NCBI GenBank assembly: GCA_951406725.2
Contig: OX597838.1
Span: 26,908,001-26,972,000, forward strand
Reading direction: 5' to 3'
Length of the DNA stretch: 64,000 nt
DNA from: Octopus vulgaris
Taxonomy: Eukaryota
Part shown: piece by piece, positions 1 to 64,000 of the stretch
How the letters are laid out: each line of letters opens with the position of its first letter
How positions within the stretch are numbered: position 1 is the first letter of the stretch
The notes under the pieces: generated by a model
What the model saw: only the letters and a program-made list of their open reading frames with translations
Told to the model about the DNA's origin: nothing
Databases searched by the model: none
Position numbers and translations under genes: made by a program

Positions 1-543
1 TCTTCCAAAAGAATTTCATTACAAGAAGCAAGTTTCGTATTTCAAAAGGAATTAAGTAATTTTCGGTTAAATTACACATAAATTGTAGCTTTATCTAATG
101 AACTGAGCAGGGCTCGTTATGAATTAGAAAAACTAATTGCTATTGGTTAAATGAAATTTTGTGGTTGTTTTTATAAAAATTGTGTGTTTTTGAGAAAAGA
201 GAGAGAGAGAGAGAGAGAAAGCAAGAGTGCATATGTATGTATATAAGAATGACTGTATTAATGTATGTACATATGAATTAATGCACACATACACACAGGA
301 ACATGTAAGTACAACTGTATATAAGAATGAATGTATACATAAGCATCCATGAATGAATATACACACATACACAAATGTGTACATATATATATGTAACCAA
401 ATAAATCAAAGGAATATGCAAGTGCAAATGTGTATAAAATTAATGTATAATTGTATGTATAAATGAATGAATGCCCACATACATGGTATGTATATATACA
501 AATGAATATGTAACTATGACTGTATGTATATATGTATGTCGTT

Positions 544-927
544 CTTTTACTCTTTTACTTGTTTCAGTCATTTGACTGTGGCCATGCTGGAGTACCGCCT
601 TTAGTCGAGCAAATTGACCCCAGGATTTATTCTTTGTAAGCATAGTACTTATTATCTCAGTCTCTTTTGCTGAACCACTATGTTACAGGGATGTAAAGAC
701 ACCAGCATTGGTGATCAAGCAATGGTGGGGGGACAAACACAGACACACAAACCCATATAAACGATGGGCTTCTTTCAGTTTCCATCTACCAAATCTACCA
801 CTCACAAGGCTTTGGTCGGCCTGAGGCTGTAGTAGAAGACACTTGCCCAAGGTGCCATGCAGTAGGACTGAACCCAGAACCATGTGGTCTGTAAGCAAGC
901 TACTTACCACACAGCCAATCCTGCGCC
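544..927 (-). mobile_element. tRNA-derived SINE, family A
   Basis: Head ggcgcagga.tggctgtgtggtaag with box B ggttcagtcc, internal (TA/TG)n, tail gactgaaacaagtaaaagag. More than 15 copies in the window. Confidence 0.9.
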
Positions 928-1453
928 ATTATTCAGTTTATTTCAAGATTTCTAGCCAATAGAGAAAGAACCGGTTTCTAACCTAGATCCAAGGCTCCTT
1001 CATTGGAATTTCAACATCAACAACAGGGTATTTTTGTTCGTAGGTATGTATGTCTGTATGTATGTATGTATGATGTGCAGATTTGTATGTTTTATGTATC
1101 TACTCGCAGACATATAGTTGCATGTCTAGACATGCTCATATATATTTAAATGATAAACTTCTGAAAAGTTTTACAGATTTTTACAGTTCCAGTGATGGAT
1201 TGGGTCTGTAGTCTTCGAATCAGCTTTCTCCTTTCTGGTTTTGAGAAGCCTAATTTCTTAAGATTGGTATTTAGGCAGTGTTACATATCCCAGGGCTCCA
1301 ATAATTACAGGTATAAACCTGAACTTGTAACCTGGATAGAGTAACTGCAGATTTCTCTAAGTACCTAAGTTCAGCATAAGTGTTCTCTTTTTCACTGATC
1401 TCCAGCTTTATGTTAACATCCACTGGGCACCAAATTTCCACAACTGTGCACAT
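928..1453 (-). mobile_element. 3' end of a REL-endonuclease non-LTR retrotransposon (R4/Dong-like), frameshifted
   Basis: Frames join to VVEIWCPVDVNIKLEISEKENTYAEL / RNLQLLYPGYKFRFIPVIIGALGYVT / LKKLGFSKPERRKLIRRLQTQSITGTVKICKTF*, followed by a 3' UTR ending in a taat tail. Confidence 0.75.
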
Positions 1454-2011
1454 ATGTATGTATGTGTATATGTAGGTATGTATATGCTTATTTTACATAC
1501 AGACTTGTTTTCATTCAAAGATATTGAATGTAAACAAGTCTGTAATTAAGACGAACAGATAGTCATTACATTTGACCAACAAAATTATTATATTTGCAAT
1601 CATATATAATTTTTATATATGTATACAATAATTTCATTTGCAATCATATATAATTTTTACTAAGCTGCATCCTGCATCATCATTATGAGTACATAATAGT
1701 ACATAATTTACCAGTGCATATTGTACGCAATTAATTAATAAAACAAACACTAAAACAACAAAAAAAACAATACCAATAAAAATAAATGCAAAATAACCAA
1801 CAAATAAGTTGGTTAGAAAAAAAAAAAATTTTTCCGGTAAATAATTGTTGGTTACATGAAAAACCACAGAAAATTATTTACCATTTTTATTGAATTATAT
1901 ATATATATAGATAGATAGATAGATAGATATATATGCATATATACACACACACACACACACATATAGAAACATACAGAAAGAGAGAGAGAGAGACAGAGAC
2001 AGAGAGAGAAA

Positions 2012-2119
2012 AGAGGCAGTCAGAATTTTGGACAATTCTTTATTATTGCTTTCATTCATTTAACTAGTTAATTGATTGAAAGTGCTAATAAAGAATTATC
2101 CAAAATTCTGACTGCCTCT
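2012..2119. repeat. Near-perfect palindrome of about 108 bp (probable inverted Penelope-like terminal stub)
   Basis: agaggcagtcagaattttggacaattctttatta...taactagtta...taataaagaattatccaaaattctgactgcctct; flanked by microsatellites. Confidence 0.85.
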
Positions 2120-2830
2120 GTTTTCTCAATATGCAATATCTGTACACGACTTCAAACACTCTATACATATACATATATATAGAGAGAGAGACAGACAGAC
2201 AGACATTGATGTTCTATTTTCGTTTTCTTTTACTTGAAACCACATTTTTCATCTTTTTTCTTCGCATGTTCACCAGCATCACTGGTCATTTTGTTTGTTA
2301 ATTTTTTTTTAAAGTTTTTTTTTTAATATATAACCTACCTTCTTTTTGACACCATCACTTTGCACCTAACAGCCAAAGATCGATCAGATAATCTATACAC
2401 CCTCGGTTCAGTCAACGAAACACAGTAAACCATTTCACTACAGACCTGACCAGTCACCATTCTGCCACGCTCAGCATACAATAACACCATTATTACAGCT
2501 GAATTTTATCCTCCTCATTCTCTCTCCAAACTGTTTACTGAAATGGTTTGGAGAAAGTATTTAGTTAAATTGTTTGGTAAAAGAGAGAGAAAGATGGAGA
2601 AGAGAAGAGACGAAAACCAGCAATAATCTTCGTAATGGATTTTTCGCCAGCAGCCATACAATTCAAAGAATTGATATATAAACCGTGTGTTTATATTCAA
2701 TCTAAAGACTGATTACAATGTTATACAGGGGTTATGTATTGACCAGACACGACACACATACACACATGACAGACACTAAAACACCAAACAGCAGCAGCAG
2801 TGGCTTAGATTAAATTATATAAATAGATTA

Positions 2831-3176
2831 TCTCTCTCTATATAAACGGCAGTTTGTCTGTGCGTGTTTCTGTGTGTCTGTTAGGTTGTACCCTCACCCT
2901 GACCACGGCTTTCAACCGATTCTGATGAAACTTGACACACACATAGCCCAATGTCATAATTCAAAACTAACGCAACGAAAATTTTGAAAAGTTCCCCCAG
3001 TTCTGAAAAAAATCGATAAATTCGTCATGGGGTCGAGAATCAGAAACACAAACCGCAAACTGTCTAGGGGACGCAACTCAACCTTTTTTCATAGCTATTT
3101 TTTGGCTATAACTCTCTAAAAATGCTTTATAGTTATTTCCCTTACAAACCTGAGCAACGCCGGGCGATACTGCTAG
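2831..3176 (+). mobile_element. Non-autonomous Helitron
   Basis: Starts A|TC, ends with hairpin cctgagcaacgccggg then CTAG|T, no TSD. Second copy at 14036-14408. Confidence 0.85.
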
Positions 3177-3504
3177 TACTTTATATAAATGGATTAACTG
3201 GTTCTTTTGTTGTGGGGAGTTTTTCTATGTGTGAGTGGGTTTTTTTTTAATCTTTTTTTTTTCCTTTTTTTTTTTTTGTTTTTGTAAGCATGAAGCTCAT
3301 AATTGAATTTTCATCCTTCTGATAACAGCAGAGAACGACATCACTGTTGTTGTGATTATAAATGGCAGTGCTTCAGTTATTGTTGCTTCTCACACATTCT
3401 GCATTACAGGAATTGGCTTCTCCCTACCCAGCCATCCATCCATCTATTTTTTTTTTTTTTTACCTGGTATTTCTGGAAGGCTCACTTGCGTAATTTCCTC
3501 ACAC

Positions 3505-3775
3505 ACCTCTTCAATAAGATCCTTTCAGAAACAACCATCATTAGACAGTCTCTTACTGGATCTCCAATCATGACCAACTCAGACTAAGGACATTATCCAA
3601 CCCTCTCATTCTTGGTCGACCCCCAAGTCTCCTGCCAGTCAAAGGGCAGAGTCTTCAGGTACCTCCTCCATAGTGTTTTATCAGAAACAAATGTCATTAC
3701 ACTTCCTACTGGATCCCCAAACATGACTAACTCAGACTATGGACATTATCCAACAACCTTCTTGGTCAACCCCAG
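3505..3775. repeat. Diverged tandem duplication, period about 156 bp
   Basis: tcagaaacaa...actggatc...catgac.aactcagacta.ggacattatccaac...ttcttggtc.acccc occurs at about 3525 and 3681. Confidence 0.8.
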
Positions 3776-4726
3776 CTGGTTGGCTTGGCTTGAGGAACCT
3801 ATCTTAAGATTTTTTCAAGTGACATTCTAATCACATCTGTAGCACCAAAGCTGTGAGCTCTCAATGTGAAGAGGCACTTCTATCTAAATAAATTTTTTTT
3901 TTAAATTAAAAAAACGGGTCACAACCAGTCATCACTTGAAAGCAAGTCTCAATTGGTAACACGTACCAACTGCCACAATATTGTCATCATTTTAACACCC
4001 ATTTTCCAAATCTGGCAGGAATCAAAAGAATTTGTAGAGACAAATTTTCTATGGCCCAACATCCTTTCTTGTCAGCAACCCTTACATGTTTCCAAGCAAG
4101 GATAATATTTCCCAGAGAAGAATGGAAACGGACAACCTTGCTTGTAGGATGGTGATGCTCATTTATGACCATCATGTGATGTCTAGACAAGTTTAAACAA
4201 GCTTTCACACACATGCTTCTTTCAGTTTCCATCTACTGTACCCTGGGGTAAAAGTGTAACTGAACCTAGGACTACACAGTTGGAAAGCAAGCTTCTTAAC
4301 CACAGAGCTATACATACAGTTATATAGATAGTGAGAGATAAGGAAATATTTTTATTCTCAAACGCAGGATAATGCTATCTCAACATTTCTAAAGCAAACT
4401 TTGTTGACTTTCAACATGAGTTGAATTTAATGCATGATAGAATCTTAGAAAGCTAGATTTATATATTCTAAAATTGCAGAAGAATTTGTTGCTAGGCAGT
4501 TTAGCTTAATGGTAAAGCACTTGATGTGTAAACACAGGGATAGGAGTTTGAGTCTCATGGCCAGCTGCAAACAGATTCTTCAGCAAAATATGGATGGTTT
4601 ATCCTGTTCATGCTGTATTATTAGCATTATCCTGTGTTTGAGAATAAAATTATTTCCTTACCTGTATCTTTCAATACATCTCAACACTTCTAAAGCAAAC
4701 TTTGTTGACTTTCAATCTAAGTTGAA

Positions 4727-4777
<51 letters not shown>

Positions 4778-4779
<2 letters not shown>

Positions 4780-5074
4780 CATGATCACCATGACCGACCA
4801 GGCTATCGGATGTTGCTACACATCGCTGGTCACACTGTTTTAGCCTTCAAATGACGCCACCCCACTGGCTAAGCGAGCAGGCCAACAGATGAAAGAGTGA
4901 GAGCAAGTTGTGGTGAAAGAGTACAGTAGGGATCGCCACCACCCCCTGCCGGAGCCTCGTGGAGCTGTAGGTGTTTTCACTCAATAAACACTCACAACGC
5001 CCAGCCTAGGAATCGAAACCACGATCCTACGACCGCGAGTCCGCTGCCCTAACCATTGGGCCATTGCACCTCCA
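4778..5074 (-). mobile_element. tRNA-derived SINE, family E
   Basis: Minus-strand head ggaggtgcaatggcccaatggttagggcagcggactcgcggtcgtaggatcgtggtttcgattcc (boxes A and B); inserted in (TA)n. Confidence 0.75.
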
Positions 5075-5304
5075 TATATATATTTATAATAGGTGTAAAA
5101 AGGTCGAATGTAGATTAATCCTTTAATTTGGAGGTTTCCAAAAAAGATTTCTAATGTTCATTCTTCATATCTACAGACGTAACTTTGCGAATATGAAAAC
5201 GATACTTGTATATGATGTGTGGTGAATTTATGGAAAGAAATCCCATAAAACTCATCAATTTAGTTAAAAATGGAGAAGACAAGTTGTTAAAATATATACA
5301 GAAG

Positions 5305-5528
5305 GCGGCGAGCTGGCAGAAACGTTAGCACACCGGGCGAAATGCTTAGCGGTATTGCGTCTGTCGTTGCGTTCAAATTCCGCCGAGGTCGACTTTGCCT
5401 TTCATCCTTTCGGGGTCGATAAATTAAGTACCAGTTACGCACTGGAGTCGATGTAATCGACTTAATCCGTTTGTTTGTCCTTGTTTGTCTTCTCTATGTT
5501 TAGCCCCTTGTGGGCAATAAAGAAACAG
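5305..5528 (+). mobile_element. tRNA-derived SINE, family B, with 11-bp TSD
   Basis: Head gcggcgagctggcagaaacgttagc, core gcctttcatcctttcggggtcgataaattaagtaccag; TSD atatacagaag at 5294-5304 and 5529-5539. Confidence 0.9.
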
Positions 5529-6179
5529 ATATACAGAAGTACAAAGCTAGACCCATACTATCTCAATTTTACCCACTGATTTTGTTGCATTAAGTTCCTC
5601 GCATTATACATGAATAAGTACTGTATATATCAAGTATGGCACAAGAATCCTTGCACCAGTCACATGGTGATACAGTGACTAAAGTTTCAACACCAAAACA
5701 GTGCATCTCACCTCATTCTATTCTCATAACACTCAGGTTGACTAAACCAAAATAAAATAAATAAAAATAAAAACAAAATAAAATAAAATAAAAACAACCA
5801 GTTTTTGACAGAAAAAGAAAAACTGCAAAACAGGAGAGAGATAGAGAAAGAGTGAGAGAGAGAGAGAAATCCTTGGTTGTTTCCAGAGAACATCAGTTGC
5901 CATGGATATCTCACATTACCAACTGCATTAAGCTGGATATATATTTCCAAACATTAAGTCGGGACCTAATGGTTTTCTTGTCTGGTTTTGTTTTATTGGG
6001 AGGGGTGGGGGTGAGGGGGGTTGAATGTGATGGTGGTGGTGGGGGGGGGTCGTTTTTTGGTCTATCATTGAAATAAATCCATCTTCCTCCGTGAGGCCAC
6101 CCCCCCCATCATCCCTGTGTATGCTACCATCGTTACACTTCATTTGTCACAACGACTGAAATTACAACGACCATTCATA

Positions 6180-7000
6180 TCACCATGATCTACCTTCACC
6201 ACCACCACCACCACTCCCATCATCCTCAACATAACAACTACCACCACCACCACCATGACCACAACCATCATCATAATCATCATTATTACCAACATCATCT
6301 CTACAACAGCTGTCATCACCAGTGTCATCACCATCATCACTAACACCGCAACTGTCAGAACCCTTCCCTAATACAAGCATCAGTACTACTGTTAACCACC
6401 AGCATCACCACTACCACCACTATAACCAATAGCACCAACATCCTTGTCTCCATCGCCACCTCCTCCCACCATCACCAACCCCTTTGTCATTACCTGTTAC
6501 CATTATCACCACCAACACCACCAACACCACCACCACCATCAGCTGGATATATTTCTAAACATTAAGTTGGGACCTAATGATTTTCTGGGGGGGGGGGGGG
6601 ATCTTACCATTACTACCACCACCATCTCCACAACAATCACCATCAGTATTATCACAATCTATCACTGCTACCATAACTGCCATCATCACCACCACCACCA
6701 CCACCACAACAACAACAACAACCATCAGCACCAATGCCATTGCCGCCATCACCACCTCCTTCCACCATCATCACTGCAACCATCAACACCACCACCCACC
6801 ACCAGCATCATCATCATCATCACTTCCATCATTGCTATCATTATCTTAACATTGCTACCACCACTACCACCACCATCTCCATTACCACCACCACCACCAC
6901 TACCACCACCACCATCACTATTACTACCACCATCACCACAACCACCACCACCACCATCACTATTGTTGGTGCCACCACCACTACCGCCGCCACCTTTATT
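6180..7000. repeat. Low-complexity (CAC/CAT)n region
   Basis: Degenerate trinucleotide repeats giving poly-H/P/T ORFs. Confidence 0.9.
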
Positions 7001-7729
7001 ATTCTTAGTTTTCTGTTTCACTTGTTTCCTTTCTCTCCAAATAATGCTGTTGTAGCTGCCCTTTTAAGGGCGGAAACAAATCAATACTCACACTTTAGGG
7101 GTCAGTGCAGAACATTATTTGTATAGGATTTACAGGGTCTAACATTTTCTCTCTCTCTCTCAACCAAACTACCTCTCTCTCACACACACACACACACAAG
7201 CATACATCTGCACACACAAATTCATATTAACATACATATATATATATATATTCACACATACACACCCACAAACACACAAGTATACATGCAGTCGCCACCC
7301 CACCCCCACATACATGCACACTCACATAAATACATATAAAAGGTACACACACACACACACACACACACAAAAGCTTACACACACAAAAACACACACACAC
7401 ACACACAAAAGCATGCACACACACACAAAAGCATGCACACACACACACACAAAAGCATACACACACATAAGCATACACACACATAAGCATGCACACACAT
7501 AAGCATGCACACACACACACACATCATTTTATCTGCCTCTGAATCCCTTTATTTAAAGACAAACCCCTAAATATCAAACCAACACCATATGAATGAGTAT
7601 GGAGTCAACAAGTGACTATGTGGTTACTAGACCTGCTAGAAACGTCAACCAAATCCCCTACAAATTACAACACCTTATCATCTTAAAAAAGAAGGGAAGG
7701 ACACAGATAATTCTAATTTTGGCACATCT

Positions 7730-8412
7730 TTTATCCTTTACTTGTTTCAGTCATAACACCGTGGCCATGCTGGGGCACTGCTGAGAAGAATTTTAGTCAA
7801 ATGAATCAACACTGGTACCATTTTTTGAAGCCTGGTACTTATCCTATCTGTAAGTAATGGAGACATAAATACTCCCACACTGGTTGTCAAGCAATATTAG
7901 GGGACAAACACAAACCATACACATTATATATATGTTATATATACCTGTGCCAATGGCATGTAAAAAGCACCATCTGAGCGAGGTCGACACCAGTGTCACT
8001 GGACTGGCTCCCGTGCCGGTGGCACATAAAAAGCACCATTTGAGTGTGGTCCATGCCAGTGCCACCTGACTGGCCCCCATGCCGGTGGCATGTAAAAAGC
8101 ACCCACTACATTCTCAGAGTAGTTGGCGTTAGGTAGAAACCTTGCCAGATCAGATTGGAGCCTGGCGCAGCCTCCCGGCTTGCCAGTCCCCAGTGGACAT
8201 TAAATGATGATGGTGATGATGATAATGATGATATATATATACACACATGACGGACTTCTTTCACTGTCTACCAAATCTACTCACAAGGCTTTGGTTGGGC
8301 TGAGGCAAGTAAAAACACTTGCCCAAGGTGCCATGCAGTGGGACTGAACCCAGAGGTGCCATGCAATGGAACTGAACCCAGAGGTGCCATGCAATGGAAC
8401 TGAACCCAGATG
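7730..8412 (-). mobile_element. Family A SINE interrupted by an RTE-LINE 3' UTR fragment (about 7944-8230, plus strand)
   Basis: SINE tail at 7730-7915, then repeated gtgccggtggcatgtaaaaagcacc units and a gatgat tail, then the SINE resumes at 8245 with a triplicated head segment. Confidence 0.75.
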
Positions 8413-8840
8413 TGTATGTATATATATATATAAATATAGGTATATTATATGTAGTAGATATGTACATACAGTATTGTGAATTAAGCAAACATTTAGATCA
8501 GTTTGACCTGTAAAAAAAAAAAAAATTATTTTCTCTGCAGTTTGCTGCCTGAGGGTGCCATGAAAAAATTGTTGGTATTTTGACACCTATTGCCTAAAGC
8601 AAGAATTTTCTTCATTGCAAATTGCAGTAACATGGCATTTTTTTTTTACAAGTCACCCATGTCCTAGAATTACTTGAACTGATTAAAATGTGTTTAAATA
8701 TTCAGTGAACGGAACCTGAAACCAGGAGGTTGCAAATGAGCTTCTTAACCATGTAGCCATGCCATACCCGGTGATGCAAACAAAGGCCGAGAGGGATACT
8801 TGGGGGGTACTTTTCTATGTAAAATCTTATTTAATACATA

Positions 8841-9310
8841 GGTGCAGGCATGGCTGTGTGGTAATAAGCTTGCTTCCCAGCCACATGGTTCCAGGTTCAG
8901 TCCCACCATATGGCACCTTAGTTAAGGGTCTTCTACCATAGCCTCAGGCCAACCAAAGCCTTGTGAGTGGATTTGGTAGATGGAAACTGAAAGAAGCCTG
9001 TCGTGCATATATATGTATGTATGCATATATTTGTGTATGCGTGTGTTTGTTTGTACCCCCACCACTGCCATTGCTTGATAACCGATGCTGATGCGTTTAT
9101 GTCCCTGTAACTTAGTGGTTCAGCAAAAGAGACTGATCGAATACATACTAGGCTTACAAAGAATAAGTTCTGGGATTGATTTCTTAGACTAAAAACCCTA
9201 TGAAATGACTTAAGGGAGATTTTAGGTTGATATTTAAGGGACATTTAAATAAGGGTTTAAGGCAGTGCTCCTGCATGGCCACAGTCAAATGACTGAAACA
9301 AGTAAAAGAG
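8841..9310 (+). mobile_element. Family A SINE with TSD taatacata
   Basis: Full head-to-tail match; taatacata at 8832-8840 and 9311-9319. Confidence 0.85.
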
Positions 9311-9685
9311 TAATACATATGGTGACCATGGGTGAATATGTAAAAAATATCAAAATTTAAAAACTGAAAATAGGCCATTTCAAAAGGAAAGCTGCAAGTC
9401 CTTGCCCTAGACAAAAGCCTAAGTACCATTCTTAAGACATGAGTATGGCTTATAATATTCCCAGACAACATGGTACCAATTCCTAACAGCTAGGTGAGGC
9501 ATTTAATGAAAAACCCCTGTAGTGAATTTGAAAGTTTTTTAAGACCCAGTAATCTAATACCCTATCCATTCAGCTATTTCTGTTGCATACACCCTTGTGA
9601 AACTAGGAGAAGAATGAACCAAAGAGGAGAGGTCTTTATGCAGTCACTCAGCTTGCTAAAAATAGCAGCCTAAAATCTCCCTTAA

Positions 9686-9905
9686 CCCTTTAGTGTTTAA
9701 ACCGGCCATATCAGGCCCAGATATTCCACATGTTTTATATTCAAACTGGCAATATCTAGTCTCTCACACCTATCCTACAATGTCATTCTATAAATAAACA
9801 ATCACATCATTAAAACCTGAAAGCTGTAAGATAATGCATGATTAATTCAAAACAATTTGAGTGAAAAAGTATTACATTTAACAGAGTAATCTGAACACTA
9901 AAGGG
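9686..9905. mobile_element. piggyBac-like MITE, family 1
   Basis: TTAA|ccctttagtgtt...aacactaaaggg|TTAA; homologous copy at 35991-36187. Confidence 0.85.
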
Positions 9906-10004
9906 TTAAATCATATCATACTACCTTAAATAAAAAAAAAAATTAAAAAAACCCAAAAAACAACAAAATAAATCCTACACACATTGAATAATAATAATAA
10001 TAAT

Positions 10005-10740
10005 AATAATTCTACTAAAAGCACAAGGCCTGAAATTTGGAAGGAGGGGGTAAGTCGATCACATTGACCTTAGTTCTTGATGGTACTTAATTTATCATCC
10101 TCAAAAGGATGAAAGGCAAAGTCAACCTCGGTGGAATTTGAACTCAGGATGTAGTGGCAGACGAAATACACCCAGTGTGCTAACGATTCTGTCAGCTCAT
10201 CGCCTTTAATAATATTAATAATAATAATAATAATGATGGGATAGTCATGATGGGTATATTGGGTTTCGTATATTTGTGCCCCAGTGTCATTTTGATGGCA
10301 TGCACTACTCTCTCACTCAATCATCATCATCATCATCGTTTAACGTCCGTTTTCCGCGCTAGCACGGGTTGGACGGTTTCGACCGGGGTCTGAGGAGCTC
10401 GGGACTGCCCCAGGCTCCAGTCTAGTCTGGCAGTGTTTCTACAGCTGGATGCCCTTCCTAACGCCAACCACTCCGCGAGTGTAGTGGGTGTTTTTTACGT
10501 GCCACCTGCACAGGTGCCAGAGGGGTCTGGCATCGGCCACGTTCGGATGGTGCTTTTTAATAATAATAATCCTTTCTACTATAGGCACAAGGCCTGAAAT
10601 TTTGGGGGAGAGGTGAAGTTGGTTACATCAACCCCAGTGTGTCACTGGTACTCTTTTTACCAACCCTGAAAGGATGAAAGGCAAAGTCAACCTTGGTGGA
10701 CTTTGAACTCAGAACAGAAATTTAAAAGAATTGCTGCTTC
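10005..10740 (-). mobile_element. Cluster: two family C SINEs, a TAA-tailed element 3' end and an RTE 3' UTR (10325-10558)
   Basis: Family C shares the B head and core but ends in ...aaatttcaggccttgtgcctatagtagaaagg(att)n. The RTE UTR matches 36419-36670. Confidence 0.75.
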
Positions 10741-10979
10741 CACATTTTACACAGCCAATTAGCATGGCACTAATGAAGTCAGGCAGGAGATAATGGCATT
10801 TTCATGAAGCTAATTTTTTACCATTATTTATTTCTAGTTGCCAGCATGGATTAGACTAGTACATGCAATGTCTTTTTTTTTTTAATGTTTATCTAGAATG
10901 GTGAAGCTGGGATGTTTTTGCCTCACCCTGCATTTGATCAGGCTTTTTAAGGTCAGAGACTCAATCCACCAAATGGTTG

Positions 10980-11429
10980 AACCCTTTCATTAGTATAAAT
11001 GTCTTGCTTTCATAAGTTTTGAATTTTTAAAAATCTTCCACCAAACTTTAGTCACAATTTATGTTCCTAACACTAGCTGAATGATAACTAAGTTATTTTA
11101 CTAAATTCTATGTTATATTTAAAATTAATTGAAAGAAAAAGAGAGCATGTCAACAGAAATATGGTAACAAAAGGGCTAAAATATATATAAGAGAAACAAT
11201 TCTTAACCCTCTTGATACCAACCCTGCTGAAACCACCTCTGGCTCTTTAGAGTACAAATGTCTTATTTTCAAAAGTTTTGAATTAAAATCTTCCACCAAA
11301 CCTTAGTCACAATTTATGTTCCTAACATTAGCTGAATGATAACTAAGTTATTTTACTAAATTCTTTGTTATATTTAAAGTAATTGAAAGAAACACAGAGC
11401 ATCTCTAAATAAATATGGTAACGAAAGGG
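10980..11429. mobile_element. Two adjacent piggyBac-like MITEs, family 2 (complete copy 11207-11429)
   Basis: TTAA|ccctcttgatacca...tggtaacgaaaggg|TTAA; related copies at about 40570-40795 and 55985-56356. Confidence 0.8.
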
Positions 11430-12699
11430 TTAATACCAGGTGATGGCACCTTGGCTGCCTTTAGCAGAGTTCATTCTGTTGCATGCTTTCAGACCAGCTT
11501 TCTGATGTCAGGATAACTTACTCCCTTCTTTGTATCAGTCTCAAAGACCTTGAAGAATATATAAAGAACCATGGAATGCCACCCATCCCTCTCAAACGAA
11601 AATGGTGAAAAAAAAAAAAACCCAAAAAAAGATTTAAAAAATAGTAAAAACTATAACTGCTACAACAAAACTGACAGTAGCAACAACAACAACAGTGGCA
11701 ATGATAACAAAAGAATAATAATAGAAACAACAACAACAACCACATTAACAATGAGAATAACAATAATAGTAATAATGATGACACCAATAACTACAACATC
11801 AACAATAAATTCCAAGTCATAGTTTTTAAGGTGTCAGGGTCACAGGAATTCTATTACAGCTGAGATGTGAAGTGGAAAATTAATAATAAAGCAAAAAAAA
11901 ACAAAAAAAAAACAAACAAAAACAAACAAACAAAAGTCCTGATGAAAAGCAGACATTATTCCAGTAGAAAATGTTACTAATATATTTTAGTAAAAGGTCA
12001 CCTAATTATACCCACTGCCCCCACCCCTACACGGTTGTATTTGGCTATGGTTATTATTCTAAGTAACTTTTCCACAATCACTATTCAGACATCCTGTGAC
12101 AGTAAGGCAAGTTAATTAATAAAAGGAAAAACAGAATAAATATGTTAATGATATCATCATCATCATTATCATAATCATCATCGTCGTCGTCATGGTAGTT
12201 TTAATGCCAACTCTTTTCAATGCTTGCAAAAGGTTGGATGGAGTTTAACTGAGGCGGGTTTATCTACAGCTGGATGCCTTTCCTGTCACCAACCATCACC
12301 TGTTTCCAAGCAAAGCAATACTGTGGTGTGCCTCTGTGGCTGGATACGCTTTCACAGAAGATTGGAAATGACTGACACTATCTTACTAAGTCAGAATAAG
12401 GAGGCATCTGCTCACCCCGTAGTGAGTTTCCACTTCAGACAGACACACAATGCGCTTCTTTCAGTTTCCATTTACCATATCCACTCACAAGGTCTTAGTC
12501 GGCCTGTAACTATAATAAAAAAAAAACACTTGCCCAAGATGTCATGCAGTGGGACTGAACCCAAAACTACATGGTTAAGAAGCAAACTTTTTAACCACAC
12601 AGCAATACCAGCACCTATCTTCAGTAAGCTCTACAGTATGTATTGAGCACTTCCATATCATTTCAAAAGAATTCAACACACACATACACACATGCATGT

Positions 12700-12969
12700 G
12701 AGAGAATAAAAAGTAAAATTCCTTCCAACCAAGTCATACTGACTCATAAGGGCCAGTTTTCCGGTTTCCATGATTTCATATATTCCCCACCTGGAGGGGA
12801 CACCGGTCCGTCAGAGGAATGCCCATTTTTGCCAGCTGAATGGATCGGTGAAACATGAAACGAAATGTTTTGCTCAAGAACACAACACATTACCCAGTCC
12901 AAGAATCGAAACCACAATCTTACAATCACGAGACCAACAACCCTAACCACTAAGCTACACACGCCTCCA
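12700..12969 (-). mobile_element. tRNA-headed CORE-like SINE
   Basis: Minus-strand head tagcttagtggttaggg...ggtttcgattc followed by gtgttcttgagcaaaacatttc...cagctg. Confidence 0.65.
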
Positions 12970-13726
12970 ACACAAGAGAAAAGGGGGTGAAAGGAATTGG
13001 AATACACAGCTGGTGTTGCCTTATGTTCTTGTATGAAACACTTTATTCTACATTGTCTCAGTTCACTGACTTCTTTGCTGTCAGAAATAAGCATCAGATC
13101 ACCAGGGAATAGTTTGCTGCAAGGGAGTCTCATACTCATCTCACAACTGCTCCAAGGCATGAAATATAAAGTAGTACATACATACATTCATATATTCATA
13201 TACACACACATGTGCATACATATACATGCATTCATACTACACTTTCATACTATTTATGTTGCATTTACTATATTTCATTATTATTTTACGATATTTATAG
13301 AAATAGAGTAGTGTCACCATTTATCGCAATAATATTTTTATTATTATAAAACACTAGGTGACCCCTGTGCCATCAATAATGACAGCTAATTATAGTATTT
13401 TATATATAAGTAAGGTACATAATAATCACACATACAAACATTCACATACTTCCCTGGTACGTGCACACACACACACACACACACATACTCACACAGAGTT
13501 GAAACACTGATTTTTTTCACCCCTCCCTTTCTCCACTGCTATTATTTTCTCTCACTCCCCCTCAGTCAGGGCTATTACTCTCACTACTTTTCCTTCACTG
13601 AATCACTATTTTCTCTCCCCTTATATTACTCTTTCTCCAACTATGTCCTACTACTGTGATTTGGGACAAATTTATACATATATATATATATATAAATACT
13701 ATGCTCATTACTCTAGTGAACACTTG

Positions 13727-13794
<68 letters not shown>

Positions 13795-13795
13795 T

Positions 13796-26408: not shown

Positions 26409-26932
26409 ATATATATATATATATATATATATACCGGAGTAAACACATAAATGTGAAACAAGGTGGAAAAAAGAGTACTCAAATACCAGTGGTAGAGTAA
26501 TATGCTTTATATATATATATATATATATATAAATATAATTTCCAAGATTCAAGAGAATCAGTTATTTGAATAATAAAGCACTAATGTCAGGTCGGTGATA
26601 GCACTATCATGTACAAACAATATTTAAGGACAAATCCGTATTTAGTAAAGTAAACACGGATTTGTGCTCCAGTTGTGCATACAATCACAAATGGCTGACT
26701 GAATACACAAGTTGTCAAGGTCACATATGGGTACACTCACTTCACCTACTGCACTGCATTCTATAATCTCTAGATACAAACTAATTGCAGGTTCTGAGTC
26801 AGGCAAATAATAAATAACAACACAAGGATTGTGATTCACTACAGCTGTTTCAGATGTGTTTTTTTTATTGATGAACAGAAGTGTTACATGATGCAAAAAA
26901 ATGATGTTCAAAATGTTTAATTCTTACTTGTA

Positions 26933-27020
26933 TTCACCTGATGAAAACAGGGTTTTTTTTGCATGATGTAACATTTCTGTTCATCAATTAAAAAAACATG
27001 CTTGAAACAGCTGTAGTGAA
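26933..27020 (+). ncRNA. Minimal type I hammerhead ribozyme motif
   Basis: ttcac-CTGATGA(26938-44)-long stem II-GAAA(27004-07)-C-AGCT-GTA^gtgaa. Stem I is ttcac/gtgaa; stem III ACAGCTGT is a perfect palindrome. Confidence 0.75.
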
Positions 27021-27062
27021 ACACAATCCATCTGTTCTTATTTGTGTGTGTGTTTGTGTGTG

Positions 27063-27450
27063 TAGGTGCAGGCATGGCTGTGTGGTAAGAGGATTGCTTC
27101 CCAATCACAGGGTTCTGGGATCAGTCCCACTGCATTGTACCTTGGGCAAGTGTCTTCTACTATAGCCTAGGACCAACCAAAGCCTTATGCGTAGATATGG
27201 TAGACAGAAACTGAAAGAAGCCTGTCGTGTGTGTGTGTATGCATGTGTGTGCGTCCCATCACTGCTTGACAATTAATGTTGGTGTGTTTATGTCTGTGTA
27301 ACATAACAGTTTAGCAAAAGAGACCGCGAGAATAAGTGCCAGACTTAACAAAAAAATGAGTACTGGGGTCGATTCATTCAACTAGAAATTCTTCAAGGTG
27401 GCGCTCCAGTATGGCCACAGTCAAATGACTGAAACAAGTCAAACAGAACA
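27063..27450 (+). mobile_element. Family A SINE
   Basis: Head aggtgcaggcatggctgtgtggtaag to tail gactgaaacaagt. Confidence 0.85.
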
Positions 27451-27989
27451 GATAAAGAAAGATATGTCACCTTCCTTGGCTAAAATATTTGTCTATAGCT
27501 TTGAAGTTTGCGGGGACCAAATTCCTGTTGACACTTGAGTAAATTCAGGGAATGCAGAATAAGGTGTTTTGTTCAAAGTCACATGACACACTTGCGACAG
27601 GTTTGGGGGCAGAGGTATGACAGAGGATGGGGTGGCAGGCAGTAGAGGATTACAAACATCTGACTGCCTGGGTGCCAGATCAAGTGAGGACCACCGGAAG
27701 GGAAGGCAATAAAAACGACAAACAAGTGTAGCTTCAACAGTTTCTTTTTTGTTATGTTGATTTGTTTTCTGTGACCCAGGCACTCAGTGAACTCTGTTGA
27801 ACGGCTCAGTAGTCGATACATATGGAATGAAATGTGGTGGGCTAAGTTGGATAGGCTTGGCTTGGACTGGGCTTAGTTGGGCTGGGTTTTTATTTCTTTT
27901 CTTTCCGCTGGTTGATTTGTTCTTGACACACCATAAACCAGGAGAATAAAAGCTTTTGACGGTGTTCCAATGATTAATTTATGCTTTCT

Positions 27990-28389
27990 CTTTCTCTTTT
28001 TACTTGTTTCAGTCATTTTGACTGCGGCCATGCTGGTGCACCGCCTTTAATCGAGCAACTCGACCTCGGGACTTATTCTTTGTAAGCCCAGTACTTATTC
28101 TATTGGTCTTTTTTGCCGAACCGCTAAGTGACGGGGACATAAACACACCAGCATCGGTTGTCAAGTAATGCTAGGGGGACAAACACAGACACACAAACAT
28201 ACACGCACATACATATATATACATATATACGACGGGCTTCTTTCAGTTTCCATCTACCAAATCCACTCACAAGGCTTTGGTCGGCCCGAGGCTATAGTAG
28301 AAGACACTTGCCCAAGGTGTCACGCAGTGGGACTGAACCCGGAACCATGTGGTTGGTAAACAAGCTACTTACCACACAGCCACTCCTGC
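27990..28389 (-). mobile_element. Family A SINE (young)
   Basis: Near consensus, CpGs retained. Confidence 0.9.
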
Positions 28390-28469
28390 TTTGCTGAATG
28401 TCTTTTGTATTTGTCGGTGGATTTGATAGATAGAAAATGTTTTGTGTGTGTGTGTGTGTTTCTATCTCC

Positions 28470-28670
28470 TTGTCTTGACTTGTGTGATAGTTGTAAATGA
28501 CTGTCACCTCCATCCAAGTGGTGTCTTTTGTCTCCAGACTTCCATGGAAACCATATCTGAGAAATATTTTATTTGGAAACAGGTGAGGATTGGTGACAGG
28601 AAGGGCATCCAGCCATAGAAAATCTGCCTCAACAAATTCCATCAAGCATGGAAAAGTGGGGGTTAAAATG
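28470..28670 (+). mobile_element. Repeat sharing the RTE 3' end (aggaagggcatccagccatagaaa...gttaaa)
   Basis: Related copies at about 3985-4190 (minus), 12190-12380 (minus) and 32810-33255 (plus). Confidence 0.6.
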
Positions 28671-29484
28671 CAGTCTAAATATGCAGTTTTTGAAAATAAG
28701 ATAGGATGGTCATTGCAGGAATGCCTTTGGCTAAAGGTCCACTCAGGGCTGCCTTGGGGCAAAATAACTACAACAAGAATCATTGTTATTATTGACGAGG
28801 ACAATATGTTTATTGGCAAACCACTTTCATGATTTGGTTCAAGTCCCAGTTAGAACTGTTTGGCATAATCCCATTTCCATCAGTGGCATTTTTCCATTTC
28901 CCTTCATTTCATCTCCGACACTAAAAATCTAAGAGTTTGAAATAATAGACGGGAAAAAATAAAATTTACAAAACGAGGTCTTTATCGACTAAAAAAACAA
29001 AAATTACAAAGAAAAAATTAATTTAAATAGAAAATGTAAAACACAAACAAAAAAAAAAGAATTTACTCCCCGTTTTCATGTCTAAACAATAGAGCAACCG
29101 AGATATTTTTAAATTCGATTTTTGTATGAAAAGATTATCATTGATCTACATTTTCAGTATGGAAGTCCTCGATTCAATCAACCACCTCGTTATATTGAAA
29201 TTTTTGATTGTTTTCATTTAATTTAAGCTAGCAAGAAAGCCTTTCTACAGCCACAATAAAAATAACAACAGTTTCTAATTTTGCCACAAGAGCAGCAATT
29301 TTGGGGGAGGGGATGAGTCGATTACATCACCCCCATTATTTCACTGGTACTTAATTTATTGACCTTGAAAGGACAAAAAACAAAGTTGATCTTGGTAGAA
29401 TCTCTTAGAACATGAAGATGAACGAAATGCTGTTAAGCATTGTGCCCAGCATGCTAACAATTCTGCCAGCTCACCACCTTTTTC

Positions 29485-29519
<35 letters not shown>

Positions 29520-29520
<1 letters not shown>

Positions 29521-30075
29521 GATGCAGACCCAGGCACTGGCTCTCATGGCTTCTGATCTTAGCTAATGCCCTGATGCAGTACCAGACAGTGGCTCTCATG
29601 GCTTCTGATCTTAACTGATTGGAAGTATTATCATGTACATTGTTTTGTCTTGGTGTAAAAGATGGGCTACAGCAAATATTCTGCTCAATACCACAGATTT
29701 GCTTGTCAGTGCCTCTCTGATCATGAGCAGAAGTAATGGGGGAACATCATAGCCATATGTTGAAAGGAATTCCTAGAGGTTTGGATAATTCACCTTTGGA
29801 AACATGGGTGGTTCGTTCAACATCCTTAACCCTTATTCAAGGATCTTTTGAATGAGATGGGCTACTCGACTAGAAGAAAATTCTAACTGGACCCCACCTG
29901 CAAGGTCATGTGCAGTTTATCTTGATATAAGATCACCATGTCGTGCACATATGGTTGTGATGCATGTGCCTGGTGTACCCTTATCAGACAGGTAGTCATG
30001 ACGGGTATACTGGGTTTTATATATTTTACCCCAGTGTTACTTTGATGGCATGCACTGCTCCCTCACTCAATATTA
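29520..30075 (+). mobile_element. Retroelement 3' region embedded in (TAA)n
   Basis: Last about 85 bp match 10238-10321; both copies sit in TAA/TCA repeats, suggesting microsatellite targeting. Confidence 0.55.
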
Positions 30076-30670
30076 ATAATAATAATCCTTTCTAATTTTG
30101 GAACAAGTCCAGCTATTTTGAGGGGAGGGGGAAGTTGATTACATCGATCCCAGCATTTGATTAGTTCTGTATTTTACAGACCCTGAAAAAATAAAAGGCA
30201 AAGTTGACAAATGCCACCAATGTTGACTCGGCCTTTCGACTCTGGCGCGGGTGGGGGGGTGGGGGGTGAAAAATAAAATACCATACAAGTACTAAGATCA
30301 ATGTTATCAACTTGCTGCTACCCTCAACATTGCTGGCTTTGTGCCAAATTCTGAAATCACAATAATAATAATAATAATCCTTTCTACTGTAGGCACAAAG
30401 CCCGAAAGTTTTCAAAAAAGGTCTAAGTTGATTACATCGACACCCTGGTACTTATTTCATCAGCCCTGAACAGGATAAAAGACAAAGTCAACCTCAGTGG
30501 AATTTGAACTTAGAATTTAAAGATGGATGAAAAGCAATTAAGCATTTTGTCCAGCGTGCTAACGATTCTGCCAGCTTGCCACCTTAATAATGGTTTGGAA
30601 TTTTGACACAAGGCCAGCAACTTTGGAGGAGGGGTGAGTGGGTTAGATCAGCCCCAATGCTCAGCTGGTA

Positions 30671-31192
30671 CCATAAATCTTCAAGTATAGTCCGCCCTTG
30701 AGTATAATACACAGGGGTTTTTTAGGGGACTGTACCTCTGAAAAACCTAAACCTTGTTTATAATAAGCACTCCTTCTCTAACTTGAATCGTGCATAATTA
30801 AGCCAGCAGCACCTAGTCAAACAAGCACTTCCGCGCATGCGTAATACAATAATGGTGATGTTCTTAACTGTTATATGGGAATGTAAATATGTTTGCAAAT
30901 TGTTTTTTTTACATGTTATTCTGTGATCTGAATACTTTTATTTTAATAAATGTTGCTTACTGCAAGTTATGGATGATTCTTTTATGACTTCATTGCTTTC
31001 AGGCTTAGCTTAAGGTATTTTCGTGCCTGACATCACAAAATGCATCTGAATAAATATTGCCAGACAGCAAATAGAGACTCGGACATTGCTTAGGAGATAT
31101 TTATCATTTTTAACCTCATATATAGTACGCACTAGGGATTTTGACCTTTAAATTTTTGGGGAAAAATGCGGATTATACTCGAGGATTGATGG
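30671..31192. mobile_element. Tc1/mariner-superfamily MITE inserted at TA in a family C SINE
   Basis: TA|ccataaatcttcaagtata...tatactcgaggattgatgg|TA; removing it restores the SINE ctggTActaatt; inverted homologue at 50705-51215. Confidence 0.85.
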
Positions 31193-32146
31193 TACTAATT
31201 TTTTTGACCCTGAAACGATGATGATGGTGACAATGATGATGCTAATGATGATGGTACTGAAAGTGTTGGTGATGATGATGGTTACATAGAAGACAGATGA
31301 TGATGATGACCATGAAGATGACAATGATGATGGGGGAGAGGGCGGTAATGATCCGAAAGTTTCATTGTAAAGTAATTAACTCTTTATAGTAAACGACCCG
31401 ATTAGAAAGAAAGAAAGAAAGAAGAGAGAGAGAGACAGCAGCAACACGCTCCACCGATCAGTAATGGGTCATTAGGGAATAGGTTTATTGATCGATACGG
31501 AAGGGTGGAGATATGTGTGGTGGGGCGTGGAAGTGTTGGGTGATCGAATGGGAAGTCATACATATCATATAACAACAACAACAAGACATCAGAAATTTGA
31601 TTTTTAAAGCAATATTTTAATGCTTTTCACATTAAATGTGTTAATGCCCACTCAAATATCTGAAGTGAATATGAAAAAGATGGGAGGACACACGTACACA
31701 CAAAAAAATGTACGTATTGTAATTGAAAGTGTTTAAGTGGAGAGCATCGATTCCCTGCATTTATTTCTCTGGGCACCTATTTTATCTGAATGATGAAAAT
31801 AGGGATTTCATTGCTTGGAGAGAGGGGATAGAAGAACTAGGGTAAAAGCGGGTGGTGGGCGAGGAATGAGAGGGGGGAACCAGTGAACGCAAATGACCTG
31901 GAACCTATTTGAGAAAAAGAATGCGGAAACATCCGCATGAATATGTGAAATATTAAACATGAGAAATAAATAAATACCACGGAAAACATGTAATTATATA
32001 AGAAAGAAAAATCGTTTTGAAAAATATTTCTTTTTAGATATGTAAAACAAAAAACAAAACAAAAAGGTGTAGGCATGGCTGTGTGGTTAAGAAGTTTGCT
32101 TCCCAACCACATAGTCTTGAGTTCAATCCCACTGCACATCAGCGAA

Positions 32147-32176
<30 letters not shown>

Positions 32177-32178
<2 letters not shown>

Positions 32179-32587
32179 GCGCAGGAGTGGCTGTGTGGTA
32201 AGTAGCTTGCTAACCAACCACATGGTTCCGGGTTCAGTCCCACTGCGTGGCACCTTGGGCAAGTGTCTTCTGCTATAGCCTCGGGCCGACCAATGCCTTG
32301 TGAGTGGATTTGGTAGACGGAAACTGAAAGAAGCCTGTCATATATATATATATATATATGTGTGTGTGTATATGTTTGTGTGTCTGTGTTTGTCCCTCTA
32401 GCATTGCTTGACAACCGATGCTGATGTGTTTACGTCCCCGTCACTTAGCGGTCGGTTCGGCAAAAGAGACCGATAGAATTAAGTACTGGGCTTACAAAGA
32501 ATAAGTCCTGGGGTCGATTTGCTCGACTAACAGCGGTGCTCCAGCATGGCCACAGTCAAATGACTGAAACAAGTAAAAGAGAAAAGA
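32177..32587 (+). mobile_element. Family A SINE (young, full length)
   Basis: aggcgcaggagtggctgtgtggtaag ... aagtaaaagagaaaaga. Confidence 0.92.
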
Positions 32588-32932
32588 TATATATATATAG
32601 ATATATATATATATATGTTTGTTTTTATATTATAATAAAAGCAGTTTTACATTAAATTGAAGGATTCACTCAATACATTTGCTAGAGCATAAATTCATTG
32701 TTCTTTAGCAAAAATAGTATTGACAGTGACTTCAAAGTTTCAGCCAGCTAAGCCATTATACACACACACACACACACACACGTATATGTGTGTGCGCAAG
32801 CCCCTCCTTGCCTTGACATTGTGTCATAGCTGTAAATGAGTGTCACTGTCCTACATGCAGTGTCATTCATTTCTAATCTACAAAACCATGTCTGGTCATC
32901 AGGCAATATTACCTTACTTGGAAACAGGTAAG

Positions 32933-33161
32933 GCAGCAAGCTGGCAGAAATGTTAGCACGATGGGCGAAATGCTTAGCAGTATTTTGTCTGCCGCTACAT
33001 TCTGAGTTCAAATTCCGCCAAGGTCGACTTTGCCTTTCATCCTTTCGGGGTCAATTAAATAAGTACTAGTTACACACTGGGGTCGATATAATCGACTTAA
33101 TCCATTTGTCTGTCCTTGTTTGTCCTCTCTGTGTTTAGCCCCTTGTGGGTAGTAAAGAAAT
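32933..33161 (+). mobile_element. Family B SINE nested in an older repeat
   Basis: aggtaag repeated at both ends. Confidence 0.85.
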
Positions 33162-33608
33162 AGGTAAGCGCTGGCAACAGGAGGGGCATCTAGCCATAGA
33201 AACTCTGCCTCAACAAATTTCATCTAAGCTTAGAAAAGGGCACATTAAAACAATGATGAGGACAAGGACAACAATTTCTTTTTAAAAAATTGCTAATAAC
33301 TGAAATAGACAAAGGACCAAATGCAATCACATACTGAGAGAAATGATTTAAGGTTACAATCCTGGCATTTCAGAGCAAAAAAAAAGTGTGTTTAATCCTT
33401 TAATTATGAAATTTAATTTCATGGTTATTTTAGTAAGAATGTTAAATGTTTACCAAAAAATGGAATTGGCATTGTCTGCAAGTCATGTAGCCTCAGTTAA
33501 CTTGACATATCTCACCAGAAAATAGTTTTAAGCATGACATTCCTCAATAAAAAGTTAGGTTGAAATATAAAACTGCTCTCCACATAAATGAAATTTTGAG
33601 GAGATATT

Positions 33609-34233
33609 CCATTAATGCATAGCATCCAGAAAAATGGACGCAGGAAAAATTACTATTGCTTGTTAAGTAAACTACCAATTGAGCTTATGTTTGGTATAGT
33701 CTGCCTCTAAACTAGTGCTCTATGAGTGAGCAGGCTCTGCATACAAACAAACCAACTCTTTTACTTGCATCAGTCATTTGACTGCGGCCATACTGGAGCA
33801 CCGCCTTTAGTTGAGCAAATCGACTCCAGGACTTATTCTTTGTAAACCTAGTACTTATTCTATCGGTCTCTTTTGCCTAACCGCTATGTTACGGGGACGT
33901 AAACACACCAGCATCGGTTGTCAAGCGATGTTGGGGGGGACAAACACAGACACACAAACATATACCCACACACACATACATATATATATATATGCGACAG
34001 GCTTCTTTCAGTTTCTATCTACCAAATCCACTCACAAGGCTTTGGTCGGCCCAAGGCTATAGTAGAAGACACTCGCCCAAAGTGCCACGCAGTGGGAATG
34101 AACCCAGAACCATGTGGTTGATAAGCAAGCTACTTACCACACAGCCACTCCAGCGCCCATACACATGTACGAAACAAGTAATAGTCAATTTTTTTTCCTG
34201 CATCCATTTTTCTAGACGCTATGCATTAATGGG
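33609..34233. mobile_element. piggyBac-like MITE with about 55-bp TIRs, containing a family A SINE (33756-34157, minus)
   Basis: ccattaatgcatagcatccagaaaaatggacgcagg... pairs with ...cctgcatccatttttctagacgctatgcattaatggg|TTAA. Confidence 0.75.
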
Positions 34234-35422
34234 TTAAATATCTGACATCCACAGCAAAAAGTTTAACCAATGATAGCAGCAATGATGAGGATAATTACAC
34301 TATCAAAGTTGATAATGGTACTGGTGACATTTTTTATTCCCTTTATATTGTAATTGGCTAATTTTAACCCTTTCACAGTGAAATCAAATTCCAGGGTTAT
34401 TCCACTAATGGTGCTAAATATCTACCAACAAAATGGAATTGGTTTTTTTCTGCAAGTCTCGTAGAATCAATAAACTTGACCTATCAAAATTGAAAACAAT
34501 TTTTAACTTGACATTTCTCAACAAAAGACAGACTGGTCGTATAAAACTGCTTTCCTCGGTGAAGGGTAATGAGATCTCGATTGGACCTATCTGATTTCTG
34601 CAGAGAGAGTGTTAAGCTTAAAAACACAATGAACGGCCGATACCAAAAACAATAAAAACAAAGAAAAAGAGAGAAAGAAAGGACGAGAGAAGGACGAAAC
34701 CTGCATTAAAAGTCATAAAAATGAATGAAAACAGAAAAAAAAAAAGCTAGCATGAATTATTGGTTTACATATGGTTATGTTACTAATTATTGAGTCTAAC
34801 GAGGAGTGCTGTGTAATGAGTGTTAAAGGGAGATGGTGACAGGGGGGGGTGTAGTGGAAGGTAAGGGTACAGGTGGGGGGGTAGAAGGGACAGCAATGTA
34901 ATACTATTGTTGTAAACAATGTAATTAGGGGGTGGAGGACGACATGAAAGGTTCTGGCACCTATGGAATTGGGTTACTCATAGAATAAGCATTTCTTTAG
35001 ACTTTCTATATTGTGTGTGTGTGTGTATATGCATACATGTAGTGTACATGTGTGTATATTTGTATACATGGTGAGTATATGTGCACACATGTGTGTATAT
35101 GTGTTTATAGATGAGTGTATATATATTTTTGGTGATGATCTATATGCATAAAAATGCATACATATATACACTCACATATATGTAAGTGTATATATACACA
35201 TACTAGTGATTTATATATGTGTGTGCATGCTATAAACTGTGTGTGTGTGTGTGTAAGCTCGTATGTGTGTATATAGAAGGGTGTGTATATGCACATGTAC
35301 ATGTGTGCATGCACATGTGTGAATGTATATGTGCATGCATGTATGTAAATGTGCATGTGTATGTGTGTAAATGTGCATGCACACGTATGTGTAAATGTGT
35401 GTGTGTGCATGAGTGTATGCAT

Positions 35423-35461
<39 letters not shown>

Positions 35462-35990
35462 CATGAGAGTGTGTGCATGAGAGTGTGTGCATGAGTGTGT
35501 GTGATCATTATTTCTTCATGCAAGGACTGCAGTAATAAATTTTAGCACAGTCAACAATACCACAAAAATGTTTCTGAAAAGGTGGGTGGTGGTGGGAGGT
35601 GGTAAGGGATCTAGTCCACACACACATTCCAGTATTGGACTAGCATTGTTACCAACTCCCCACCACCACCACACCCACCTCAGACGAAGGGTGAGCGTAG
35701 GAGAGAAACAGTTCATTCAGTACGGCTGATTAGATCGAACTTCCCCCACCCACATACCCTTACCAACTACTACCCCCCCATCCCCCAACAACAACAATGG
35801 ATTAGTACTTGCTTTATCAAAACCCAGCCCACCTTGTCTTCCTGGATAGGTTCAGAAAGCCACAAAGTGAAGCTCTAAAAGAATTTAAACTCAGAATATA
35901 AAAAGAACGGTAACTAAATGCTTGGAAAAGGGTTTCATCCGATGCTCTACTGATTCGAGCAGCAAAATTTTCCCCTAAATCACACCTTAA

Positions 35991-36187
35991 CCCTTTAGCA
36001 TTTTAACCAGCCATATGCAGCCAAAATATTCCAACCATTTTATGTTCAAACTGACCAGATTCGGCTTCTCACACCTATCCTACAATGTCATTCTAAAAAT
36101 AAACAGTCACAATCATTGAAATCTTCAAAGCTGAGAAAGTGTGTGATTAATTCAAAACAATGTGAATAAATAAGAAATGCTAAAAGG
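35991..36187. mobile_element. piggyBac-like MITE, family 1
   Basis: TTAA flanks; homologous to 9686-9905. Confidence 0.8.
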
Positions 36188-36418
36188 TTAATGTCTTAAA
36201 AAATAATAGGATGTGTTGGACACATTTCATTGTTCGAAAAAAAAGTTCCTTTTCTATGTTTTTGTTTTTTATGTTCTCGTTTCTCATTATGTCTACGTTT
36301 TTTCAATGTCATGTACCCATATATGCATGTCTATATACATATATATATATATATGTAAATATGGACATATATGTATGTATGCATATATCTATATATTATT
36401 TATATTATATATACAGAT

Positions 36419-36950
36419 CATCATCATCATCATCGTTTAACGTCCATTTTCTGTGCTAGCACGGGTTGGACGGTTCAACTGGGGTCTGGGAAGCCAGGAG
36501 GCTGCACCAAGCCCAGTCTGATCTGGCAGTGTTTCTACAGCTTGATGTCCTTCCTAACGCCAACCACTCCGTGAGTGTAGTGGGTGCTTTTTACATGCCA
36601 CCGGCACAGAAGCCAGTCAAGGCAGCGCTGGCATCAGCCACATTCGAATGGTGCTTTTTACATGCCACCGGCACAGGTATCACAACTACTATTTCCATTT
36701 GATATTTATTTCGATGTTCATGTACTTGACTCAATAGGTCTCCTCAAGCACAGCAGGTTGTTCTGAAATCCAAGGTACTTTGAATGGGCTGGGGCTATGC
36801 AGAACTGGTGCAGGAAGCAGCCCGGGTCTTTGCAGTCACAGCATATCTCCAGAGATCTCCGTCCTTCGTCATTGCCTCTGTGAGGCCCAACGCTCTAAGG
36901 TCATGCTTGACCACCTCATCCCATGTCTTCCTGGGTCTACCTCTCCCCCT
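36419..36950 (-). mobile_element. 5'-truncated RTE-clade LINE (ORF C-terminus plus 3' UTR)
   Basis: RGRGRPRKTWDEVVKHDLRALGLTEAMTKDGDLWRYAV is typical of RTE C-termini; (GAT)n tail. Confidence 0.85.
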
Positions 36951-37592
36951 ATATATATATATATATAGATATATGTATGTATTTGAGTAGTACACCCTTG
37001 GTTATGGCAATAACCAAAGAGAGAGTAACCATTGGTTTCACACCTACTATCACATCTACAAATATTGATATTGCCCATTACTATAGTAGACATGAAGCTA
37101 ATCATAACTTTCTGACCTGGTTATTGCCCGAACCAAGGATATAATACTCACATACATGAAAGTATAATTACTGAAAATTTTTTTCAGAATGTGTTTTTTT
37201 TTCTGACTTATAGCAACTGACTGAGGTTATAATATTTCATATAGGGTGGCAAAGAAATTGTAATGTTGCAAACTGAATGCCTTTCCTACAGATATTATCA
37301 TAGAAGCAGAAAGGCCAAATGGGTGAGGTTTGTCTTCGTGAATTTTCAGTTCAATTTTGATGACAGTCGTCTATGAAATAAATAAATAAATATACAAATT
37401 TCATGCCTTGTCAAGTTTTATGGAGAGTCATGTATAGTTTGTCGGTCATTCAACCATGTCCATTTCCTAAATGACTGGATGTTGGGTAAACAACTAAAGA
37501 CAACAACAATACCCAAATGCCACAGTTGCAGTCACACCTAGTATGTTTAAGAATTAAATTACCTATTTACTAACATGACTGATATATATATA

Positions 37593-37974
37593 CTCTTTTA
37601 CTTGTTTCAGTCATTTGACTGCAGCCATGCTGGAGCACCGCCTTTAAATGAGCAACTCAACCCCGGGACTTATTCTTTTGTAAGCCCAGTGCTTATTCTA
37701 TCGGTCTCTTTTGTCGAACTGCTAAGTTACGGGGACATAAACACACCAGCATCGGTTGTCAAGCAATGCTAGGGGACAAACACAGACACACACACACATA
37801 TATATACATACATATATACGACGGGCTTCTTTCAGTTTCCGTCTACCAAAGCCACTCACAAGGCTTTGGTCGGCCCGAGGCTATAGTAGAAGACACTTGC
37901 CCAAGGTGCCACGCAGTGGGACTGAACCCGGAACCATGTGGTTGGTAGACAAGCTACTTACCACACAGCCACTC
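37593..37974 (-). mobile_element. Family A SINE (young)
   Basis: Near consensus. Confidence 0.9.
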
Positions 37975-38287
37975 GTATATAATAATTATTTGGATCTTGG
38001 GTATATGGTTAGTAATATGCTGAGTAAAGCACTTTCACCGCTTAGGCTACCTGATGTTATCCACAGTAACGATATAATTGTCACTGGATCGGCATTAGGA
38101 ATTTTGCAGTATTTGTTGAGTTTATAAAGAATGAGGGGAAACAGAAAATGGAGTTTGCAAGAATCTTTATCAACACAATGATCATTTCAAACCATCCTGT
38201 GTCTATATGATGGGTCGAAATGATAATTATGTTGAATAAAGATTCTTGCTAACTCCATCTTCCATTTCCCTCATTCATTATATATTC

Positions 38288-38324
<37 letters not shown>

Positions 38325-38355
38325 AACACACATGGATTATTAACTTCATTCAGTC

Positions 38356-39525
38356 ACACTGCGTGGCACCTTGGGCAAGTGTTTTCTACTATAGCCTCAG
38401 GCTGACCAAAGCCTTGTGAATGGATTTGGTAGACGGAAACTGAAAGAAGCCCGTCGTTTATATGTATATATATGTGTGTGTGTGTCCCCAACATCACTTG
38501 ACAACCGATGCTGGTGTGTTTACGTCCCCATAACTTAGCGGTTCGACAAAATAGACCGATACAATAAGTACTAGGCTTACAAAGACTAAGTCCTTGGGTT
38601 GATTTGCTCGAAAGATAAAGTTGGTCTAAATGGAATTTGAACTCAGAGTGTAAGATGTCAGAAGAAATATAACTCGTTCACTCGTCCTGTAATAATGGTT
38701 TCAAATCTTGGCACAAGGCCAGCGATTTCAGAGGAGAGGTTAAGTCAATAACATCGATCCCATTGCTCAACCGGCACTCATTTGATCGACTCAGAAAGGA
38801 TGAAAGTCAAACTCAGTCAAATTTGCACTCAGAATGTAAAAACGGAAAAAGATGCAAAGAAATTTGTCTAATGATTATTATTATTATTATTACTATTATT
38901 ATTATGATTTCAGATTTTGGCACAAGGCCAGCAATTTTGGGTTAACTCAATTACATCGGCACCAGTGTTTAACTGGTATTTATTTTATCAACTCCCAAAA
39001 AGACGAAAGGCAAAGTTGACCTCGGCGGAATTTGGACTCAGAACATAATGACAGACAAAATGTCCGGTGTGCTAATGATTCTGCCAGCTCTCCACCTTAA
39101 TAATAATAAGATTTAAGTCCAAGGCAAGCCATTTTGAAGAGAGAAGATTAAATCGATTCAACTAACGTCTGTGCTTAATTAGTACTTTATCGTATCGCTC
39201 CACTCCACACCCGGCGTGATGAAAAGCGAAGTTGACCCCCACAGGATCTGAACTCAGAACACGAAGAGTTGAAAGAAATTCTGCAAGATATTTCGTCCGG
39301 GCGCTCTAACGATTTTGTCTTAATAACGATAATAATTATCATCTCTAATATACATACTACGCTAGAAATTTTGAGAGGAGGGACTTTAACTCAACTAGAT
39401 TGACTGGTATGTTATTTCATCGATTTCAAGAAAGGATTTGATGGCAAAGTTCATCACAACAGCGTTTTTAAACATAAAAATAAAGAGTCAAAAGAAAGAT
39501 TGCAAGTCATTTTGTCCGACGCCCT
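38356..39525. mobile_element. Partial family A SINE (plus) followed by four diverged family C SINEs (minus)
   Basis: Repeated ggcacaaggccagc...aaagttgacctcggcggaattt motifs. Confidence 0.7.
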
Positions 39526-41250
39526 TACGGATGATGAGACACACACTGCGTGTGTGTGTGTGTGTGTGTTCGTTCGATATGAAAACCTTGCTTTCACTCC
39601 GGCCAGCTGGTATGTTGAAAAGAGTGGTTAACGGAAATACTTGGCACATTAAGGACTTCCCAAGATTATGAATGAATAAATGAATGAACACACACACACA
39701 CATACATACATACATATATATATAATTACGACCTTTGAATTAATTAATATAGTTAACTCTACTTCAAGAAGTGTCAAGTACTTTAGAGTCTGTGAAACAC
39801 CCTCATTCCTACGAAGAAGAACATCCTGTTTGCAATAAATGAAGATAATTACTGTTTTCTTTTAAATTTGATGAGGATTTTAGGCTCGCGCGTGTCTCTA
39901 CGACATAAACAATATTACGACATAATCTAAAGAACATATGTGATACACTATAAGTGTATCACATCTTCAGTATTTCTTTTTCCATGACAATTTTATCAGG
40001 GTTCGTTAAACGAACCTTTTTACCAACACTGTATTTTCGTGACTCGAACACTCGACTCTTTAGCATTTCGTATACATAGATGAATGTAAAAGGTCAGACT
40101 GAATTGAACATTTACAATAGGATAAACTTAAAAGATCATTATATACATAAAAATAAATGTCATGTAAGCCCGTGTCAACGATATGACAGTGTGCTTTGTC
40201 TAAAAATAGAGCTTAGAAAATATATGCTAAACAGAATAAACATGATATCACCGTGAGCTTTAGAACGTTACAGAGGAAACACACTTTTGCTGTAAGCAGG
40301 GTGTGAAGAAATAAAGGCAATATAGTCTGTGAGGGGTGGACAGTCTAAATTCTTACTGTCTCATTGCTCAAGTGTGTTTTATAAGTGATACAACCAAAAA
40401 CACCTCCATCTCAGAAACAACGGAAAACAGGGCCTTCTTCAAAGCATTTATAATCCATCCTGGTGCAAAACAATGCACTGAGGCACCGACACGTACAAAG
40501 TCGATGTACACAGAATAATATTGGACTCCTAGATTCGTGGGACCGCCAGGTTGGTATTTAAAGTGTTACACTTTTGATACCAACCCCAATAGAGACAATC
40601 CCCTGGTTCTATGGCACAAATTTCCTGTTTTAAACTGATCTAAATTAAAATCTTGCAGCAAAGTTTCATGTTACATTTGTGTCCCAAATATTAGCTTTAT
40701 AAATAAACAAATTTATTTGAGTAAATTCTACATTATTTTCAAACTTAATTAAAACAAAACCAGAGCATTCTAACAGAAATATTGTAACAAAAGCTGATGG
40801 GTGGTGGGAAAATACCCAATAGCATATAGAATGATCAAGAAAATAGGGGGAAACAACGTGAAAGGAATACAAGATTTAAGAAACCCTGGCTGGCTTAAGA
40901 GACCAGCAAATGTTAATTAAGGAGGTTAAAGAGGCAAAGGAACATATGTGGAAGAGATACAGGGAGGGAATAAGGTGAGGAGGAGGATTGACCCTCAAAT
41001 AGTAGGCATCTTAACACGGAAGCAGCGATGGAAATTGGCTTTTGATCTTCGTATTTTACTCTGGAAAGACTTTGCAAAACCGTGATAGTGCTTAGTTTGT
41101 TTTTAGTCCTTGTAAACAAGACTTTGCTTGAAGAGTTACAATATGTAACTGTAGAGGATATCTATTACCAAGACGTAGTTTAAATGCAGTAAACAAAAAT
41201 TAAATCCTCAATTTATGAATCTTGTGTACCCTCAGTAAATCTGGGCCTTT

Positions 41251-41340
41251 TCGGCGGAGGTAAAGAATACGCACACCACCAGTTTTCGGCGTAACCCTAA
41301 CTCCTAAACCTCGGTTGTGCATATTCTTTACCTTCGCCGA
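41251..41340. mobile_element. Hairpin MITE with telomere-like (TAACCC) core
   Basis: TIRs ggcggaggtaaagaatacgcaca / tgtgcatattctttaccttcgcc; second copy at 55584-55689. Confidence 0.75.
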
Positions 41341-42897
41341 TATTCTACTTTTTTGTATATATTTCTTCCTATCTCAAAAACACAAGACATACTACTGTTC
41401 CCACGTGTGAACAATATAGTACTTTTGAAACAGAACGCAAAAGATTTCGGTCTTATGTCTTGTGAGTTTTTCTCTCACCATTGAACGAGTGCCGAATTAA
41501 CCATTAAATAATATAAACACGTGTTTAGGAAAACCAAAGAAATTAAACTGAGTTTCCCCCCACAGCCGAATTTACTATGCAACTTTATGGCAAATGAATT
41601 TTGTTTTTTAATGAATTAAGTGTTGAAAATTTGCAGTTTCTTCTTGCCTCTGTTATCAAAGAAATAATTCATGTTCAGTGCTTATATTTCGGGTTAAATA
41701 AATATAATAAAGCGCATTATATCTAACATAGTTGTAGGTCTGACACGAAGAGAAAACAATTTTTAATCTATTATTTCATAACACTAAGTCCTTTTATGCG
41801 TTTAAAGTGTTGTCAGATACACAAATGAAGGGTCATTGAGGGGATGCCATTATCGGGGCCGGACTTAAGGCCTCGGTTGGCCTTGATCCAGCTCTACCTT
41901 ACACTCAACAGCTATGGGGCTTGTAGTTTCTCCTGCAACACTGCACGAAGAAAAAAAAGGGAAAATGCGGATAAAGGGGACGGTAAAAAGTTACTTGATG
42001 CAGACGCATGGCAATTCACACATCATGTGTAATTGCTTGGTTGACTTGAAACAACACAAAACACAGCTGCAGGGTGAAGACAGAGAAGAGAGAAGGGAGT
42101 CAACAACGAACGGGGAGATTCACTATCGCAAAAAATAAATAGACATGGTTTTATATTTATTATTATTATTATTTCATTTACACTTAACAAGGTAATTTGG
42201 TATTCTGTGAACAACGAACGAAATCTATTTGAATGTTTCAAAATGTTCTTTGTGAGTAATTTGTTTACTTATATGTAGTGGACAGACAGGCTGAATATGA
42301 AGGAACTTTTGTGACAAACTATTCTTGGAAGGTGGTTAATCTTGTTAAATAAACGTAAGCTCTGAGTCATACACGTAAGGTGACAAACTATTTTGCTTTT
42401 CTTCGCTGTTTTTTTGTGTTATTAAAGCATATTAATTCTCTATAATAACTCCAATGAATGAATGGATTTGTGTGAGAATGTTTAACATACATAGCAACAG
42501 ACTACGAAGGACAACACAAACTTCAAATTATATATATACCTACATATATAGATTACACATAATCAATACAGGGAGGTTTTCAGTTAATGACACGGAGATA
42601 CAAGGCAGTCTCATTACCTGGCAGTATCCGTAAAACAATTTAGTTACTATAAAATAATGAGCAGGTGTGGCTGAATTCAGTATAAGTTTAAATGTTTATT
42701 TTTCGCAAACTGTCAAATTTACTAAGGATATTTTGCGTGAAAATTTCAGATATGTACATTTATTACACAGAGATTTATTAATGCGTTCAGAGATTTATTA
42801 ATATATGTATTGTAACCTGTAAAAAAAAATGTCCAGTAGCATGTGCATATGTATGAATATTTAAGATAAATAAATGTCAGCTAGTTCTGGGACTTAC

Positions 42898-43521
42898 CAT
42901 TTCATCGAGGGACTTCAAATCACAGGTAATAATCTGTTTCCTGGGAGGTGGTGGTTCACCGGCTAGTTCTGCTTCGATTTCTTCTTCCATTTGTACAATT
43001 GTGGGGGCCAGCATGCCAAACTTGGCACCAACCCGAGCCACTTCCAATAAGCAGAGAACCACACTTCGTTCATTTTTTCGTAAAACCAAATCATCGGTTT
43101 CGAACCTGAGAACCTCCGGTATTCCCAGTTCTCGACACCACGATATAAAGTTAGACACATTATCTCTGGCCTGAAAAGTCTGTGCTTTCACCTCTTTACG
43201 AAATTGAATCTCAGTTTGAGGAATATCACGTATGAACTGAGATTTGGTAGAGAGTCTCTTTTGTTGGTCCAGGGCGAATTTTCGGACTTCGTTCGCATGC
43301 TTACACAATTCGACCCCGGTCTCTAAGATTTCGAAGAAATTATCTACGTTGATGGACTTTTTATAGAGACAGGTAAACCAGTCTGCCAGATCTTCCTTCA
43401 TGGCATAAAGATACTCATCTTTGCTTTTAAATGGTTTGAAAGACTTGGGTTCCAGAATCAGGATGGTCTCTGTGCTACCAGAGCCTGGGTTCGGGGACGG
43501 ATATGTATCGGTGCTCTCCAT
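42898..43521 (-). CDS. First coding exon (208 codons) of a GAS2/GAS2-like protein (calponin-homology domain)
   Basis: ORF contains GAS2-family motifs (PFKSKDEYLYAMKEDLADW, ETGVELCKHAN, FQARDNVSNFISWCRELGIPEVLRFETDDLVLRKNERSVVLCLLEVAR, APTIVQMEEEIE). Start context is gccATGg. The frame runs into a canonical donor ATG|GTAAGT (42897-42892, phase 0) just after DLKSLDEM. The paralogue (GAS2L1/L2/pigs-like) cannot be assigned. Confidence 0.95.
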
Positions 43522-45599
43522 GGCATCTGTCTTCTTTTTCTAATCAAACGTGTTCGACACACATCGTGTGTACGGCGGTCGTGTATGTGCAATGGCAAAA
43601 ATACTGCGGACTAAGGTACCCAACATAGCGATGACGTACAGTGGATAGATGTTATCGTGAACATCAATCAATCAAATCAATAACGACCAAACAATTTTAA
43701 TTTAAGCCGAAATCACAGCTATCAGTTAATCCCGTGTATTTTGCATCATCTCAATATATATATATATGTATATATATGTGTATATATATATATATATACA
43801 CAAAGAGCAAGAGAGAGAGAGAGATGTCACTCTGTCTTTTCAGAGATCAAACGTTCGTTTGTGAACGGGAAGTAGTCGTAAAGCGTCGAGACTATATGTA
43901 TACATGTGTAAATAATAATATATTTTACCTTCTTCATACGCACATGTAGAGGAATATAAAAGATGATGAATAGATATTATTTAGGATTGGAGCTAAGTTT
44001 TTTTTCTTTTTCTTTTCTTTCCGTGGGTGTGTGTGTGTGTGTTTTCACTGTTATGAATGAATCAAGTGTTGAGTGAAAGAAGGAAAATAAGACTTTCCTC
44101 TTTGCAAGCGATCATGTGCGCTACCAAATTTTGTAGCAGTAGTTCATTCATTTCGGGTGACGAGCAACTGCGTCAGACTACACACACACATATGCACGTA
44201 TATGTATACACACATACACACACACACACACGAAAAAAAAACCTCATTCAGAACGGGTTGTGCCCCAATGCTCGTCTGTGTGTGTGTGCATGTCTGTTTG
44301 TGCATATGTGCGTGTGTGTGTCCAGGGCAGAATGATCTGGGTTCAGGCGAGAAAGAATCAGCTAAATCCTGCGAGTAATAAATGGATAAATTAAGATAAT
44401 GCAAAGGTTTCTTAGCACCTAGTTATTTAAACACGACTGTGTTGCTATGTCTGTGTGTGTATATGTGTGTTAAAATATACGGTAATAATACACCGATTAT
44501 GTCTGTATAGTTGTATCCATGTGAGTGAGGGTTTGTGTACATACTTGGATATACACATAGTCACTCTGTCTTCCACACATACACGTCGAGTATGGGTGTG
44601 GACAGAATCTGTGAGTATTTATATATTTATTATGCGATTTAGATCAAGAGCCGGACAGATTTGGATCCGGAGTTTAATTAAAACTAAACAATTAACAACG
44701 ATGCGTTGCTGAAACCACTAACAAGTCGAGAATTAATTAATGTAGGAGAGACAAAAGAAATGGTTAGAGATCCCTTATTTTATTCATCTGTTTTTAAATG
44801 AAGATTTAACGAGAAAGAAAAAAAATTCAATAATGAAGCTCGTTAGGAAGGGATCTTTATGATGAACAGTGGCTGGATAAAATATTACAATAAAATTAAC
44901 AACTGTTTTGACATGTTGTTCCTAAACGGTTACAAAATTTGGGAAATTTTGGTGAATTTCTTGCGGAGATTACCACATAAAGGAATTCCAGAATTTAAAA
45001 TAACAAAATTGTTTAAATTAATCTTTAAGAATTTGAGAGATGTGAACCTATTTTATAGAGTAAATTAAATATTTGGTTAACTGATGAGAAATTGACGGAA
45101 TAAAAGAAAAAATGAGAAGAGAGGTGAGACGTAGATAGATAACGCGTGTGTGGAGTGTATTAGAAATAAAGAGAAGAGTGTCGACTTGTTAATGAATAAA
45201 TAAATATTTAATTAAATATATAAATAGAGAGATAATTAAATAAATTGAAAGGGAAGTCGTCGAAGAAAATTACAAACTGATGTTGTCAGCAGAATGGAGT
45301 AAGATGAAGATGACAAACTGGTTCTAATGACAATTCTTTTAAAGCTATTAAATGAAGAGAAAAAAAAACACACACATACAATACATACACACATGTAATA
45401 TATTTTGAGAGACCCGGCTGATTTAAGTTCGATTAAGTACTTCGATGCATTTCAAAAGAAGACAGAAAGAGGAAATCTGTAGCCTTCGTCATTACCGCCA
45501 GTTGTTACGACATCTCTCCGTTGGAAATTGGAAGGAATGTATGAGTAAATACAGAGTAGTTTCAAAATATAACACACGCATACACACACACACACTATG

Positions 45600-46112
45600 G
45601 CAAGCACTTCTTTACTCTTTCTTTCTCTCTTCCTCTCTTGTTTATTCTCTTTCTTTCTCTCCCTCTTCCTCTCTCGCTTTTATTCTCTTTCTTTCTCTCC
45701 CCCTTCGTCTCTCGCTTTTGTTCTCTTTCTTTTTCTCCCTCATCCTCTCTCGTTTTTGTTCTCTTTCTTTCTCTCTATCCTCTTTCTCCTCTTCCCGCTC
45801 TACATTCTGCCTCTTTCCCCCACTTTCTTCCTTTCTCTTTCTCCCTCTCCGCTTTCTCTTTCTCTTTTTCTTTATCTCCTCTCTTTCCCCCGTTCTATCG
45901 CTATCCGCTGTTTCACACACTCACACACACACACACACACACATACAATTGTTTTCTCACTCTTTCTCTAACACACACGCAGACACTTGTTTCCTTTCTT
46001 TCTTTCTTTCTTTCTCACGTACTCATTCTATCCCGCTTTCTCTTTCACACACACGAAACATTTTTCTCTCATTCTTTCACACACGCGCACACACATTATT
46101 CTCTCTCTCCTG

Positions 46113-46195
<83 letters not shown>
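45600..46195. repeat. Long polypyrimidine (CT-rich) tract upstream of the GAS2-like exon
   Basis: Direct reading; possible regulatory (GA-rich) region, unproven. Confidence 0.8.
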
Positions 46196-46316
46196 TAAAT
46201 CCGGAAGAGAAGCACACTCTAAGATGTAGAGCAGTTAATATAATAGGGGAGGCCGGTATATGGGGTTACCCCATGTGAACGACCTTGTCTCTATCAACCT
46301 CTCTTTGTCACTCTCT

Positions 46317-46351
<35 letters not shown>

Positions 46352-47170
46352 ATTACACACCGAAAGCAACATTTGTTCTCTCTCTCACACACATATTCAT
46401 AAATGTGTATGGGGTGGCTGGGCGTGTGCGTAACCCGCATACAGGAAACCCTCCGACTATCAAAACCACTTTGAGATTTCGCCAAACAGAACGATATTAA
46501 TCGAACGAAGTTCTTTTAGCAGCAATGAGTGGAATGTGAAGAATTTATTGTCTAAAAGACTCCACAGAAATCATGTGTTGATGCGTTGAGCTTCACAACA
46601 ACCAGTTGGCGACTGCAACAGAGATTTCCATAACTGCAGTGGCAAGAACAATAAAAACAAGAATATGACGACCATCAACCACCAACAGTAAAAGACATAG
46701 AATGAATTCCTCATTGAGTACCTGTATGTGTGTGTGTATATATATATATATCTATATATTTCTGTAGATGCGCAAGAGTTTCTCTGTGCATATGTGTGTG
46801 TTACAGTGTGCGCGTGTGAATTTCTGCACACGCATATATGTATGTGTTTGTGTCAATGCATACGTGTATGTGTGTGAATATGTGTTACTGCATGTGAACA
46901 TGAATCTCTGCGTGCGTGTGTGTGTGTGCGCGCGCATTTCTGTATACACGTGCTTCTGTGCATACGTATGTATATATGTGATTATATGTGTGCGTGTGCT
47001 TCTGAGTGTGTGTATCTATGTATACGTGCGTGTGTGGGTTAGTACGGCTCTTACTGTTTACGTGCGTGTGTTACTGAGTGTTTGTGTGTGTGTGTGTGTG
47101 ATTTTGTACGTGTGCGCGTGCGTTTATGTATTTCTGTACTACATATATGTGATAGGATGTATGTGTGTGT

Positions 47171-47358
47171 GGTATTTCGTCTGCCATTACGTTCTGAGTT
47201 CAAATTCCGCCGAGGTCGACTTTGCCTTTCATCCTTTCGGGGGTCGATTAAATAAGTACCAGTTAGGTACTGGGGTCGATATAATCGACTTAATCCGTTT
47301 GTCTGTCCTTGTTTGTCCCCTCTGTGTTTTAGCCCCTTGTGGGGTAGTGAAGAAATAG
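47171..47358 (+). mobile_element. 5'-truncated family B SINE
   Basis: ataggatgtat..gtgtgt duplicated on both flanks. Confidence 0.85.
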
Positions 47359-47996
47359 GATGTATATGTGTGTGTCTGTGTGTGTGTTACATATTAATGT
47401 ATATCTGTCGGTAATGCTGGGTAGCGTAGTACCACCAGAGTTTTTACCTATTTTCCTTACAAGAATTTCCAACAAAGAATTTACTGTCTAAAAAAAAAAA
47501 CCCGTACACACATCGGCAAACAAACACACACACACAAACACAGACAAAATCTTTCATAGACTTTTAAATTAAAAATAGATATGCGACGATATTTCGCTGC
47601 TGCTTCAAAGTCTAAAAGTGCTGCTTAATAATTCAGCTGATTTTATAATAATAGAAACTTATCGATTGTTCAGATAATTATTTACGACATAAAACCAAAC
47701 ACTAATGATAACAACAACAATAAAAATAATAATCCCTAACGATATTTGCACTGCTATTACTAATTGTAATCCCATTGCAGGTATTTTTGCTGCAACTACT
47801 ATCATAATAATTATAATATATAACAACAACACTCGACTAGGTGGGTTTCAGAAAGTAGCAATAACTGAAGAAACCAAGGATCTGTGAATATTGTCAGGGC
47901 ATTCATTATTCGTTCTTGTATCATATTTTGTCATATAATAGCAAAATTGATAACCTCGGGTCATTGTTATTATGTGGGATTTTTCTCAGATGTTTA

Positions 47997-48038
<42 letters not shown>

Positions 48039-48199
48039 TATGTATAGAATAATAGGGGTTTAGTGCACTGGTGCTAAATGAATATAGGTACGCTAAGTGC
48101 CGAGGCACTTGATGTAGGAATGAATGTGTACATGTATATATTTACATTATGTATGTATATATGCATATTATGTGTGTGTATATAGATATAAATACATAT

Positions 48200-48206
48200 A
48201 CATACA

Positions 48207-48258
<52 letters not shown>

Positions 48259-48322
48259 CATTTTTCATTTTCATTTTATCTAGTTTCAGCTCACGAGCTG
48301 TGGCCATGCTGGGGCACCGCCA

Positions 48323-48381
<59 letters not shown>

Positions 48382-48608
48382 CAAAAATCTGCAGATAGCA
48401 ATAATAGTTATTTAGCTATGTTTCAGCCCAGTTCAGCGAACCTTGGAATTAAGACGTTCTAGTCGTGACCATCTCGTTTATTTATTATTCTTTTTCCATA
48501 CATACATACACATACATACATTATACATATATATATATATATATTCATTTTTCGTTTTCATTTTATCTAGTTTCAGCTCACGAGCTGTGGCCATGCTGGG
48601 GCACCGCC

Positions 48609-48672
<64 letters not shown>

Positions 48673-48785
48673 CAAAAATCTGCAGATAGCAATAATAGTT
48701 ATTTAGCTACGTTTCAACCCAGTTCAGCGAACCTTGGAATTAAGACGTTCTAGTCGTGACCATCTCATTTATTTATTATTCTTTT
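48200..48785. repeat. Direct tandem duplication, unit about 290 bp
   Basis: ttttatctagtttcagctcacgagctgtggcc...gcaaaaatctgcagatagc...gtcgtgaccatctc occurs twice with about 4 substitutions. Confidence 0.9.
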
Positions 48786-49331
48786 AAAAAAAAATTTTTT
48801 TCTGGCACAGTATATCTGCTTCCACATTAGTTGAGACAATTTGGGTGTGATTTAAAGATCTAGCTGGGGTGTTTTTTGTTGTTGTTCCTTTTTTTTCTAG
48901 CCGGTCGATCGATTGCATAGAGGTGTATCGTGACCGTGTTTTTTTTGGGGGTTTTTTGTGTTGCTGGTTATGATAATGATAATGATGGTGGTGGTGGTGA
49001 AGATGTCCTTGTTGGGTTTATTATTTTAATTTGTTTTAATATTTTCTTTCGTTCTGTTCTTTATTTCCTCTTGCCGGAGTTATGCATCTCGTCGGCATCT
49101 TACGAGTACAAACTGTGACCGAATTTCGTTTGTTGGTGGTGGTGGCGGCGGCGGTGGTGGTGGTGGTGGCGGCGGCGGTGGTGGTGACAGTCATGAGGAG
49201 GAGGAGTAGGAGGCGGTGGGTGGTGACGGTAGTGATGATGATGATGATGATGATGATGATGTTGGTGGTGGTGGTGACAGTCATGAGGAGGAGGAGGAGG
49301 CGGGTGGTGATGGTCGTAGTGATGACGGTAG

Positions 49332-49374
<43 letters not shown>

Positions 49375-49730
49375 AGCCGGTGCTAAATTGATAGAAAGTG
49401 ACGGCCAGAAGGAAAGAAGAGAAAAGATGTCGGAGGAGGAGAAGAGGAAATAAAAAAAGAAAGAACAGGAAAGAAGAGGAAAAAGAAAACCGAAAAAAAA
49501 AAAGACAGAAAAATAAAAACGAAGCAGTCAATTTTCATTTACCCCAAAACCACATCGATATTAAATATTAATAATAATGACAATTATTTCTAATTTTAGC
49601 ACAAAGCAAGGAATTGAGAAGGGAGAAGGTGGGGCAAATCGATTGCACTGACCCTAGTACATGACTGGTACTTTATTTTATCGACCCCGAAAGAATGAAA
49701 GGCAAAGAATGAACTCAGAACTTCAGGACA

Positions 49731-49803
49731 GACGACGACGACGACGACGAAGAAGAAGAAGAAGAAGAAGAAGAAGAAGAAGAAGAAGAAGAAGAAGAAG
49801 AAG

Positions 49804-49885
<82 letters not shown>

Positions 49886-49886
49886 C
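49731..49886. repeat. Compound microsatellite (GAC)n(GAA)n(CAA)n
   Basis: Direct reading. Confidence 0.95.
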
Positions 49887-50704
49887 CAGTACAACAATAA
49901 TAATTTCTTTTATTAGTTACAGGAACATAGATGAGGGACATCACAATGGCAGACGACAGTTTGCGTAGGGTTTTACATAAAAGGATAGGGAGAAAGAAAT
50001 GGAAGAGATAGTGAGATAAAAGTATGCACAGTACACATTGAACGATGCAGTTCCCCTCATTCGGAAGAAACTCCAACTAGGGCCAATCACGAGAGCCCCA
50101 CAGATCTAGGATTACTCTAACCAGCACAAATTTCGACCCAACACCAGCAGTTTCCCAAGAGGGATTGTGTTGTGTGTTCTTAAGCAAAAACTTCATTTTA
50201 CGTTGCTCGTCTGCAAGCACCGATAAACGAGTTACCCTTCGGTGGACTAGGGTCTCGCACGGGGGAAATGGTGTGATCGCGATCAGGTACACATGGAAAC
50301 CGGGTAGTCGGCTCTTTGAGTTTTGGGATTCAAGACAGTTCTGTCCTAGGATTGATATTGATGATGATGATGATGACGACGACGACGATTATGATAATTG
50401 TTTGGCGATTACATCTACCCGATTGATATTTCATTTTATCGATATTTCATCGATCGATATTTCATTTTATCGTCCTTGAAGCAATGAAAAGCAAAGTCGA
50501 CTTCGGCGGAAGTTGAAGTCAGACAGTAAAGATCTGGAAAAAATGCCTCTGTCTAGACATTTTGTCCGACGCTCTAAGGATTCTGCTCGCTTATTGCGAG
50601 ATTATTGTGCTTAGGTGCACATCTCGCCTGAAAAAGGGTAAAAGAAGGCGACAGAAAGCCTAAGAGATGTAAAGAAAGACAGCAATGATAGTCGAAAATG
50701 CATA

Positions 50705-51215
50705 CCGTAAATCCTCGAATATAATGCGCATTTCCCCCCCAAAATTTAAAGGTCAAAATCCCTAGTGCGTACTATATACGAGGTTAAAAATGAAAATTAT
50801 TTTCTAAGCAACGTCCGAGTCCCTATTTGCTGTCCAGCAATGTTTATTCAGACACATTTTGTGATATCGGGCGCGAAAATACCTTAAGCTAAGCCTGAAA
50901 GCAATGAAGTCCTAAAAGAATCATCCATAACTTGCAGTAAGCAACATCTATTAAACGTTATTACTGTTATTTCTTTATTTTCTGCAAACAAAATGCACAA
51001 AAAAGCTACACGTTTGCATTATGTTATATATACAATAATAATAAAGGACGTTACAATATACATCTTTACAAACCAAGGGCGTTATCTAGACCTCCTTGAC
51101 TCAAGTTAGAGAAGGGGTGCGTATTATACACAAGGTTTAGGTTTTTCAGAGGTACAGCCCCCTAAAAATCCCCTGTGTATTATACTCAAGGCGGACTATA
51201 CTCGAGGATTTACGA
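50705..51215. mobile_element. Tc1/mariner-superfamily MITE (inverted relative to 30671)
   Basis: TA|ccgtaaatcctcgaatata...tatactcgaggatttacga|TA. Confidence 0.85.
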
Positions 51216-51546
51216 TAGAAAGTACACAGAATAAAACACAGCAAAATGAACAAACAATAAGAGAGTATGCAATTCTTTTTCTTTTTTTTTCTTTCTTTTA
51301 TACCCGAGGTACTCGTCCGAATCGGATGACAACTGTACATCGAAGTGCATTCTGTTCAAATTGGAGAGTGTGTAGGGAAGAGATAGTGTTTTAATTAGGA
51401 TTTTCAGAACCACGCCCCCGCTTGTTCTTGCGACTCTTTAATTCTTTAGAAACGACCAAACAACGCGTTTGTTCTTTACACTCTCTTTCTTCGGCTTTTT
51501 GTTGCTAACGTGATGCGACCGAAATAAGCATTTCACCTATATACAA

Positions 51547-51844
51547 CTAGCAGTATCGCCCGGCGTTGCTCGGGTTTGTAAGGGAAATAACTATATAAGC
51601 ATTTTTAGAGAGTTACTTCCCTTATATAATAGCAAAAAAATGCATTAAAAATGGGAAAAAATGATGACAAAATTTTTTTTAATCGTAGACTCATCGTAGA
51701 CGCGCGCTAATACCCAGAAGGGCTCGATATGAATCACGACTATAAGATACCCGCTTTTGGTTAAACTGCACCGCAAAATGTGGGAGTAGTTAGGAATCTA
51801 AATCGTAGGAGACAGACACACAACTTCACTTTTATATATAAAGA
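51547..51844 (-). mobile_element. Non-autonomous Helitron, subfamily 2
   Basis: Minus strand A|TC...cccgagcaacgccgggcgatactgCTAG|T; 3' end shared with the 2831 family. Confidence 0.88.
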
Positions 51845-52093
51845 TTGTTATTATAAATAAACCTTCATCATTACTATATTTATTAAGGGCGCTAGATTGG
51901 CAGAGTAAAAATGGTTATCTCTTCTGCCAAAATGCCTTGCGGTGTTGGCACTGGCTCCGTAAGCTCTGAGTTCAAATGCCGCCGAAATCGACCTCGTTTT
52001 TCATCCCTCCAGGTCGATAAATAAAGTACCACTCCAGTAATAGTTTGATGTAATCAATTTGGGTCCCTACTCTCAAAACTTCTGGTTTTGTAC

Positions 52094-52478
52094 CAGGAGT
52101 GGCTGTGTGGTAAGTAGCTTGCTTACCAACCACATGGTTTCGGGTTCAGTCCCACTGCGTGACACCATGGGCAAGTGTCTTTTTACTATAGCCTCAGACC
52201 GACCAAAGTCTTGTGGTGGATTTGGTAGACGGAAACTGAAAGAAGCCTGTCATATATATATATATATATATATGAGTGTGTGTGCGTGTCCCAACATCGC
52301 TTGACAACCGATGCTGGTGTGATTACGTCCCCCGTAACTTAGCGGTTCGGCAAAAGAGACCGATAGAATAAATACCAAGCTTACAAAGAATAAGTCCTGG
52401 GGTCGATTCGCTCGACTGAAGGCGGTGCTCCAGCATGGCCGCAGTAAAATGACTGAAACAAGTAAAAGAATAGAAGAA
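52094..52478 (+). mobile_element. Family A SINE
   Basis: Near consensus. Confidence 0.88.
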
Positions 52479-52752
52479 TGCCGAACAAAATGCTTAATGG
52501 CATTTCGTTCGTCTTAACATTCTGAGTTCAAATTCCGTCTTGGTCGACTTCACTTCTCACCTTTTGAGGGTTGATAAGATAAGTACCAACGGAGCACGGA
52601 GGTTCATGTAATCAAGTTACTGACCTTGTACCAAGATTTGAAGGTGCATGGCTTAATGGTTAGGGAGTTGCATTTACGATTGTAAGAATGTGGTTTCGAT
52701 TCCCACACTGAATGATGCGTAGTTTGCTTGAGCAAAACACTTTTATATCATA

Positions 52753-53269
52753 CTAGCAGTATCGCCCGGCGTTGCTCGGATTTGTAAGGGAAATAACTAT
52801 ATAAGCATTTTTAGAGAGTTACTTCCTTTATAGATGCCAATTCGGGCTTTCTTAGCCATTTCTGTTTTGGTGTCTTCAAGCCATGAAGTCGTTGTTCTAA
52901 AAGAACGCTGGTCTCCTTGACAACGCATTACGACGTTGATTTCCTTAAACTCCCTTCCTCACAGCTTCACGAGGGAGGGAAGAAGGGGGAGAAGCAAACA
53001 CAGGTGCAGGTGTTTGAGCGTGGACGCCAACTCCGCCGCCATCGACACACGAAAAATTATGCATTAAAATGGAATAAAAAATGATGTTAAATTATTTTTA
53101 AAATCGTAGACTCATCGTAGACGCGCGCTAATACTCAGACGGACTCGATATTAATCACGACTATAAGATACCCGAATTTGGTTAAACTGCACCGCAAAAT
53201 GTGGGAGGAGTTAGGAATCTAAATCGTAGGAGACAGACACTCACACAACTACAGTTTTATATATATAGA
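52753..53269 (-). mobile_element. Non-autonomous Helitron, subfamily 2 long form, inserted in a CORE-like SINE (starts 52640)
   Basis: Inserted between A52752 and T53270 with no TSD; removal restores atatcatattactccagtttacttagctgtaaa. Confidence 0.9.
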
Positions 53270-53866
53270 TTACTCCAGTTTACTTAGCTGTAAATAAGAT
53301 CCAGCAGTAGCTGGGAGAGTTACCCCCCACAACAGACTAGCGTTCTGTCCAGTGGAGGATGGAGTGAGCAGAATGTCGTAATCTCAGTTATTTATACGCC
53401 TTGGAAACCAAGTAAAGTTTGGCTTCATGACTCCAGGGCTCATGGCAAACAGAGCGAAGGAAGGGGGCTTGTGACAAACGGACGAAAGATAGATAGAATA
53501 AAATGAAGGAAGAAAAGAAAGAAGATGTAAGAGAGAAAGAAAAATAAGGCGACGAGAGAAGGCGCGAAAGTAAACGGGTTCTTTTTAAATAGTTACATAT
53601 TGTAGCACAAGGACACGAAAGTGTTTAGTTTCGTGGAAATTATTTTTAAAAACTGCCGTTCAAACCGAAAAGATCCGTCGATCATATCGATTCCAGAGCT
53701 CAGCTGGTACTTATTTTATCGAACCCGAAAGAATGAAAGATTAAGTCGACAGGACTTAAATTCAGTATGGAAAGAGCCAGAAGACATACCGCTGAACGTT
53801 TGTCCGACACGCTAACGAATCCGCCAGTTTGCCAGCCTTTTGGCGGTATTCGCTGAATAATAATAA

Positions 53867-54000
53867 GATACTACTTAAATACAGAGGTCCCGACACATCT
53901 ACGTAACCCTAACTAACCCTAACCGTAAAACTAACGGTAACGAGTGTGCCCTGTAAAATCATATGGTATTTAAGCGGGACCTCTGTATTTAAGTAGTGCC
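53867..54000. mobile_element. Hairpin MITE with TAACCC core (second family)
   Basis: TIRs actacttaaatacagaggtcccg / cgggacctctgtatttaagtagt; aataataat on both flanks. Confidence 0.75.
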
Positions 54001-54960
54001 AATAATAATCCTTTCTTCTATAAGCACAAGGCCAGCAATTTTGAGGAGAAGGAGAGGGGAAAGTCGATTACATCGACCCTAGTCCTCAGCTTGTACATAT
54101 TTTATCGACCTCAAAAGGATGAAAGATAAAATTCACCTCGGGGGAATTTGAATGTAATGAGCTAGAAGAAATTCTGCTATGCTTTTTGTCTGATGCGGTA
54201 ACAAATTTTCTAGCTTGCCGCCTTTTTGGCAGCTCTTTTTTAAATGACTGTTAGGGCAAGGCGATGCCCTACGAAACCCCAAATCAAAGGCGTTTGTTCT
54301 GGGCGAGGAGATAAGTGAAATAAAGATAATTGTCAATGAAAACCTCAGAGGTTGTAAAAGCTTTTCTGTCTAACTACATTGTCTCTTGAAAGATGGTGAT
54401 GTACATTTTGCTTACGTAGAAAGACAAGCACACATGTGAGTTTGTATATATATGTGTGTGAGTGCGCACGCATATATGAATGAATAAGCACTTGTAACGA
54501 AAGCAGAGCTTTTCTTCATCAGCTGGCCTCTATGAAACATCATGCTTCAGCCAAAGCCGGACACACCCTGTTGCAGAAATAGTCATTTAGATATAAAGAA
54601 TGCGTATGTATGAGCGTCCTCTCTCTGTCTCTCTCCTTCTCTATGTGTGTATGTGTTTATATATATGTGTGTGCGTATGTGTAAACTGGATAAAGAGGTT
54701 TGAATCTTCGGAATCTACGAAAATTTGTTTGGGGTTGAAAATACACATGGGACTTAACACGAATTTTAGTTTATTTTAATTTTTTTTTTATTATTGAAAT
54801 ACCATACCAGTTTTTACAATTTGGTGGTGGCGGGCGTTCAATGGTAAATATTAAAAATAAAACTTTTAAAGAAAGAGAATGCTTAAGAAAGTTTCTTATC
54901 AATAAAACGTGCTCAAATGTGTGTGTGCGTATGTGTGTGTGTGTGTGTGTGTGTACGCAC

Positions 54961-55520
54961 ACAGGTTGCGAGAGGTATTTGAGGACAAAGTTGGTAATTT
55001 GATAAAACAACTTTAATGTCGCCAAATCCAAATGTATTTCACTAAAAATTTTTGCACATCTTCTCGATAATATTTCTCATAGGATTATTTAATGAATCCG
55101 CCTTCAGTTTCAATGACTGCTTCAGTGCAGGACTGGAACTGTTGATATGCCTGCACTAAATGCACCTTATTCATTTCGGACAATTCACTATGGATAATGG
55201 TAATTTCGTAAAGATGTCGACAACACACCCTTGGGATTTAAATCTGGTAAGTTTGTGGACTGTTACATGTTACACGAATTTGATGTTACATGATCGTGAA
55301 GAATGCATGACGGCCATTCTTGGGTTACGCAGACTTTATGAGAAATTGCTGAGTCTTGTCGAAACACCTATGGCCTTCCATCGCATCCTTCATACATCCA
55401 GTATTTGACAACTGTCCCTGGCAGCTCATCGTATCCAGCAGTGATAAGTCCAAAACCCTGTGGAAAGATGTGAGACGGCATACCATGACCTTTGTTACTC
55501 GCCACTTCTAAAACCATCAG
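54961..55520 (-). mobile_element. Tc1/mariner (maT-like) transposon 3' fragment, decayed transposase
   Basis: Minus-strand remnants GHGMPSHIFPQG..., PDLNP, HLVQAYQQFQSCTEAVIETEGGFIK*; terminus aggtatttgaggaca shared with 16990. Confidence 0.75.
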
Positions 55521-55583
55521 AGTTACGAGAAACTCAGTGTGCATTACTCTGGAACCAGCAGAAAAATTTGCATATAATCATCT

Positions 55584-55689
55584 GGCGGAGGTAAAGAATA
55601 TACACACTGCCCATTTTCGGAGAAACCATAACCCAAACCCTAACCCTAAATGCCGAAAACGGGTGGTGTGCGTATTCTTTACCTTCGCT
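55584..55689. mobile_element. Hairpin MITE with TAACCC core
   Basis: Matches 41251-41340; possible 9-bp TSD taatcatct/taaccatct. Confidence 0.75.
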
Positions 55690-55984
55690 TAACCATCTGA
55701 CATTTCTCCAGTTAGATTATTGGTGTTGGTCGAAGTTTTTCTCTTCAGAGAAGAACCAAAGTATGCCATGGAAGTGTCAGTCACCATAGATTGAAATAAA
55801 GTGTGAGTGTTGAGGCGCCATTAAACATAATTTCCAACGAAGTATGTGCATGGAGGAACCATCTATCATATATAGTTTAATGTATGAGATAACCAGAATA
55901 CTAGTATTAGAACAGTCACTGTGTTGTTCCTGGTTGTTTTGCCCTTGTGGACTGTCAGATGCAAGTTAAAGTTTCTTCTCTTGA

Positions 55985-56356
55985 GGTGAGACAGTCCCTG
56001 GTTCTATGACACAGACTTCGTGTTCTAAAGTGTTTAAAACTAAAACCTTCCATCAAAAGTCTATGTCATTTTTTCCCGAAACACCAGCGTACTAATGACG
56101 AAGTAATATTACTAAATTTTTCATTATCTTAAAAATTGAGTGAAACAGGCAATATATTTCAACAGAAATATGGTAACAAAGGGATTAACCCTTTTGATAC
56201 CAACCTGCCTGAGACAGCCCTCGATTCTATGACAAAGTTTATTTTAAAGTGACCTAAATTAAAAACATGCCATCAAATTGCCATGTTATGTTCCAAACAA
56301 TAGCTTCATTGCGACAGAGAAATAGAGGTAATGTATTTCATCTGAAATATGGTAAC
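55985..56356. mobile_element. Head-to-tail pair of piggyBac-like MITEs, family 2
   Basis: Junction tggtaacaaagggaTTAAcccttttgatacca. Confidence 0.7.
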
Positions 56357-56980
56357 GTGGCTGTGGCAAGATGTTTGGTTCCTAATCGCATAGTTCTGGG
56401 TTCAGTCCCAGTGCGTGGCACCTTGAGCAAGTGTCTTCTACTATAGCCTCGGGCCGACCAAAGCTTTGTGAGTGGATTTGGTAGACGGAAACTGAAAGAA
56501 GCCTTTCGTATACATATGTATATATCTATGTGTGTTTGTCTGAGTTTGTCCCTCACCACCGCTTCACAATCGGTGTTCGTGTGTTTATGTCCCCTTTACT
56601 TAGCGGTTCGGCAAAAGACACCGATACAGTAAGTACCAGGCCTAAAAAAAGTCTCGGGGTCGTTTTATCAAACAAAAACATTTCGAGGCTGTGCTCCAGC
56701 ATAGCCGCAGTCAAAAGATTTTTTTAAAAATCAGTCAGACTATCACGATTTAGCGAGTGCCATAGTTAATCAATATGTAATCCATATAGGGCGACAAACT
56801 GGCAGAAACGTTAGCACGCCAGGCAAAATGCTTAGCGGCATTTCATCCACCGTGAGTTCAAATTCTACCGAGGCTTGCCTTTCATCCTTTTAGGGTCGAT
56901 AACAAGTACCAGTCGAGTACTAGGATCGATGTAATTGACTTAACCCCTCCTTTGAAATTTCTGGCCTTGTGCCAAAATTA
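56357..56980 (+). mobile_element. Family A SINE (to about 56716) and family C SINE (about 56790-56980)
   Basis: Motif match. Confidence 0.8.
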
Positions 56981-57032
56981 AAAAAAAACAGCATGTAATC
57001 TATACAAGATGATAAATAATAATTCCTCAGAT

Positions 57033-57201
57033 CAGTGCTGTCTTAATACATGCGAACACTCGGCATTTGCCCTTGGCCCCCAGAAGTTTAGGGGCCCAGT
57101 TCTGGTTTATGTATGCTGTGGCTTGCTATTAATAAATACATGCTGTTGGTCCCAATCATTTATTTGCCCGCGGGTCCCCTAATGAAGTTAAGACGGCCTT
57201 G
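57033..57201. mobile_element. hAT-like MITE
   Basis: Termini cagtgctgtcttaa / ttaagacggccttg. Confidence 0.5.
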
Positions 57202-57637
57202 TCTCTAATGAATGATTATGTCTTCTGAACACACATACACACACTACACGCACGCACACACACTACACACACACATACACACACACACACATTAGTCTAG
57301 TCATTATCATCATCATCAGGGCATTCTCATTACCCAACCAAAGTCGACTGACGTAGTGACGCAGGAACAAGCATCCACTTATTAATCACATATGTAAAAT
57401 GTAAGTTAAAACGCTGAATACCACTGGCAGCAATCCCAAATAGTTGGTGATTTAATGACTAAATATACGTATGGATATTGTTCTGCTGCACTCTGATGCC
57501 AATATATAACTGTTAGTCATCGAGTTTCGAGAAAGGAAAGAAACGAAAAGCAACCAGCAGACAATCAAAGCAGAATTGAGGTAAATGAAGGAAGGGAGAT
57601 AACTATCAGCTAACAACCTCATATCTAATGTATGACA

Positions 57638-58118
57638 AGGTTGGCAGAATCGTTAGCACACCGGGCGAAATGCTTAGCGGTATTTCGTCTGCCGCTACGT
57701 TCTGAGTTCAAATTCCGCCGAGGATTAAATAAGTATCAGTTACGCACTGGGGTCGATGTAATCGACTTAATCCGTTTGTCTGTTCTTGTTTGTCCCTTCT
57801 GTGTTTAGCCCCTTGTGGGTGGTAAAGAAATAGGTATTTTGCCTGCCGCTACGTTCTGAGTTCAAATTCCGCCGAGATCGACTTTGCCTTTCATCCTTTC
57901 AGGGTCGATTAAATAAGTACCAGTTACGCACTGGGGTCGATGTAATCGACTTGATCCGTTTGTCTGTTCTTGTTTGTCCCTTCTGTGTTTAGCCCCTTGT
58001 GGGTGGTAAAGAAATAGGTATTTTGCCTGCCGCTACGTTCTGAGTTCAAATTCCGCCGAGGTTGACTTTGCCTTCCATCCTTTCAGGGTCGATTAAATAA
58101 GTACCAGTTATGCACTAG
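57638..58118 (+). mobile_element. Family B SINE tandem multimer (about 2.5 units)
   Basis: Body ggtattt..ctgccgctacgttctgagttcaaattccgccgag starts three times. Confidence 0.9.
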
Positions 58119-58407
58119 GTGTGTGTGTGTATGTATGTGCGTGTATACACACACACCTACATACATGCATGCTTGCATTCAAACACATATACATAAGCAC
58201 ATTTATATTTACAAGCAAACGGATATATACGTGTGTATGTGTTTGTGCACGTGTGTGTGTGTGTGTATGTGTGTATAAATATGAATATATGTTCACCCAT
58301 TTCATCTCTCAGTGTTTAATAAATGAGTCAAAATATGACTGTCAAAAGTAATCAACATTTAATCTATACAACAAAATAAATTTTTTGATTCATTCCTGAA
58401 CACCCAG

Positions 58408-58441
<34 letters not shown>

Positions 58442-59011
58442 CTTGTCTTAGCATCAACATTGTTTTGAGAGAATATTCTCATAATGTGGTCGCTGGCATG
58501 ACTGTGTGGGTAGGAGGCTTGCTTTGCAACCTCATAGCTTTGGGTTCAGTCCCACAGTGCAGCACTTCAGTGTCATCTACTATATATATATATAATTAAT
58601 AATATCAAGGGTAATGAGAAATATTAGAAATTTCAGATCTTTTCCTTTTGATTGACTGAATTCAACACAATTTCTAGTTAACTAAACAATTTGAAACTTC
58701 GTATACTGGTAGAATGTGTCAAAAGAAAACATTATTTTCACTTGGCTTTTTTGATAAATTTGTAATTCGTTTGTTTAACGTAGTTTAATTTTTCGAATTT
58801 TAACCAATCGTATGCTCTCTTTTGAGCTGAAATCATTTTCTGCGTTATCGATATTGATAAACAAATGAGGAGGCAGTGGCCTAGCGTGTAAAAATTTAGT
58901 CAATAGACTATATATTATTCATATAAATACAGTGTACATTTAAACACATAAGAGGCATCCATCATAGGACTCCTTGGGATGTCTCTTACATGTTTAAATG
59001 TACACTGCATT

Positions 59012-59050
<39 letters not shown>

Positions 59051-59220
59051 AGGTATATATATATATATATATATATATATGTCTATGTATGTGGTGTGTA
59101 TATATAAATTCATGTACATATCACTGAATGGTGTTCTTTTTCTGTTGATCCTACATATAACAGAACAGTAAACTATATATATATGTGTGTACACACAAAC
59201 ACACACATATATATACATGA

Positions 59221-59302
<82 letters not shown>

Positions 59303-59919
59303 GTGTCTGTATATACATAAATATATATATATATATATGCATATATTATTATCAACACCATCATCATTTAATGTCTGCCTTCCATGTTGTGATACACACA
59401 CACACACATATATACACCTGTGTATTTGCATGTATACAAATCTAAGCATCCATATAATTGCTGTGTGTATCCATGCGTAAACATATTTAACACATGTGGA
59501 CATGTATGTGTGTGTGTGTTTGTGCACACATGCCTCTGTTTGTACATTTGTACATACATACACGCATGCATAGACAGAATAGCTCACGCCTGCCTCCTAG
59601 AGAACACATTTTGTGGGTGTAACTCTCTTTAAGGAGATAAAACTTGAGATAATTCTACACCTTTCGAAAGAAAATTTACCAGATTTCTTTTGTTCTCTTC
59701 CCCCCCCCCCCCGTTTCTTTATTCATTTGTCTCTGGTTCCTTCTCATTTGTCTCCCTGTGCACCCTTTCTCTCACAGCTATTTTACATTTCTGGGAACTC
59801 CCAACTAACCCCACCCATTTGTACACTCATCCAGGTACGTACTCATCCGCTTACCCACACCCCAACATCTGGTTGTAAAAATTTCCTCAGCAAAGAAAAT
59901 ATAACCATGCTACTAGTCT

Positions 59920-60149
59920 TTCTGCTATAAAGCGGAAGCCCTGAAATTTTGGCCGAGGGGTCAAGTTGATTACATCGACCGAAATGCTGGATCGGTATTA
60001 TATTATTTCATTGACCCTGAGAGGATCAAAGGCAAAGCCAACCTCAGTGGGATTTGAACTCAGAACATAAAGTGGGATGAAATGCTGCTAAGCATCTTGT
60101 CCAGTGTGCTAATGATTCTGCCAGCTCACCACCTTACTACTACTACTAT

Positions 60150-60218
<69 letters not shown>

Positions 60219-60397
60219 TAATAATAATGATCCTTTCTACTGTAGGCACAAGGCCTGAAATTTTGGGGAAAGGGGTTGGTCGATTATATCAACCCCAGTG
60301 CTCAACTGGTACTTATTTCATTGACTGAAAGGAAGAAAGCCAAAGTCGACCTCAGCAGAATTTGAACACAGAATATAAAAACAGATGAAATGCTGCT
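59920..60397 (-). mobile_element. Two family C SINEs
   Basis: Motif match; the second is cut at 60397 by the satellite. Confidence 0.8.
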
Positions 60398-60812
60398 GGA
60401 AGTTCCGAGGACTTCATGGAAAGTTCCGGGGATGGGGAATACCTGGAAAATTCCATGGATAGAGACTTCCTGGAAAGTTCTGAGGACTTCCTTGAAATTT
60501 CCGAGGATGGGGAACTCCTGGAAAGTTCCATGGAAAGGAAGTTCCGATGACTTCATGGAAAGCTCTGGGGATGAGAAAGTTCTGAGGATGAAATTCCTGG
60601 AAAATTTCGAGGACTTCCTGGAAAGTTCAGGGGGATAAGAAACTTCCAGAAAAGTTCTGAAGATGAGACTTCCTGGAAAATTCCGATGAATTCCTGGAAA
60701 GTTCCGAGGATTTCCTTACAAAGGTCCGAGGATGAGGAAATTCCTGGAAAGTTCTGAGAATGGGATACTTCCTGGAAAGTTCTGAGGATGAGAGACTTCC
60801 TGGAAAGTTCCA
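60398..60812. repeat. Degenerate satellite, core gacttcctggaaagttc(c/t)gaggatg
   Basis: Variable units of about 19-30 bp; TTCCTGGAA occurs 8 times. Confidence 0.9.
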
Positions 60813-61127
60813 AAGGTAAGGACAAGATGCGACTTTGTTGAAACAGTCCTTCTCGCAAAGCAAATTAAATAAAATTTGGGGTTTTTTGCAGAGGGGTAAA
60901 AGTGGTAACAAGAACAGGACAGTGAAAACAAAAGAAGAAAAGCAATAAAAGTAAAAACAGTAAAAGACAGGCCAAAGTGAATAACACAGTAAAAACAAAA
61001 ACAGTTTGTTTCCATGTTTTTGTTTCTCATTGTGTTCAACGGTTTTTTGATGTCCTGTACCCATATATACATGTATATATACATATAGATGTAGGTATGT
61101 ACATATATGTATATATATATATATATA

Positions 61128-61519
61128 TGGCTGTGTGGTAAGTAGCTTGCTAACCAACCACATGGTTCCGGGTTAAGTGCCACTGCGTTGCATCTTGGGC
61201 AAGTGTCTTCTGCTATAGCCCTGGGCCGACCAATGCCTTGTGAGTGGATTTGGTAGACGTAAACTGAAAGAAGCCTGTCGTATATATGTATATATATATA
61301 TGTGTATGTGTGTGAGTGTTTGTGTATGTGTATTTGTCCCCCTAGCATTGCTTGACAACCGATGCTGGTGTGTTTACGTCCCCAGCACTTAGCGGTTCGG
61401 CAAAAGAGACCGATAGAATAAGTACTGGGCTTACAAAGAATAAGTCCCGGGGTCGATTTGCTCGACTAAAGGCGGTGCTCCAGCATGGCAGCAGTCAAAT
61501 GACTGAAACAAGTAAAAGA

Positions 61520-61520
<1 letters not shown>
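61128..61520 (+). mobile_element. Family A SINE
   Basis: Near consensus, in (TA)n. Confidence 0.9.
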
Positions 61521-61559
<39 letters not shown>

Positions 61560-61739
61560 TTAATTAATAAGGGTGAGAGAATTAGATACTAATTTAATAG
61601 TATATTTATTCAACACCAAGTGGCCTAGTGCTTGAGAAACCTGATTATTATAATATTTTATAACATATTATAATATTTTTACAAAATAAAATGTGTGACA
61701 AATAATGAAGTAATTTAAGTAATTTAATTAGGTGAAAGC

Positions 61740-61893
61740 AAAAAAATAACAAAATACATTATTTTGGGACAATTGTTGCGCATTAATGAATTAAATGTAA
61801 TTTTATCAAAATGGATTTATTTGATAAAATTACATTTAATTCATTAATAGCGAAACAATTGTCCCAAAATAATCTGTATTTTTGTTATTTTTT
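61740..61893. repeat. Long palindrome (about 70-bp arms, 9-nt spacer), probable Penelope-like inverted stub
   Basis: Arms 61740-61810 and 61820-61893; right arm holds GAAACAATTGTC. Confidence 0.88.
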
Positions 61894-62004
61894 ATTTCTG
61901 TCCTATGTAGCTAACAATCGTACTGACTTTCATGGTAAGCATGTATTTTCGTGGTTTATTTGATAACTAGTGCAGTGAGCAATATAGTCTTCACTCTCTT
62001 TATT

Positions 62005-62035
<31 letters not shown>

Positions 62036-62470
62036 AGGTGTATTATGAGCATTTATAGAACACAGTCCTATATACAGTCAATAAACAATTAAAAATGGAG
62101 AAGGGAAGATGTTAGAAGTTTGATAACCTTTTAATCCATGCATACGATTCGTGCTACTGGAGACATGTAACCCAATACAACTTGTTGCGTGGTGAGGCTG
62201 TCAGTGACAGCTATCCTACCAGACTCATACATACGTATGTATGTATAAGTCTGAGAATCATTAAAAATTGATTAACGAACTCTACTTTTCCAACCAATGG
62301 AACTGTAAAAAATCTATCAAGAAAAAATATAATGTATAAATTATATAAAATAAATCTTTCACACAGATGTGTATTTAATGAAAAACACACACACATAAAT
62401 GTGTGTATATATACACATGTATATATATCCATCATTTTTTGCTAAAATGTCTTATTGACAAGTTTCGCTT

Positions 62471-62569
62471 TTTTCACTTTCCTGAGGAGAAGATTGCATT
62501 GTTTATACCATTTGTTTATACTTTTGAATAGTATCAGTGGAATTTTCGAAACATGTGTCGAAAGTAAAA
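62471..62569 (+). ncRNA. Minimal type I hammerhead ribozyme motif
   Basis: actttc-CTGAGGA(62482-88)-stem II gaagattgcattg/cagtggaattttc-GAAA(62548-51)-C-ATGT-GTC^gaaagt. Stem I is actttc/gaaagt. Confidence 0.8.
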
Positions 62570-62690
62570 ATATTTGATTACACCTGCATTAAACTCCATT
62601 TATTTATTCATATATACACACATATATATATATATATACACACACATATATATATACACACATATATATGCATGCATACATATACGTGTG

Positions 62691-62723
<33 letters not shown>

Positions 62724-63076
62724 GTGTGTGTGTGTGTGTTCACAAAATTCATTTTGGGCACAGTGTTTCTCGAATTACACACACGAAAATGTAAATAGTT
62801 TGTAAATATTCAGTTGAAAGACCCTGTTGCATAGAAAAATTCAAAGGGTGCTCATGATTTCAACAGATTCTTTCAAACCAATACGTGCACGCTATTACTT
62901 ATTGCTTTATGTGTGTACTTCGAGGTATACTATTCCAGAAACAAAAACCGAAGTATTTCATGTCCTCAGAAGTTTATAAAATTCTTATCATACATACATA
63001 TATCTATCTATCTGTCTGTCTGTCTATCTATCTATATACATATGTATATATATATATACATATGTATATACATATC

Positions 63077-63416
63077 TGAGACCCCCTTCACTTACGGCAC
63101 AGACCATGGGATTGCACCTAGAAAGTTACCCTCCCAGGCACAAGTCCGGGCAAGGTTGTTTATGGAGGACCAGCAGTCGCCCATGCATACTGGCCTCCCC
63201 TCTCCACACCACCAGTGTTATCCAAGGGAAAGGCAAAGGGGCCGATACAGCTTGACACCTGTGATGTCACAACTCATTTTTACAGCTAAGTGAACTGGAG
63301 CAACGTGAAATAAAGTGTCTTGCTCAAGAACACAACATGCAGCCCAATCCGTGATTCCAGCCCACAACCTCATGATCATAAGCTCGATGCTCTAACCACT
63401 GAGCCATGCACCTTCA
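63077..63416 (-). mobile_element. Family D SINE
   Basis: Reverse complement of the 20187 family. Confidence 0.88.
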
Positions 63417-63548
63417 CTTATATACATATACATATATACATACATATGTATAATATGTATGTATATATATATACACTTTTATCTTCTACTTGTTTCAGTC
63501 ACCACTTAAAGAAATTTTAGTTAAATGAATTTATCCCAGTACTTTTTT

Positions 63549-63704
63549 CGCGGAGTGGTTGGCGTTAGGAAGGGCATCCAACCGTAGAAACTCTGCCAGA
63601 TCAGACTGGAGCCTGGAGCAGCCCCTGGCTTCCCAGACTCCGGTCGAACCGTCCAACCCATGCTAGCATGGAAAACGGACGTTAAACGATGATGATGATG
63701 ATGA
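63549..63704 (+). mobile_element. RTE LINE 3' UTR fragment
   Basis: Matches 36419-36570; (GAT)n tail. Confidence 0.8.
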
Positions 63705-63891
63705 TATATATATGCATACATTGTACAATATTCAACAATTAGTAAAATAAATTGAACGTAACCAACCTGGAAAGCAACCCTTTTCTGAAGTACCATCTTT
63801 GATAATAATTCTGTAAAGCACTGAACTGTTATTGGTCTGTAATTGTCTCTTAACGCATGTATGTTTATCTATGAATGTGTGAATACATACA

Positions 63892-63923
<32 letters not shown>

Positions 63924-63966
63924 AATGTATATATTTGTATATAAATGTATGTCTATGTATATTATA

Positions 63967-63999
<33 letters not shown>

Positions 64000-64000
64000 T

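Follow-up and report, generated by a model that had tools for sequence, protein, structure and literature searches.

The window analysed here is a 64,000-nucleotide (64-kb) stretch of Octopus vulgaris DNA (GenBank assembly GCA_951406725.2, contig OX597838.1, positions 26,908,001 to 26,972,000), and all positions below count from its first letter. The presumed host gene of the locus under study enters the window with its first coding exon, 42898-43521 on the minus strand, which ends in a GTAAGT donor. This CH-domain exon (43521-42898) is identical to residues 1-208 of P0001, a CH plus GAR protein of Octopus sinensis whose relatives carry GAS2-like names. An earlier note on this DNA had placed the locus in an intron of a GAS2-like gene: the exon is real, and the downstream exon lies outside the window, since no next GAS2-like exon was found in the 64 kb. 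If the assembly is collinear, the intron likely measures at least 42.9 kb, with the locus 15.9 kb inside it. On the plus strand, about 70 codons at 23128-23340 read like real protein, with no Pfam match and no second copy in the window. Should this stretch belong to a plus-strand gene as an exon, the intact hammerhead motif described below might not be antisense only.

The locus spans about 500 bases and consists of two copies of one sequence family that meet head to head at 26901/26902. The long arm (26546-26901, minus strand) is a family copy truncated at its 5' end: it begins within helix II of a hammerhead, has no CUGAUGA and continues about 290 nt beyond the cleavage site. The short arm (26902-27043, plus strand) is a second 5'-truncated copy and contains the entire hammerhead motif. 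The complementary part of the long arm (26812-26901, minus strand) is identical to 26954-27043 at 79 of 90 positions, and the inverted repeat folds with -113.9 kcal/mol (z -15.8). Past this repeat the minus-strand copy extends for about 270 nt, to around 26546, and the 3' ends of the two arms are accordingly some 270 nt apart. Each arm thus has family sequence of its own, 26902-26953 in the short arm and 26546-26811 in the long one. The earlier note had reported an inverted copy of the 3' part of the motif at 26826-26900, devoid of CUGAUGA. That copy is present and slightly wider (26812-26901), and the minus strand of 26000-28000 contains no CUGANGA. The labelling of the arms had to be corrected, however, in that it is the long arm that lacks the core and runs in host-gene sense, and the short arm that has the intact core. 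Within the long arm, 26835-26851 (minus strand, host-gene sense) comprises the substrate half of a hammerhead, with GAAA, the palindrome, the cleavage base and the 3' strand of helix I.

The long arm's 3' end adjoins a (TA)n microsatellite (26508-26537), the likely insertion target. (TA)n occurs at this flank only, and no target-site duplication of at least 6 nt was found at the locus. On the other side the short arm is bordered by a GT-rich tract and then by an unrelated high-copy repeat (27063-27465, plus strand; up to 19-fold self-coverage in the window), which we take to be SINE-like. Neither a tandem unit nor a tRNA was found at the locus, and there is no second family copy within the 64-kb window. 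Just left of the long arm, two (TA)n tracts enclose 76 nt (26432-26507) that occur once in the window and may represent a further small insertion into that same microsatellite.

Every hammerhead part that the earlier note had described was recovered, by descriptor and in the sequence, at 26933-27020 on the plus strand. Helix I pairs 26933-26937 with 27016-27020 (5 bp), and the CUGAUGA core (26938-26944) is followed by a 59-nt helix II domain (26945-27003) that includes the apical stem named in that note. GAAA (27004-27007) leads into helix III, the perfect 8-nt palindrome ACAGCTGT (27007-27014), and the predicted cut falls after A27015. The motif is of type I: it has the CUGANGA and GAAA core, an A15.1-U16.1 pair, a non-G cleavage base and an open helix I. 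The base pair of helix II is A-U, where the consensus has G-C (G10.1-C11.1). In the 64-kb window the hammerhead descriptor matched twice, at 26938 and 62482, against a chance expectation per window of 0.09 for its loose form and 0.01 for its strict form (100 dinucleotide-preserving shuffles), and the motif at 26933-27020 is far above chance. As a control, a looser core pattern was run on viral contigs and matched 70 stretches, with 55 distinct matches; helix I did not exceed 2 bp in any of the 55, and blastn showed no similarity for any of them. Rfam as a whole, hammerhead models included, gave no match at the gathering threshold anywhere in the window, and the 23 Rfam matches at E<=10 in 26300-27300, all sub-threshold, included no hammerhead.

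Taken in isolation, the motif is not more stable than its shuffles (z -0.90), and its active fold sits 6.0 kcal/mol over the free ensemble. The upper part of helix II folds; the basal pairs are weak and are unpaired in the constrained fold. The palindrome ACAGCTGT forms a self-duplex of -11.1 kcal/mol. As a double hammerhead, two monomers reach -39.5 kcal/mol, compared with -34.6 kcal/mol for two free monomers, and the best dimer fold, at -44.9 kcal/mol, leaves the double-hammerhead fold 5.4 kcal/mol above it.

In the second complete motif of the window (62476-62565, plus strand), helix II is again exactly 59 nt long, its base pair is G-C and helix III is near-palindromic. The helix II sequences of the motifs at 26938 and 62482 are unrelated, in agreement with the earlier note, which had seen no relation outside the core: their local alignment scored 12 against a shuffled mean of 15.4, and 283 of 300 shuffles scored as high. 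Because its active fold costs only 2.6 kcal/mol, the motif at 62482 is, by modelled folding, the better candidate for cleavage. A further structure, the 90%-perfect palindrome at 61741-61893, has arms with the 3' half of a hammerhead, which includes the palindrome ACAATTGT and lacks CUGANGA; its half-motif at 61852 has no CUGANGA core upstream. The plus arm extends about 120 nt, to about 62010, where it ends at a (TA)n tract, and the whole looks like a third, unrelated family of the same head-to-head build.

To place the locus among its relatives, contigs of four out of 24 listed public runs, three of the four guessed to be DNA, were aligned to 26540-27050 at 80% likeness. The three guessed-DNA runs yielded 807, 806 and 727 contigs on this 511-nt stretch, the majority of them less than 95% alike. 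Summed over contigs, depth reached 6,100-7,800 in the two bins that contain the 5' core and as much as 22,000 in the 3' half, and near-identical single contigs had a depth of 40-62. Because the summed depth lies far above that of single contigs, the data point to a hundred or more family copies, although depth is no copy number. The family is a dispersed, multi-copy octopus repeat. No RNA run was listed among those that carry the sequence; in the fourth run, guessed to be RNA but possibly DNA, one contig covered 26644-26850 with no differences.

The stretch 26540-26811, which the earlier note had treated as flank, had a depth of 450-4,000 and is likewise repetitive. One contig of 680 nt (X6 record 25) has, on a single strand and separated by 114 nt, 26546-26705 and the reverse complement of 26903-27047; the joints 26705/27047, 26754/27045 and 26901/26950 agree with this collinearity. 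Therefore, 26546-26811 belongs to the family as its 3' continuation. The same contig holds 198 additional nt upstream of the hammerhead that are absent from the window. Four of the 32 listed pieces start at 26546; the end of the long arm is only approximate, because five pieces reach the alignment edge at 26540. Where family depth rises, the 3' extension of the long arm contains a 42-nt hairpin (26627-26668), possibly a protein-binding or priming stem.

Within the core, none of the 40 listed difference rows (of 288) fell. Loose-end consensuses (agreement 0.64-0.72) indicate that subfamilies keep the U-run/A-run stem of helix II; the apical pair of helix II is C-G at this locus and U-A or U-G in other subfamilies (three runs), which we read as a compatible change. 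Family patterns had no match in viral contigs, metagenomes or prokaryote genomes, and short words of the family were absent from the three literature supplements searched. Among the papers listed in searches, outside Repbase and Dfam, for octopus or cephalopod hammerheads and for an extended helix II, none described a corresponding family; those two collections may already have an entry for it as a repeat.

The contigs also bear on how the two arms came to face each other. Among the 15 listed joints (129 in all), seven have the head-to-head geometry at other breakpoints, two of them with a known junction of 7-9 nt and five with undetermined intervening sequence; one of the seven could be an allele of the 26901/26902 locus. 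The other eight we read as collinear copies that have deletions or contain divergent parts. A MITE or foldback DNA transposon, with a hammerhead-like pattern that arose by chance in its terminal inverted repeats, would account for the 90-nt inverted arms, and the window does hold other palindromic elements, one of them beside a transposase-like fragment. However, single copies of the family are collinear and the inversion breakpoints vary, unlike fixed terminal repeats; the family runs 270 nt past one arm; and the motif has every core feature, with 0.01 expected by chance. We regard this reading as largely refuted already and give it hardly any credence. The other palindromes are a 250-nt one (17057-17308 and 17370-17639, plus strand) beside a 90-codon frame that looks to us like a Tc1/mariner transposase fragment, and three of 120-170 nt without hammerhead features (2004-2127, 38117-38288 and 58909-59029). 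Two frames elsewhere in the window (36798-37001 and 55328-55577, both minus strand) resemble decayed LINE (RTE-like) fragments.

Alternatively, a single copy could have been inserted and the inverted arm added later by a local fold-back duplication or deletion at the DNA level. The unequal arm lengths, the lack of a visible target duplication and the fact that the short arm stops at a GT-rich tract beside another repeat would all suit such an event. A simple copy of one arm, though, would not give each arm family sequence that is missing from the other, and the same geometry recurs at other breakpoints in the contigs and in the unrelated hammerhead-half palindrome at 61741-61893. We therefore consider a later fold-back quite improbable.

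Insertion units of comparable architecture are described for Penelope-like elements (PLEs). In the consulted parts of the literature, PLE insertions carry an inverted 5'-truncated copy beside their 5' end (PMC8557442), and the inverted copies are mostly head to head, an arrangement attributed to self-priming, and one of the arms may be longer (PMC3846280). The pLTRs of animal PLEs contain minimal type I hammerheads with a small palindromic helix III; these are mostly scattered as truncated remnants and sometimes occur as opposite-strand pairs 100-700 bp apart (available text of PMC4209133). For octopus PLEs, (TA)n is a listed insertion preference in the portion of the PMC8557442 supplement consulted, and according to the accessible part of the PMC13282606 supplement, PLEs make up 6.83% of the O. 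vulgaris genome in 190 families. What is found at the octopus locus, an inverted 5'-truncated copy in head-to-head position and a hammerhead within a dispersed terminal repeat, corresponds to this picture.

Compared in detail with endonuclease-positive PLE insertion units, as far as the consulted sections of PMC8557442 and PMC3846280 describe them, the locus shares the truncation of both arms, their head-to-head arrangement, the longer 3' end of one arm, the hammerhead in the repeat, the (TA)n flank and membership in a dispersed family. It differs from them in that neither this copy nor the family has a linked ORF, in a 3' overhang of about 270 nt where the usual PLE tail is 30-40 nt, and in that no target duplication is seen. 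With the minimal PLE hammerheads of PMC4209133 (available text), the motif shares the 5-bp helix I, the CUGANGA/GAAA/NUH core, a palindromic helix III suited to dimers and the arrangement in opposite-strand pairs 100-700 bp apart. The descriptor for these, as given there (Cervera and de la Pena 2014; PMC4209133), specifies a helix II of 3-7 bp with a loop of 3-10 nt. The palindromic helix III and short helix I agree with that description; helix II departs from it both in length (59 nt, where the descriptor allows about 26 at most) and in having A-U for the consensus G10.1-C11.1, and the octopus partner copy has no core. A precedent for a long helix II is PLE-X1_sMoe of Selaginella, with a 53-nt helix II domain (PMC8557442 supplement, accessible part). 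In that same part of the supplement, the sole octopus PLE hammerhead seen tabulated is Hydra-1_Obim. Like the present motif, it is a type I hammerhead from octopus with (TA)n (File S2, PMC8557442, as far as consulted); its helix II, in contrast, is short and its sequence unlike. Six family words of 11-14 nt were not found in the PMC8557442 supplement.

By motif scan, the 64-kb window contains no PLE-like coding stretch (RT or GIY-YIG). An 85-codon open frame runs through the long arm in host-gene sense (26899-26645, minus strand; P about 0.02 on one strand) and was tested because the ORF of an Anolis element begins in helix II (PMC11167929, available text). It has no homologue, its 93-aa form has no Pfam match, and for want of a homologue it was dropped as a PLE ORF start. 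A donor-like 9-mer at 26740 (minus strand, host-gene sense; P about 0.03) matched a pattern picked post hoc and is not counted as evidence. The earlier proposal of a PLE-type inverted 5'-truncated architecture thus gains from the collinear copies and the further head-to-head junctions, and loses in that its arms were mislabelled and no RT or GIY-YIG sequence is tied to the family. For the latter reason the PLE origin stays an inference from architecture, and on that comparison the locus is likely PLE-derived.

The lack of linked coding sequence would also fit a family that never coded, that is, a non-autonomous, retrozyme-like derivative moved in trans by a PLE protein, with the locus itself formed in the same way. 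Type I hammerheads of animal repeats often reside in retrozymes (PMC7229834), and retrozymes have been proposed to derive from pLTRs (bioRxiv 10.64898/2026.07.22.740005, accessible text). As in metazoan non-LTR retrozymes (PMC7229834), the type I hammerhead here lies in an AT-rich non-coding animal repeat. However, neither the locus nor one other copy is built of direct tandems of 150-450 bp, each with a hammerhead; the octopus copies are not in direct tandem, and no tandem unit is found at the locus. Moreover, the 680-nt contig implies a unit of more than about 600 nt, whereas retrozyme monomers have 150-450 bp (PMC7229834), and the motif has a minimal build of PLE type, not a canonical one. 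We consider this derivation unlikely.

The earlier note had also held that the host pre-mRNA would not be cut, its reason being that the intact ribozyme is antisense to the gene. The claim holds, and there is a stronger reason for it: on either strand, the cleavage segment is predicted to be hidden within the hairpin. In plus-strand read-through transcripts the antisense arm is made first; active folding would then cost about 70 kcal/mol, and 27004-27020 is paired with the upstream arm with a probability of 0.94-1.0. The host pre-mRNA has no catalytic core and retains the entire substrate half (26851-26835, minus strand), which is paired with the other arm with a probability of 0.86-1.0. Since the 90-bp hairpin is predicted to bury the cleavage site, the transcript of neither strand should be cut. 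Even a true PLE hammerhead could fail to cleave as a monomer, since the available texts report no monomer cleavage and low dimer cleavage (PMC4209133) and, in another case, cleavage that needed the element's protein (PMC11167929).

A hairpin this stable on both strands might instead have been kept for a host role, as an intronic hairpin for A-to-I editing or small RNAs, or as an active ribozyme in an antisense transcript. Between the arms, the 18 nt that surround the cleavage site do not differ, and runs with two organism labels contain near-identical contigs of the locus. Yet at 12% divergence 18 identical bases are expected with a probability near 0.1 by our arithmetic, and miRNA hairpin models match only below threshold. 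Furthermore, the arms differ at 11 of 90 positions and each deviates from the family majority at sites of its own, a pattern expected of neutral decay. A retained host role is, in our estimation, very improbable.

Weighing these data, we think it probable that the locus is a head-to-head pair of truncated copies, likely of a PLE pLTR, that was inserted once into (TA)n and whose hairpin is predicted to block cutting. In this PLE scenario, reverse transcription would have started about 290 nt 3' of the ribozyme and stopped within helix II, at 26901. The second copy would then have been added in the opposite direction by self-priming or a template switch, as proposed in the consulted part of PMC3846280. 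In the parent element, the ribozyme would likely have acted as a dimer through its 8-nt palindrome, perhaps with the element's protein. Thereafter neutral decay likely acted on both arms (11 of 90 nt now differ), and on the calibration of PMC13282606 we roughly estimate an age of 10-30 My. The locus is probably an ordinary, harmless fossil.

The octopus locus is a hammerhead repeat of known architecture, with the long helix II as its one unusual trait. By itself it carries little weight, as it has the look of a decayed PLE stump, one among many. However, both complete motifs in the 64-kb window (26938 and 62482) have a 59-nt helix II, which is beyond published PLE descriptors; therefore, standard descriptors and Rfam probably undercount cephalopod ribozymes. 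A bolder reading, which we regard as a long shot, is that several unrelated octopus PLE families with a helix II of about 60 nt evade searches and cut host RNAs in trans, and that inverted arms mask the sites, so that intronic insertions persist. Trans cutting would be possible in that reading because sense-strand stumps with the palindrome, the cleavage base and the helix I strand are ready substrates for a dimeric ribozyme. If it were true, head-to-head insertions would survive in introns through masking of the substrate site by the inverted arm. Families such as this one offer many natural copies for testing the function of PLE hammerheads and the purging of intact sense-strand copies from introns.

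Follow-up and report, generated by a model that had tools for sequence, protein, structure and literature searches.

Hammerhead ribozymes in Penelope-like elements (PLEs) and Hydra elements of octopus are both already published. According to Craig et al. 2021 (PMC8557442 / bioRxiv 2021.04.23.441226), the Hydra clade displays a DKT motif, an endonuclease without CCHH, a CxCX5C linker, a length of <3 kb, insertion at (TA)n and hammerheads, while the function of PLE hammerheads is called unclear. These ribozymes have been reported to cleave weakly and as dimers (Cervera and De la Pena 2014, PMC4209133; see also the review PMC6765202). The hammerhead of PAc, a Poseidon element of Anolis, is protein-assisted and dispensable for insertion in vitro, with two start sites for reverse transcription (PMC11167929). 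The core change U4C considerably lowers hammerhead activity in vitro, yet it permits viroid infectivity (PMC3088659). The accessible part of an octopus repeat annotation (PMC13282606) mentions neither ribozymes nor Hydra.

The window, a 64-kb stretch of the Octopus vulgaris genome (contig OX597838.1), carries one such motif on the forward strand. The catalytic box CUGAGGA (C3–A9, with the ancestral U4 state) lies at 62482–62488, G10.1 at 62489, C11.1 at 62547, the GAAA box at 62548–62551 and the GUC triplet at 62557–62559, so that the hammerhead consensus predicts a cut at 62559/62560; every core position given in the preliminary description holds in the sequence and in a strict motif scan. 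The arms of stem I (62476–62481 and 62560–62565) form 6 Watson-Crick pairs, in line with the at least 6 bp proposed, and 4–5 more pairs are possible past one mismatch (62471–62474 and 62567–62570); the stem is open-ended. The long stem II with a single mismatch was likewise recovered: within the helix II domain (62489–62547; 59 nt here, 55 nt in siblings) the basal helix has 12 pairs, two of them G.U, which a G.G mismatch divides into runs of 7 and 5, and it runs on into an apical helix. The GAAA box and the self-complementary helix III region ACAUGUGU (62551–62558) together span 62548–62558, a predicted dimer interface. The motif thus has the boxes CUGAnGA, GAAA and NUH and the three helices of a type I hammerhead core. 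The adjective minimal, also used in the preliminary description, applies less well, since in the sense of Cervera 2014 it denotes a hammerhead with no helix III insert, while helix III here comprises 2 bp and a palindromic loop.

The strict scan returned only the 62482 site in the window, as compared to 0.005 matches per window in 200 dinucleotide-shuffled versions, and none in the 200 when a stem II of at least 4 bp was required. A looser match at 26938–27015 (+), with a 5-bp stem I and a 2-bp stem II, is probably due to chance. When the 62482 motif is folded in isolation, the hammerhead-competent structure lies 0.7 kcal/mol above the minimum free energy (MFE), with pair probabilities of about 0.9 for stems I and II; the folding z-score is -3.15 for the helix II domain and -1.28 for the 111-nt stretch around the motif. 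The Rfam search that had been proposed as a check gave no hammerhead match to the motif, neither at the gathering score nor at E<=10, only microsatellite-driven miRNA noise, a failure probably due to models that do not allow a helix II of 55–59 nt; such a match is not a biochemical requirement for a hammerhead.

The motif sits within a 183-bp sequence (62427–62609, +), 95% identical to the sibling copy L006, which represents the 5'-truncated 3' end, or pseudo-LTR (pLTR) fragment, of a PLE. Its end lies 50 nt past the cleavage site, coincides with the more frequent of the family's two 3' ends, and is followed at the 3' junction by a (TA)n/(CA) microsatellite (62610–62684), the insertion target of the family; (TA)-rich sequence is also found 5' of 62427. 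At 62514–62520, in the apical part of helix II, one substitution and 4 extra bases repeating the upstream TTGTTTATAC are private to this copy, being absent from the 30 siblings compared. The 183 bp hold no ORF remnant, and no second element piece, partner ribozyme or PLE protein match was found in the window and the next 10 kb (74 kb). Open ORFs remain only in subfamilies other than that of the window copy. A large coding exon at 42880–43521, with a Met start at 43521 and a calponin-homology (CH) domain (Pfam E 5e-14), lies on the reverse strand; we take it to be GAS2-like. Because it has neither an ORF nor a partner ribozyme, and because the CH-domain exon is on the opposite strand, the window copy is probably inert and not an active element. 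The preliminary description was therefore right to read a terminal repeat of a ribozyme-bearing retroelement, which the architecture of the relatives identifies as the pLTR of a hammerhead-bearing PLE, while its suggestion that the copy is possibly still active does not hold for a 183-bp piece that retains nothing of the ORF and has no second copy within 74 kb. Elsewhere in the window we observed a degenerate tandem array on a GGAACTTCCTGGAAAGTTCCGAGGA-like palindromic unit (60396–60811, periods 21–97) and two recent tandem duplications of SINE-like and microsatellite sequence, with units of 291 bp at 95% (48209–48785) and 184 bp at 97% (57723–58116).

A 211-bp query of the 2.8-Gb genome gave 1,946 first-look candidates, 40 of which were scored and are 91–98% identical to the query, the window itself excepted. 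The relatives share a common 3' end and extend to variable points in the 5' direction. The long copies (L033 and L099 among them) are organised as pLTR-ORF-pLTR, often with an additional inverted truncated copy; hammerheads occur in both pLTRs, 2,842–3,137 nt apart in 8 loci, which corresponds to a unit of about 2.86 kb. The single ORF between the pLTRs would encode a reverse transcriptase (RT) together with a GIY-YIG-type endonuclease at the C-terminus, domain assignments that, like that of the family to PLEs, come from motifs and homology; Pfam gave no significant RT or GIY-YIG match in the family ORFs. Frames of 778 codons are open in 3 of 150 scored matches, and in full copies the upstream hammerhead is followed after about 320 nt by the first Met. 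The 3' end is followed by (TA)n in 69 of 76 cases, and 3' ends cluster at about 50 nt (68 of 143 copies) and about 200 nt (41 of 143) past the cut site. The relatives thereby display the traits of PLEs with a C-terminal endonuclease: pLTRs from partial tandems, inverted 5'-truncated copies, a 3' tail and a hammerhead in the pLTR. No tandem non-coding arrays of the window-type pLTR were found among 110 insertion sites. Contigs from four runs guessed to be RNA cover 25–29 of 30 element bins and show neither ends nor strand.

Sister ORFs, chosen by RT similarity, have a hammerhead downstream in 9 of 11 cases, the other 2 being interrupted before the pLTR; the invariance of the core in 11 of 11 is partly circular, as the motif itself was used to locate it. 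In the sister subfamilies L102–L112 we observed frames of 785–934 codons with long Asn-rich linkers in place of the zinc finger, and several of them combine G10.1-U11.1 and a GUA triplet with a retained U4. A different PLE at L035:7494–9746 (-), with DKG and a CxxC inside the GIY-YIG motif, adjoins two Hydra-type insertions; PLEs cluster at (TA)n sites. A retrozyme-like array was also noticed at L114:5775–7644 (G000:C1:10836774–10838643), and again at L115: it comprises four head-to-tail units of 594 bp, each with a type I hammerhead, a 70-nt helix II and the ACGUACGU palindrome, and ends in (TA)n. No PLE ORF was found near the L114 array, and its helix II contains a splice-donor-like GGTAAG.

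The protein of the window family has DKT and YRDD and no CxxC between GIY and YIG; its endonuclease lacks the CCHH motif. All five lineage proteins are devoid of the CxCX5C linker and have an Asn-rich stretch in its place. Among 85 homologs, 74 have DKT/S, 83 YRDD and 71 the CxC linker, and all 14 lacking the linker are shorter than 650 aa. Over 700 aa, the family protein shares 33% identity with that of L113, a linker-bearing element of the same genome whose sequence, when compared by eye, closely matches Hydra-1_Obim. It is nested among linker-bearing homologs in a midpoint-rooted tree of unlabelled homologs that covers no other PLE clades. Judged on these sequence features, the lineage is Hydra-derived and not a strict Hydra member, one defining feature, the CxCX5C linker, being missing.

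A pattern for hammerheads with a long helix II (25–70 nt between the boxes) matches 5,985 times in the genome and its reversed control once. The unusual length of stem II pointed out in the preliminary description is therefore real, and it characterises the entire lineage rather than the window copy in particular. Seventy-seven distinct helix II sequences fall into 21 clusters of 47–70 nt, the length bounds shutting out short helix II forms from the pattern and the clusters alike; the median folding z is -1.9, and 10 of the 21 clusters have z<-2. In 22 aligned copies, 86% of the helix cells are paired, as compared to 42–50% in slid controls, and double changes occupy 34 cells against 16.7+-3.1 after shuffling, a value that none of 500 shuffles reaches. 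The number of pairs with double changes in these 22 related copies is 7, which does not exceed the shuffles (406 of 500 reach 7). The helices are supported by covariation across relatives; a search for genomic copies and covariation, as had been advised, thus gave thousands of relatives whose arms covary by double-change cells, not by pair count. The expectation that copies would conserve the core better than its flanks was not borne out among 48 sites within the family, selected without the motif: rare changes affect 5 of 524 core cells and 47 of 8,405 other cells (p=0.23), the pattern to be expected if inserted copies decay neutrally. Subfamilies compared with one another retain the core while their arms covary.

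Helix III in a monomer is unfavourable (+1.7 kcal/mol). Full pairing of ACAUGUGU with a second copy, as put forward earlier, was reproduced at 8 of 8 positions with two G.U pairs (-7.4 kcal/mol), but an off-register duplex of 6 Watson-Crick pairs is almost as stable (-6.8 kcal/mol) and is the one present in the cofold MFE. The ACAUAUGU dimer duplex reaches -8.4 to -9.0 kcal/mol and has no off-register rival. With flanks of at least 30 nt, stem I is predicted to be absent from the window copy and three siblings (mean probability 0.00–0.28), and in a fourth relative its probability is low (0.11) at every flank length; helix II, unlike stem I, is predicted to be stable in its natural context.

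Exact patterns of the lineage gave 416 matches with CUGA and 518 with CCGA (U4C), a few of the latter belonging to sister subfamilies; U4C, U11.1 and GUA occur together in 180 matches. The mean pairwise distance outside the ribozyme decreases from 6.8% for CUGAAGA (10 sites) and 3.3% for CUGAGGA (51 sites) to 2.2% for CCGA/C/GUC (9 sites) and 1.5% for CCGA/U/GUA (19 sites), in a series from 110 insertion sites that excludes 21 falling into small or odd classes, and the three intact ORFs are all in the youngest class. A tree on the full ORF shows the same ladder with shrinking tips and a root among the CUGA copies, root support being weak (26–74); outgroups agree with the CUGA group at 10 sites and with the young group at 6, while 13 sites carry no information. 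An initial tree, built from the last 1 kb, placed the root at the youngest copies, against a CUGA-first order, and was read as long-branch attraction, the outgroups being 30% away. The age order from CUGA to CCGA draws mostly on the divergence levels and on the presence of U4 in sister subfamilies.

The same change is found in a second, linker-bearing Hydra family (L113:2627–4606, L187–L196, G000 C17 and C1) with 4,893 pattern matches, where CCGA is present in 99 of the 100 matches listed; this family has 717-codon open frames in tandem and U11.1, and the sole listed copy with U4 keeps C11.1. Some of its copies are 0.4–0.7% apart and possibly still active. Our analysis suggests that both U4C lineages spread with a ribozyme that was likely weakened, not necessarily dead. 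A stronger reading, that the ribozyme of the young copies is dead, was softened, as GUA and G10.1-U11.1 also accompany U4 in the sister subfamilies L104–L109; the change of C11.1 to U is of the CpG type and may be mutational. Tentatively, and at rather less than even probability, two unrelated and recently successful Hydra-type lineages could have convergently detuned their hammerheads (U4C with G10.1-U11.1) and then produced hundreds to thousands of copies. If true, this would mean selection for cleavage that is weaker or gated by protein, and octopus DNA would offer a dated natural allelic series for testing the role of the PLE ribozyme.

Altogether, we consider it probable that the window carries a type I hammerhead belonging to the terminal repeat of a Hydra-derived PLE, that this short truncated copy is likely inert, and that full elements perform a predicted slow, assisted cutting of their RNA. 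The element would be transcribed from the upstream pLTR; its ribozyme would be off by default and would cut after N17 when the two pLTR motifs pair through the palindromic helix III, probably with the help of the element's protein, releasing a unit-length RNA. The RT/endonuclease would nick (TA)n and reverse transcription would proceed from one of the two internal sites, at the window locus halting after about 183 nt. A ribozyme that is off by default fits both the weak dimer cleavage of PLE hammerheads and the protein-assisted, insertion-dispensable ribozyme of PAc. Since the younger U4C subfamilies still spread, cleavage is probably a modulating rather than an essential step. Less likely, though a serious rival, is that the fold persists chiefly as a signal for protein binding or RT start, the long helix II serving as the arm that is bound, cleavage being vestigial and the core free to drift to U4C. 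Such a role would agree with the fixation of U4C in 518 lineage matches and 99 of 100 listed matches of the second family, with a helix II but not a stem I that is predicted stable in context, with the position of both 3' ends downstream of the motif and with the normal insertion of PAc ribozyme mutants in vitro; against it, all other core positions are fixed in the young U4C subfamilies, the palindromes of helix III and the NUH triplets persist from family to family, and the viroid infectivity that U4C supports means that cleavage need not be abolished.

The remaining explanations concern the window copy itself. Its intact core and an isolated fold within 0.7 kcal/mol of the MFE would be compatible with a motif that was co-opted or still cuts a host RNA such as a non-coding or read-through transcript, but it has no partner in 74 kb, an off-register dimer competes, stem I is predicted to be lost in context, the copy carries private changes and the sole coding exon identified in the window runs on the other strand, which makes this very unlikely. 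Even less probable is that the motif is the monomer of a non-LTR retrozyme, tandem, non-coding and forming circular RNA: type I architecture and a palindromic helix III are shared, and a different family of the same genome does form 594-bp tandem arrays, but the relatives extend into an RT-endonuclease ORF at variable 5' truncation points, show the inverted pairs typical of PLEs and form no tandem non-coding arrays at the 110 insertion sites. A mere chance match to the hammerhead consensus, with which the Rfam miss and the modest z-score of the 111-nt stretch would agree, has next to no probability given none in 200 shuffles, 5,985 genomic matches against 1 and a fixed position in pLTRs. We retain the Penelope-like end repeat as the preferred reading.

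Hammerheads in PLE pseudo-LTRs being known, the window locus itself is ordinary. In the literature we found neither the present lineage nor its long helix II described, nor any PLE with U4C, although Lunse 2017 and Arkhipova 2017 may list such variants. Motif searches miss such ribozymes: Rfam gave no hit, and more than 5,000 CCGA matches would escape a descriptor that insists on CUGAnGA. The lineage resembles the Hydra clade of Craig 2021 in DKT, lack of CCHH, a single ORF, a unit of <3 kb, (TA)n, the pLTR hammerhead and tandem and inverted copies. It differs in its tail (about 150 nt versus 30–40 bp), in its helix II (about 55 nt versus about 25 nt or less in the Hydra hammerheads of the supplement) and in the U4C of young copies, which is in none of the Hydra hammerheads listed there; long arms are not unprecedented, as one plant PLE in that supplement has a long loop 2. 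The Hydra clade has the CxCX5C linker and the present lineage does not, yet (TA)n targeting persists, a loss that tests, and would speak against, the published suggestion of a link between this linker and targeting. With the metazoan PLE hammerheads of PMC4209133 the lineage shares type I architecture, G10.1-C11.1, a short palindromic helix III and a prevalence of solo truncated copies with some opposite-strand pairs. In that paper a helix II of 7–8 bp is larger than usual, whereas 12 basal pairs and an apical helix are found here; here no unpaired base separates A9 from G10.1, and the core variant is U4C instead of U3-A8. Non-LTR retrozymes (PMC7229834; bioRxiv 10.64898/2026.07.22.740005) have the type I hammerhead and dimer-type helix III in common with it, but are tandem non-coding arrays, whereas the present family is autonomous and dispersed. 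PAc (PMC11167929) is similar in its pLTR hammerhead, two preferred 3' ends and AT-rich target; it belongs to a different clade, and its ORF starts inside the ribozyme and not about 320 nt downstream. Two families whose core change is predicted to weaken self-cutting would allow testing whether the elements need their ribozyme, and with its age-ordered series from CUGA to CCGA and a second family that has undergone this change as well, the octopus genome provides an in vivo counterpart to the in vitro result on PAc.
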